Assembly (NCBI GenBank): GCA_044892525.1
Contig: CM097885.1
Span: 144,212,001-144,276,000 of the forward strand
DNA: 64,000 nucleotides
Direction: 5' to 3'
From: Schmidtea polychroa
Lineage: Eukaryota
The notes beneath the pieces are model-generated. The model worked only from the letters and a program-made list of their open reading frames with translations, was not told where the DNA came from and searched no databases. The translations under genes and the position numbers were made by a program. Positions 1-64,000 of this stretch are shown piece by piece. The first letter of the stretch is position 1, and each line of letters begins with the position of its first letter.

Positions 1-1
1 A

Positions 2-334
2 CCAGTTGTTACTCTTGCACCTGTAATACTTGGAAGTATTTCTGTGGCTGATGGTTTCTTAACTGAAATAGTTTCATTATCTTATACTTCTAAAAAGAAA
101 AGTTTATATAGAGAAGTTTGTTTATCAATAGAATTAGGAATCTCTAAATTATTTTTATTTCAATTAAAAGCTTTAGAAGATGGAATCTTAACTGATGATG
201 AAATAATGAAATCAAATCAAATAATTCAAGATATTAAAAATGAAGTTATAAAATTAAAAAGTGCAAATATTATAACTAATGAATATTCTAAAAAAATTAA
301 ACGAGACAAGTGGTTAAAGAATTCTTACTTATAA
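2..334 (+). CDS. 5'-partial Polinton-associated small hydrophobic protein (frame open from position 2)
   Basis: Frame is open upstream of the called start (PVVTLAPVILGSISVADGFLTEIV...). A hydrophobic N-terminal segment is followed by KALEDGILTDDE, resembling the KALxDGxI(S/T)xxE motif I recall from small accessory proteins next to Polinton pPolB genes. Convergent with pPolB. Confidence 0.55.
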   Translation, partial: PVVTLAPVILGSISVADGFLTEIVSLSYTSKKKSLYREVCLSIELGISKLFLFQLKALEDGILTDDEIMKSNQIIQDIKNEVIKLKSANIITNEYSKKIKRDKWLKNSYL

Positions 335-428
335 AATGGATGAATTTTTAAAAAATTAGATCAAGTTGCTATAGTTGCTTAAATTAATTGTCGACATTTT
401 ATTATTAAAAAATTAAATATCGTTGGTT

Positions 429-935
429 TCAGTTATGGTTGAAAGCCAACCTATGAATCATTAATTTATGATCTTTAAATTCTTTATCACTTAGACCTTT
501 TATATATTCAGAATCAGTATTAAAATATTTAAGTTCTAAACATATAGGATTAAAAACTTGAGAACATAAAGGTTTCTCGATTTCTCTCTCGGGATAAATA
601 ATTTCAACATTAAAAATATCAAGATCAGTAATCTTTGTATCATATAACTTATTCAACTTTTCTAGATTTTTTATTATAGGGATTAAATTATTTCCAATAG
701 GTAGAGTTGTCTTTAAATCACTTAGTATGAATCTCTTATCATCATAATTTGATAATGATACTTTTTGAGATTCTATCAAGTGAATATCATGGTTTTCACT
801 TTTAAGTTGATGTATTTCATCAATTTTATCTTTATGATTTGGATTCAATGTATCTATATAATCTTGATGAGAAAGATTCTTTGCAACTGATTTCTGTATT
901 CCTTTACATCTGTTATCCTTACGGGTTTTTCTTCT
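429..935 (-). CDS. polB: C-terminal (thumb) portion of the same pPolB, in the -1 frame
   Basis: This frame is open from 935 to 429 and reads RKDNRCKGIQKSVAKNLSHQDYIDTL...HQLKSENHDIH...KVSLSNYDDKRFILSDLKTTLPIG. That matches the typical pPolB C-terminus (KGV...H..Y...L; K.ALS..DDKR.I...TL..G). Joined product about 1426 aa. Confidence 0.9.
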   Translation of the reverse strand, partial: RRKTRKDNRCKGIQKSVAKNLSHQDYIDTLNPNHKDKIDEIHQLKSENHDIHLIESQKVSLSNYDDKRFILSDLKTTLPIGNNLIPIIKNLEKLNKLYDTKITDLDIFNVEIIYPEREIEKPLCSQVFNPICLELKYFNTDSEYIKGLSDKEFKDHKLMIHRLAFNHN

Positions 936-3900
936 TTAGGAAATATAGGATATCTATGTGTAATGGTTTCTTCTGTTTCTGGAGTTTTAAATATAAATGA
1001 TCTAGTTATAAATTCAGGGTTTCTAAATGTTTCGTATGAATATTGTTTAGCACGAATAAATATTCCATTTTCTATAGGAGTAAAAGGTTTTTCATCTTTA
1101 AACGAAAATAGTTCTCCAGATGAATTTATTAAATTTGAAAGTATAGGATTTTCTTTCATATCTTTTTGTAAATCATGAGTTCTTATTGTTAAAAACATTG
1201 AATCTGTATCCATTGCATGCATTGATATATTTGCTCCGTATATAGGTTGTAAGATGTTATAATATGTTTCATACATTTGTAATTTTGAAAGTTCTAAAAT
1301 TGTAAACCCTATAAATATTGGTTTGTTATATGTTTTCTCATAATTTTTTAATTCTACTGCAGTAAGATTTTCAGAAAATACTTGTGCGTTTTTAAATGTA
1401 GGCTTTCCTAGCATGCGATTATAACGCTTAATATCTTTGGTAGTATTTGTTAGGAGTACAATATGAGTATATTTATCAACATTCTCCATTGTTTTCCCAA
1501 ATACTGAATTGTTTAAAATTTTATAATTATTATCTTTAAAAAGCTTACCTTCTCTTTTTGCAATGTTTCGACACCTAATGTTCTCCTCGATAAAAGCTTT
1601 CATGAATGGAGCTTGTTTAAATCTTATGACACTATGAACTTTTTTTAATATCATTCCTCGTGAGAGATAAAATTGGAGGAGTCTATAGTGACAAAGATAA
1701 AACCTTCGATCTGTTTGATCACAAAGAAGTTTCATTGTTGGAGGTTTATCTTGTGAGATTTGCCATTCAGAAAGTTCGTTGATATCAATCTTTCTTCTTA
1801 TGGGAGCTAAAGGAAAATATCTTGTTCCTGATTTTATATCATTTGGATAGTCGAGGTCACATTCTATAAAGTAACCTATTGGAGAATCTTTCGATGTTGA
1901 AAGTATTTCTTTCATAAGGTCATCTGTTGGGTTCTCTATTTCAGTGAAATCACTCATTGGTAAATATTGAGTCATAATTCCTGAATATAAAGCTGTTGCA
2001 TCTATATAAAGTATAAATATAGGATTTTTCATTGTTTCTAATAATTCTTTTAATTCCTCATTGTTAATTTTCATATATGGATCATCAGGGTGTTTAGATA
2101 GTCTTCGGCTAGTAGTTATTGCATTTCTAGCTTTTATTTCTCTATTCCCCATTACTGAAGAGACTCCTCCTCTAATGTTTGTTTTAATTTGGTTAAACAT
2201 ATCGAGGTTAGTTAAAAGATCTATAATTTTATCAGCATCTTCTATATTTGAAGTCCAAATGGTATATAACATAGTATCCCAAGCTAAAGAGGGTGCAGTT
2301 ATATAATTATAAGGTTTAAGAACAAAAGAGTTTGTAAATTCTTCAAAGCAATCTGCTAGAATATAAACATCTAAGGATAAATACATGTTGGTATATTCTC
2401 CTAAAGTTTTACACTTGAATAATTCCCACATTTTTAATGCTCGAGAATATTCTTGATCTTTAATCCCTGATTGTAGTAAGTTTGAAAAGAAATCTTCTTT
2501 GTTAGGAAGACTTGTTTGATTATATCTTTCAAACGAGTCAACATAGTCATAAGGATATATTCCTTTTGCTAAACATGTAGGATATTCTTCTAGAGGAATA
2601 TTATTTTTTTCCAAGAATTCTCGAGTGATTTTAAAATCTTCTGGTTTCATTGTTTTAGCTACTGCATCTAGAGACATTTGGAGAAAGTTTAACGAGTCTA
2701 TAAATTTTAATTTCCCATATTCAACTGATTTATATTTTTCTTTTGTTAAGCCGATAACTTTGAAAGAGTTTTTAGCATTTGCTGCTAAATGTTTAATAAA
2801 TAGATGTATGTCATATCCAAAAAGATTATGAAATATAACAGGTATAAATTTAGGAGTATGGCAATTAAGATTGCAATTTTTATGAGCTGCTCCTCGATAA
2901 TTATTTTCCTTTTTTAAATGATCATGATCTATAACTTTTTCATCAGGAAGAATATTCTGTTTACACATCCAACAGTTGGAAGTATTTTCATATTCTTGTT
3001 GTTGTTGATTAGAAATATTTTGAGGATACTTTGTTTTTAATATTTTAAATATTTCATGTTCTAGATCATTTATATTTTTAGTAAAATGATTCAAGACTTC
3101 TTCAGGGGTACCTCCTAGAATTGAATATTCTCTAGATTCTATGAGTTCAGGATAATTACTTTTAAATAATAATTTATAAGCAGATGGTAATTGTTTAGTT
3201 TTTTTAACACTATTAGGTTTATTTCTTTTTCTTAGAAAGGCTTTCATCCTCTCTGGTTTCATCTTCTCTCCTGAGGAGTTCCATAAATCCATGAGTTTAT
3301 TTTTTTCTATTATTTTTAAATATTGATAAACCAAATCTTGTTTATGGTTTATAGATTCAAAGTCACCATAAAGAACTCCAACTGTTTGTAGTAAATTTGA
3401 AAAGTTTTTAAAATACATCTTGGGATTATTAGGCATTTTAATTAAAGCTGGATCATCTTTTTCACAAAATCTTGTATGTTTAATCATAGAGTTTTTAGTT
3501 GTTGAATAATGAAGACATCTTTTACATGTTCCTCCTCCACTAGTTGGATTCTCTGGAGATGTAAAAGCTTGAAAGTTTTTTATTAAAACATAATGTTGAT
3601 TATTTTGTTGTTCCAAGATTAAAAGATATATCTCGTTGTCCTGTGCTCCGTTATCCTTGGTTCCACTATCTGAAATATAAATTGGAATAATTTCTTTCCC
3701 TATAACATGTTCATAAATATTAAGTTTAAGATTATTTAATTTTTCAAATTCTGGAATGTCTTCTAGTTTCATTGGGTGTTTGAATCCTTTGGGAAATATT
3801 AATTCATTTTCATATTGTTTGTATTTTGAAACTCTTTGGGGATTTGTTGCTTGAGGATGTAAATGTGCAAGTATTGACCAGATGAAACATTTGTTATCAT

Positions 3901-4708
3901 TATTCTGTACATTTATAACATTTCTAGATTTAAAGGGTGTAGGAATATAAGATTTAGGATTGGGTGGTAATCCTCTCCAATAATCAATCACTAAAGTTTG
4001 GAAAGAGTTGAATACTAAGTTTGAATCTCCTAATTCATTTTCTACTTCCTCTTGTTTTGCTTCTGCTGCTTTAATTATTTCTTTGATGGTTTTATCAAAT
4101 CCTTTAATTGAAAATAAATATTTAAAAGGTATTCCAATTTCAACATCTAAGGGTGTTGTCTTTTCTTCTGCTCCTCGCCAGTATTTTGCTTTGATTATAA
4201 TTTTATATTTTATAACATTATACCTTGTCGGTTTATAATTTTTTAAAGCTTCAGTGAAAGAATTTTTAATATTTTTTTTATTTTTATTTATATATTCTCC
4301 AGGAGTTGCAGGCCCATTAATTTTTAATTGAAATTCATCTATATGATTAAAATTATCCCAGTTATATTTTTCTCTTTCAACATGATCAGGTTCTCCTTCT
4401 GAATGACATTCCTCATCGTCAGAATTTTGTTTTTTATTTTTACATTCTTTTATATGTTCTAAGTAATAGAAATTTAGTTTTGTTGAAAAGTTACAATGAG
4501 GACATGTAAATATTTCTCTATTTTTCCCGATACAATTTTCAAAATGTTTATTATATCCAGAATGTAGAAATCTTCCTTTACATTTAGGACAAACTTTTGA
4601 ATTTGTATCATTAAGATTATTTTCTTTTAATAAATGAGCTTTCGATTTTAAGTGAGAAATTAATCCAGTTTTATTTTTAAAAACTTTATTGCAAATATTA
4701 CAATTCAT
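854..4708 (-). CDS. polB: Protein-primed family B DNA polymerase of a Polinton/Maverick (pPolB2-type), main ORF of 1284 aa
   Basis: N-terminal Zn fingers (CxxC...H...H, CxxC...H...C); vOTU-like NDNKCFIWSI...QHYVLI; ExoI YGDFES; EndoVII/HNH insert CWMC...DHDH...YRGAAHKNCNL; ExoII FHNLFGYD; ExoIII YLSLDVYILAD; polymerase motifs LYIDATALY, KILNNSVFGK, MDTDS; FIRAKQYSY. Confidence 0.95.
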   Translation of the reverse strand: MNCNICNKVFKNKTGLISHLKSKAHLLKENNLNDTNSKVCPKCKGRFLHSGYNKHFENCIGKNREIFTCPHCNFSTKLNFYYLEHIKECKNKKQNSDDEECHSEGEPDHVEREKYNWDNFNHIDEFQLKINGPATPGEYINKNKKNIKNSFTEALKNYKPTRYNVIKYKIIIKAKYWRGAEEKTTPLDVEIGIPFKYLFSIKGFDKTIKEIIKAAEAKQEEVENELGDSNLVFNSFQTLVIDYWRGLPPNPKSYIPTPFKSRNVINVQNNDNKCFIWSILAHLHPQATNPQRVSKYKQYENELIFPKGFKHPMKLEDIPEFEKLNNLKLNIYEHVIGKEIIPIYISDSGTKDNGAQDNEIYLLILEQQNNQHYVLIKNFQAFTSPENPTSGGGTCKRCLHYSTTKNSMIKHTRFCEKDDPALIKMPNNPKMYFKNFSNLLQTVGVLYGDFESINHKQDLVYQYLKIIEKNKLMDLWNSSGEKMKPERMKAFLRKRNKPNSVKKTKQLPSAYKLLFKSNYPELIESREYSILGGTPEEVLNHFTKNINDLEHEIFKILKTKYPQNISNQQQQEYENTSNCWMCKQNILPDEKVIDHDHLKKENNYRGAAHKNCNLNCHTPKFIPVIFHNLFGYDIHLFIKHLAANAKNSFKVIGLTKEKYKSVEYGKLKFIDSLNFLQMSLDAVAKTMKPEDFKITREFLEKNNIPLEEYPTCLAKGIYPYDYVDSFERYNQTSLPNKEDFFSNLLQSGIKDQEYSRALKMWELFKCKTLGEYTNMYLSLDVYILADCFEEFTNSFVLKPYNYITAPSLAWDTMLYTIWTSNIEDADKIIDLLTNLDMFNQIKTNIRGGVSSVMGNREIKARNAITTSRRLSKHPDDPYMKINNEELKELLETMKNPIFILYIDATALYSGIMTQYLPMSDFTEIENPTDDLMKEILSTSKDSPIGYFIECDLDYPNDIKSGTRYFPLAPIRRKIDINELSEWQISQDKPPTMKLLCDQTDRRFYLCHYRLLQFYLSRGMILKKVHSVIRFKQAPFMKAFIEENIRCRNIAKREGKLFKDNNYKILNNSVFGKTMENVDKYTHIVLLTNTTKDIKRYNRMLGKPTFKNAQVFSENLTAVELKNYEKTYNKPIFIGFTILELSKLQMYETYYNILQPIYGANISMHAMDTDSMFLTIRTHDLQKDMKENPILSNLINSSGELFSFKDEKPFTPIENGIFIRAKQYSYETFRNPEFITRSFIFKTPETEETITHRYPIFPKEEKPVRITDVKEYRNQLQRIFLIKII

Positions 4709-4812
4709 TTTTAGAAAAAATTTTTTATTGGATACCCTGTTTTCATTTTATTTTTTAAGATTTATATTATTCATTTTTTATAATAAAAATTTAAAAAATG
4801 ACAAAAATCCAA

Positions 4813-4895
4813 TCCTAGATAGCGCAGTGGGCTAGACCGGCACCGTGGTTCAAAATGCTAGCGGTTCAAATCACATCTGAGGTTAGTTTTTTTTT
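4813..4895 (+). ncRNA. Candidate Pol III small RNA, unit 1 (tRNA-like promoter, no cloverleaf)
   Basis: A-box TAGCGCAGTGG (4820-4830), B-box GGTTCAAATCA (4863-4873), T9 terminator (4887-4895), terminal stem CCTAGAT/ATCT(G)AGG. GC island in an A/T background. Confidence 0.5.
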
Positions 4896-5060
4896 CAACA
4901 TAAAATAATATTAAAAATTTGAAAATAATATTGAAAATAGTGTGGGTATCTTAGATTTATATTTTATTTTATTTATTTTTATTTTATTTTATTTTATTTT
5001 ATTTATTTTATTTATTATTTTATTTTTTAAACATAAATATGAAAAAAAAAATATTGAAAC

Positions 5061-5155
5061 GGGTGATGGTGGCGAACCGGTAATTATCGCCACCTGTCTT
5101 TCGAACACCCCCGGATCGATCCCGGTAATGTGCACATTTATTTCTCAGTTGTTTT
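5061..5155 (+). ncRNA. Candidate Pol III small RNA, unit 2 (tRNA-like, lacks acceptor stem)
   Basis: A-box-like TGGCGAACCGG (5070-5080). D-arm GCGA/TCGC, extendable to the 8-bp stem GGTGGCGA/TCGCCACC. 7-nt loop CTTTCGA (TTC centre) on a 3-bp stem. T-arm CCGG-ATCGATC-CCGG (5111-5125). First T4 at 5152-5155. Confidence 0.5.
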
Positions 5156-5158
5156 CGG

Positions 5159-5423
5159 ACCTCTTTCGCATTCGCTTTCGAATTCATTTGTACTTTCGAG
5201 CAGCACGCTTAAAACGCCGTTGAAATCGACTTCGTGAGCGAGAAGCGAATAATAAGGTGTGCTGCTATTATCGAATTGATTCTGATTATGAGCCTGGCCA
5301 GCTTGTATATTGGAAGAGATTTGATAAACGAAAGAGGTTGAATAAAAAAAAAATGATCCGGATCAAAAAAAACTGTTGAGAGGACAGTGAAAAAAAAAAA
5401 AAAAAAATACCACTGTCCTCTCA
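5159..5423. other. GC-enriched segment with several exact complementary blocks (structured RNA or DNA)
   Basis: 5159-5168/5329-5338 (10 bp), 5170-5177/5243-5250 (8 bp), 5199-5206/5259-5266 (8 bp), palindrome TGATCCGGATCA (5354-5365), 13-bp hairpin 5377-5389/5411-5423 around an A-run. Confidence 0.55.
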
Positions 5424-6101
5424 GAGCAGTTTTACTATTTTCATAAAATTTTTTATTCTTCAAGACATCAAGATTAAGATTTCATTTATTTTTTTTAATT
5501 AGCCAATTAGCAACTTGCTAGTTGGCATCCTCAAGTAGCCTTCTAACTTTTTCATAATACCATTTTCTTTTCTATTCTCTTTATGTTTTTAGTTTGAAGC
5601 TTTTGAGTTTGAGGCTTTAAAGATTAAAACAGTTAGAGTCATTAAGGGTGGTTGTTTTCAAAATATAGGGTTAAAATACTATAAAAGTATAAGTTTTAGG
5701 TTGTTTTTCTAATGGTTTAAGTGAAATGGAGGCATGTTTTGTTGGTAGGGCTGTTTTGGTTGGGTATATAACCACACTACTAAGATTTGGAAATAAGACA
5801 AAAGGGAAATGATTTAAAGCACACAGTGGATAAAGTAGAAATAGAATAAGCAAAAAGGTGAGAGAAAATAAACGAGAAATTAAAGAAAATAAATAAAAAT
5901 AAAACCATCTTTAAGTCTAATTAAAACAAAAAATTATAGTACAATAAATAGCAATAAATCCGCAGAAAAATAGGAGAAAAATAAGAAAAATAAGAAAATA
6001 AATAAAATAATAATAAGAAATAAGTTAAGTCATTAAAGTCTAATATATTATAATAAAAACATAAAAATAATAATAAATAATGAAATTACAAACAAGTCGC
6101 G

Positions 6102-6160
6102 TCCTGATTGGACGAAAAATAATATATAAGGAACGGAAAATATCTGTAGAGTACCACTTT
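6102..6160 (+). promoter_or_regulatory. Candidate Pol II promoter: inverted CCAAT (Y-box) plus TATA
   Basis: TCCTGATTGGACGAA, then TATATAAG, then AGTACCACTTT, after a roughly 250-bp A-rich tract. Near-identical module at 11366. Confidence 0.45.
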
Positions 6161-6819
6161 TTAAAAATACTCTACAGGTAAATTTTGTTTGTTATAGTAC
6201 CACTTTTTAAAAATACTCTACAGACTTTACAGATTTCGGAACCTTTACTGCGAACTAGTTCAGAGACTACTAAATCAATTCTAGGAAGGAATCTATAGTG
6301 ACCCAACGACAAGCCTATTCAGGACAAACTTTAACTTCAATCGATTTAATCCAGTTTTCGAAACTTGAGGTATGTTGAGTTATTTATGGTTTAATTTAGT
6401 AAATTTTTGGTAAAAAGAATAAAAACAATTTCATGCAATAAATGTATTTAAACGAAAAGAGCCTTTCTTCATGGTGCCGGCGACTGTACCATCTGGGAGC
6501 TTCAAGTATGACGTGGACGAGCAAGAGGTATGCCCCGGTGGAGAGCACGACCACGAGGAATTTCCATAATATGCATCCAGAAGATATTGAAAAGAAATTA
6601 GATCCTTAGAGAATGCGATAATGGACGATGAGAGGTTCACCAATGTTGTGATCAAACGTGTGATTGTATGGAAAAGAGGCATCATACTTGGAGCCCAAAT
6701 GATATGGTCGCCGGGTAAATTTTATTTATTCATTTGTTCATCATTTATTTTTCATCATTATAAATTGTACACAAAGTATTGATTTAATGAAATGCGAATG
6801 AGTTGATTGGTCCCTCATG

Positions 6820-7334
6820 ACGGTGCAAGAACGGCGGCAGAAATGAATGCCTTCTTGGGTGTGTCATGAGGGGGGAAGAGACTCAGTAGGTTGAAATCCA
6901 GTTGGAAAGTGAAATTCCCTTCACCAAGCGCGATCGTTCGTAGAGCATTCCATCGTTTCATTCAGTCACACCGAGATTTCCTATAGTTGTGAAGATGATT
7001 TAAATTCCAAAAACGGACAATTCAGATTGAGATTGACATTGACGTTCGTACTGATTTAATAAAAATCCACATAGATAGAAGAAAATTTTTCATGATGCTC
7101 AGCCAGTCGGTCGGGGTGGTTAGAAAAGAACATTGTCGACCATAGTTTGTGAATAAATCCAACGATTTTTCTGTAGCATATTGCATTTTCGAGGTGCCAT
7201 CTGATTTGTGTCGCCAGGACGCTAGCGTCTACATCCGTCGTCGATGTACTCTTAAAATTGAACTGTGTCCTCGAATCGCCGATGCCAGTGATAATCCATA
7301 TCTCTCTGACAGGGAAGTAAACATCTTGCAATGA
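6820..7334 (+). pseudogene. Degraded orphan reading frame, GC-elevated, family unknown
   Basis: One frame reads as protein-like text with scattered stops (...KRTIQIEIDIDVRTDLIKIHIDRRKFFMMLSQ...YCIFEVPSDLCRQDASVYIRRRC...). No motif recognised. Confidence 0.3.
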
Positions 7335-8488
7335 AATTATCAGAAATACTCACTTTGAGCTCGAAGGAAATAGTTGCCAACGATAACAGAAGTCGTCGAT
7401 TTACATTAGCCAGCTTAGTGTTAGCCGACGGGAAATAGCTGATAATGTCGTACAAGGAGAGATAACGTATCGGTTTTCTGTTAGGAATCGTCAAACAAAT
7501 AAGTTGATAGTCGTTGTCCTAAATCAATATCGTGAAAAGGAGTTAGATAATAAATTCAAGCTTACTCAGTAATCTACTGATTCGTCGCCTACTCATAATG
7601 ATTAATCTGATTTTCCGATCTATCTGCGGCTGCTGCTTGTTTAAGGAGTCTGTTATGCAATCCATATTATTCTGACTTAGGAATGCACATACACACGCAC
7701 TCACCAGACAATTTCCACATAAGACAGTGGATCTATGATTAGGGCAGGAAAATTTTGGGTGATGTAATAATGGCATGGTAATATGAACTCTTCTAGAGCA
7801 GCGAGAGTTCATCCACGCAACACAACATCTAATAACTTCTCCTAACAGCATAACCAATCATTCGCGGAGATAGTCAACACACAGCTACGGATGCAACCAG
7901 GAGCATCAACACACCTAAATACTCAATCATATTGTGCAACTACAAGTAAACGTCTCCATGACGACGATTACGGCGCGTTATTTAAATCAATTAAATTTTA
8001 ATTTTTGAATTAATTTTGAACTAATTTTTGATTATTTTCTTTTTGAGTGGGTTAAAACATAAATAACTATCGGTCACCGTGGATTATTTTTCCCTGTAAT
8101 TTTATGTACGCCTACCTCGATAGAATACTGCAATGATATCAGAACATTCTTAATAATAAAGATATAATAAGGGGAACCAAGTTGAAGGGAATAAATGAAA
8201 GAACGAGTTTTGTATGGAGATTGTCCAATTCGAAAGTAAATCCAAGGGTGGGGTGTAGATAGAGAGAATTTTTGCGTAAATTCCCCGTTTTCTTTTCTTA
8301 ATTTACATGGATTGGGTGAAGAAATTTGAATGCTTACAATAGAATGACTGTGAATGGGGATGGATGATGAGGTCTGTGGGTTATCGTTGTATGGAATGTT
8401 TGATAAAACTCAAAACCCAGGTCCCAAAATTGACTATATCATACTAATAAATGTTTCGAATAAATATAAGAAATGATTGACTTTCTAG

Positions 8489-9178
8489 ATGACGACATCG
8501 TCCAACAATGCCAAGGAACTTTGCCCGTGTTTTTCTTGTGCCGACAAGAACGCGGATATCGCCCAACTTCACTTGTATATCGGGGCCCTCAAGAAGCGGA
8601 TAGACCTCTATGAAGGGACGTGGTTCTCCCCGCCACAGATGAAAGAAGAGCGGAGCAAAATCTTGAGATTAGAACATTGCAGGGACAGCCTCCTGGAGGA
8701 GAGCCGCTGTCAAAGACTCACTATAAAGGCCCAGTCGGAAGCCCTCCACAAAGTGTATACGGAGGCCGAGCTGGCAAAACGAGTACGAGAGTTTCCCATT
8801 CAGGATAAAGCCAATGTTTTTCCCATTCACCATCAGTTATCGGAGTCGTCGAAGTCCAGCTGTAAGGGGCATGGCCCGCATCTGCCCCCCATCCCAGCCC
8901 CAGTGCTTTCGGGTTACCAACCAATGGCAGGTGGCTCTTCTGACCCCATCCTGGCCCCAATTCTCGTTGCACCCGTCATAGAACCTTCAATAGGAAATGA
9001 CCCGCCATCCCGTAAGAGGAAGCGGCCAACCAGATCCGAAAAAAATCAAAAGCGTAGAAACGCGATGGCCGCCCTCGAAGCGTCGTTGTCTGTGGCGCAA
9101 TCAACGATCGAGAAAATATCCTCCACGCACTCAATTCCCGCAAAGGAAATCTTCCGTGTGATTCCAGCGAAGGGATAA
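8489..9178 (+). CDS. Orphan 229-aa ORF with N-terminal CPCxxC, coiled-coil-like and Pro-rich segments and a basic NLS-like patch
   Basis: Uninterrupted ORF at about 50-55% GC by spot counts, far above the host background. RKRKRPTRSEKNQKRR. Preceded by TTTCTAG, so it could be an internal exon. Confidence 0.5.
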   Translation: MTTSSNNAKELCPCFSCADKNADIAQLHLYIGALKKRIDLYEGTWFSPPQMKEERSKILRLEHCRDSLLEESRCQRLTIKAQSEALHKVYTEAELAKRVREFPIQDKANVFPIHHQLSESSKSSCKGHGPHLPPIPAPVLSGYQPMAGGSSDPILAPILVAPVIEPSIGNDPPSRKRKRPTRSEKNQKRRNAMAALEASLSVAQSTIEKISSTHSIPAKEIFRVIPAKG

Positions 9179-11365
9179 AGTTCATCTCAGATCGCCAGCT
9201 ACCCGTTGACATCGACGAAATGATTGCCGAAGGGGAGGTATTCCCGTAGAGAACTCTTCCATCGGTCTCGATTCTCCTGAATCATGAACTATCTTGAAAA
9301 ATTTGACGATTTAGTGGGCATGATTCTTGGTGTTCTGTTATTATGTAAATGGTCGAGAATGTTCGTCTATGTTCTTTTAATATAATTGTTCGATTTCTTT
9401 GAATGAGTTATTGGTGTGCGTGATTTCGTGACTGATTTGAATGAAAAAGTTATCATGAAGGTGTAATATGAGAATAAAGGTCGTCCCTTTGGACCAGGGT
9501 CGGACTAAGTTATGTGTGTAGAATTGGATAAGACCTCCTAAGGCACCGTGGAACCCGAACGGAGAAGGGGTTAGGAGTAGTCCTAAGGCAGGGGCTCACC
9601 TGCTAACCTTTTCCAACCCGTGTGGGCAGTACCAACGTGGAACATCACCACGGGCTCATACGTGGGAATATTTGTATGATCATTTGGAGTATGTAAGGGA
9701 AGTGTCTGAGCGGAACGATGAGGCTTTGTATGGCTGACAATCATGTATATATATTTTTCTTCTCCCACATCTACCAACACAGTTCACTATCAGTTCTTAT
9801 GGTAGAGCTCATCTTCTACCAACAGCCACACTCTAAATTGTAGCTTGCGACGGGCGTTTAGTGGTCGAATAATATAATTATGAGAGGTTACTAGAGGAAT
9901 GTTAAACATAGCTAATGTATCGAGTAGACAAACATCCAAAAGTGAAATATTCTTCTCACAGATAACCCACCAGTTTGCTCACTTTTCAAAAGAACTCACT
10001 CATTCAATACAGTTCCAACTTTGGTTACTCATCGGGTATCGCGTGGTAGGCAACATTGCATTTTGGGTTATGCTGGAGACAGCACGAAAGGGTAAAATGT
10101 TGATTATCTGTAACCAACCATTTCTTATTATCACAGTTCTTCTGAATTTGTTTTATCATTGCTATCTCTTTTTTGTTATATTTTTATAATTTTCTTACCG
10201 AACTTCTTTGACAAGTTATTATTTTAATATTATTTTTATTTTTATGATTTTTCGTGTCTGTTTGCTCAATATTTAACTTTATTTGGTGTTTTCATCGTGT
10301 TTGATTTTAACTCAACTTAATGATATGTTTTTCGTGTTGTGTTACCGATCTATTTCTTCAAAATCTTCACAATTAGAGTTTTGTTCTATTTTATGTCAGT
10401 TTTGGCCCAACAAATTAACACAAAGGACAAATTTTTGCAAGAATCTGAAAACCAATGAATTATTCCTTCAACTGGCTCTTGCACTCATGGGTCCAAGGCA
10501 ACAGGGAGTCGGAAGCAAATCAATTAACGACATAGGAGAAGGAGCTTATAAGAAATTAGACAGATCATCTTAGAAGGGCTGAGTCAGATCAGCGAAACAG
10601 AATTATGAATCAAGAAACAGGCCAAACAGAAATAGAATCCCAATAGTGATAGCAATCCGACAAAGAAGAATGAGAAATGAGATTAAATCAATAAAAGTAG
10701 TAGTGTTTTGTATTAACATGAAATACCAAATTGCGTTCAGTAAAAATAGTGGAAGTGATTAAAATTTGATTATGAATGCTTTATTATTTATTCAGTCTTT
10801 CTTTCATGATGTTGTCTTTTCAGATTCGGTAGATTTAGTTAAGTGTGAATTCTATTTTTCCATTTGTGTTTTTCAGTGATGGGTAACTTTGTCTTTGAAC
10901 TTATTGTTGGGATAGAATCAAGTCTTCCTTTTTAATCAGCTTCTTTGTGTTAAGCTAGCAGGTAAATAGGCAACTGAGATATCTACATAGCATGTAAAAA
11001 GCGCCAAGAATACTCAAACTAATTTGAAAAACACTAAGTAAAACTAAAGTAAAAATAAAATAAATTAAACATAAATAATAAATTTATAAAACGCAAGTTG
11101 GCGTATACGGAAAAAATTTGAAAAGCATAAAATTTACATAAATCATCGAAAAAGACACATAAATAGCAAAAAATACTATCTTTTTCATGGAATGAGAGCA
11201 GTATGTAAAGGCGACCCCTCGATCAATCAGAGAAAAAAGAAAAGAAAAGAGTTAAAGTAAAAACAATAAATTTAAAAAAAATAAAGAAATCAACCAATCA
11301 AAACGATTGGAATTTCAGATTAAAAAAATAAAAAATAATACACAATCTGAAACACACAAGATTTA

Positions 11366-11428
11366 TCCTGATTGGTCGAAGGCATGTACAACAAAACTAT
11401 ATAAAGGGTCATCTCAGTAGCCACTTTA
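11366..11428 (+). promoter_or_regulatory. Second copy of the Y-box plus TATA promoter module
   Basis: TCCTGATTGGTCGAA, TATATAAAGGG, AGTAGCCACTTT, again after a long A-rich tract. Confidence 0.45.
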
Positions 11429-13328
11429 CCCGTTTTATTATTTTTTTCAAAATTTATCCAACGATTCTTGAACTACTTTTCAAGGCTTGAAGTAATTTTT
11501 GTCAATTCTACAGAAGATTGCTAACCATTTCATTTAATTTCGAAGCAATTATTACACTTTTGCTTTACGGATTAATTGGAATTATATTGTGGAAATCTTT
11601 ATCGCACGATTCACCAATTTTCACGTTTATTTTCCGCAGATAAAGAGAGCTCCATTTTATTAGAGTACTAATGGATTCTAGCCCAGCCTAAGCTAAACTT
11701 TTGTGACCATTTTTGAAAAATACTGTGAAATTTTATTTGGAACTTTCAATAAACGCATATATATCTAACGGGTAATTGTTATTTATTGAATATGTACATT
11801 TATTAGTGAAGAGTATCTTAATATTGGATTTAATCAATTGTTTCTAAGATATTTAGAATGTAATAGTTTATTAAAATTTCTTGATCATTCGCGTTCATTC
11901 ATTCCGTCTTATAAAATAATTTCATTCATTTTGGGAACTAATTTAAATTATCTAGTTCAATTGTAGATTTATCATCATTTGTAAAGATTTTTAAGTTTAT
12001 GCTTCAGCATTGCTGTAATTTATTGATAAGTGGAGTAGGCATCGTGAAGGGGTAGACGAGAAGGTACCAGTTAATTTCTCACAGGCCTGTTTACGGTGCA
12101 TGCTCACTATAAGTAGGACGATTTCAACAAGGGCTCTAAAGAGGGAGTTTTTGATTTTAAATTTTCGTCAAGTTTACAGTAGATTTATCTTGGTGGCAAG
12201 GGTTTAACAGAAATCATCATCAAATCCCACAATGGTTAGATTTTACCACATGGGCAGTGTCCACGACGGCACATATAGCAAATTGACCTATACACCGAAC
12301 CATCAAATATCCAGCACTTTCGACAAGATGTCAAACCGATAAGTCCGTATTACTGACGTTCGAAAACACAATAGACGAATAGCTGCAACAACCAGTAGAA
12401 TAGACGTAAAGCTATTACCTTAAGTTTGTTCACCTCTATTGATAAGAGAGAACATTTAAACACGGGGAACTCAGGAGTCAACAGAATGACACACTTTCCA
12501 AACTAAAGTGGTAAATGGCCGATACTCCTTTTTGTGTTGGAAACGTTGTCAACATTGCAGCTCGCGAATTTCCCCAACAAAACGGTCACGTCGATGATTG
12601 CGATTTTTTTGTTTTTTATATATTTTTGTAAAATCGATTGAATCGACATGGTTCCGTCCGGACTACGCCCAGAATCTCTATCGACTAATCGAGGCAAGAG
12701 AGTAGCAAATAATGTAAGTGGGTTGACATGGGAACGTGATAAATTATTACCAATTTAAATTTGTAGTAAGAGAGTGAAATAAAATACTAGGAGTTCTGCC
12801 CATTTGTTCTCAATTACGTTACACAACACCAACATGCTAATAAAAGGAAGTGATCATTAGTATTAAAAAAGTAAATCAAATTTATTTGGGGTTTTTGAGT
12901 CACTGTAAATTAATAACTCGAAATACCAACAAGAATTAATGAGATTAATATGTAAAATATAAAAATGTAATGCCAGTCCATTATTAAATAGTAATTTAGT
13001 TTTGTCACTAATTTATTAATAGCTGGTCTAAGTATCTTTATGAAATTCTATCATTTTAATTACTTCGAAAATAAATTTTATGAGACAATAAATATAATTT
13101 TTGAAAATTTCGTTTATCATGTAATTAGTAAATTTAGATTCTGTTATTGTAAAAATTATCTAATTGGATGTATGCAAATTTTTTTTATAAATTTATATTA
13201 CCTGTGCATACCATTGTACACATTTACTATTAAATTTCATTATTCATGTAGCACACTAACTTAATTTTACTTAATATATTTAATTTACACTATGTTTTAA
13301 TTATATCAATAATTTTATCATTTTTAAA

Positions 13329-13701
13329 ATGACTGTCGAGTTGTATATTTCTTCTGTGTCTGGTAGTTCAAAAGTTATTTTTATCTTCTTTTATTGTCTT
13401 TTAAATATAATATATTATTTAATAGATTAAATCCGAACAAACCTATGTCCACGACCTTTTAGTTAAGATGAAAGTAACATTTCAAACAGTAGATATTTCA
13501 GTTGAAACTGAAAAACGAGATATTATGAAAGAAAAAGTTCTAGCATCAGGGGCTAAAGCATTTACTCCACCAAGAGTTTTAAAGGATGGAAAATATATTG
13601 GGGTAATAGTTTATTTATTTATAATCTACTTATCCATTTAGGGTTATGATGAGTTTTATGAAGCTGCCGAAGCTGAAAATCTCGAAAGCATATTTCAATA
13701 A
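13329..13701 (+). CDS. SH3BGRL: SH3 domain-binding glutamic acid-rich-like (thioredoxin-fold) protein, 93 aa; exons 13329-13373, 13426-13602, 13642-13701
   Basis: Spliced product MTVELYISSVSGSSK|IKSEQTYVHDLLVKMKVTFQTVDISVETEKRDIMKEKVLASGAKAFTPPRVLKDGKYIG|GYDEFYEAAEAENLESIFQ aligns end to end with the SH3BGR family pattern. Both introns are GT-AG and phase 0 (52 and 39 nt). Confidence 0.9.
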
Positions 13702-16149
13702 TTTAAAGTTATTTTAATTACATAAAAAATGACAATACCACTATAAATGACATTGGCAATTATTCGGTATATTGATTTTATTCCTATAACTTGAAATTTT
13801 CCAATGCTGAGAAATCAAATTTATGATTTTTTAGACACTATAATTGGTATTAAATTTTTTAGTTTTTTATTTTTATTAGTTTATATTGAATAATATAATT
13901 TTTTTGTGAAAATTTTTATAATTCCATTATTACAATATTGTGTCGCTGTTTCAAATATATTGTGAATTTTCTCTTATTTTTTAAATATGTTTTTCTTAAA
14001 AACTAATAAGTAATGTACTTTTTAAATTTTTTTTACTCAATTTTTGCAAAAATATTGTTTTATAAGTTTCTGAAAAATTGTAATCTCAAGTGATTAAGTG
14101 ATGGATTTGCGAGAAATTCATTTATGTAATTTGTTTCTAATTATTTCAAATATTATAGGAATACATTCATGTATAATGGGTCTTAAATATTTATTAAATG
14201 CTAATTCAAATTTTAATGTAATAATATAAAATCAACAATGACTTCAAAGTCGTTCAAATCCAAACGGATGTCGTGATCAATTACACATCTTATATATTTT
14301 TGTTTAATTATTATATAGCGGAAATATTGTTTCATTAGTTAATGGAAACTGGTCGTAGTTAGTTTACAAATTGTCGAAAAAAAGTATCAATTAGTTCACG
14401 TTTCTCAGATATAACCGCAGCTTAAAACGCACTGTTTTAATATTTAAAATAGGGGTAATGAATGATGTTATTTCACCATACGCTTTATTTTTTAATAATT
14501 ATAATAATAAACATTTGACACAAGACAGTTTAATTATATTCCTCCTTAATCTGCATAATATAATAGCTCTAATAATTTTCTTTTTAATTATTCTATCTGT
14601 CTTGATTCGATAAAGTTTTTCAAAAATCTTCCGAGCGTTTTGTAATAACAATTATTTAATTTTTCCAAAATTTCGGACATAACTTAATTTTTTATATTTC
14701 ATCGCTCTTTTATTAAAATAACTTTCCATAATATCTTTCTACAAATTAACATAAATTAATCATTGAGTGCAAATATTGATCTGACTTTAAAGCGTGCCTT
14801 AATTGAGAACAATAACGAATCCCAGCTAATATAAACTTTTATTGATCAGCACAATTGATCACCAATTTACAACCACACAAATGATACGATATTACAACAA
14901 TGACTTTGAGTGCTTCTTGGAGGAATAGCACATCTATAATACAGCTTGGAATTCACAATCAATTTCATGTTGCTTCTGGTTTCGACAATCCATTGTCTCG
15001 ATTCGATTGCTTTCCTGTCTTTAAGTTGAAAATACTATTTACTCGTGATTAATAAATTTAATAATTTGTTTTAATATGCTTCTGCGAACTGACAATGTTT
15101 TCACCCTTAATTTCTAATTCAACTTGTCTGCTATTATTAATTATGTTTTCTCGTTCGTCTTTTTCTTTTTAAAATTGCGTTCCTTAATCCAAGTCCTATT
15201 TCACTTTTATAGTTTGTCATGCAATGGTACTTACAAATAATTATTTCTACTTCCAGCTTATTTCCTTTGGTCATCCGTAATTCCTTTTCAAATTGCATTT
15301 GTTAATTAAGAAGGACTTATGTCGAATTTCATCGTTTAATTTTATTTATTATGTTATTTTCTTCTCACTTTTAATTTCTTTTTCTCCTGTTTCTAAAAAT
15401 TCTGGAACAAGATACACTTTATTTAAATTTTATTATTTAGATATTCTCAACAATATAAAAAAACTATTTGTATACTTAATCAGTGAACAGACATGACAAG
15501 ATATTTGTATAGTGTTGGCTTATTAATAGAAAGCAGGTGGATTGGCCACCGCTGAGGATTTTTTCTCTCTAAAATTCCTAGTATTTTATGTAGGTCAACT
15601 CAAAATTTATAATTTTTAAGGTATTTTCACGATTATTTTTAGTTTTTATTTAGGTCAGATAAACACTGGATCATTGTACACTATACACATATTTTAAAAT
15701 ATTCGACAAATAATATACAATGTAAGTAAAACATGATCATTTGAATACCATACAACAAATTCTTAGGACATTTAATAACAATTACATGGTCATCTTAAAT
15801 ATTTTTTAGTAAATTCTTCAGTAATTTAGTAAAATATGACCATCTTCAAACAATATTTAGCAATTTTTAGACAATTTAGTTAGTAATTCAAAACTTATCG
15901 GGGTCAATTTATATATCTTTATTAAATGCATAGTTATTCATAGTAAATTTAAGCAAAATCATAGACAATTTAGTTATAAATTCATGCTTTTGGAGGTACT
16001 ATTTTGTAGATAATTTAGTTAAATATAATATTTTCAAACAATATTCAGCAATTCATAACAAATTTGTGTATAGTTGACAGAAATACATAATTATCTGTGT
16101 AATTATCTGTATAAATGTCTATATTGCGAACAAGGGAAAAATGGCTTAA

Positions 16150-17335
16150 GCGGTCCTTGACTCCGATAACCAGATATTTTCAACCCATAAATCTACAATC
16201 AAAGAGAAAATGGATGATATCTTGACCATCGCACCAGATGTTAAGATAACCACAGATATTGACACCATAGATTTTCCAAGACAAAATGATAGCTACAATA
16301 TCTCTGACTTTATCAAAAATTCCGAGGAAACAAACATTAGCTCACTTGACGCAAGAAAAGAAAGAATGATCTCGCGGATATAATATCAGAAGATATCAAA
16401 AAATTCAAATGACAAAATAAGGAGAGAAATGTGTAGATCGAAAATATTATAAAAAGTTTTAGACCACAAGATAGATATAAACCAAATACTAAACTGATTC
16501 TCCAAAAAATACAATGAAAGAAACCAAAAAGAACCTACCGAAATGGAAAGAAACCTCTGGCTCAATGTTCCTGCCAAATTCAGAGACTGTACGTCCTGAA
16601 TTCTGGAAGAGCAATGAAGGAAATCGACAAGGTAAATACCAATATTCAGGACCTAAGTAAGTGACTTCCACTTCGAAAGAGAAAACCAACCTGCACCCGG
16701 AATATGATCAATGACATAACAAAAGTCATTAACATAACGATTTACAATATCAAAACCTCCAAGAATAGCAACGACAGAGCACCTGGGGAAGACAACTTTC
16801 CAATAAAGAAATTGAAAGAATGGATGAAATATGAGTTTCCTGGTGCAAATATTCAACAACATTCAGGAAACCTATGACATCCCAAAAACTTGTCGAAACT
16901 TTAAGACAATCCTTATCTTAAAACCTGGAAAGGAAGACAGAACTAGCTATCTATCAAACCGGAGGCCAATTGCCACCATGTCTATCAGTTATATAATCTT
17001 TATGAAAAAATAAACCATCGTGTAATGAGATGGATTCACCAAAACAACCTATTGCAAACCTAGCCAAGGTACACAATTTCTTTACACTTCAAACTAATCT
17101 TCTCTTTTCTTGGCGAAGACATCAAAACCAGCAATCGATAAATTTGACCAAGACATCAGACAACTAATAAAATCAAATAAGGTTCTGAATCTATCACCCA
17201 AACATCGCCTTATGGATGCGATTATTTATTCACCAAAACAGGTAGATGGTCTAGGACTGACAAAGGCTATTAACAAACAAGTTATAGAGTTTATAAGCAG
17301 TGTGCTCAAACAACTCAACAGTTACCATGGAGCGA
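16150..17335 (+). mobile_element. Degenerate, internally deleted non-LTR retrotransposon (RLE/R2-NeSL-like)
   Basis: RAPGEDNF...IFNNIQETYDIPKTCRNFKTILILKPGK...NRRPIAT (N-terminal RT domains), then a jump to the post-RT motif AIIYSPKQVDGLGL. RT core missing; many stops. Confidence 0.7.
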
Positions 17336-17338
17336 TAA

Positions 17339-18270
17339 GGGAACGTTCGTAAATTACGTAACGCTAAAAATCGACTTTTTGATCCCCTCCTCTTGTAACA
17401 AATCATAACAAATTCTGAATCGCCTGACCATGTCGCGTAACGTAACAAGAAATTTTAAACTTCATATTTTGAAAAAATAATTTTTTTAAAATCAAGTTTA
17501 ACTTATTTTCATTTTATTTGTTCTCACCATTTTTCAATATTTTATCTAACTTCAAAATTATTCATTCTCCCATGGGCCCTAAAAATGTTTATCTAAGCTT
17601 ATCACTGGAATATTTCTTTCCTCAACTGACTGTAAGATTATTGCATTGGCTAAGTCTAAATAATTTTCGTCGATCCATTCGCATGCTTCAATTCCAACTG
17701 ATTCTTCATTTATAACCATAAATTAATTATTATGTTTATGGAGTACTAATTTTGGCTGGATTCTTGTTTTTATCATATCTTTTTCTTTTGTGTGCATTTT
17801 GCGATGATTATGGAGTAATGTTAAGGAAGCAAAATAAATTCCACATTTAGGATAAGTGCAAGATTTGATTTTTACTTTGATACTTAGGCAACAGTTATGG
17901 CATGTCAGCAACGTCAAATGCAAAACTTTGAAATATTTGAAATTCTCATTTTCAACTGAAGCTATGTCAATCATAGGCGAATAACCCAGTGATATTGGTG
18001 GTGGTAAAAATCGAGACTTGAACACTTTTGGAAAACTTTTACGAAACAGTGAGAATCATCTTTCGTCGTTAGACTTCATGATTTGAGTCATGTATTGTGT
18101 TGACCTTAAATGCTGAGCGATCCAAGCCTGATTTATGAATTATACTCGAATTTTCTATTTCAGAAGAATCACGATAGATAAAATCAGCAACCGTTTCATT
18201 GTCATCAATCATAATATTTTAAAAAACTTCACTTAATGCTTCAAACTCAAAAAATTCCGAAAGTGACATT
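17339..18270 (-). mobile_element. Zator-like DNA transposon, 3' fragment with one TIR
   Basis: Terminus GGGAACGTTCGTAAATTACGTAACGC preceded by TAA (fits a TWA TSD). Minus-strand relic reads WIAQHLRSTQYMTQIMK...RFLPPP...CTYPKCGIYFASLTLLHNHRKMH, matching the Zator transposase C-terminus as I recall it. Confidence 0.6.
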
Positions 18271-18482
18271 TACACTGGCCAAAAAAATATCTAAAATTAT
18301 GAAAATTCGTTAAATAATAATCCTTTTTTCTTCTTTTCATAAAATAGTTAAAAATTTAAAATATTGATATTATAGACAACAGCTATAACAAAATAAATGT
18401 TTAAGCATTTACCATTAAAAAATTACTTATCAACGTGTATGATTTTTCAAAACTTTTAATGAAATGTAATAAATTGCCCTTG

Positions 18483-20715
18483 AGTAGGTAGTTAGGGCAC
18501 CTCTGGCGCAATTACCCCCCGGGGAGGGGTCTGCGACAACTTTTGATTACGCAATTGCGGCAACTTACTTTTTTTTTGCTTTATGGGATTTTCAGTACAA
18601 AAATTTTTTTTCAGACTATAGTGAGGGCGTCTCCAAGGTCATGGGATTTTGTAAATTATAATTCTATAGTCTTTCATTGTAATTTTATTCTACGTGGTGT
18701 TGAGTTGACAATTACTTATTTTTGATGAAAATCATCATTTTTGTTAAATTTAGACATTTTGGAAAGGTTTTTCTACTGATTGTAATTAAAATATATTTTT
18801 GAAGACTAATAAAAAAATTTAATTTAAAAAACATTTCATAAAATATAATGAAGAATATTTAGTTGGTTTGTAAGTAGTTAGTTGTAAGTATCTAATTGTT
18901 TGAGAGTTAGTACTTGGTACCTGGTACCTAGTTGTTGGTTGTTTTTTGGTTGTTAGTACATAACTAAAATTATTTAGTAGCTGGTTGTTGGTAATTGAGT
19001 GTTGAATTATTATTATATTTGTCATTATTATTATTACTATTATTATTATTTTATCATTACGAATATTATTATCATTGAAATTTGCATCTAAATTTGTCTT
19101 TGAAAATTATTTCATAAAAATTTTCATTTTAAATTTCTATTTCTCAAACACTGACTATTATTCTAACTTTTTGTTAATAAATTTAAAAATCTTACTTTAA
19201 TTTACTTATTACATTACTTTACTTATTTAAAAATTATTACTTTAATTTACTTATTTAACTTTAATTTAAAATTATGAACCTTAATTTACGTATTTATAAT
19301 TTTTAACTTTAATTTACTTATCCTTAATTTACCTAATTATCCTTTATTACTTAATTTTACACCATAATTTACTTAACAACTAAATATAACCCTTATTTTC
19401 ATATTTAACCAATAATTTCATGTGGTCATTGATTAATTAATGAAGATTTGCATCTAAAATTAACATTGAAAATCCCAGAAAAACTTTCATCTTAAATTGA
19501 CTTTAACTTTAATATTTTAGATCATTAAAAATTAAATATTAATTTACCTTTTTAACCAATAATTTCTTGTGGACATCTGGTCGTAAGTACTTGGTATCTA
19601 GTTCACAGTGCTTAGTACTAGGTATCTTGTACTTGGTTGTTAGTATCTGTTAGCAGGTTGAAAATACTTCGTATCTGGTTGTAATATACTTGGTAGTTTG
19701 TATCTAGTTGTTAGTACTTAGTATCTGGAAACTGGTTGTTAGTATCTAGTTGTAGGTATCTGGTTGCTAGTACGTGTTCGTAAGTTACTGGTAAATGATA
19801 CTAAGTTGTTAGTACATGGTACTTGGTATCTGATTGTTGGTTTGTTGTTGAATTATTATTATTAAATATAATTATTAAAATTTGTCTTTGAAAAATATAT
19901 CATTAAAATTTTCAATAAAAATTATCTTAAAAAAGTATTCCATAAAAATTTACATTAAAAATTACTTAAAAAAATATATCATAAAATTTTTATTAAAATT
20001 TATCTTAAAAAATTTTATTTCTCAGGAGCTATTGGTTATTCAAACTTTTTGTTAATAAATTTAAAAATCTCACTTTAATTTACTTATTACATTACTTTAA
20101 TTTACTTATTTAACTTTAATTTAAAATTTTTGACCATTGATTACTTAATTTTAAAATTTTAGACCATAATTTACTTTAATTTTTAATTTTGAACCTTAAT
20201 TTACTTATTTGAGCCCATTCATTAGTTTAATTTTAAATTTTAGACCTTAATTTACTTATTTGAACCCATTGATTACTTTAATTCAAATTATTAGACCCAT
20301 AATTTACTTTATTTTAAAAATCTGAGCCCCTGATTTACAGTAATTCAAAAATTTTTACCATTATTTACTTATTTATCCTTTATTTACCACGCTTTTTTAG
20401 TGAGGACCCTTTTTTGTATTGAAAATCCCAGGACCAAGGAGACCCACCCAAATAATACTGACTTATCATTGGCTTTTTGTATTTAAAATATCCTGAGACC
20501 TTAAATTACTATGACTTTTTTAGCGATAGTCGGATTTTTATTGAAAATCCCAGGACCATGGAGACCCCCTCACCATAGTCTGAAAAAAAATTTTTTGTAC
20601 TGAAAATCCCATAAAGCAAAAAAAAGTAAGTTGCCACAGTTGCGTAATCAAAAGTTGCCGCAGACCTCCCCCCGGGGGGGGGGTAATTGCGGCAGAGGTG
20701 CTCTAGCTACCTACT
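18483..20715. mobile_element. Non-autonomous Polinton-like element (2233 bp) with about 170-bp TIRs and 6-bp TSD
   Basis: TIRs 18483-18650 and 20544-20715, termini AGTAGGTAG...CTACCTACT, flanked on both sides by CCCTTG (18477-18482 and 20716-20721). Interior is only AT-rich tandem repeats. Confidence 0.8.
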
Positions 20716-23351
20716 CCCTTGTTATTGAGAATTTGAAAAGAGAAGTGAAATTGAAACCGTTTTTATTAAAAGTTAAAACAAAACAGACAAAGAGAAATAG
20801 AAAAGGGAATGTGATGTTAAATCAGTAAGCTAGTGATAATGAAATTAACAAGCAAAAATCGTAAAGTCCTAAGTCAAGGCAGGAAAGCAACCTGATCATT
20901 TCTGTGAGGTGTCAGTCACTAGCAGCAGTTAAGTGGTTGTATAATTTAAGTGTTCCCAAAGTGATATTCCTCCCGAAGGGTTTTAATAAGCACACAAATA
21001 CGTTTGATTCACATTGAGCAATTAGTGTCACTGTAATCGTTATAACCATTTGTGTTATTCAATAAAGTTATATTGTTGTTGAATAAAACACACAAAAAGT
21101 TAAATAGTAGTTATTGATTTGATAGATTACTGACAACCAATTAGCCCCAACACAATAAATATTGGTAATATCGACACTTTGTCATTGTTGTTAATATTTC
21201 AAGACACGCTTGGAGTCAGATCAATAATTCATTATATTTAATTTCACCGACAATCCAAACAAAACCTTTTTTACAGATTTTAATCTATATATTTTTTTGG
21301 TTAAATTTTTTGCAATTTATTTAATATGTAAAAATTTAATTTTTTCTCGATTTATTTTTATCAATTGTTAATTTTTGAACATTTCGGATGATTTTTTTTT
21401 GGTTTTCGGATTTATTTAATTCCCTTGACCGCCTGGGGGTTCTACTCCAACATTTGGGAAAAATTCTGTTTCACCTATTTTAAAAAATATAATATAATAA
21501 CTTTCTCTTTTGATTTTAATAATTAGATTTCTTTTTAAAATATCTCGAAAAAGATTTAAATAGAATAATTAGAAAATCCATTAAATATATTACGAAATTT
21601 TAAAGAAGTGTCCTAATTGAATGGGAGAAATGTAATGCAAATGAAGATGGGTAAAACACATTATTACATGAAACATTGAATTAGTTCATATGCTGTTCCT
21701 AAAGGAAAAGACCATTATTAATATAATTAAAATTTTTCTAAATTGCGAATTTAGACTTATTCAATGTTTTCAATTTAATAATTAGTAAAATTATTATATT
21801 AGCATTTCTCATTCTATTCGAAAATCATGATTAAAATATGCACTAACTTTTTCACAATTAGCTTCTAATTAATTTCATTAATTATTCTCTACTTAAACTT
21901 TTTTTCATTGAGATTTAATTGCATAATATTTCATGTGTGAAATTCCTAGTTAATTATATAGATATTAAACAAATAGATCAATTAATTTAACTAAAATATA
22001 TAATTAAAACTCAATTCTGTTAAATATCGAAAATTTAAACAAAGTTATTCTTTCCCAATATTTTATGACGTATAACTTTACTGAATCATTTGGCCTTTTT
22101 ATTTTTTTATGGATTTTGTAGCATTCCAGACTATAATTTATCAAATTATTACTATCAAAATTTGTTATCAAACTAGAATAAGCACTTTAAATATCGATTG
22201 TAATAAGGCTATAACAATAATATTAATAATAAATAATAATAATAAATAATAATAATATTAGTTATAATAATGGATATTAATATTAGTAATAATTTAATTT
22301 ATCACTATTTACAATAATTATATATCCTATTAAAGCTTAATTAATTAATCAAACTTAATTAAATTAATACAAGTAAATTTAATGTCCATTCGAAATTATA
22401 TCATTTCTCACATTTAGTTTTTGCAACCATGGCTATTAGATAGAAATTTAAATTATTTCTTTATTTTAAAAAGTTTTAATATTTAACATGAGGTAAAATT
22501 TTAAAAATAAATGCTTATATAACCCTTTGAGTGTCAACATGATTTTTAGAGAATTAGCTAAAAGTGCCACACTGCTAGAGTGTGAAAGTAATTAAATAGA
22601 ATTAGTATTTAATTTCCAGTTTTAAATAGATTTAAATAATATAATAAAAATAGATAATAAAATTATAAATTAAAATAATAAATTAATATTTAAGAATGAT
22701 TGAAAATTAAAATATAAAATATTAATTGAATGCTTGTGTACGAATATTCTCCATTCAATTATTAACTCGTGCGTGCGAAAATATCCTCAAAACTAAAAAC
22801 AGAGATTGTTTAAACAAGAAAGATTTTGTGTTGTTTTTAAAAATATAGTTTTGTTTTTAATTTTTGAAATATGAATGTAATTAATTCAAGAAATTAAGCA
22901 TCTAATATAGAGGAAAATAGAAAATTTGCGCACTAACCAGGAGCGAGGAGTGTAGGCTTCCCATTCTTTTTAAGAAGTCACATAAATACACATTTTCAAT
23001 ATAAAAACAATAAACAAAAATTGACAAGTATGAACTAGAGATCGTATTAGTTAGTGTGGGAACAGTAGCACGATCTTTGGCATTCAAAAGGTTAAGTTGG
23101 GTAAATCAGGCATTATTCGATAGATAAAACTCTAAAAATTGAAATAAAAATGTCATACTGGTAATAAGAATTAAAAGTGATATTAAATTTTTATACTTTT
23201 TATGTCAATTAATAACATGATAGTTATTTACTCATGGCAAAGTCAAATCTTCATTCATTGTTAAATAATGGAAATATGAATTAAATTAAGTAAAATACAT
23301 TCTTAATTTCATTTCTTAACTAATTTAATTATTTTTAAAATTAACCCTAAC

Positions 23352-23385
23352 TCGGGTTGCCAAAACCGGAGAGTTGGCAAGCCTA
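23352..23385. mobile_element. Collapsed 34-bp hAT-type MITE
   Basis: TCGGGTTGCCAA-AACCGGAGAG-TTGGCAAGCCTA (degenerate TAGGGTTGCCAA TIRs) flanked by the exact 8-bp duplication ACCCTAAC (23344-23351, 23386-23393). Confidence 0.65.
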
Positions 23386-24703
23386 ACCCTAACTTAATTT
23401 GATTAGTTGGCTGGGGTAGTAATACCGTATTATATTAAATCTCCTTAAAATTATTAAAATAATTTTGTCACCAAATATATTTTTATTACAACTTAAAGAA
23501 CATTAGAAATAGGGATATAAATATTCTAACAAATTAATAAAAATAATTGAGGAAAAAATTATAAAACGAGAGGAACATTTTTATCGATTATGAGAAGTGG
23601 AGCATCGAAAAATAAATGAGAAATTATAGAAAAATTAAAAAAATCAATTAAACAATTAATTATTTAATAAGTAAGGAGATTAGCAATAATTATTTAGTGA
23701 AAATTTATAAAATAGAAAACAGAAAATGCAAGAATGAAATTTATTTACCAGGAACCTTACAGGTTGAAAAAGAAATTAAATCAAATGTCATATTTTAAGG
23801 CTTCTGTGACTGCTAGGGTTCAGTTAGAAACAATGACTCGCATTGCAGACAGAATAGGAAAACACAGAAAATAGATATATTAAGCATATTCCACTTTTGG
23901 CACTAAAATTCAAATTAAATGATAAAAATTAAAATGTATTTCATTACGCATGCATTTCATTTCATTACCTTCCTCAAAATTAGGACATCAAATATGGAAA
24001 GAAATTAATGGGTTTAAGTTAATTTCTTAAAAGAAAACATCACACAATTAAAACAAAATAAATTGATTTTAACGAAAAATTACTCGATAACTTTTGGAAA
24101 ATTCTACAGTGAATACAAAAGCATCTTATTAAACGAAGAAAGAAATTTGTTTGACTGAGTCAGCGTTAGAGAGGAAATCAGAAGAACCTAGTGAAAATTA
24201 CATTTTCTAATATTTTCAGTTATAAAATTATATTCTTCATTCTTCCGCGATAAAGTCTATTATTAATATAATTAATCACTTTGTTCGCTGCTGAATTAAC
24301 AATTTAAATTCGCAAATTTAATGGATTTTTTAATTTAATAAATAAATATTGTTACAGGTTATTTACAATTCAATTGTGAGTAATTATTTTCTATTCTTTG
24401 AATGTTTTCCAAGCAAATTAATTTTTATATTTCCTTTCTCATTATGATAATCTGGATAGATTAATTAGATTTTTTTGTTGTGTTTTTTTTCTAATAAAAT
24501 TTTATTCAACAAATTAACGATAATTGCTATCTAAAATTTGTACAAAAACCTAATGACAAATGAGTATCTAAATTGTTTTTCACCTTTATCGGTTTTTAGT
24601 TCTTAAATTACTTTACAATCTTTTATTTTATTGTTTTATTATAGATATTAATGACATTTTAGCAATAAAAACTCCCTAAAACATTATAACTATCCGTTTA
24701 AAC

Positions 24704-24848
24704 CAGGGGTCTCAAACACGCGGCCCGCAACGAAAAAACATAGATTTGTAATTTAACCAAACTTATTTAACAATTAAAATCATAATTGGCTGTATAAATT
24801 AAAACTTTTCTTTTTAATTATTTTTATTTATACATATGACGTTATACA

Positions 24849-24880
<32 letters not shown>

Positions 24881-25082
24881 TTAATAATAAAAAAATGTTT
24901 TTTAGTTTTGTTGAGTTTTTAATTAAATAAATATTAACGTCAGAGTTTCAGACTCCACATGTTCTGAAAAACAATTATTTATGTTGCGGCCCGCCGGCTC
25001 ATAATACTAGTCTAATGAAGCCCGCCGGCTCTTAATACTAGTCTAATGCGGCCCGCAGGCCAGTTTGAGTTTGAAATCCCTG
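24704..25082. mobile_element. hAT (Charlie/Buster-type) MITE, 379 bp
   Basis: TIRs CAGGGGTCTCAAAC / GTTTGAAATCCCTG, subterminal GCGGCCCG motifs, 8-bp TSD GTTTAAAC on both sides. Confidence 0.9.
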
Positions 25083-27983
25083 GTTTAAACAGATATTCAA
25101 CAAACTAAATCCCCATTAAAAGATCATATTCTCCCACCTTAATATCCAACCGACGAGATCCCTCACCAAATGACCATAATTCTATATTCTACCACTTTAA
25201 ACATCAATATCCAACCGACTTCCTTAATTTTCCTAAAGATTCCTGAAATTCCACCAACAATCATAATAAAACCAGATAGTATCTTTATAAACATACCCAA
25301 ATAACCACTCAAATAAAATATTAAAGTCATTATAACTAATGATAAATTCCTCAAATTTATCATTAAATTCGTTTTAAATTATATAAATCAGTCAAAATTA
25401 TCACAAATCAAGATAAGAACTTTGATAAAAAAATTATTCTAAGATGGTAGGAATCTTCACTGTAGCGTAAAATGGAAACAAGGAAATGGAGATAGAAGAA
25501 AATGACAAAGAAAATTTTCATAAAATTAACAATGAAAATAATATTCTCAGGTGTTGAGAATCTTCATTCAAGTGGGGAACTAGAGAAATAGGGAGAACTT
25601 TGATAAATCAGCAATAAAATCAATACATTCAAAAGGTGAAAATTTCATTGAGATAAATGAAGACAGAATTATTCATTAATGTATTATTGTATTATTGGAG
25701 GTAGAATTAATTAATGAAGAGAGAAAATACACAGATAAGTATATATTCATAGAAATATTATTGATGAGAACAGGTGGATAAGAATGGAGATATATTAAGT
25801 ATAAATATTAATTGCACTTATTTAAAAGTATTTTACAAAAACAATTATCAACTGAATAAAACTATTTAGTACATTTATTGATTTTTAGGAGAAAAATATT
25901 TGTGGGCGAATATAAATGATTTAATACTAATTAGTAGAAAGATAACTATTGAAAATAGTGGAATATAAGCGACTAGGCTCCTTGTGAGATATTTTGATAG
26001 GAATTCAGATGAGGCAAGAGTTTCCTATTAAAGGAGATTTCGACTCAGGCAAATCGCCATTTTGGTCGAAGACAGAACTTAGTTTACTAAAAAAAGTGAA
26101 GAAACTGAAATCAAAACGGAAAAACCCGAAAGAGAAAAAAAATGTCTTCTTTGAGTAGTATCAGATTCGTCAACTTGCATAAGGCAATCCTCCATAGGAT
26201 TATCTGCCCATAAATCAATGACTATTGAAATTGTATTGAAAAATTGGAAAGTTAAATATAAAAGTTATTTGTTTAAATCATTACTTTGATCAAGAGCATG
26301 TGGAGTTAGATTCTTTAATATTTTACCGAACCATATAAAATAACACATCTTCACCCATTTGCATAATCATTATCAGGACGCTTAAGGACATAAACATTTA
26401 TTATCGAATTTCAATAAATACTACAACAAGGATTCAAAATTTAGAAAATTTCTTAACAACATTCATATTTTATTAAAATTTAAATATCATCAAATTAAGA
26501 AATACTAAAAGAAAAAAACAGATATAATAAAATTTCCAATATTATTAATTATTTTTACCGAAAAGTAATTGCGCTCAAAGAAACCGAATATAACGTGAAG
26601 ACAAATTTCATGTGATTCTCAATGGAATAATGAAAAAGATTTGTGTGAATAATTGTGGAATCCAGATAGATATCCAATGTATAATAAAATTGGTAGGTTT
26701 ATTGCATTAAAACTTATTGCAATAAAGATTCATTTTATTAAATATGTAAANNNNNNNNNNNNNNNNNNNNNNNNNNNNNNNNNNNNNNNNNNNNNNNNNN
26801 NNNNNNNNNNNNNNNNNNNNNNNNNNNNNNNNNNNNNNNNNNNNNNNNNNNNNNNNNNNNNNNNNNNNNNNNNNNNNNNNNNNNNNNNNNNNNNNNNNNN
26901 NNNNNNNNNNTAATTTTGATTAATATTGAAATATTTTTTCTTTAAGAAACATTAAATTAAATATAAATCTAAGAATGAATATGAATTAATTTCAAATTTT
27001 CAATGAAAATCATCATGTTTTGTAATTGAAGATTTCGTTTGTTGTATTTTTTCTTCAAAGAAATGGTTGAATTCTAATACCATTTAATGGCACGTCCTAT
27101 CATTTTAATTAGTCTGATTACCTGAAAAAAATTATTTACAATTTTGAATTCAATTTCAAAATTTTTTTTGTCATAATTAATTTATTAAAAAATTTATGAA
27201 ACATTTTTTCATTATGAATTTTTCAAAACAAATTTCCCGTAATCGAAATGAAAATTTAATTTTTTTATAATTCAATTATTCAATTTATAAAAATTAAAAG
27301 TTTTAAAATGATAAAAAAATCAATTTAAAAATTAACTTTTTAGAAATTTTAATTTAATTAAAGTTTTAAAATTTTAAATTATTTAAAAAACCATCGAACA
27401 AATGTACTCTCGGCATTCTGAATCGAATAAAATGCAATTTTCATAAATAAATATAACAAACATAATAGTAATTTATGTAAAACATCCATAGTCCAAATTG
27501 CTTCCTATATTCCTAATATATAAGATATATAAGATCCGCTACCACCAGTGTTTCGAAAATGTGTGATATCAAAGAAATAAAATTCTATTTAAAATTGAGA
27601 AAAATACAAACTGACATTTTTCATATATAAAGTATAAATGCGCTGACATTGTCAAAATGTTAGTCAGTTTTCGTACCTTATCTTGGCAATTTAAATCGCA
27701 TTCATTGCGAAGAATTTGATTCGACTCTAACTGCCAAATGTAAAAGAACTTTAAATTTCAATCTGATAGCAATAGTTCAAATTAATCGTTTAAGTATAGT
27801 TCGTTTGATCATTTTAACCATCTTTGACTACACATTAATCATAGAGATTAATAATAAAATACAATATTAATAACCAAATGTTAAAAAATTTTATGGTGGA
27901 AACAAAAATAAATCGTCTACTTAAGAATTTGTTAAAAAAGTGATCACATAAAATAATGTTAAAAACTAAGAAAATATAATTAA

Positions 27984-28040
<57 letters not shown>
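27984..28040. repeat. (AAT)n microsatellite
   Basis: Direct observation. Confidence 0.95.
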
Positions 28041-28041
<1 letters not shown>

Positions 28042-28965
28042 TAAAGTGATAATTTCTTGGTAGCAGAATTTATTATTTAGAACAATAAAGGAAGAAGATT
28101 GCTAAATTCTTGGAGATTCATAAGGACTATCTTATAGTCGAAAATATTTTCATTAAATACATTATTCGCAGCAAAAGGCTTAAATAGTCACTTTATTGTT
28201 CTAAACAATAATAATAATAATAATAATAATAATAGTTAGGTCAAAAAGACTGAATGATCAATCAGTTTATTTTTACCTAGCGTAATCTAATACAATTAGT
28301 TAGGGATTACGTAAACTTTACTATTTAAATAGTTGTACAATTATGTTATTCAAAATAAAAATCTTGTATGACAATCACACCGAAAATGTTCACATAGTGA
28401 AGACTCGAGGAGATAGAAAAAACTTTCAAAACAGAAAAAACAACGGATATGGCAACTAAAAATTGGTCCACCGAAACATTCAAAACCAAATTTACAATTA
28501 TGGACAAATTTAAAGAAGTTTTGAAATCAGACAAATTGAAAATTAGAGATATGCTATCTTCAAAATCATAGTATATAAATTAGTGGATGAAGTAAATAAC
28601 GTAGGAATGAAGTTAGACGTTTGCACCTAAATTATAAGATACAAGATTCACTAACAAAAAAGTCAATGATGACCCCATAAAAATGTGGGAGTAGCAACTT
28701 TAAAATAATAACCCAACATCTACTTCGAGATGCCTGACAACCCGTACATATCATAAATTTAAATGATCTATAACCGATTTAAAAGTTTTGTAAATAGATT
28801 CCAAATATTAATTAGCAGTTATTTTTTTAGTGAAAAATAAAATAATTTTATTACGATTGAAGAAATAGTAAATTTTAACAAGTAGAAAATATAAACAAAG
28901 TCCTGGGAAATTTATGACATGTCAATATATTGTTTAAATACGATTAACATTACTTTTTTGTACAG

Positions 28966-29226
28966 ATTCTGGATCAATTCAACAAAATTCTGATAACCCA
29001 CTGTCCAAAATTCAGGTAACCGCTAATTACTTTTATTGAAAATCTAAGAAAGTAAAATATTCCCTTCATCATTAAATAATGACAAACTGTATTTTCTCAA
29101 ACAACGTTACAAATATACAAATTTTGATACTAATGAATTTATTATTGGGGAAAATAGGTAAATTTTTTTGTCAAAACTTTTATGCAGACAACCTTTGGAT
29201 TTTGTTAGAAAATTTCCTGCTAATTG
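28966..29226 (+). CDS. Probable exons of an unidentified host gene with very short introns
   Basis: AG/GT-bounded blocks 28966-29015, about 29053-29157 and 29188-29226. The 30-nt intron 29158-29187 joins ...YTNFDTNEFIIGEN to RQPLDFVRKFPAN in frame. Confidence 0.45.
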
Positions 29227-30780
29227 GTAAATGCATTTGTAGGCTTTAGTTTTTTGGATTAATTTGCAAATAGGGAAATCTTTTTACTTATTTATTTAAT
29301 AATGGAAATAAATTTTTATCAAAGAATCAGTTGAAATAGAATTCAGATTCTTTTCTAATACAAAAATAATTTCAATCTCTGAGTATTTCTATTGTTAAAA
29401 TTAAAATTTAGTATTTGACTGCAAATTGAAAAAAAACAATTTCATATGAAAAACTTGAAAATTCTAAAAAAAATTAAAAATTAATGTAAAACGATGATTT
29501 TTTGGTAGCAGCATCTTTAAGATCGAGTAAAAAATTCCAATAAATTGAAGATAATTATTCTAATTGCTAATTTCTATAATTTGAAAATCTGTTAATCTGA
29601 AAATATTTAAACAACTTTATTTTGAGAATTCTGCATTACTAATTCAATTATTTAAAATAAATTATTTATGAATTAGATTTTTAATATTTACTTTATAAAA
29701 TCAATTCACAATAAAATAATTAGTAAAGGATATGAAAATTCTTTGCTGAAATTTTTGAAATTGTATTGTTCAATTTAAAATTGATTTGAAAAATTATGAA
29801 ATGGTGCAAATGGCCGAATTTTTAAACATTCTAAATTTGTTATAATGTATTCTTTGAAAAAGTTGAAGAAAAACAAACAAAATAATTCATATTAATAAAT
29901 ATGAATAAAAATATATATTATGAATATTTCAATTTTTTTAATATTATATACAAATAAAATTATCAAAATAAAAAAAATATTTTATTATTTAATATTCTAA
30001 CTCAAACTAAAAATATGAGAGTATTTAATTAAATTTTTTATTACATCTTTACACTGAAACCAAATGGTACTTTTATTGTCTGATTTTTTTTCATTTAACA
30101 TTTATTCGTGAATTAATTATTTTTTTATTCAAAATTCTCTCTCAATTCTTGGGAACATTCTCAACATTTGTTCCAGTCAAAAGTTATATTGAATATTAAT
30201 TGAATGTTTTATTGTCAAATGTCACGAATTTAGTAATTTTACGAAATAGTGAAAAAAAATATTAATTAAATCATTTTCTGCGACATGCTTGACAAGAAAT
30301 AGACTTCTCGGATAATTGATTGGAAAGAAAAATCTGAAATGAAAAAAAACCGAAGCGATTATTTCCCAAATATGGTTTAACGTCTATTTTAACACTGGCC
30401 CAATCATGTATTCAATTTCATACATGAATGTGATGGAAAAAACAAATCTAATTTTCAATTCAGAGTGAAATTTCTTGGCGAGGACACAACTAACTAGAGG
30501 GAAGGGGTAGATTTCCAACTATATATGCTAATATGTATTCCCAATACATTTCCGATCAATTCCCACTATTTTCATTGATGTCTGCTCCATAATTGCAACT
30601 AAATTCAATTGAAATTTTCAATTTTATATTTATGAAATAGCCCGATTACATTAACATTTAAATTAGTCTGAGATAAATACTTTATTATTTTAATTTCTAT
30701 CCTATTCTTTCTTAAAATTAATTACTGCAAATTTTTCTGTTGTAAAAGGTTTATGAGAACCTTTAATATTATACATCATT

Positions 30781-30846
30781 CAGGTGCTTAATCAATCCAA
30801 TATGTTTACCTATCAAAGCAGGTGCTCCATCAGTTGTTAATCTGAA
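30781..30846 (-). pseudogene. hAT (Buster/SPIN-type) transposase fragment
   Basis: Minus strand reads FRLTTDGAPALIGKHIGLIKHL (TTDGAPAM-type motif). Confidence 0.55.
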
Positions 30847-31885
30847 TAGCTTACTCTATTGTAGTCTTTTAAGATTGTATTCATTAAACACAGATATGGA
30901 TTCATGGCATATTTAGCACGTTGCCTTATTCCCAATATTAATGAATCTCTCACCATGAGTGGGTTCTACTGAGAAAGAACAATGTAATGATTAACATAAT
31001 TTTGCCTGAGAATTTCTTTAATTTTACTATTGTAAAATTGTTTTCCTAAATCAGTTATACAGTTATTTTTGTTAATATTTTAGTGTTCACAATTAGGAAT
31101 TGTGAATACTAAAATATAAAATGCCCCCATCTGGGAAATCCAGACTTTCAAAAAAAAACTATATAGCGATAATTTACTATAGTAAATTATCGCTATAGTA
31201 AATGAAAAAAAAAATCGATAGAAAATTAATCAAATATATTCTCAACTTAAAGATATACTAAGCAAAATAAAACAGTTTCAGAGAAATTGTTATCCTAAAA
31301 AAGATAAAGGACTGAAATATTCCGAAGAAAACAAATTATTCAGATTATAGTTCCAATCATACGAATATACGATCCTGAAGCGGAATTTTTCTACTTACAA
31401 ATATAATCTAAAAGAATAACCTAGAACAACCGAGCTAATCACTAGTGAAATAACTAAGCTAACGAACACCAAACGACCCAGTAATTCAATTGTACAAGTC
31501 ATTACGAACATAAGGAAGAAATTACCCAGTAATTCAATTGTACAAGTCTTTACGAACATAAAGAAGAAATTAAATAGAAAACTGTACAAAGAAAAATTAA
31601 AATATCCAAGAAATCAAAACAACAAAGCAAGGAAAGTTTATAGTTCATCTATCGTATAAACTCAGGTCATTCATTTTTTATTTTAAATAAAGTTTTGGTT
31701 CATTATACATTATTGTTCGTTGTTATTTTTATTTTATTTGTATTTGCAATATCGTTAAATATAGCACGCACCCCGATTGTCCCGCCACAAGTTTTAAAGG
31801 TGACTCTTTCGGGCTCTTCAAATTTCCATTAAATAACAGCCTCATATCACACACAAAATATAATAATCCAAAACATAATATAACA

Positions 31886-32240
31886 GGTTCTATTGAGAAA
31901 GAACAATGTAATGATTAACATAATTTTGCCTGAGAATTTCTTTAATTTTACTATTGTAAAATTGTTTTCCTAAATCAGTTTGTAAATTATCCGGGTGGCC
32001 ATCTGCAAATAAATGTTTGATTGCATTTGCCATTTCTGTAGCTGTCTTAGTTTTAATTGGAAAAGCTCAAGCAAAACGACTAAATACATTAATACATGTT
32101 AAAATATATTTATACCCCTTATTGATTTTTGCATAAAGGATCATTTCCATAAAATCCATTTGCCATAAATCATTAATAATATAAGTTTTATAGGCTCAAG
32201 TGGGAAATCGTTTCAGCTTTGGTTTGTTTAAACTGCATGT
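31886..32240 (-). pseudogene. Polinton/Maverick-type retroviral-like integrase relic
   Basis: LNKPKLKRFPT*AYKTYIINDLWQMDFMEMILYAKINKGYKYILTCINVFSRFA*AFPIKTKTATEMANAIKHLFADGHPDNLQTDLGKQFYNSKIKEILRQNYVNHY. In-frame TGA at 32196-32198 and 32067-32069; truncated before the catalytic Glu. Confidence 0.85.
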
Positions 32241-33751
32241 CAATTGATTACTCAATTCATTTTGGGTTTCATTTTTCGAATTCTAGATGTTTTTATTTAA
32301 CTTTGCGACTCCACCGAAACCTGCTTCGTTTTTTTGACTAATTAAACTCTATTAAAAAAATGAAACCACATCAAATTATCAGCACTCTAGTGCATATAAT
32401 GGTCACGCCTAAAGCCCCACAGTCTTCCGCGCTTCAATTAGGGCTCCTCTCGCTTTCACGAAAGTGCGACGGGGATCTCAATTATTTTATTCTGACAGTA
32501 GACCAGATCTGCCTGCCATGGAATTGTAAGCATCCCCCATCGGTTTGGCAATGATGCTCTGCGTATGTCCTCCTTGAGGTGCTTCAGTTTCACAATCACC
32601 ACCTGAATTTCATCTACGGCCTGTGTTCGAGTCAGTCGGGCCTGATTTAGGGCCGGTTCTCGCTACAATACGACCAGTGGACGCTGTTATTTGGAACTCT
32701 GCGGCCCAACGCTTTATGTTTCTTGATAGTGACTAGTGTCCTCCATCCGAATGGCCTCCAGGCCACGATCTTTGTCCATATCCAGTTCCGCCGGTAGACC
32801 GTCGTTCACTTAGGACTTGTCCGTTCCGATGTCTAAAATAGATGGTCTAATAAATTATATCTTGTTGCCTGAATCATGAAATGTTCTTTACGCGTCATCG
32901 AAATCTTTATGCTCCATAGTACTATGGCTTTGATATATTGTTACTAATAATTGCAACATAATATTGTTATTCCACTTACATCTCGTTATTTGTTGGCCTA
33001 CAGAACGTAGAATAGGTGTTAAAAGTAATATGTTAATAACTTGACCGTACCATCATACTTCTATCTCCCTGTTTGTTTACCCGTAAGATTCAAAATGGTC
33101 TAGAGGTCTATGATAATAGAAAGATAACTTAATAATATTCATTCGAAGTGTAACAGCTATTGATAATAAGAGAGCAATAGTTTGATAATATTAACATTCC
33201 ACATGTCAGGTATTAATAACAACGGGAAAATAAATTAATAATGTTATTGTTCCGGAGATGTCAGATATTAGAAACATTAGAATCATAACTTAATGGTTTT
33301 ATCATTCAAAATGCTAGATATTAATAACGATGAAATAATAACCCAAAAATAGTATCGTTCAAAACATGTTAGATATTCATGATGATAGGATAGGAAATAA
33401 ATGATACTATCCTTCAAAATAATAGTTGCTAAGAATAAGGGAATATTAACTTTGCTGGTTTGGAATAGATTTAGGATACACAAAACACAATTTGAACTTT
33501 CTCAAATTTGTCATAGCCGTGTCCTCAACCTTTTATTATCCCTTTATCGTGTAGCATTGATGGCAAAATCTCCTTCGCAATCGACTCACACATTTTTAAA
33601 CTCAGTTTTTTGATATACGTTGCGGACTAAAAGCACACCTACACAAAACACATTTTAAAAATTGAGTGCTGGTTTCGCGTACCAGTACTTTGGGAAGCAC
33701 TGCGTTCCGTTATTTTTAAACTTTATAATCAAGACAAGTAACTATATATAT

Positions 33752-34877
33752 CAACGGTGGGCAAATGCGGCTCTTCGTTGAGTAAACTGCGGCTCATTGA
33801 TAATTGAATTCTTGATAATCGAATTCGATTTTTTATTTTGAAATTTTTCACTAAATGTTTTGAGAAAAAATTTTTTGTTGCAATTGTATTTTCATAAATG
33901 TCAAAAATTAACGAAACATTGTTTTTCACATTTTACTGCTTTTTAAAATTATTTTGTAGTAGGCGGCGCTTTGTTATAACAACGAGAGAGAAGCATAAAA
34001 AATAAATTTAGTGAATTTTGATTGGTTATTATTTTGTTTGTACAAGATTGCGGTCGTTTGTATATTTTAGTATAGTTTTCTATTCGTGTTTTTTGAAAAA
34101 TTTGGTAAGAAGATTTTTTTATGAAGCATTTTAAAATTTTAAACTAATTAAAATTAAATTAATATCTTTTTATTATTTTGTTTAAATTTCAGCTATATAG
34201 TTATTTAAATTTATTATTATAATGACATCAGAAAACATCAAAAAACGAAAATACAGACAAGAAAATAGAACTTTTCAAGAAGAATGGACAGATTTTTTTT
34301 ATTTGTGATATTATTGAAGATGAATTTCCAATTTCTGAAGTAATACTTGTTAAAAAAGCGGTTGGGGAATTGGAGTTATTAGATATGAAAGAGGACCAGG
34401 CTTTGCAAATGCACCATAAATCTACTTCTATAGTTGAATTTTGGAAACTCGTACCAGAGGCAAATTATCCACACTTAAAACAAGCGGCTTGCCGTCTAAT
34501 TTCAATTTTTGGTACAACATATTGTTGTGAATCTCTGTACTCCACAATGAAGTTCGTAAAGTCGAAATATCGTTCACAGTTGACCAATCAGCATCTTACA
34601 GAATTGCTGCGAACAGCTTTAACAAAGTATACACCAAATTTCAAAGATTTGACCAAAAGTCTTCGTTAATTCAAGAAATTTTATTACTTTTTATTAATGG
34701 ATTTTTATGTTTGTTACTTAATGTTTGAAATAATTATTTTGTTTTTTTTTAATAGCGTTTAAGTCTCTTTAATCAAATTAATGAAATTAAAAAAAATATG
34801 TACTTTACTATGGTGGCTCTGTAAAAAATAAATTTTCGGAAAATGTCTCTTATTGAACCCATGCGTGCCCACCCTTG
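33752..34877 (+). mobile_element. Internally deleted hAT element (SPIN/Buster, GTF2IRD2-like), 1126 bp
   Basis: TIRs CAACGGTGGGCA / TGCCCACCCTTG, TSD ATATATAT. Retains the transposase start (34222: MTSENIKKRKYRQENRTFQEEWTD) and the C-terminal dimerisation region (34370-34669: FWK...YPHLK...ISIFGTTYCCESLYSTMK). Confidence 0.85.
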
Positions 34878-34900
34878 ATATATATATATATATATATATA

Positions 34901-35172
34901 CAGCACCGGCGCTAGAGTTTCAGATGATGTGTGAAAATTGCATATTATCGCCTTCGCATTCCATAATAAGAGTAAAAAAAACGATAAATGCATACAAAAC
35001 AAAAATATTTTTCACAGATGGAACAATATTGTTCAAATTGGACTAGTTATTAAACAATAGAATGGAAATTGTTATGAAAATAACAAATTTCTGTAAAATT
35101 TTGCCGCCTTTTGTATTTTTCCGCCGTGGCGCCTGCGTGAAAATCACGCATCGTACCCGCCTCATGCCGGGC

Positions 35173-35175
<3 letters not shown>
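34901..35175. mobile_element. 275-bp MITE with CAG(C/G)nCCGGC termini inserted in a (TA)n tract
   Basis: CAGCACCGGC ... GCCGGGCCTG, flanked by TA repeats on both sides. Confidence 0.65.
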
Positions 35176-35234
<59 letters not shown>

Positions 35235-36269
35235 AAATATATAAATAAATTGACATAATATTAAAACAAAGTCCCTCTACCTACCTCTAGTTTCAAATTT
35301 ATTTTCAGAGATAAATTTAATCAAAATAATAACTAATTGAACAATTCAATTTTTCCATTAATTTTATAATGGATTATCTTATATTTAGAACTTTATTAGC
35401 TTAGAATAATCAATTTCTATTGTAATTAATAATAATTAGAAACGTGCATAATATGAATGTACATAATGTGAAAAATAGAATGAAAATATTTTTATAGTTA
35501 ATTTTCGATTAATTATTATTTAAAAATTATAAGTTTTAATTTTCCTAAATATTTATACCTATAAAACAACTTAAATTTTTTATGATTCATGTTTCCTCTT
35601 TGCCAGTCTATCAAATACAAAGCCTTTATATTTACTTTATATTTATTTCAAAACTCCTTTTTAAAAATAATATAGCTTAAATGTTATAAATGCGATCAGT
35701 TTGTTGAAATAACTATTGGTGTTAAATTTGTATATTAAAATATATAATAAATATTAAAGTATTTTAAATTAAAGTAATTATATTTATGATCAATAATTGC
35801 ATCAATATTATTAATTAGCACGCCTCGGTTGTTTGACTTTTCAGAAAAAACGAGAATTTAAAATTGCAATTAATAAATAAATGTTGAAAGAAAACTTAAA
35901 TTTAATTGCATTTTTACTCCACATGTTTTTATTTCTAAATTACTTAAAATGTATTACACCATTTCCAAATCGAATCAGCTATAAGCTAACAATTTCTACG
36001 TCAAATTCGCAGGACATATTTTGTAATTATCCAGAAAATACACCAAAACACAATTAAATAAAAGTTGTATGTTCATTTATTATTTTGATGTATGTGGATA
36101 GAATCGGATGTATTTTCATTTGTCCCGTGGTTCCGACTGCATGTCACTAATAAGTATGTGTGTACACATCGGGTTGTGTACATGATTGTCTTCTTATAAC
36201 ACTGCTGAATATGAAAATGGTGTATTAAAACGCCACGCTTGCTAAATAGGTGTGCGATTTCTTCATTTA

Positions 36270-36950
36270 GTACTCTGCGAAAAAATAAGGCCTGTATTCC
36301 ATCCGAATTTCTGCTAAACCAAAAACGGTAAACACATTTAACTTTATTTGGTTTTCAAAAAAATATTACTATTGCATCGCATGTACCCAAGCCAGGTAAT
36401 GAAATAATTTTTTTGTCAACAATGTACCATGACGACACGATGACCGAAAATAAGATAAAGTTATGTCGGAAATAAATAAATATTATGATTTAAGCAAAGG
36501 AGGTGTTGATACTTTTGATCAACTTATTCACGAATATATGATAAAGAAAACAACTAATCGTTGGCCATTAGCCTTTTTTATGAATATACTAGATGCCGCT
36601 GGAAAAGCTGCATATGTTCTGTGGATGAAACAATTTCCGTATTGGAAACAAAGGAAACCCAACATTCGAAATTTATTCCTACGTGAATTGGATGAATCTC
36701 TAGTTGAATCTTACATAAGAAAGAGGCAAAATAGCAAAAACTTACACCAATCGTCCCAAAGTGCAATGAAAACTTATCTTGGAGCTTTGACTACTGAAAG
36801 TTCTTCTAGCAGACCTTCAACTTCCACTTCAGGTGAAAGCACCCGAAAAAGGAAACGGTGTCATTTGTGTCCATACGCAAAATCCAAAATGCAGAACAAT
36901 GCTGTGATAATTGCCAAATAAAATGTGTGTAATGAACACTGAATAAAAGC
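36270..36950 (+). pseudogene. piggyBac transposase, C-terminal half with frameshifts
   Basis: TLRKNKACIPSEF...FGFQ...FLSTMYHDD, then YYDLSKGGVDTFDQ...RWPLAFFMNILD and the C-terminal Cys-rich domain RCHLCP...CCDNC...VCNEH. Confidence 0.85.
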
Positions 36951-38999
36951 AATAAATTGTTCGTCATGCCAAAATAATTATGTATTATTTTGTTAAATTA
37001 TATATGTAATTATGTTTACATATGTATATATTTTTTTGAATTATGTTTTTATTTTATTTTTATATATATTTTTTTGAATTATTTTTTTTATTTTTATGTA
37101 AATAAAGTAATTTTTGTTCAATAATAAATTATTTGAGTTTAATTATTATCAAAATACAAAGAAATATATCATAGAGACTCAGAGGCACTGTTGTTTACTA
37201 GCGCTTGTAAAATAGTTGTGCTTTTTAGGGTAAAAGTATTATATGGTAAAGGTTTCACATTAATTGATTTTACAGAATAAAAAATTTACAACTCACATTT
37301 TGATCAAAGAAATATTTTTATTCCATTTCAGATTAATTTATGATTATTAAATTTCAATATTATTTAAATATGTATTTTCTCGATTTCTTTTAAATTTTGT
37401 AAACTAAATCATGAAATTGTAGAAAAAACACAGAATCATTGAAATTTATAAAACATTTGCCTGGAGCCATTTTGTAAATAATAAAATAAATTTGTTAATT
37501 TAGGTTTTTTTATTAATAATTAATATCTATTCTAATTTAATTTTTAAAAAACAATATATTAAATTTATTTGTTATAAAATTACAATTTAAAATAATAATA
37601 ATTTTTATTTTTGTATGAATACATTTAAAAGTTAAATCATAATGCATGAATATACACCAATACCTCACTTTGCATTGATTCGGTTTGCGATCATATTCTT
37701 TAACACTCAATTTTCAGTTTGCGTTTAAAAAGTTTTACATTGGCTTTTTTTCTGTAATTTCGAATTATTTTATAATTCTCAGTAATTTTAATAAAATATC
37801 AAAAAATAATATGGTAAAACAATTAGAAATTTGCATGAAAAATACATGAAGAATGCTACTTCAATTTGCGTCGTTTCAGTTTACGCAACATTTTTGCAGA
37901 ACCAAACTGAGGTATTTAAATGCCAATATCAGGTTCTAGGGGATGTTGGAACTATTTTTCAAAACAATATTTGCCTGCATCATAAACTGATAAACTTTAG
38001 TCCAAAAACAATAAACATGCAAATAATTCCTCTCACAGTTAACAATAGGTCACCCATGAAAACAGAAAACGTTTCACAATACATAATTCGTTGCAACTGC
38101 AATGATTCTTTTTTAATTCCTTATACGTTGCACGTTTATTGAGGGTATTACTCTTTCACGGATTCATCACTATGCTTTCCAAAGTTGTTACTCATTGGAT
38201 CTCATTCATCAGACACGTACAATAATAAATGATGGTGGACTTCATCAATTTATTCACACGCTTTCTTAGCCAAAGTTGAAATATTTCCCTCACTATAGTT
38301 TAAAAACAGTAAGGTAACATTATTTGTTGTACAATCGCATATAGCGTAGTTCCACTGATATTGAAAATCTCCAAGACGTATAATCTGTTACAGTTTCAAC
38401 AGTCAGATAAATGAAGAGAAGGTGTCCTTCTACAAGAGTCTTCATTAGAAAAAGCAGGTTGCCACTCAAAATGCACATTCTTGGTGGTTATCTTTTACTT
38501 GGAAAAGAAACTAATGGAAGAAAAGAGAGAAGTTACAAAATTATGGAATGTGAAGTTGAATCTTACACATGTGTCAGAACAAATGATTCAAGCATCACTT
38601 GGCAAGTTCTTAAAACTTATGACTAAGGCGGAACTATGATACACTCATGTACTGTTTGGTATTACGAATGTTAATAGTGATCGGCTATCCAGTGAAGACA
38701 AAAAGCTATATTACTTGCAGGTAAAGCGTAATGACAAAGTTGTATATTCGACAAGTCATGCTGCAAACGACAAAACCATTTATTCTTCTAAAATAAGAAG
38801 ACTGGCAGCAGAATAACTTGTAACACCAACCTCAACGTTGCATGAACTTGAAGATAGTGACAGTGTTAGTGGCTGTGATGGCAGTGAATGTGAAGAGAGA
38901 GAATATGATAGTAAGCATGTCTCCAACTGAGAGCGCAATAAAAGTGAAGTAGAAGCGAAAATAGTTACTGTCACAATACTATCAACCAAAAAAATGTGC

Positions 39000-39720
39000 G
39001 AAAATATGTAGGAGAGTGTCGAAAAAAGATATTGTCATTCCAAAGCCATGTGAATCAGCAATATATATGTCGACATTCAAAGAATTAAGAAATTAAAGAA
39101 GGTATAATCGAATAGCTACTGCTTGAAGAATGGTGCTTAAATTTCAATGGGAAACACATTGATGGGAATGAATGTCAATTTGTATTAATTATAAATGAAC
39201 GAACATAAGTGAAACTGGATGCTTTATTAGGAATTGTGGAAGTTCTGGGAATAAATATAGAAATCCATCAAAATGATTGTGGCTGACACAATCAGAGTAA
39301 ATACTGGAAAATGAAGTAGAATTGTTATATTAGAACAAATGTTTGAAAAGAAAAATGCAAGTACAACACAATATTCCAGTTGCCAACATCACACATTGAA
39401 CAGGATTCTGTGTTTGATGATGGATGAAGAACTGAGCACCAACACTAGATCTCCAGAAATTGAATATATCCGTTTATATCTGTATTGACAAAGAACTATG
39501 AGAAATTGAAGGAATTATTTGTAAACGGAATAGAGAAAATCCTGGACGAAGGTGGATGGAGAGATAATATGGAGTTTTTATTTCATCTTACTTGAGCATT
39601 CAAGTTCTATAAGGAAAAATGATATTTTCCCATGATCACATTTTAGAAACTTTCTGACATCAGCAAGCCAACTGGAACTCAAAAGCTGTTCTTACACTTC
39701 TGGCTTTTATTTTTATCCCC
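39000..39720 (+). pseudogene. Highly degraded DDE transposase, possibly hATm-like
   Basis: IKMIVADTIRVNTGK...CQHHTLNRIL resembles the DTTxxNTG...CRHHxxE pattern. Many stops and frameshifts. Confidence 0.4.
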
Positions 39721-42072
39721 TGTGAGAAAATCTTTAGTAAAGGTCTGCAAATTTATTTCCTACACTTGTGTAGACTACAGTTTTGCAGACCAGACATATG
39801 ATTAACATGCTTTCAGGAATCTGTCAAAAGTATTGACGCTCCATAATAAATCATTAAGCTGCCCAGAGAATCACTGGAAGAAAGTACCATCTGTCCTGAC
39901 TACATCACCAAGCAATCAGTTCACAGAACACGCAACCAAAGTGATACAAGACTTTTTGATCTGTGCATGAACATATATAAAAATTACCTTTTCAATTTAT
40001 ATAGACTAATAAGCATGTTTTTTCAATATATATATATATATATTACAATATGAATAGTGAATCATGATTTTTCTTTGCTTGACTGAATTTTATTTTGAAT
40101 ATAAATGTCCCTTTTATTCGGTCTCAATGAATTACTTTTAGTGGAAACTCTTAAAATTAGTAAATGCGAAAACAAACCTCATCTTAGTTGATTTGGAAGA
40201 TTATTGGGAATATTTTTTAATTTTTTCGTATGGCATTAAGTAAATTTTATAAATTAACGTGAATAGAAAAAAGAAATTTATTTGTTTTAAACAAACAGTT
40301 TATAATATCGTTTGTTAAGATAATGTTTAGCGAATTAGTAAAAATTTTAACATTATGATACAATATAATGTAATATAAAATAATATAATATCCTAGTTTA
40401 GCAATAGTTTATTAAAGGTTTTTAAATTTTACATCTCTATTTTAAGATACTTAAGTTCTTCAAATTATAATAGAATAAGTTTTCCTTGGTTTACAAAACT
40501 TGATACTAGTTTCCCGCGTCCTTGCAAATCTTTAAATCTTTAACTTATTCTTTGCAGTGCCGAGTCGAGGTCGCTTAACGCCCTTGGCATAGAAGTAATG
40601 GAGCGCCATTTTTGTACTGTTTATATTCTCATATTAAAATACCAGTGAATTTGATTTACATATCTAAGAGATTGAGACACCATGTACAAACTGTTGTATT
40701 TGCGTATCAAAATAAAAATAACGGGCATCTCCGTCATAAACAAATGAAAAAAATATTTCATAAATGTCATTATGCGAACATAGGAATTAAAAAAATATAA
40801 TGAAATCATTATAAAATCTTCTCCCTATACTCCCTATAACACAACACATGTTATTTAAAAAAGAAGTAAATAATAAAATATTATTATGTTTATAATATAT
40901 TTATTTCGTCGACTTTCATGCTAAAGATTACAATACAACCTTTCGTGACAATTATCTTAAAAAAACTTTTTGTAACAATATTTTTTCGAATATTGAGCGC
41001 AAAGTGAGTGCCCTTGGCAAATACCAATTTTACCCTAAGGAACAGCCGGACGGTATTCTATGAATACCATGTTGGTAAATTTTCATTGTCCTGAATGTGC
41101 TATGATTATAACTATTATTTTATTATAAACGTAACACTTATACATTGTGCTCAACGTTAAAAAATATTTTCAAATGAAAGAACCAAGAATTCACAAGTAT
41201 TTTATTTTAGGAATTGTTGGGAAGGAATCAATTGAGAGCAAGTTTATAATTCTTTTTACAAAAATTTGAAATGTTTTTATTTTATTAAAAATGGTATTTT
41301 TATTATCCACACTCGATTACATAATCTTTGTTTATTGTTTAAATTGATATTTCTTAAATAACGTTAAAGACTTTGAAAATAACTGTTAATATGTCCAAAT
41401 ATCTTGTTAATAAACATTTTTTAAACGGCGTTATTTGATTAAATATTTGTTTAAATTAACAAAAAGTAGATAAAGCTGGATTCGATGAAAAATGTGCAAA
41501 AGTTGTGAATAAAAATTCCATCTAATCATATTTATAATAACATTTATTAATTTATTTAAATAAAGTTAAAAAATTAAACAAATTTTTGATTAAACTAATA
41601 AAAACAATATTTTTAACCGATAGTTTTAAAATAAATATATCTGCTATATTGTTAAAATTAATTTAATTAAAATTAATTTTATTTTATTTTATTAATTTAA
41701 TTATTACTTAACCACCCAAAATGCAACTCATTTGTATTGCATATTGAAACAAGCAAAAATCAAATTTAGAAAACTATTGTAACAAATTCAAATTATTTAA
41801 ATTTTATTTTTCAAAAATTTTAATTTTCCCTCTCAATACGTTGACTCAATATGAAAATATTGAAATCAATTACATTTATCATTTAATCCATGATTAATTT
41901 TGTTTTAATCTATCGAATCATGAAAGCTCAAATCCCTATCTAAACACATGTTGTTTTACAGATAAACATATTCGTTCCAAATTTCAATAAGATTAATAAA
42001 TTTACATAAACAATTTTATAATACAAAAATTACACAAGACTATTATGACATTTTCGGAGAAGGGTTATCATT

Positions 42073-42696
42073 TTACACAAAACTCGATGAAACGTAGCAC
42101 TTTTTTGAGTGGCATTTTGTGGAAGCGTTATTGTTGTTGGGGTTAGTGCTGGATGACGCAGTAATCGGTTGATAAGTCAGCAATTGTTGTTCATCTTTAG
42201 GGGACTTTTTATTATGAGAGGAGGGCAACGTTTGCTGTTTGATTTTTGTTTTATTGTTTGAAGGATTATCATCGACTATTGATGAAGAATCTTTCTCCTC
42301 AACTCCAAACTGATTAATGTATGCAGCATACGAATGAGCATTATAGAAAAAACTGTTGTCGTGAGATTTAATTGAAGATTTGAATCCATTATTTGATAAT
42401 GCAACATTCTCAATGCTACTCCATTTGTTACCCGGGATTTGTGCAGTTGGCTTGTCGTTCAGTTCACGCCTGGTTTGAATGCATTGTTCATAGTTTCGAC
42501 TGTCAGAATTAGCTTGTAAAATACTTGATTGCACTGGTAAAGATCCAGAACTACATAATGATTGAATGTAATTGGAATTTAGATGGATGGGAGTGTATTT
42601 GGCTTCATCCATCCGCATTAAATGGGTGTAGTTGTTTTCTAGAAAAAGATTAGTATAGTAACAGGAAACATACCATTCAATGGAATAATCTCTCAA
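42073..42696 (-). CDS. Probable large low-complexity (S/N/Q-rich) exon of an unidentified minus-strand host gene
   Basis: 207-codon open frame in very AT-rich DNA. The first ~20 codons probably include a 35-nt intron (GTATGT...TTTCTAG). Other exon-like blocks lie at about 46-48 kb on the same strand. Confidence 0.45.
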   Translation of the reverse strand: MRDYSIEWYVSCYYTNLFLENNYTHLMRMDEAKYTPIHLNSNYIQSLCSSGSLPVQSSILQANSDSRNYEQCIQTRRELNDKPTAQIPGNKWSSIENVALSNNGFKSSIKSHDNSFFYNAHSYAAYINQFGVEEKDSSSIVDDNPSNNKTKIKQQTLPSSHNKKSPKDEQQLLTYQPITASSSTNPNNNNASTKCHSKKCYVSSSFV

Positions 42697-43043
42697 GTAT
42701 AATTAATTCTCTCAATTTTGTGTGAAATTTATTGAAGCTGAAATCCGGGAAAATCTACTAGATTTTAAAAATAATTGATTTTTTGAGAATTTCCTACTGA
42801 AAATTACAATCCAATCTTTTTGTAAACTTCTTTTAACATAATTATTACTTAAATTATTATTTTTTTCATAACTAAAATTTCACGATTTAAGTATTCATTT
42901 GTAAAATATATATTTAAATAAAGTCTGAAAGTCTTATTTTCATATTCTGAGCAATGTCAACATAATGCAATCATACACACACTGTTGAAGTTTTAGGATT
43001 AAGTAACTTTTTAAAGTAAAATGAAAGAGAAATACATTCTATT

Positions 43044-43390
43044 AATGTTTGGGCTGGAATTTCCTCGGGTCATCTTATTGAGTCATATATTTTTCTGAAT
43101 AAACTGACATGGGTAATTTATCTTCATTTTCTCACAACATTGGAATTACACAATATTGGAATCATTTATGTTGGGGCTTCTACACATTTTCTAAAGAATG
43201 TTAAAGTATATATAAACAAACGTTTAAAAAGAAAATGGTTAAGACGTGGCGGACATACTGCATTGGTACCTTGCTCAGCGGATTTAAATCTGTTGGAATT
43301 TTATTTATGTATGAATTGAGACGTTTGATTGAAAACTGTTGTCAGGAAATACGAAAGAAGTCGGGAATGTTTGAACATGTATTTGAATAG
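43044..43390 (+). pseudogene. Tc1/mariner-family transposase relic
   Basis: NVWAGISSGHLIESYIF...GASTHF...KWLRRGG...PCSADLNLLEFYL...GMFEHV, degenerate versions of VWAGI / QDGAPAH / WIGRGG / WPPRSPDL / GHFEHL. Confidence 0.7.
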
Positions 43391-43800
43391 TGCTACATTA
43401 TGTATTAAAATAAAAAAAATTGAAAATCGAAAATCTTCTGCAGGTAAAATTAATGTTAATATATTTTATAATAGTATTTGTATTGATCATACTTTGAGGG
43501 GATGTGACTTTTAAAGAAAGCATTTTCAAACCCATATAACGTGAAAAGGACGGTCACTTTCATAAAATTTAATTAAACTTCATTTTGTACCTCACACATT
43601 TGACGCTCAGTTTAATAATAAAAATAATATTTATACAGTAAAATATTAATACAAATAACTCATTTAAAAACGTACTGTCGGTAGCCGGAGGAGAAATTGA
43701 GCCCATAGCCATTTTATTGAAGTCTTCCTAAAAATTAAAATTCAAGATTTAAAATCTTTTGAGTTTTTAGTGAAATGGTAATTTTACGAATAAACGGAAA

Positions 43801-44009
43801 CTCGCGTATAAGTCGAGAAATTCACGTCAAATTTTCAAGTCAAAATAGCCACTTCGACTTATAAGCGGGTCAAAAAACGTACAAATTAATTTTTAATGAA
43901 ATCATTAAACATTTTTTTTAATTTTGTTACTAAGATTTATACGCGGGTTTCCAATTTAGGACTTAAAAACCTCTTAAAATTTACTCGACTTATACGAGAG
44001 TATATACGG
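43801..44009. mobile_element. pogo/Tigger-like MITE
   Basis: CTCGCGTATAAGTCGAG at left and CTCGACTTATACGAGAGTATATACGG followed by TA at right. Confidence 0.7.
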
Positions 44010-46539
44010 TAATTAATTAATAAACAAGATAATCAATTATTCATGACTTTTACAGAACAATTTTCGTGAAATGTTTTAGTCAAACACTGTGAATGTACTT
44101 TCGAACATTCATGGAAATATTAACTTAGGTATCTGTCATCACTATCCCTTTAAGAACGTTTAAAAACTGTTGCCCATAATACATTTTTATCAATCTTTTA
44201 GAATTACAGGAAATTATTTCAAAATAAACCTTTTTTGAATACGAAAGGAAAGGGGCCCACTGGTTCTAAACCGCCAATCCCCAGGTACATATCGGTTCAT
44301 GGAAATTTTAAAATTTAAGTTAATATTTGTAAAGCAATTAAAAGCTATATAGTAAAAGTAGCACGCAGGCTCACAAACATGTCGCATCATTTTTGTTATG
44401 TCTAGGTAGGTAGTAGGACAGTAATAAATAAAAATAAATAATAAATCAAAAAAAACAGTTAATAGATAAAAATATGCATTTTCCAGTTGTTTCTACCCTT
44501 TTTACAATAGTAATTTTTAGGGGAATAATATCGCAACAGGTCTGGGTAAAAAAAGTTGGATATTTGGGTTCACAAATACTACCCTAGACGATTTAAACAG
44601 AAAAAATTAAATTATTTAATTAAAAATGGAATCTAAAGAATTATTATTTACAAAAATTCTAGATGCCTACAGAATTATATACAATAAAGTCAAAATTCTC
44701 ATTTGTAATAAAAAACGTACATAAAAGACAATTCGAAAAAAAAATCATTGCTTTTATCTATGATGATTTGAGGATAAAAGAGAGTGTATACCAAATTAAA
44801 AATAATTCCAAATATATTCGGAATTAATTTGATATTTTTCAATAAAAGCAACAGGTGAAAATAGATTTATACAAGTAAATTTTATGCAATATGAATTTTT
44901 TTCCATCAACATATTGGCATTGATATAGTGATGAGGACGGCGATGGGGAGGGGGGTAGGAGGATGATGTATGAGTATGTAATTATCGAATTTCTAATGAA
45001 TGCATGCATAAGTCGTTTATACGCTGGATACTTTCCTGGCTGAAGACAATAATGAAAAAGCTTGGGTTTGAGGGAGAATTACCGGTGAGAGTAATTCCCG
45101 ATTTTAGATGCAATACAGATTAGTAATTCCATTGCCAAAATGCAATGCTTTGCATTAAAAAAAATTATTTTATTTTAAACAAATATTTTAAAATTATTAT
45201 TTCAACTTTATTTTTTTGATGAATTCCAAAGAATAAAAATTATTTAATTTTTAATTAATCAAAAACCAGGAGAAAGCTTGTTCTTTTTTTTAATAATTTA
45301 TTTCCGGGTTGATTTGTTTTTTTTTCATTTATCGATTGATATTTCAGCCATTTTAAATCCGGTCATGAATTTTCAAAGAAATCGAGAGAGAATTGAAACA
45401 CGAAAAATGCAATTTCAATATTTTATTGTTTTTAAAAAAATTCTTATTATTTTTTTTTGTTTAATGAAAATAAAGCCATTGAAAAAAGCACTAAGGCGAT
45501 AACGACAGGCAAAAGCGATAGTCATTCTTCATTAAAATTTCCCTGAGTTGTCAGTATGCAATTTTCTAGAGATCCAAAGTATTTTCTTTAGCCAAACTTA
45601 AGCCCTCTGGGTTTTGATGGTTAATTGAATATGTTTTTCATTTGACAATGTTAATTTGGAGTTGTTTTAATCATCTGGCAGTGATTGTAGATTTTCCGTT
45701 TTTTAAACAAAAGGAATAATTTTGATTTCTTATTTTCTTACATGTGACTATTTGGAAATTATTTTCATTATCGTATTTCCNNNNNNNNNNNNNNNNNNNN
45801 NNNNNNNNNNNNNNNNNNNNNNNNNNNNNNNNNNNNNNNNNNNNNNNNNNNNNNNNNNNNNNNNNNNNNNNNNNNNNNNNNNNNNNNNNNNNNNNNNNNN
45901 NNNNNNNNNNNNNNNNNNNNNNNNNNNNNNNNNNNNNNNNNNNNNNNNNNNNNNNNNNNNNNNNNNNNAACTAAATAAATTTGTCGATAGTGGAATCATT
46001 TATTAAAATATAATTCAAATAAATATATATGTAAGCCATAATCCGATGTATTTATTCATAAAATGAAATATTTCGATCTAAAAAGGGTCTTGATTAATCT
46101 AATACAAAATTTAGCGACTGTTTCTTTCTCAGTTTTCTCTGCTCGCTCTCTGAAATATTTATTAAGAGAAGAAACAGAGAAAGAACTTATTACATTTTTT
46201 TATTAGAGTCATTATGACCTATTTTAAGTCGGGATATTTAGTTTTATGAAAAAATACTGCGGAATATGGCTCTTTAGTTATTTATTTAAATTATATTTTA
46301 ATAGTAATAATAATTTATTAATAGATTAAAATTAATTACTTGACAGCTTGCTGCATTTACATTAAGAAGATCACATTCATAATTTCCTGTTCCATCAGTG
46401 CAATAGTTGTTTAACTCTTTTTCGTGAGTCAAATCTGAAAATGATAATAAAATTCGATAAATATATAATTTAATTGCTTAAATAATTAAATGAAATTTGA
46501 AATAGGTATTGAATTAAAATTGAATTAGAATTTTTAATT

Positions 46540-46670
46540 AATTTATTAATTAATTTATTAATTTATTATTAATTTATTATTAATTTATTATTAATTTATT
46601 ATTAATTTATAATTAATTTATAATTAATTTATAATTAATTTAATTTATTATTAATTTATAATTTATTTAA
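46540..46670. repeat. AT-only minisatellite (TAATTTAT(T/A) units)
   Basis: Direct observation. Confidence 0.85.
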
Positions 46671-48985
46671 TTTATCTTCATTTAACTTTTCATTATAGAT
46701 TACTGTCTTTTATTTTCTAGATAAAAACGAAGATAAGTGAAATTTTAAATGAAAATATCATACTATCATATCAATTTTATTGCAAAAAATAAAACATTTT
46801 TCATATTATTTTTCAAAGAAAAAGTTCCAAAAATTTACTCAAGTCGCCATTCGTATTTTTACAGAAAAATAATGACAAACAATAACAAATTCATATTTTT
46901 AAAATGGCAAAAACAAATTAATAAAGAAAGTTTCATCAAAATTCAATTTGAAAACCAAAATAGGGGAAAAAACCTTTGTAATTTTTATTTAATATTATTT
47001 CATGTGATACATGTCGTCATTTATTAGGAGATATCCATAACTAAGTCTTCATTACTTTTAATACTCTTAATAACTTTATTCTAGAGTGAAACATAAGAAA
47101 ATATATTTTCCTGTAATAGAGATTCTGCTCTTACGAATCACAGATCTGCAACAACCGTCTTAAACTATCAAAAAACGTTAATCCTTTACCGCTTAAATGG
47201 TATTGTAGGATTCTGTAAACGCGATAGTCTAGGATTTGAAGAATATGCATGATTGGGTTTGATATACAATATATTTTCTTTAATTTTTAATGCGAAACCT
47301 TTGAGACGTATTAACGAGAGTTATCGCGTTACATGATTTCTTTTAATTAATTGAGGTTATTTCATGGAAACATAATTTTGGTCTCCTAACTCAGTGATGC
47401 TCAAACTATTTTGATTTCCTACCCATTCTTCCTCACTTTGTTTTAAATGTTGTTGCTATTCCTGGATAAACAGTAGACTTTTTTTTAATCGTCAACATAG
47501 TTAAATTGAAATTCGTTAAGAGATTTGAGCTTATGTTTCTGCCTTATTAGAGGTTTGTATATGTATATTTTAATTATGTATATTTTAATTAAAAATACTT
47601 TTAAAAAGCTTTAGATTATAAGGATTCAATGTGAGGTATGCACTTGTAAAAAGTTCATGATTGCTTCTATGTTCAGATCTGTATTGAGAATCGCAAGCCG
47701 TAAGTTATCTTCTCGATTCAATGTAGATATTTTGTTTTAATCTCAACTAATTTGGAAAGACCAGTTTTAAATTTTATCAGTTTTTACTTTTAGTATCTCT
47801 ACTGGTTTGTTATAGTGTTTTTACAGTGCTGTGCTTATATTCTTGCACTGTAAACCAAATATACATGTGTCAACATCTGAAACGTAATCGTTATCATTAC
47901 GTCGGTTCGCCTACCGGTAGCCGAAGTCTAGGTGTTAAGTATTGATATAGACAATTGTTTTCGTAAAAAAAAGTAATTCTATTTTTCCAAACAATATAAT
48001 TTCAATTCACTATTTTCCTAACACCTGATACTTGTTGAAGGAAAGCCTTATCGTCTTTATTGACAAACAAATTTCTTTTGCGCACCACTACTATAGCAAC
48101 TTATTGAAAATTCCACAAAAAATTGACCTGAGATTAGTTGTATTACCTATTTCCCATGTCAATTTATAGACTCAATATTATAGAGAACTACCAAGTCATC
48201 AAAATCGTCATTTCTCCTATCGGGTGTCGACGATAATCTTTCTCTATAATTCTTATTTTTTGATCATTGAAGTTTAATGGACTATCAAGTCAAGGGGTAT
48301 ATTCCATATTGAAATAAGTTTTTAAATTTTGTAAACTATCGGTAACACTTAGAGACATTTAAAGCATCTCCATACTTCTCTAAGAGTATGCAATGTATAT
48401 TAATAGATGTTTATAATTATTTTAAATAATTGATGGATTTAAATTTTAATACCCGTAATATTAACAAATAAAATATTTTCATTATTTTGATTCAGTTATT
48501 CTTTAAATATTTATTAAAATTAATATTGAAAAATCAAATTTTGAAATTTTTTTTTAAAAAAAATAAAATAAAAATGTTTGTTTTTATTTGGAAAAAAGAA
48601 AAAGTTCGATAAAAAAATTTGGGAAAATATCAATCATGCAATTACGCTCGATGGAAAAGATTTTGCAAATCAACGATTTCGGCTTTTTTTCATTTATTTT
48701 TGTTAAGTTGCACTCTCACAAAACAAACTAAAATTGAAAATCAAGTACCACTACAATTCTTCAAACGATCCAAGTAAATTCCGAAAATTTAGAAAAAAAG
48801 AAAAGTATATATAAATAATCGTTTGAAAATTTGTTAAAATTAAATCGATTATCAAAATAATAAATTTAATTAATAATAAATAACTGAAACATTTATGTAT
48901 TTGACTGTCGTAAATTTATCGGTTTTTATCAATACAGGAATTATCTTGAATTTTCCTGAGTCTCGAGAGCTATTATTCCAAATGT

Positions 48986-49353
48986 GGGTACTTCCGTGTT
49001 ATCTTACCCCCAAAAATTAAATTAAAAAAGAACACATAATTATTATATTTATTTTCTAAATCACAGTTACAAACTCAGCAAATGTTTGTAAAGAGTTTGT
49101 AAATGGTCATCCAGGTGGCCAGAAAACCACAATGTCATTGAGAATAGTGTTGAACACATCGGCACTGTTGCTTAGAACACGTTTGCGCCACATAAACTCA
49201 CATAATCACATAAATCACAGATAACCTTAATAAATTCATGTTCAATAATGTTCAATAACGTCATCAATAATGTATTCTCTCATTTTTTATATTGTTATTT
49301 TGTAATTGTATTTTATAATTTAATTTTTGGGGGTAAGATAACACGGAAGTACT
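48986..49353. mobile_element. MITE with about 33-bp TIRs, superfamily uncertain
   Basis: G(G/A)GTACTTCCGTGTTATCTTACCCCCAAAAATT and its exact complement at 49322-49353. No clean TSD. Confidence 0.75.
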
Positions 49354-51253
49354 CAAATGAGTTATTGGCCATAAAGGTTTCATCAATAACTGTTTTTATT
49401 TTCTACATTTTTTGAAATTTTTTTTAATTATATATTTTTTAATTATATATATTAAGTGTATAAAGAGCATAATGTTTATTGAGGTTGCAATCTTTATTAT
49501 AATAATCAAATTTCCCTTTCATTTTTCTTTGAACGCTGAAGATAAAGAATGAGCACAAAAATACTGAAGTAGACAGTGTAGGTTAAACAGAAATAAAAAC
49601 ATTGGTAAATATTACATAAATAAACATTTTTAGAAGAAGACATAAATATAGAGCAAAACATAATAAGTAGATATGATATGTCCGGTGTTTTGCACAGGTG
49701 CTTTTTGACGGAATTAAAAAAATATGGCTTACTCGAGTTTCTTAAAATAAATTTTGTTTTTATTAAAGTTTTGACTGCAATTTTAAAATGTGTTTTAAAT
49801 ATTAGGCGCGTTTTATGAAAACAAGTTTGTTTAATTAAATTTTTTAAATGTTACTTTAAATGCTTTAAAATTTTATTATTTTCTATTTTAATTTTATTTT
49901 AATGTTTTTTATTTAAATTAGCAATATTATTATTTTTAATATAGTTAAATTATTTTTTATTTATATTTATTATCAATTGTATATAATTAATTTTTTTTTG
50001 ATTACTATTTATTTTTATTTATATTTTAAATTTATTATTATAAGCTAGAAAGACATTAGATGACAAAATACAATAAAAAGTGTAGTATTAAATTATTTCT
50101 AATCATTACATGAAAAAGATTCTGAAGTTAGCATTTTTTAATTCCAGTGCCAATTAATGAAAAATTAAGGAAAAATAAATTAAAAATTGAGAACGACTTT
50201 CTTCCACCACCAAATTGCTGCCAAAATTTCAATTTTTATTAAATTTAAATAATAGTTTCTATTAAATATTCATAACTGAAAAAGTATTCATTGAAATTAA
50301 TTGATTTAAACAATAAAAATTCATAAAAATTGAAGTTGATATTTATTGAAGCAAGCCAAAAAAATCTGATTAAGTTGAAAATTGGAATAAATTTCGTTTT
50401 TATTCTCACAAAGTTTACTACAACGAAAAACTCTTTCAGGCATAAAAAAGTCTTACGCTATTTACAATTCTACATTAAAGATCATATAAATATTGCCTGA
50501 GTGATTCGTTGCTCTCACTGAGGTGGTAAATCGAGTCGAACCGTTTCCTTATTAAAAAAATACTTCACATTTCATTCAAAGTCATGTCGGCATACGATGG
50601 AGCAATATCATTATTTTTTATCACGCTTGATTAAAGTGATCAAGTCGACTAAATTGGCCCATCGGCCTCTCAATGTCAGTGATGACAGCAGAAGAAAATC
50701 TCCACTGTTCATGAAATACCGATTTTGCGATTTCTCTCAAAATGACAGATATAATATGAAGTGCTGCCTAAATCTGGCACACATGCAATCTTAGACAGAT
50801 CATCTCTGAAAATTTCTGGATATCGAATATCTCTTGATATTTTCAGAACATTTGCTATCATCATTCATATTCGCACTCATGTTTATATTTGTTTTCTTAT
50901 CTACCATGACGCATCTCAGACTTTGAAATCGTTTTTAATATTACTATCACCTGGGAAATGGAAATTTTCTAAAACGAAAATCCCACTGGTAGTTTTTCTT
51001 TGATTTTTAATTTAATTATAAAATTTTGGTTATCCATTTAATTACCACTTAAAAATCAATAATGTGCTATTTATTAAAACTAATACAAGTAGGGTTTAAC
51101 AATATTCGGGTTTCTCAAATATTCGAATATCAAATAATAAATTCTTAAATATTCGAATTATTCGAATATTTCGAATACTTACTTGACTATGTGATAAAAA
51201 AATTTTGAAATAAAAAAGGAAAATTAAGCAACGATTATTTATAATATTATTTA

Positions 51254-53488
51254 TTAATGAGACTGAAACCAGCTCTTTAAAAATACAATAGCATTAATAG
51301 CTTCATCTCGCATTCTGGTTCTAAGTTTCGATACCACAATTCCAGAAGATGAAAATGCTCGTTCACTCTCGGTTGACGTTGGTTTAACTGTTAGCAGTGC
51401 ATTATAAAGTAAATCCAAATTTCGTGATCTTACTCCAGTGGCTTCATAAATTTGGAATTCTTTGTTGAGCGAATTAAAATTATCACCATTAATTGGGATT
51501 GAAGGAGCTTGACTTTTTGTGATTGCTAAATTTAACTCATCGGCAATTGATGTAGGTTCAGGTTCAACACGAATGACTACAATTTCATGGTTTTCTTCAT
51601 TGTTACTATGTTGCACATTAACTTCTTTTAAAAATAATCGTTGCATTAGTTCTTTGGCATATGATAATGTAATGGTTCTAGGTGAATAAGAAAACCATTT
51701 GTTGTTTTCTTTTGATGCTGATAAATTATGCAGAAACCTCAATATTGATACCATTGCTTTATTTCTTCTCTCATTTATACGTTTGAGTAAAATTTCTTGA
51801 AATTTTATGCTTAATTCAGATTTTTCTTCCGCTAACTTATTAAGTAAAAATATAACTATCGTCTCGCAAGTTAATAATGTAGCATCTTTTCTGCTTAGTG
51901 CTAGAAGTTCTAGACGTCTAGACAATGCATTGACTGTTGACCTTGAATGGAAAGCGGTCGCGTTGTGTGGCATGTTGAGCAAAGGCTGTCCATTGATTTG
52001 CCTAGCATATGATGCGTAAATGTCGGGTTAAGACGATTAAATGACGCGAGACAGGTCAATTCAGAAAAAATTGAGAAAAGAACGCTGAATGACGTGTTTT
52101 CTGGTTCTTAATGACGGGAAAACCCGTCATTTTTTTAACAGTGAACTTTAAGTTTTACTGAAAAACAGTTAAAAACAGTTATGAAAAAACAGCTGTTTGC
52201 TGTTTTTGATTTTTTGACGAAAAAACAACTGTTTTACTGTTACTGTTAAACAGTATCCAGAAACCCTAGCCTAGAACCGCAACTTTTAAAGGAGCTAGAA
52301 CTGCTAACATATTTTTAAGAGTGGTAATATTGATTTCACAAATTTTATCAATAGCATTTAATTCAATTAAACTGTTTTTATGCAGCTATATAACATTAGA
52401 AATCTTTCGATCATTGCTTCAAGAGAATTCCATCTGGTTTTAATATCTCTTATCAAACTTATTTCTTTTTGAAATTCTTGTTTCACGTATCGCTGTAAAA
52501 TGCTATTTTTGGTGGGTGACCGTCTAAAGAAATCCACGACCTTACGAATTTCTGTTATTGCTTTTTGGTAATTGGGTAGAAGAATAATGCGGTGCTCTTG
52601 TTCGGTTTCAATTTCAACAAATATTTCACCATCATCAAATTCATCATATGATTCTGATTCTGAATCTAAAGTATTTGGATCACATATTTCTTCTTGATAA
52701 ATATGTTTCTCGTTATTTTTGTAGAACATATCCATCACAGCTAAATGAATAGCATGATTCATACATTGAACATGGTGTGTTGGATTCTCACGCCCAAACT
52801 TACACATAACACTTGCACCATCAGTGGTTGATGCAACAATATCTTTTGCAAATGTGATACCAAATTCTTTTAAATGTTTGTCTACAATTCTTTGAGTTTC
52901 TATGGCATCACAACCTCCAATTATTCGAACCATCCCTAAATTGAAAAAAACCAAATCATTACAATGAATATTTATATTGAAATATCGTTTATTGGCTAGA
53001 CTTGTCCATTCATCGAGCGTTAGACTGAATCTTTCACTACATTTTATTCTTACATTTAACCTTTCAATTGTAATAATTTTTTGTTCTTTAAAATAAGAAA
53101 TTAATAAATCCATTACTTTTGCCGGATTTTTGGGTAAAGTATATCCTTTATCAGAAATAGATTGCCTTATAAAAGAACTTTTTGTTATTCCATTTACTGT
53201 GAAACCATCCTCAGAAACTAATCTTGCTACAATTTCATTAAGTTGTTGTTTTTTCGTGGTAACAAAATTTAAAATACTTGAACTGGTACATATTTTTTTT
53301 GAATTGAAATTGGAGCTGTCTTCTGTCATGCGCTTGGCAGTAAGATCCATCATATGTTTCAACTTTAAATGATTTAACATGGGAGTTGTAGTAGATCCTT
53401 TGCAAGTTACCTTATGTGGACATTTTGTACAAAAGGCCTCATCTCCATTTCTTTTAAAATACTTCCAAACTTCAGCCCGATTACTCAT
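51254..53488 (-). pseudogene. hAT transposase (BED finger, DDE, dimerisation domain), about 620 aa when repaired
   Basis: VWKYF...CTKC...HLKLKH, LTLDEWTS, TTDGAS, CMNHAIHL, TRWNS, PTSTESERAFS. Broken by a 1-bp frameshift near 52370 and an insertion at 51907-52270. Confidence 0.92.
51907..52270. mobile_element. 364-bp insertion inside the hAT transposase
   Basis: Flanked by duplicated CTAGAA (51901-51906, 52271-52276). Removing it restores ...KVAVL-ALSRKDATLL. Right end AAACCCTA is a hAT-like terminus. Confidence 0.7.
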
Positions 53489-54052
53489 TATTTATTAATA
53501 AGGACTGAAAAATGTGAAATTTTAAATCCTTAAAAATATTTATACTTAAGTAATTGTTACTATTCTTCCAATATAACAAAGTTCCTTTATATTTATATTT
53601 TTAGAATATTAAATTAAAATGAAATGTAATTACCTTATATTTTTGTGTTTATACATATATAGATGATTAGATCACGATTGAATAAAACAATTGATATTTA
53701 AAAAACAATTGATATTTAACTTTTAATATACAAGTAATTACTAACTGCAAATGTCATATGAAAAATCACAAAAATAAATTTATCCTATTAAAACAAATNN
53801 NNNNNNNNNNNNNNNNNNNNNNNNNNNNNNNNNNNNNNNNNNNNNNNNNNNNNNNNNNNNNNNNNNNNNNNNNNNNNNNNNNNNNNNNNNNNNNNNNNNN
53901 NNNNNNNNNNNNNNNNNNNNNNNNNNNNNNNNNNNNNNNNNNNNNNNNNNNNNNNNNNNNNNNNNNNNNNNNNNNNNNNNNNNNNNNNNNNNNNNNNNNN
54001 NNNNACATGGCAATGATTTAATTATAAGATAACGCCAATCAAACATTTTTTT

Positions 54053-54093
54053 CACGATTAATTTCGACAGTTTTCCCGTCATCATCAGGTGGG
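54053..54093 (-). ncRNA. Minimal type I hammerhead ribozyme of the Penelope-like element
   Basis: Minus strand CCCAC-CTGATGA-T-GACGG-GAAAA-CTGTC-GAA-ATTAAT-C-GTG: conserved core, 5-bp stem II, palindromic ATTAAT stem III, 3-bp stem I. Same strand and about 190 bp downstream of the ORF stop. Confidence 0.7.
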
Positions 54094-54278
54094 ATATAAT
54101 ACTCATTAAATAAAGGATTTTAAAAAAATTTAATTGTATATAAAAAAAATTTTTTTCATTTTATAAAAAATATTATTTTTTAAAACTTTAACATTTAAAA
54201 TTTTAATTTAATAATTTAAAAAATTTTTATTAATTATTTAATTTAACACAACAATCAATACATACAATACACAAAAGC

Positions 54279-55306
54279 TTATTTAAAAACACTCAACACA
54301 CAAGAATTTACTGCATTCTGCACATTAATTTTCGGATTCAATGATTTTATCAACAACGCCTCACAAATCACACGTTCCCAATAATTATCGAAGTTTTTTA
54401 ATAAAATTTTAAAATCAGACATACCTATTTTAATCTTTCAGCCCTTATTGTGCTCACCAACATAGGTCAAAGACTTCGGTCTACAATGTTCTCGAGCTCG
54501 AATACAGAGATGACGGGAAGTCTCTCCAATGTATGTGGCATTACACCCATTACATGTAAACTGATAAACGAGATCGGAACACAATTCAACCGGAGTTTTT
54601 GACTTATTAATTAACATATTGCGTACTTTCCATGAAGTTGACACTATCCTAAAGTTTAAATTCCCTAACTGCTTTCTTATCTTCACTTTATAATCCTTAA
54701 AACCTTCTGAGTACGGCAATACTAACACAAATTTAGGCTCATCATCTTTGCTCACACTATTTAATTTATTTAACTCATCAGACTCACACACCTCAACAAA
54801 ATCACACACAGATTTCAACTCATCAGACTCACACATCTCAACAAGATCACACCCAAATTTTCTCAAACATGGATCCTTAGGATTTTTAATAAATTTGTCA
54901 ACAGTCTCTTTCACCATAATTACTAAAAAGGATTTTGAATAACCATTCTTCATTAACAGTTCAACCAATATGTCAACACTTTTTACTGAATTTTTAAAAG
55001 TAGAAGACAAAGACCATGCACGGTAAATCAACCCCTTCACCATATTTCTTTTATACTTGAATTCACAAAAACTTTCGGAAGAAGTATAGAGACCAGTATC
55101 AGTTGGTTTTCTATAAATCTCTTTCTCATAGTGTTTCTCTTTGCGTTGTATTAACAGATCCAAGAAAGCAAGCGATGATTTTTTCTCCGTTTCACACGTG
55201 AATACAATGTTTTTATGTAGACTATTCATATAATGCAAAAACGGGTCAACATGCCTCTGATTTTCAAATATAAGAAATATATCATCCACATACCGTTTAT
55301 AAACAG
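54279..55306 (-). CDS. Penelope-like retroelement RT/GIY-YIG ORF, 3' part (5' part in gap), one premature TGA at 54438-54440
   Basis: YKRYVDDIF, FLD, YRKPTDTG, VYQFTCNGCNATYIGETSRHLCIRAREH. The frame continues past the TGA as DFKILLKN...ICEALLIKSLNPKINVQ to TAA at 54279-54281. Confidence 0.92.
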
Positions 55307-55499
55307 NNNNNNNNNNNNNNNNNNNNNNNNNNNNNNNNNNNNNNNNNNNNNNNNNNNNNNNNNNNNNNNNNNNNNNNNNNNNNNNNNNNNNNNNNNNNNN
55401 NNNNNNNNNNNNNNNNNNNNNNNNNNNNNNNNNNNNNNNNATAATAATTAAATGCATTTAAATAAATTTTCATCTTTTTAATTATCTATGCTTTTATGA

Positions 55500-56610
55500 T
55501 AGGGCAAGCAATTACTTTGTCGAAGGATTAAATCATCAATTAAAACAAGCTTCATTGATGATGTTGAATGAATGTAATTTTATTTGGATTTCTTATTTCT
55601 CTTTACGTTAATTACAAAGAAATAAAATTTGTTTGGATGATATTCGTTTAAAATATAATTTTGATAGTTAATTGTTTTTTTTTTAATTTGACCTTTGCAA
55701 TCTTTAGCTGCAAAGGTTTACCTATATAATCACTGGAATGAAGAGTGTAGTAATAAGGTCATGGTATGTTTAATATCAATTGAGGATATCATAATTAAAG
55801 CAATTGCTAATTAGCCATGTTCTCTTAATTCTAATAATTGTAAAGATCAAATGACCTCAATTTTCAATAAAATATTTTTTTCCTTTTTATTTCTAACACG
55901 CGTAATAACTAGAAATTATATTCGTATTTTATTTCTAAAAAAGATATTTTTTAATTAATTTAAATTAATATAAATTTGATTGAATAATAATTTAAATAAA
56001 TTTAATTCATTTTAAATTGTGAAATTATTTTTAATTAATTTTATTTATTACATATTTGATTGGATAATATTTTAAATAAAATAAATTCATTTTAAATAGT
56101 GAAATTATTTGGATTAATTTTAATTATTTGAAATTTAATTGTATAATATTTTAAATAAATTAAATTTATTTAAAATTGAAGTTATTTTTGATTAATTTTA
56201 TTTATTATATATTTGATTGGAAAATAATTTAAATAAATTTAATTCATTTGAAATTGTGAATTATTTTTAATTAATTTAAATTATTATAAATTTGATTGGA
56301 TACTAATTTAATTAAATTGAATTCATTTTAAATAAAATTTATATTTACATTATACACTATTAAAAATAATATTTCTAAAATAAAAAAAATTACTTAAAAT
56401 GATCTTTATTGAATATTTCTGACAGAAATTTTCTGTACGTTTTATTTTAGAAACAAAAATATTATAAAACAGCACATTAGAGCCCTTGTTTCAGCCATCG
56501 ACTTTTTTAAAATAGTTTGGAACATATATTACAGTTCTGAACGTGTCCGCAACTATAAAGGATCAAGACTGTGATAGTGTACAAAGTGCAGTTAAACGAC
56601 TTCACGTAAA
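55500..56610 (+). CDS. Possible exons of an unidentified host gene
   Basis: AG/GT-bounded open blocks, e.g. GASNYFVEGLNHQLKQASLMMLNE, AAKVYLYNHWNEECSNK, VLNVSATIKDQDCDSVQSAVKRLH. No family recognised. Confidence 0.35.
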
Positions 56611-57644
56611 ATGAAAATTAACTATATTTTTCAAATAAATAAAATACAGAATAACACAAAATTGCTAAATAAATTATCATTTAAATATTTTTAATTCTAA
56701 CATTTATCATCTGCCTATTATTCTCAGTTTCATGAATTGTTTATATAAACAAAAAAAACATTTTTGAGACTTTTAAAGTAGATAATTTTCACTTGTAATC
56801 AATATTCTACAATTAATATCCAGTATTTAATTTCAAAAATTTAACCAACAATATAATTAATTCGAATAACTATTTGCAATTTGAAAAAAAAATATTCTTG
56901 ATACACTATAATTGTTCATATCGCATTTCCTTGCAATTTATTTCCTAAATAATATACAATTTAAAAACATTAGAAAATCTATTGATTAAAACAAAATATA
57001 GAATAAATCGTTTGATATCTAACAGAAAAGAAAACTAAATATTTGAAACTTATGCCAACTATTGTTTAAAAAAAAATTGAAATCGGTTTCCTGAATTGAA
57101 ATCTTAATGGAACTTGAAGAGTTTTTAAATAATCACAGAGAATTTGATTTAGTTTTTTAATATCGTATTAAATATTAATAGTATTAGTCTCAAATTTTAT
57201 TTTAAATTATAAAAAACTTTATTTCAAAAGTCTAACTCCAACTCAAGTGTTGAAAGCCTTTTAAATTTACTCACTTGATATCCGAGCTAAAAAGAACGGC
57301 GGGTTAACTCGAATTAGTTCAAGGTTCAAAGATTATCTATGAGTGAAATGTTTTTTTCCTCGCCCGAAAATGATCTATGGAAATAGTTTTGCTAAAAAAG
57401 TCAAGTGGTTTCTCTTAATCACAAAATAAAACTAAAATATTTGGCTTTATTTTTGGAGTTCTGGATTCGTGTATTTCTTAATATTTTTACAAGGAAACAC
57501 AAAATATGAAAAATTTTAGAAAATAACTTATGAAATAACAACTATTTAAGAAATTAGAAAATAATTATGTAATTCGTACATTGTATGAGACCCATTTTCC
57601 TGGGTCGACATTAAGTTAAACCTTTCAATCAAAACATTAAACCA

Positions 57645-57990
57645 ATAGTTGACAAAATCAGAATAGTAGTTGCCCTTTCTCGATGGTCACCAACGAAAAA
57701 TGATGATAAATTACAGACGCATGTCAAACAGAAATTTCGCAGAAAACTAATACTAATACGTGGGATAGCTTATTCTTAATGATAGAACGATTTTTTAAAT
57801 TAAAGAGCTGTTTAAAAGGGCATTAATAGGTGCGACAAAAGAGATTACATTTTCTAATGAAAAAGTTAATGTAATTTCAAATGTAATATCTGCCCTAACC
57901 CTACCAAAGTGATAGTTAAAAGTTTGTGCTGCAAGGATACCGACCTACAGAAGATTGAAATTGGCCTTGAATTTATGTTTGGGAACTATA
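57645..57990 (+). pseudogene. hAT transposase fragment related to the 51-53 kb element
   Basis: IVDKIRIVVALSRWSPTKNDDKLQTHVKQKF...WDSLFLMIERFFKLK parallels IRKVVDFFRRSPTKNSILQRYVKQEF...WNSLEAMIERFL. Confidence 0.7.
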
Positions 57991-58254
57991 AAAAAAAATT
58001 TCCCACTTAGCGAATATTTTCAAGTTTTATTATTATAACGCATTTCTGATCGGGGCTTTGTAAATGCGGATATTTTTTGCTTCCTTCATATCTTTAATAT
58101 CCAAAATTTAGATAACGAGGGTTATGGAATTTTTAATCAAGTCTCAGTAAGAACTTTTACATCCAAAAAGCCTTTACTATTTATACTTCTTATGGTCTTA
58201 TTTTCAAAATTTAAAATAATTTAAATTTATTTTATTTAATTTATAATTAATTAT

Positions 58255-59748
58255 TTAATGAAGTTGAATAAAAAATGAATTTTTCCAGCGAGTTTTGACA
58301 TCGAGCGTGAGATTCAAGAAGTTTTTGAATGCTGGACCTTCATCAACATACTTCTTGAGAATTCGCTTATTTCCTCCATTATTCTTGAAATGTTTCACAA
58401 CTTCTCGAATGTTCTGAATCAATTGCGCCCTGCTTTCTGGAAGTCTGTCGTCTCGCTGAATTCCATTAAACTCATAGTCAATGGAAAGCGTCTCAGTCTC
58501 TTCAATTTCAATATCTGGTTCATCCGTTTCCAAATCTGATGATAGCGGTAGGGAATTCGAATTTTAAATTCCCCCATCCAGTTCCATGTCATACATTACT
58601 TTTGTCACGACAAGATGAATTGTGTGAACCATGCACAACTGTGGGATTGCAACGTTCATTCTTCCAAAATTGACATTTACTGCACAACCGTCCATTGAAA
58701 CGACAACGATGTTATCCCAAGTCAATCCGAATTCCATTAAGATTTTCTCGATATAAATTTTAAGTTCATCAGCTGGCATGGAACCTTTATTATGTGTAGA
58801 CCAAGGTTAAACTTCTCGTCACCACCATTCGATAATATCAAGTTCATGTATCGATCTTGAGTGATTGATGACCACTCGTCAAAGGTAAATGCGAACTTTT
58901 CCTCGGGTTTCTTTATTTCTGCAAGCTTTCCACGCCATTCTTGTTTTTTCTTCTCGGTGTAGCTGATCAATATATTTCTGACAGTCCTTTTAGTGAACGG
59001 AACTTCTTTTCCTTCCATAAGCGTGTGATAGATGCTTCAAGACTATTACCTATTTTCTCATATCCAAAAGCCTTAATTGATGTTTGAAGCGTTTTCTTGG
59101 TCTCCTCATCCTTCGGGTGGAACTCTGGTGGATTCGAATGCTCTACTTGCTCTTTCGGTGTTTTGTGTACAGACATGATGTGTTTCCAGAGACTTGAAGT
59201 CGTTTTTTGATAACCTCGACTGATCACAGGCAGACAAGGCTTTTTCGTAACACCATCAGCACTTAGAACTGCGAAATAGTAAGTAGCTGATCTGCTGTCA
59301 TGTCCGTCCTTAAAAACTTTGAAAACATCAGAAATTGTTGATTTTTGGAATTTCGACATAGACTGTAACTTTCGTTTTAAAATTAATTGATTCACAAATT
59401 AAGTTATCAAGTTAAAAGAATAGATTGATTAGATTGCATATTATTATTTTCACCTCAAAATCGAAATTTTTCCGAGTTTTTCAAATTTATTTTCGCTTAT
59501 AGATCAATCTCGAACTGAAATACGTGACTTTGCACTTATACACTTAAACACATTAAACACTCATATGAGTGTTTAGAAAGAGGAATGTGAGTCTAAAGTA
59601 TAACACATAGACGTTGAAAATATGTCAAATTCCTCTCAAAATTATTGAAAAATAGATTGAGATCCGAAAAATCCGATCAGATAAATTCTGCAACAGATCT
59701 CGGATCCGTCGGATCTTTCCGGACTGGGTACCCGCATGGACATCCCTA
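58255..59748 (-). mobile_element. 5' part of an Ac-like hAT element with frameshifted transposase (58255-59395)
   Basis: Terminus TAGGGATG (59741-59748 on the complement) with GATCC/GGATC subterminal repeats. Successive frames give TSSLWKHIMSVH, FTFDEWSS, SMDGCAVN, CMVHTIHL, DVKTRW. Confidence 0.85.
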
Positions 59749-60214
59749 GTTTATTCATGGGTGTTGTTACAAGTTTTCTGAGAGTAATCAAGACAGAAAA
59801 TTGCAGATTTTGTTGAGAAATTGCTTGAGAGCTACTGTAGTTTAAATTTAATAATGTCCCCAATGCTCATCACCTATGCTCATCATGTGGTTAAATGGCA
59901 AACTTTATTAAGGTAGGCGAAATGAAGAAATTATAAGTACAGGTATACATCGGTAATACGGCGGGTATGTTGCCAGACCACCGCCGCAATACGGGTCACT
60001 TGCTTTTTCTTCACTCGCTACAACATATAAACACCTTAAAACTTGTTTACAGTATCATTTATTATTTACGCAATAGTGCTAGGCTAAAACTAACAGTTTC
60101 AATTTAAAAATAAAATACGTAATGAAGGGTAAATAGTAGTAGGATGTGAGCTCCCCAGACCATGTCCCCTCCAGATCACATATACCCCCCCCCCGGGAAA
60201 AAATTTTATTTTTT

Positions 60215-61038
60215 TTTTAGAACGATGCCTAATATTTTTAGAACTATTACGTAATCAATGCCTAATATTTTTAGAACGATGCCTAATATTTTTAGAATGA
60301 TGCCTTATATTTTTAGAACGATTACGTCACATTTTTAGAACGATGCCTAATATTTTTATCATACGATGACTCATCACATTTTTAGAACAAAGACAATGAC
60401 TCATCATATTTTTAGAACGATGCCTAATATTTTTAGAATGATGCCTTATATTTTTAGAACGATTACGTCACATTTTTAGAACGATGCCTAATATTTTTAT
60501 CATACGATGACTCATCACATTTTTAGAACAAAGACAATGACTCATCATATTTTTAGAACGATGACTCATATTTTTAGAACGATGCCACATATTTTTAGAA
60601 CGATGCCTAATATTTTTAGAATGATTACGTCATACTTTTAGAACGATGTCTAATATTTTAGAACGATGCCATATTATTATTTTTCAAAAATATTATTAAC
60701 TGTGCTGGCGGTGACCTACCTTTTGACTTCCCAGAACTTTTTGAGTTTTCAAAATTATTTGAATATTTATACATCATTTTGAAGACCAGACGGAGACAAA
60801 TCTTTTGAGCTATCGAAATAATTTTTATCACTAGTGGTATAAAGGTTATTAATTTTTTAGTCCGACACTGATTGATGAAAAAATTATTATTTTCAAAAAT
60901 ATTTTTAGAATGATGCCTATTATTTTTAGAACGATGCCTAATATTTTTAGAATGATGCCTAATATTTTTAGAACGATGCCTAATATTTTTAGAATGATTA
61001 CATCATACTTTTAGAACGATGCCTAATATTTTTAGAAT
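60215..61038 (+). repeat. Minisatellite of about 19-22-bp units ATTTTTAGAACGATGCCTA(AT)
   Basis: Dozens of variant units, interrupted by a unique segment of about 190 bp near 60695-60885. Confidence 0.95.
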
Positions 61039-61176
61039 TAATAATTTTGTTTTAATTATCGATGATTATATAATTTTGTTTAAATCATTGATTATATAAT
61101 TCTTTTGTTTTAATTATCGAATACGTAATAATATAATTTTGTTTAAATCGTTGATTACATATTATTATTTTCTAAG

Positions 61177-61179
<3 letters not shown>

Positions 61180-61253
<74 letters not shown>

Positions 61254-61392
61254 CTCCTAGTCTATCCGACAAGATATTCTGTCCCCTTAAGGGTAATGGT
61301 CACAAAGGTACTACTCACATTCAACAAGTCACAAATGTACTACTCACATTCAACAAGTCACAAGGGTACTGGTCACATTCAACATGTCGTAA

Positions 61393-61428
<36 letters not shown>

Positions 61429-61789
61429 TATTATTACGCGCACGGGGAATATTATTATCATATATACTCTTAATCTATCCGACAAAATATTCTATCCCTT
61501 TATGGGTATTGCTCATATGGGTAATGGTCAAAGGTGTACTACTCACATTCAACATGTCTCAAAGGATATAATATAATTATTATTAAATTCTGACCAACTT
61601 AAATCAATGAAGGGGTAGAACAAAATATATTACGTTGCGGTATTTTAAATTTAAAAATATTTTAAAAACTTATTTTGACACTAAAGTTTACTTAATTAAC
61701 AAAGACATAATTATTGCACATGCTTTGCATAAATATTATTATTTTTTAAATTTTCAATATTTTCTTTTAAAGTATTAACACGCGCGGGA

Positions 61790-61864
<75 letters not shown>

Positions 61865-62362
61865 GTTAATGAAAAATCTAAAATATGGTTTACACACACA
61901 ACCCCTCAACCATTATTATTATTATCAATATTAAAAACCTAAAATATTTTCTACACACACACACATGCACAACTCATTAACCATTATTATTATCATTATT
62001 AGTGAAAACCTAAAATATTTTTTACACACACACACAACCCATTAACCATTATTATTATTATTATCAATATTAAAAACCTAAAATATTTTTACACACACAC
62101 ATACAACTCATTAAACTTATTATTATTATTATTATTATTGCAAATATTAGTCAAAAACCTAAAATATTATTTACACACACACAACCCATTAACAATTATT
62201 ATTATCAATATTAGTGAAAACCTAAAATATTTTCTACACACACACACACACACCACACATTAACCATTATTATTATTGCAAATATTAGTCAAAAACATAA
62301 AAACACTCATAAACCATTATTATTATCAATATTAGTGAAAACCTCAAATATTTTTTACACAC
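61180..62362 (+). repeat. (ATT)n/(TTA)n microsatellites, an ~80-bp module (TACTCCTAGTCTATCCGACAA...GGTACTACTCACATTCAACA) and ~65-bp ACACAC/CCATTATT units
   Basis: The ~80-bp module recurs at about 61250, 61460, 62650 and inverted at about 63780-63860. Confidence 0.9.
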
Positions 62363-62513
62363 NNNNNNNNNNNNNNNNNNNNNNNNNNNNNNNNNNNNNN
62401 NNNNNNNNNNNNNNNNNNNNNNNNNNNNNNNNNNNNNNNNNNNNNNNNNNNNNNNNNNNNNNNNNNNNNNNNNNNNNNNNNNNNNNNNNNNNNNNNNNNN
62501 NNNNNNNNNAATA

Positions 62514-64000
62514 ATTTTTACATACTAAGTTATGGGGTAGAGTATTATTATGTTTGCAGTATTCTGTGTTTGCCTTTACAGGAAGTTGTCAATAAGGAGC
62601 GATAATTTTACACACACATTCTATATACACATACCTTGTTTAACATGGGTGTATATACTCCTAGTCTATCCGACAAAATATTCTGTCCCCCTATGGGTAT
62701 TGCTCACAAAGGTACTACTCACACTCAACATATCGCAAGGGTATATTAATTATGGTTAGTAAATAAAACCTATCACACACACTTTTATATTTAAACGATA
62801 AAAATCAAGACAAGAGAAGACAAGGCAAAGTTAATGCATTTAGTATTGCCAGGCCTAATGAGCAGTGACCAAATATCTGTGCCTGAAAGACACGGTGGAT
62901 ATTTGTTCGCGTCCACAAGGGTCGTCTGTGCCTCCCCCAAGTGGGGTCAGAAGAACCTGGGCATTATAGTTTTCCGTACGGAACATTACGCCTAGCATGG
63001 GTAGTCAACTACCAGCACATTCGAAACGTATAATTTCAAAATACATGCGTCATTGGCACTATAACCAAATTAATTAATGTTTTCACTAACACAAATATAT
63101 ATTTACAGAGGCCTCCCACTAGTTGGATTACAACCGCCCACCATGACGATCAGCTTGTAAATATATATTAATTAAGGGATAAAGAGGACCCACCCAACCC
63201 TATTATATTTAATTTACAAATTTTTCTCGCTCTTCTGCTGGTATTCTATCTCAAAATTATCATCTCCATCGGGCCATTTGGAATACATCTTGCGAATTGG
63301 ACATATTTCTTAGTTTCTGATGTGGCGTCAACTATCATTGCTAAAATTTATATTGATTTAAAAGCAATTAACTTACATTATCTAGCATTTTATCGTCACA
63401 GGATTGATAAATATATATTTGTGTTAGTGAAAACATTAATTAATTTGGTTATAGTGCCAATGACGCATGTATTTTGAAATTATACGTTTCGAATGTGCTG
63501 GTAGTTGACTACCCATGCTAGGCGTAATGTTCCGTACGGAAAGCTATAATGCCCAGGTTCTTCTGACCCCACTTGGGGGAGGCACAGACGACCCTTGTGG
63601 ACGCGAACAAATATCCACCGTGTCTTTCAGGCACAGATATTTGGTCACTGCTCATTAGGCCTGGCAATACTAAATGCATTAACTTTGCCTTGTCCTCTCT
63701 TGTCTTGATTTTTTTTTTCGTTTAAATATTAAAGTGTGTGATAGGTTTTATTTACTAACCATAATTAATATACCCTTGCGATATGTTGAGTGTGAGTAGT
63801 ACCTTTGTGAGCAATACCCATAGGGTGACAGAATATTTTGTCGGATAGACTAGGAGTATATACACCCATGTTAAACAAGGTATGTGTATATAGAATGTGT
63901 GTGTAAAATTATCGCTCCTTATTGACAACTTCCTGTAAAGGCAAACACAGAATACTGCAAACATAATAATACTCTACCCCATAACTTAGTATGTAAAAAT
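62514..64000. repeat. Long imperfect inverted repeat, arms of at least 590 bp
   Basis: 62514-63105 is the reverse complement of 63408-64000 with a handful of substitutions and indels. Confidence 0.97.

Follow-up and report, generated by a model that had tools for sequence, protein, structure and literature searches.

Introduction

To our knowledge, Mavericks (Polintons) are usually described as protein-only, virus-like transposons. The described systems closest to the locus reported here are Pol III-transcribed RNAs of dsDNA viruses, namely the VA RNAs of adenoviruses and the TMERs of murine gammaherpesvirus 68 (MHV68). VA RNA has a length of approximately 160 nt and consists of a terminal stem, a central domain and an apical stem (PMC7589676). 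In promoters of this type, the two internal boxes, A and B, recruit TFIIIC and TFIIIB, and runs of at least four T residues terminate transcription by Pol III (PMC7589676). In the TMERs, a leaky stop is placed ahead of the first hairpin (PMC4337559). Among transposable elements, Pol III promoters are carried by the TRIMp3 retroelements; the passages dealing with these in PMC10946416 mention neither Mavericks nor Polintons. In a search covering mainly open-access papers, we found no literature on a Pol III structured RNA gene in Mavericks.

Here we analyse a 64-kb stretch of DNA (referred to as the window), in which a preliminary description had placed a candidate VA-RNA-like small-RNA cassette opposite the gene for a protein-primed DNA polymerase B (pPolB).

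Results

The Maverick and its ends

The cassette resides in a complete Maverick of 15,173 bp (G000:C1:144202609-144217781), which crosses the left edge of the 64-kb window. Both the gene set (pPolB, integrase, ATPase, protease, major and minor capsid) and the structure (long terminal inverted repeats, AG...CT ends, a 6-bp duplication and a size within the 15-20 kb range) are those of a Maverick/Polinton. The pPolB gene (854-4708, minus strand) is an ORF of 1284 aa matching DNA_pol_B_2 (PF03175, E 6.8e-10). Its N-terminus contains a C2H2 zinc finger, for which the Pfam entry zf-met scored above the cut-off (E 1.3e-5) and zf-C2H2_jaz below it. Capsid homologues bear PF21738; the ORFs that we take to encode the integrase, ATPase, protease and minor capsid were named from motifs and not by a profile scan; the N-terminus of the presumed integrase shows a CxxC...H...H finger.

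The right terminal inverted repeat (4792-5781, not assigned to a strand) is 990 bp long, and its inverted twin, located 13.2 kb away, is 99.8% identical. The termini of the element are AGTAGT/ACTACT: the right repeat finishes in ACTACT and is followed by the 6-bp target-site duplication AAGATT (5782-5787), the same 6 bp flanking the left terminus. The cassette constitutes the inner 640 bp of the 990-bp repeat and is therefore present at both ends of the Maverick, facing outward. Between its RNA gene (see below) and the terminal segment lies a perfect short hairpin (5502-5526, z -6.0).

At the left end, an 89-codon helix-rich ORF (L031:3553-3822, minus strand) runs into the repeat, its stop codon being placed just past the A box of unit 1; this ORF is missing from some Maverick subfamilies. 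The possibility that the cassette serves mainly as its 3' UTR was rejected, since three loci (L034, L037 and L038) contain the cassette without the ORF. Two others (L033 and L039) have an additional ORF between the capsid gene and the end, which appears helix-turn-helix-like by eye.

The host genome is AT-rich, comprises 781 Mb and encodes an SRP RNA of metazoan type. Its tRNA and SRP genes form long tandem arrays of one type (864 pattern matches for Trp and 1,001 for Cys-type), and its candidate loci for Maverick capsids number about 3,300. Elsewhere in the window there are near-perfect inverted arms of 306 and 267 nt (at 62514-64000 and 60209-62362), adjoining tandem repeats and possibly representing a second fold-back element, as well as ORFs (36463-36921, 51254-53488 and 54438-55457) judged by eye to be piggyBac-type, hAT-type and reverse-transcriptase/GIY-YIG fragments.

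Two promoter units

As stated in the preliminary description, two tandem GC-rich islands lie opposite pPolB; their boxes and T-runs could be located, and position 4813 is 105 bp from the pPolB ATG. Boxes were scored against consensus sequences (A, TRGCNNARYGG; B, GGWTCRANNCC), with at most one mismatch allowed per box. Unit 1 (4813-4895, plus strand) consists of an A box (4820-4830, no mismatch), a B box (4863-4873, one mismatch) and a T9 run (4887-4895). The internal, type-2 promoter of unit 2 (5070-5123, plus strand) has its A box at 5070-5080 (one mismatch) and its B box at 5113-5123 (no mismatch), and a T4 run follows at 5152-5155. The distance between the starts of the A and B boxes is 43 nt in both. 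These are the sole A+B+T units found by the consensus scan on either strand of the 64 kb, and composition shuffles of the two islands produced a unit at equal stringency in only 6 and 4 of 20,000 cases. The sequence features of a type-2 Pol III gene, i.e. internal A and B boxes, a workable spacing and T4 or a longer run downstream, are all present.

The earlier statement that neither island forms a complete cloverleaf was also confirmed, in that ARAGORN finds no tRNA in the cassette. The units match no Rfam family, and no VA RNA match was obtained up to E 5 and E 10. Folded alone, the islands resemble their shuffled counterparts (z +1.28 and -0.42); the box scan detected no separate promoter for the segment downstream of unit 2, and the T4-free stretch within unit 2 is not unusual (39% of shuffles have one). 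The tRNA-like 5' module of the window copy scored no better against three host tRNAs than shuffled sequence did. An origin of unit 2 from SRP (7SL) RNA was rejected, 183 of 500 shuffles scoring equally well against the host SRP gene.

Copy number and linkage to Mavericks

Genome-wide, the intact pattern of A and B boxes with their spacing occurs 2,826 times for unit 2 and 2,925 times for unit 1, while the controls gave 0 matches. The cassette as query retrieved 30 loci and unit 1 alone gave 40 matches, of which 20 were fetched; all 30 and all 20 run on into Maverick sequence. The preliminary description had named a dispersed SINE as the observation that would overturn it: none of the 50 fetched young copies lies outside Maverick ends, i.e. 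there are no solo copies among them. A tRNA-derived SINE was rejected on this ground and because 12 of 19 older copies (see below) adjoin integrase sequence.

Its further expectation, that sister Mavericks would share the cassette, holds in part. Among 20 capsid loci picked for diversity (capsids 90-97% identical), 12 have the cassette within 3.5 kb, and 8 are without it at the end examined; six of seven such loci inspected show short, unrelated ends. The cassette is thus widespread among Mavericks, yet not universal. The cassette-free group includes L036, L039, L042, L045, L049 and L052, in which capsids 90-93% identical are combined with unrelated ends of 240-300 bp, themselves flanked by inverted AGTAGTG/CACTACT motifs; a TAGCAA...TTGCTA motif, resembling the hairpin at 5502-5526, precedes the short ends of L042, L045, L049 and L052. 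Maverick ends and the cassette appear to be interchangeable modules.

Beyond this genome, viral contigs gave 0 confirmed loci. Fifteen metagenome loci whose capsids are 31-52% identical contained no A+B+T unit, though most of these loci are too short to extend to an element end.

An older Maverick lineage carrying the cassette

A divergent match from the genome-wide count of unit 2 led to an older family of the cassette. A search for this family gave 41 matches at 20 loci, of which 19 are old (70-82% identical to the older query) and one, excluded from the counts, is young. In this lineage the cassette is located inside the element and faces the integrase gene, the end of the RNA falling approximately 35 nt ahead of the integrase start. 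The integrase start lies directly downstream in 11 of the 19 copies, and integrase sequence is adjacent in 12; the integrases concerned are 38-60% identical to that of the window Maverick. A unit-1 homologue is found upstream in 8 of the 19 and a short terminal repeat in 4. In further lineages, the divergently oriented neighbour of the cassette is pPolB (L230) or the capsid gene (L231).

No Maverick context was seen in the flanks examined of 7 of the 19 copies, and long flanks contained no Maverick gene in 16 of 20. The variant free of such context gave only 9 scattered matches, and a sequence resembling an integrase start follows two of the four newly examined. The linkage to pPolB proposed earlier stands as linkage to Mavericks, while the partner differs from the one proposed: the cassette is tied to the element ends in the young lineage and to the integrase gene in the older one, not to pPolB per se.

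Unit 1 and its relatives in the rDNA spacer

As the preliminary description would lead one to expect, the A and B boxes are conserved: in unit 1 they are kept while the remainder drifts. Among 74 young copies, shared variation within the boxes is limited to A versus G at the R position and to one change toward the consensus; none of the 22 box columns has a shared consensus-breaking variant, compared with 22 variable columns among the 52 others (Fisher p 1.5e-4). Six older homologues also retain the boxes, with an A-B distance of 42-44 nt and, in five of the six, a T-run, and their interiors are identical at just 8-14 of 32 bases. Unit 1 is tandemly duplicated in many copies. It is likely, judging from this pattern, that unit 1 is a promoter-only helper derived from a tRNA, and we consider it very likely that both units bind TFIIIC and are maintained by selection.

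The host A box of tRNA-Cys is found exactly in L178, and the host tRNA-Cys B box in L174 and L230. A single parent tRNA for unit 1 could not be upheld, as Trp and Lys score alike (four isotypes were compared overall). Older unit-1 variants, whose boxes are tRNA-Cys-like, align with a unit of the rDNA spacer at z 6.6-8.5, against values up to 5.0 for four host tRNAs, and this spacer unit retains the D and anticodon arm sequence of tRNA-Cys.

The host rDNA intergenic spacer contains tandem tRNA-like units, spaced at approximately 240 bp and antisense to the rRNA genes. A 486-bp piece in the left arm of the window Maverick (G000:C1:144203858-144204344, in L031; also L107:7852-8591) is 92-94% identical to this spacer and bears two additional A/B/T units. 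Since many sister elements are without the piece, the transfer was likely from spacer to Maverick. In 29 stretches of the rDNA region (one rDNA type), the only direct match to unit 1, unit 2 or the hairpin segment is a Maverick inserted beside the array; a spacer origin of the hairpin segment was rejected on this basis.

Unit 2 and its predicted RNA

The preliminary description had set a 260-bp pairing-rich segment apart from the two units. The segment is real and structured, and it ends at 5433 rather than 5423 and appears to belong to the predicted gene of unit 2. This predicted RNA gene (5061-5433, plus strand; the start is inferred) ends in a T4 run (5430-5433), with a backup T4 at 5438-5441. 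The stretch 5061-5434 folds with z -7.8 on the plus strand versus -4.3 on the minus strand, and the plus strand also out-folds the minus strand in L231, L168 and L174. The structure begins at the promoter and finishes at the T4.

On the plus strand, a predicted leader hairpin (5068-5094) is followed by a domain closed by the helix 5159-5168/5329-5338, which encloses hairpins H2 (5199-5266) and H4 (5268-5327). H2 has a covarying stem and an apex conserved in sequence; H4, with 60 nt and 24 bp, is G.U-rich and of pre-miRNA size, with a mean pair probability of 0.97. The terminal hairpin H3 (5369-5433, z -8.6) has an A-rich loop and ends in the T4. The linker 5152-5200 comprises 4-5 repeats of a CTTTCG-type word, the number of which differs among lineages. 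Most of H2 is deleted in L037 and L040, and in two old copies folding does not exceed that of shuffled sequence (L230, z -0.5; L159, z -1.3). Self-targeting by the hairpin arms was rejected: no match of at least 12 nt to the genes of the element was found.

The internal T4 (5152-5155, plus strand), a possible leaky terminator that would give a leader RNA of approximately 95 nt in the young family only, is free of shared variants among the 63 young copies. In three older copies (L231, L230 and L168) the terminal T4 is the first one, L174 has an internal T4 at another site, and in other, decayed older copies T4 runs occur at scattered positions. T4 is also the first T-run of the host tRNA-Trp and tRNA-Cys genes. 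Given this usage by the host and the invariance in the young family, much of the transcription may stop at 5152-5155.

Covariation was assessed in 21 copies (5 young and 16 old), with the fold of the window copy (75 predicted pairs) as the reference. Pairing is possible in 88.9% of cells, as opposed to 37-44% in slid controls. Covariation was found: 16 of the 75 pairs change on both sides, a number reached in 11 of 500 shuffles, and counted by cell there are 49 two-sided changes, reached in 0 of 500. Since the structure is that of the window and the copies come from few lineages, these counts reflect few events; decay of the copies is a further limit. Two-sided change affects 5 of 9 pairs of the H2 stem, whose strands are 44-48% identical to those of eight older copies, versus 84% for the apex; in H4 the pair-keeping changes are 3 two-sided and 11 one-sided. 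RNAalifold, applied to 13 copies, recovers H2 and H4 unaided.

In the 63 young copies, 13 shared variants fall at paired positions. The pair survives in 11 cases, all of them in the four long stems and all via G.U pairs of the plus strand; the two variants that break it are both in small apical helices. One H3 pair (5381:5419) shows an A-U/G-C exchange passing through G.U. Paired columns are no less variable than unpaired ones in the young copies (13/161 vs 9/118). The fold is preserved between the inward-facing internal site of the older lineage and the outward-facing repeat of the young one. Unit 2 and the pairing-rich segment thus behave as one predicted gene, 5061-5433.

Discussion

The reading that we prefer is that unit 2 is a Pol III gene for a multi-hairpin RNA of approximately 370 nt, which would engage the small-RNA or dsRNA machinery of the host, with unit 1 as a promoter-only helper; we give it a probability of about 0.5. 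Its components differ in strength. Transcription of unit 2 from approximately 5061, past the internal T4 and on to 5433, together with action as RNA, is probable. The boxes of unit 2 would load TFIIIC and TFIIIB and so direct synthesis of the RNA, from which, in the young family, a side product of approximately 95 nt would branch off at the internal T4. The RNA might then serve as a decoy for the host small-RNA/dsRNA-binding machinery, or as a hairpin precursor. Such a counter-silencing role is proposed because H4 and the U-tailed H3 resemble Dicer substrates, and because TMERs and VA RNA make use of small-RNA/dsRNA pathways; provided that an RNA is made, the chance that it counters silencing, with H4 and H3 either processed in a Dicer-type manner or sequestered, is by analogy close to even. 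Unit 1 and the units derived from the spacer could add Pol III loading sites or a barrier in cis, and for unit 1 we lean towards a mainly cis-acting role, either loading of Pol III factors beside unit 2 or shielding against silencing.

The same RNA could instead serve the cycle of the element, as a scaffold or regulator to which the integrase or pPolB binds, with a part in replication, in packaging or in controlling a neighbouring gene. A conserved apex on a covarying stem, as in H2, is what is seen in protein-binding RNAs; the older lineage brings the end of the RNA close to the integrase start; and both candidate proteins carry fingers, that of pPolB matching zf-met and, below the cut-off, the dsRNA-binding zf-C2H2_jaz. 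Sister subfamilies with near-identical proteins, however, have no cassette at the end examined, L037 and L040 dispense with most of H2, and the tie to the zinc fingers is an inference only, so that we regard a role in the element's own cycle as unlikely. A purely cis function on DNA, with a TFIIIC-bound barrier at both ends and hairpins formed in single-stranded DNA during strand-displacement replication, would account well for unit 1, whose boxes are kept while its body is not and which is often duplicated, and for the acquisition of two more units from the spacer by the window Maverick. It has a precedent in the B-box inverted repeats of fission yeast, which, occupied by TFIIIC without Pol III, delimit a chromatin domain (PMC7474672). 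For unit 1 taken alone, a cis role is the favoured reading. As an explanation of the whole cassette it is rather unlikely: both boxes are kept together with their spacing and the T-run, which goes beyond the needs of TFIIIC binding, the stems are G.U-rich on one strand only and change via G.U, and a structure delimited by the promoter and the T4 has survived both the move and the reorientation of the cassette.

The preliminary description had predicted two discrete RNAs of 80-95 nt. Short products probably do arise, given the strong T9 of unit 1 and the invariant T4 of young unit 2, but as the main, VA-like output, with the downstream segment as a separate entity, they are improbable: neither folds above chance, the interior of unit 1 drifts and retains no conserved body, older copies have no T4 at that site, and the scan shows no separate promoter for the segment, which together with unit 2 behaves as a single 370-nt candidate gene. 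The least probable reading is that of a neutral passenger, i.e. a SINE, a tRNA pseudogene or a scrap of rDNA spacer carried by a successful transposon. The recent spacer piece in the left arm, the 7 of 19 older copies without Maverick context and the cassette-free subfamilies would fit it. The absence of solo copies among 50 young ones, the conservation of the boxes (p 1.5e-4), the covariation across lineages and the lack of direct matches in the 29 rDNA-region stretches besides the inserted Maverick argue against it, as does the scarcity of the context-free variant (9 matches, with two of the four newly examined preceding an integrase-start-like sequence). We consider the passenger reading largely refuted.

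If our preferred interpretation of unit 2 is correct, a conserved structured RNA gene would represent a missing layer of Maverick biology, and Pol III RNAs would have arisen anew among dsDNA viruses of the branch related to adenoviruses. The interval 5061-5433 provides an exact, high-copy target for studying how Mavericks evade RNA silencing, and the tRNA-like units common to the rDNA spacer and the Maverick suggest that Pol III promoters have passed between rDNA and a DNA transposon. It is tempting, though doubtful at present, to go further and suppose that Mavericks of animals encode a conserved Pol III RNA, an independent counterpart of VA RNA and the TMERs that dampens silencing, that its abundance (approximately 2,800 genes) aided their expansion, and that extra units of tRNA type are still being recruited from the host rDNA spacer to drive or shield it.

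Several known systems share individual features with the cassette. The TRIMp3 retroelements Cassandra, Helenus and Ajax likewise have a Pol III promoter of small-RNA origin in both terminal repeats, and likewise borrowed from tRNA or rDNA, according to the relevant passages (PMC10886601, PMC10946416). Non-coding RNA genes have been reported within Polinton-related genomes, those of polinton-like viruses and virophages; in the sections concerned, these are Rfam or ARAGORN matches taken to be working tRNAs, whereas the units of the cassette pass neither tool (PMC12220804). The IR-L and IR-R repeats of fission yeast resemble the cassette as B-box inverted repeats placed around a domain of 15-20 kb; they are described as binding TFIIIC without Pol III, in contrast to the complete A+B+T units and the candidate structured transcript found here (PMC7474672).

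VA RNA I and II, to which the cassette was originally likened, have in common with it the intragenic A and B boxes, a T4 with a backup, wobble-rich stems, the tandem arrangement and a lineage of the pPolB type (PMC7589676). The likeness does not extend beyond the type of promoter and the T4 to the RNA itself, as length, fold, central stem and Rfam match all fail: unit 2 is approximately 370 nt long, with a predicted multi-domain fold (374 nt) whose 5' and 3' ends are unpaired, and GGGU/ACCC pairing, which in VA RNA forms the central stem, occurs in unit 2 only at the 5' end, where it is not conserved. Unlike the VA RNA genes, moreover, the cassette sits in a terminal repeat or ahead of the integrase gene.

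The TMERs of MHV68, also invoked in the preliminary description as a tRNA leader followed by hairpins, fit better. They combine a tRNA-type leader containing an internal promoter with hairpins and alternative T-run stops, several units being clustered at the genome end of a dsDNA virus (PMC4337559), and unit 2 likewise has hairpins after its leader and alternative T-run stops. The analogy fails in the leader, which does not fold as a tRNA (ARAGORN and Rfam were both negative); without a cloverleaf, release by RNase Z as in the TMERs is doubtful. It is also limited by the context, since H2 and H4 of the cassette form part of a multibranch domain in a candidate RNA, predicted from sequence, of approximately 370 nt, encoded by an integrating Maverick present in about 2,800 copies. 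The cassette is a real, selected feature, in which a theme of viral Pol III RNAs seems to recur in a Maverick lineage.
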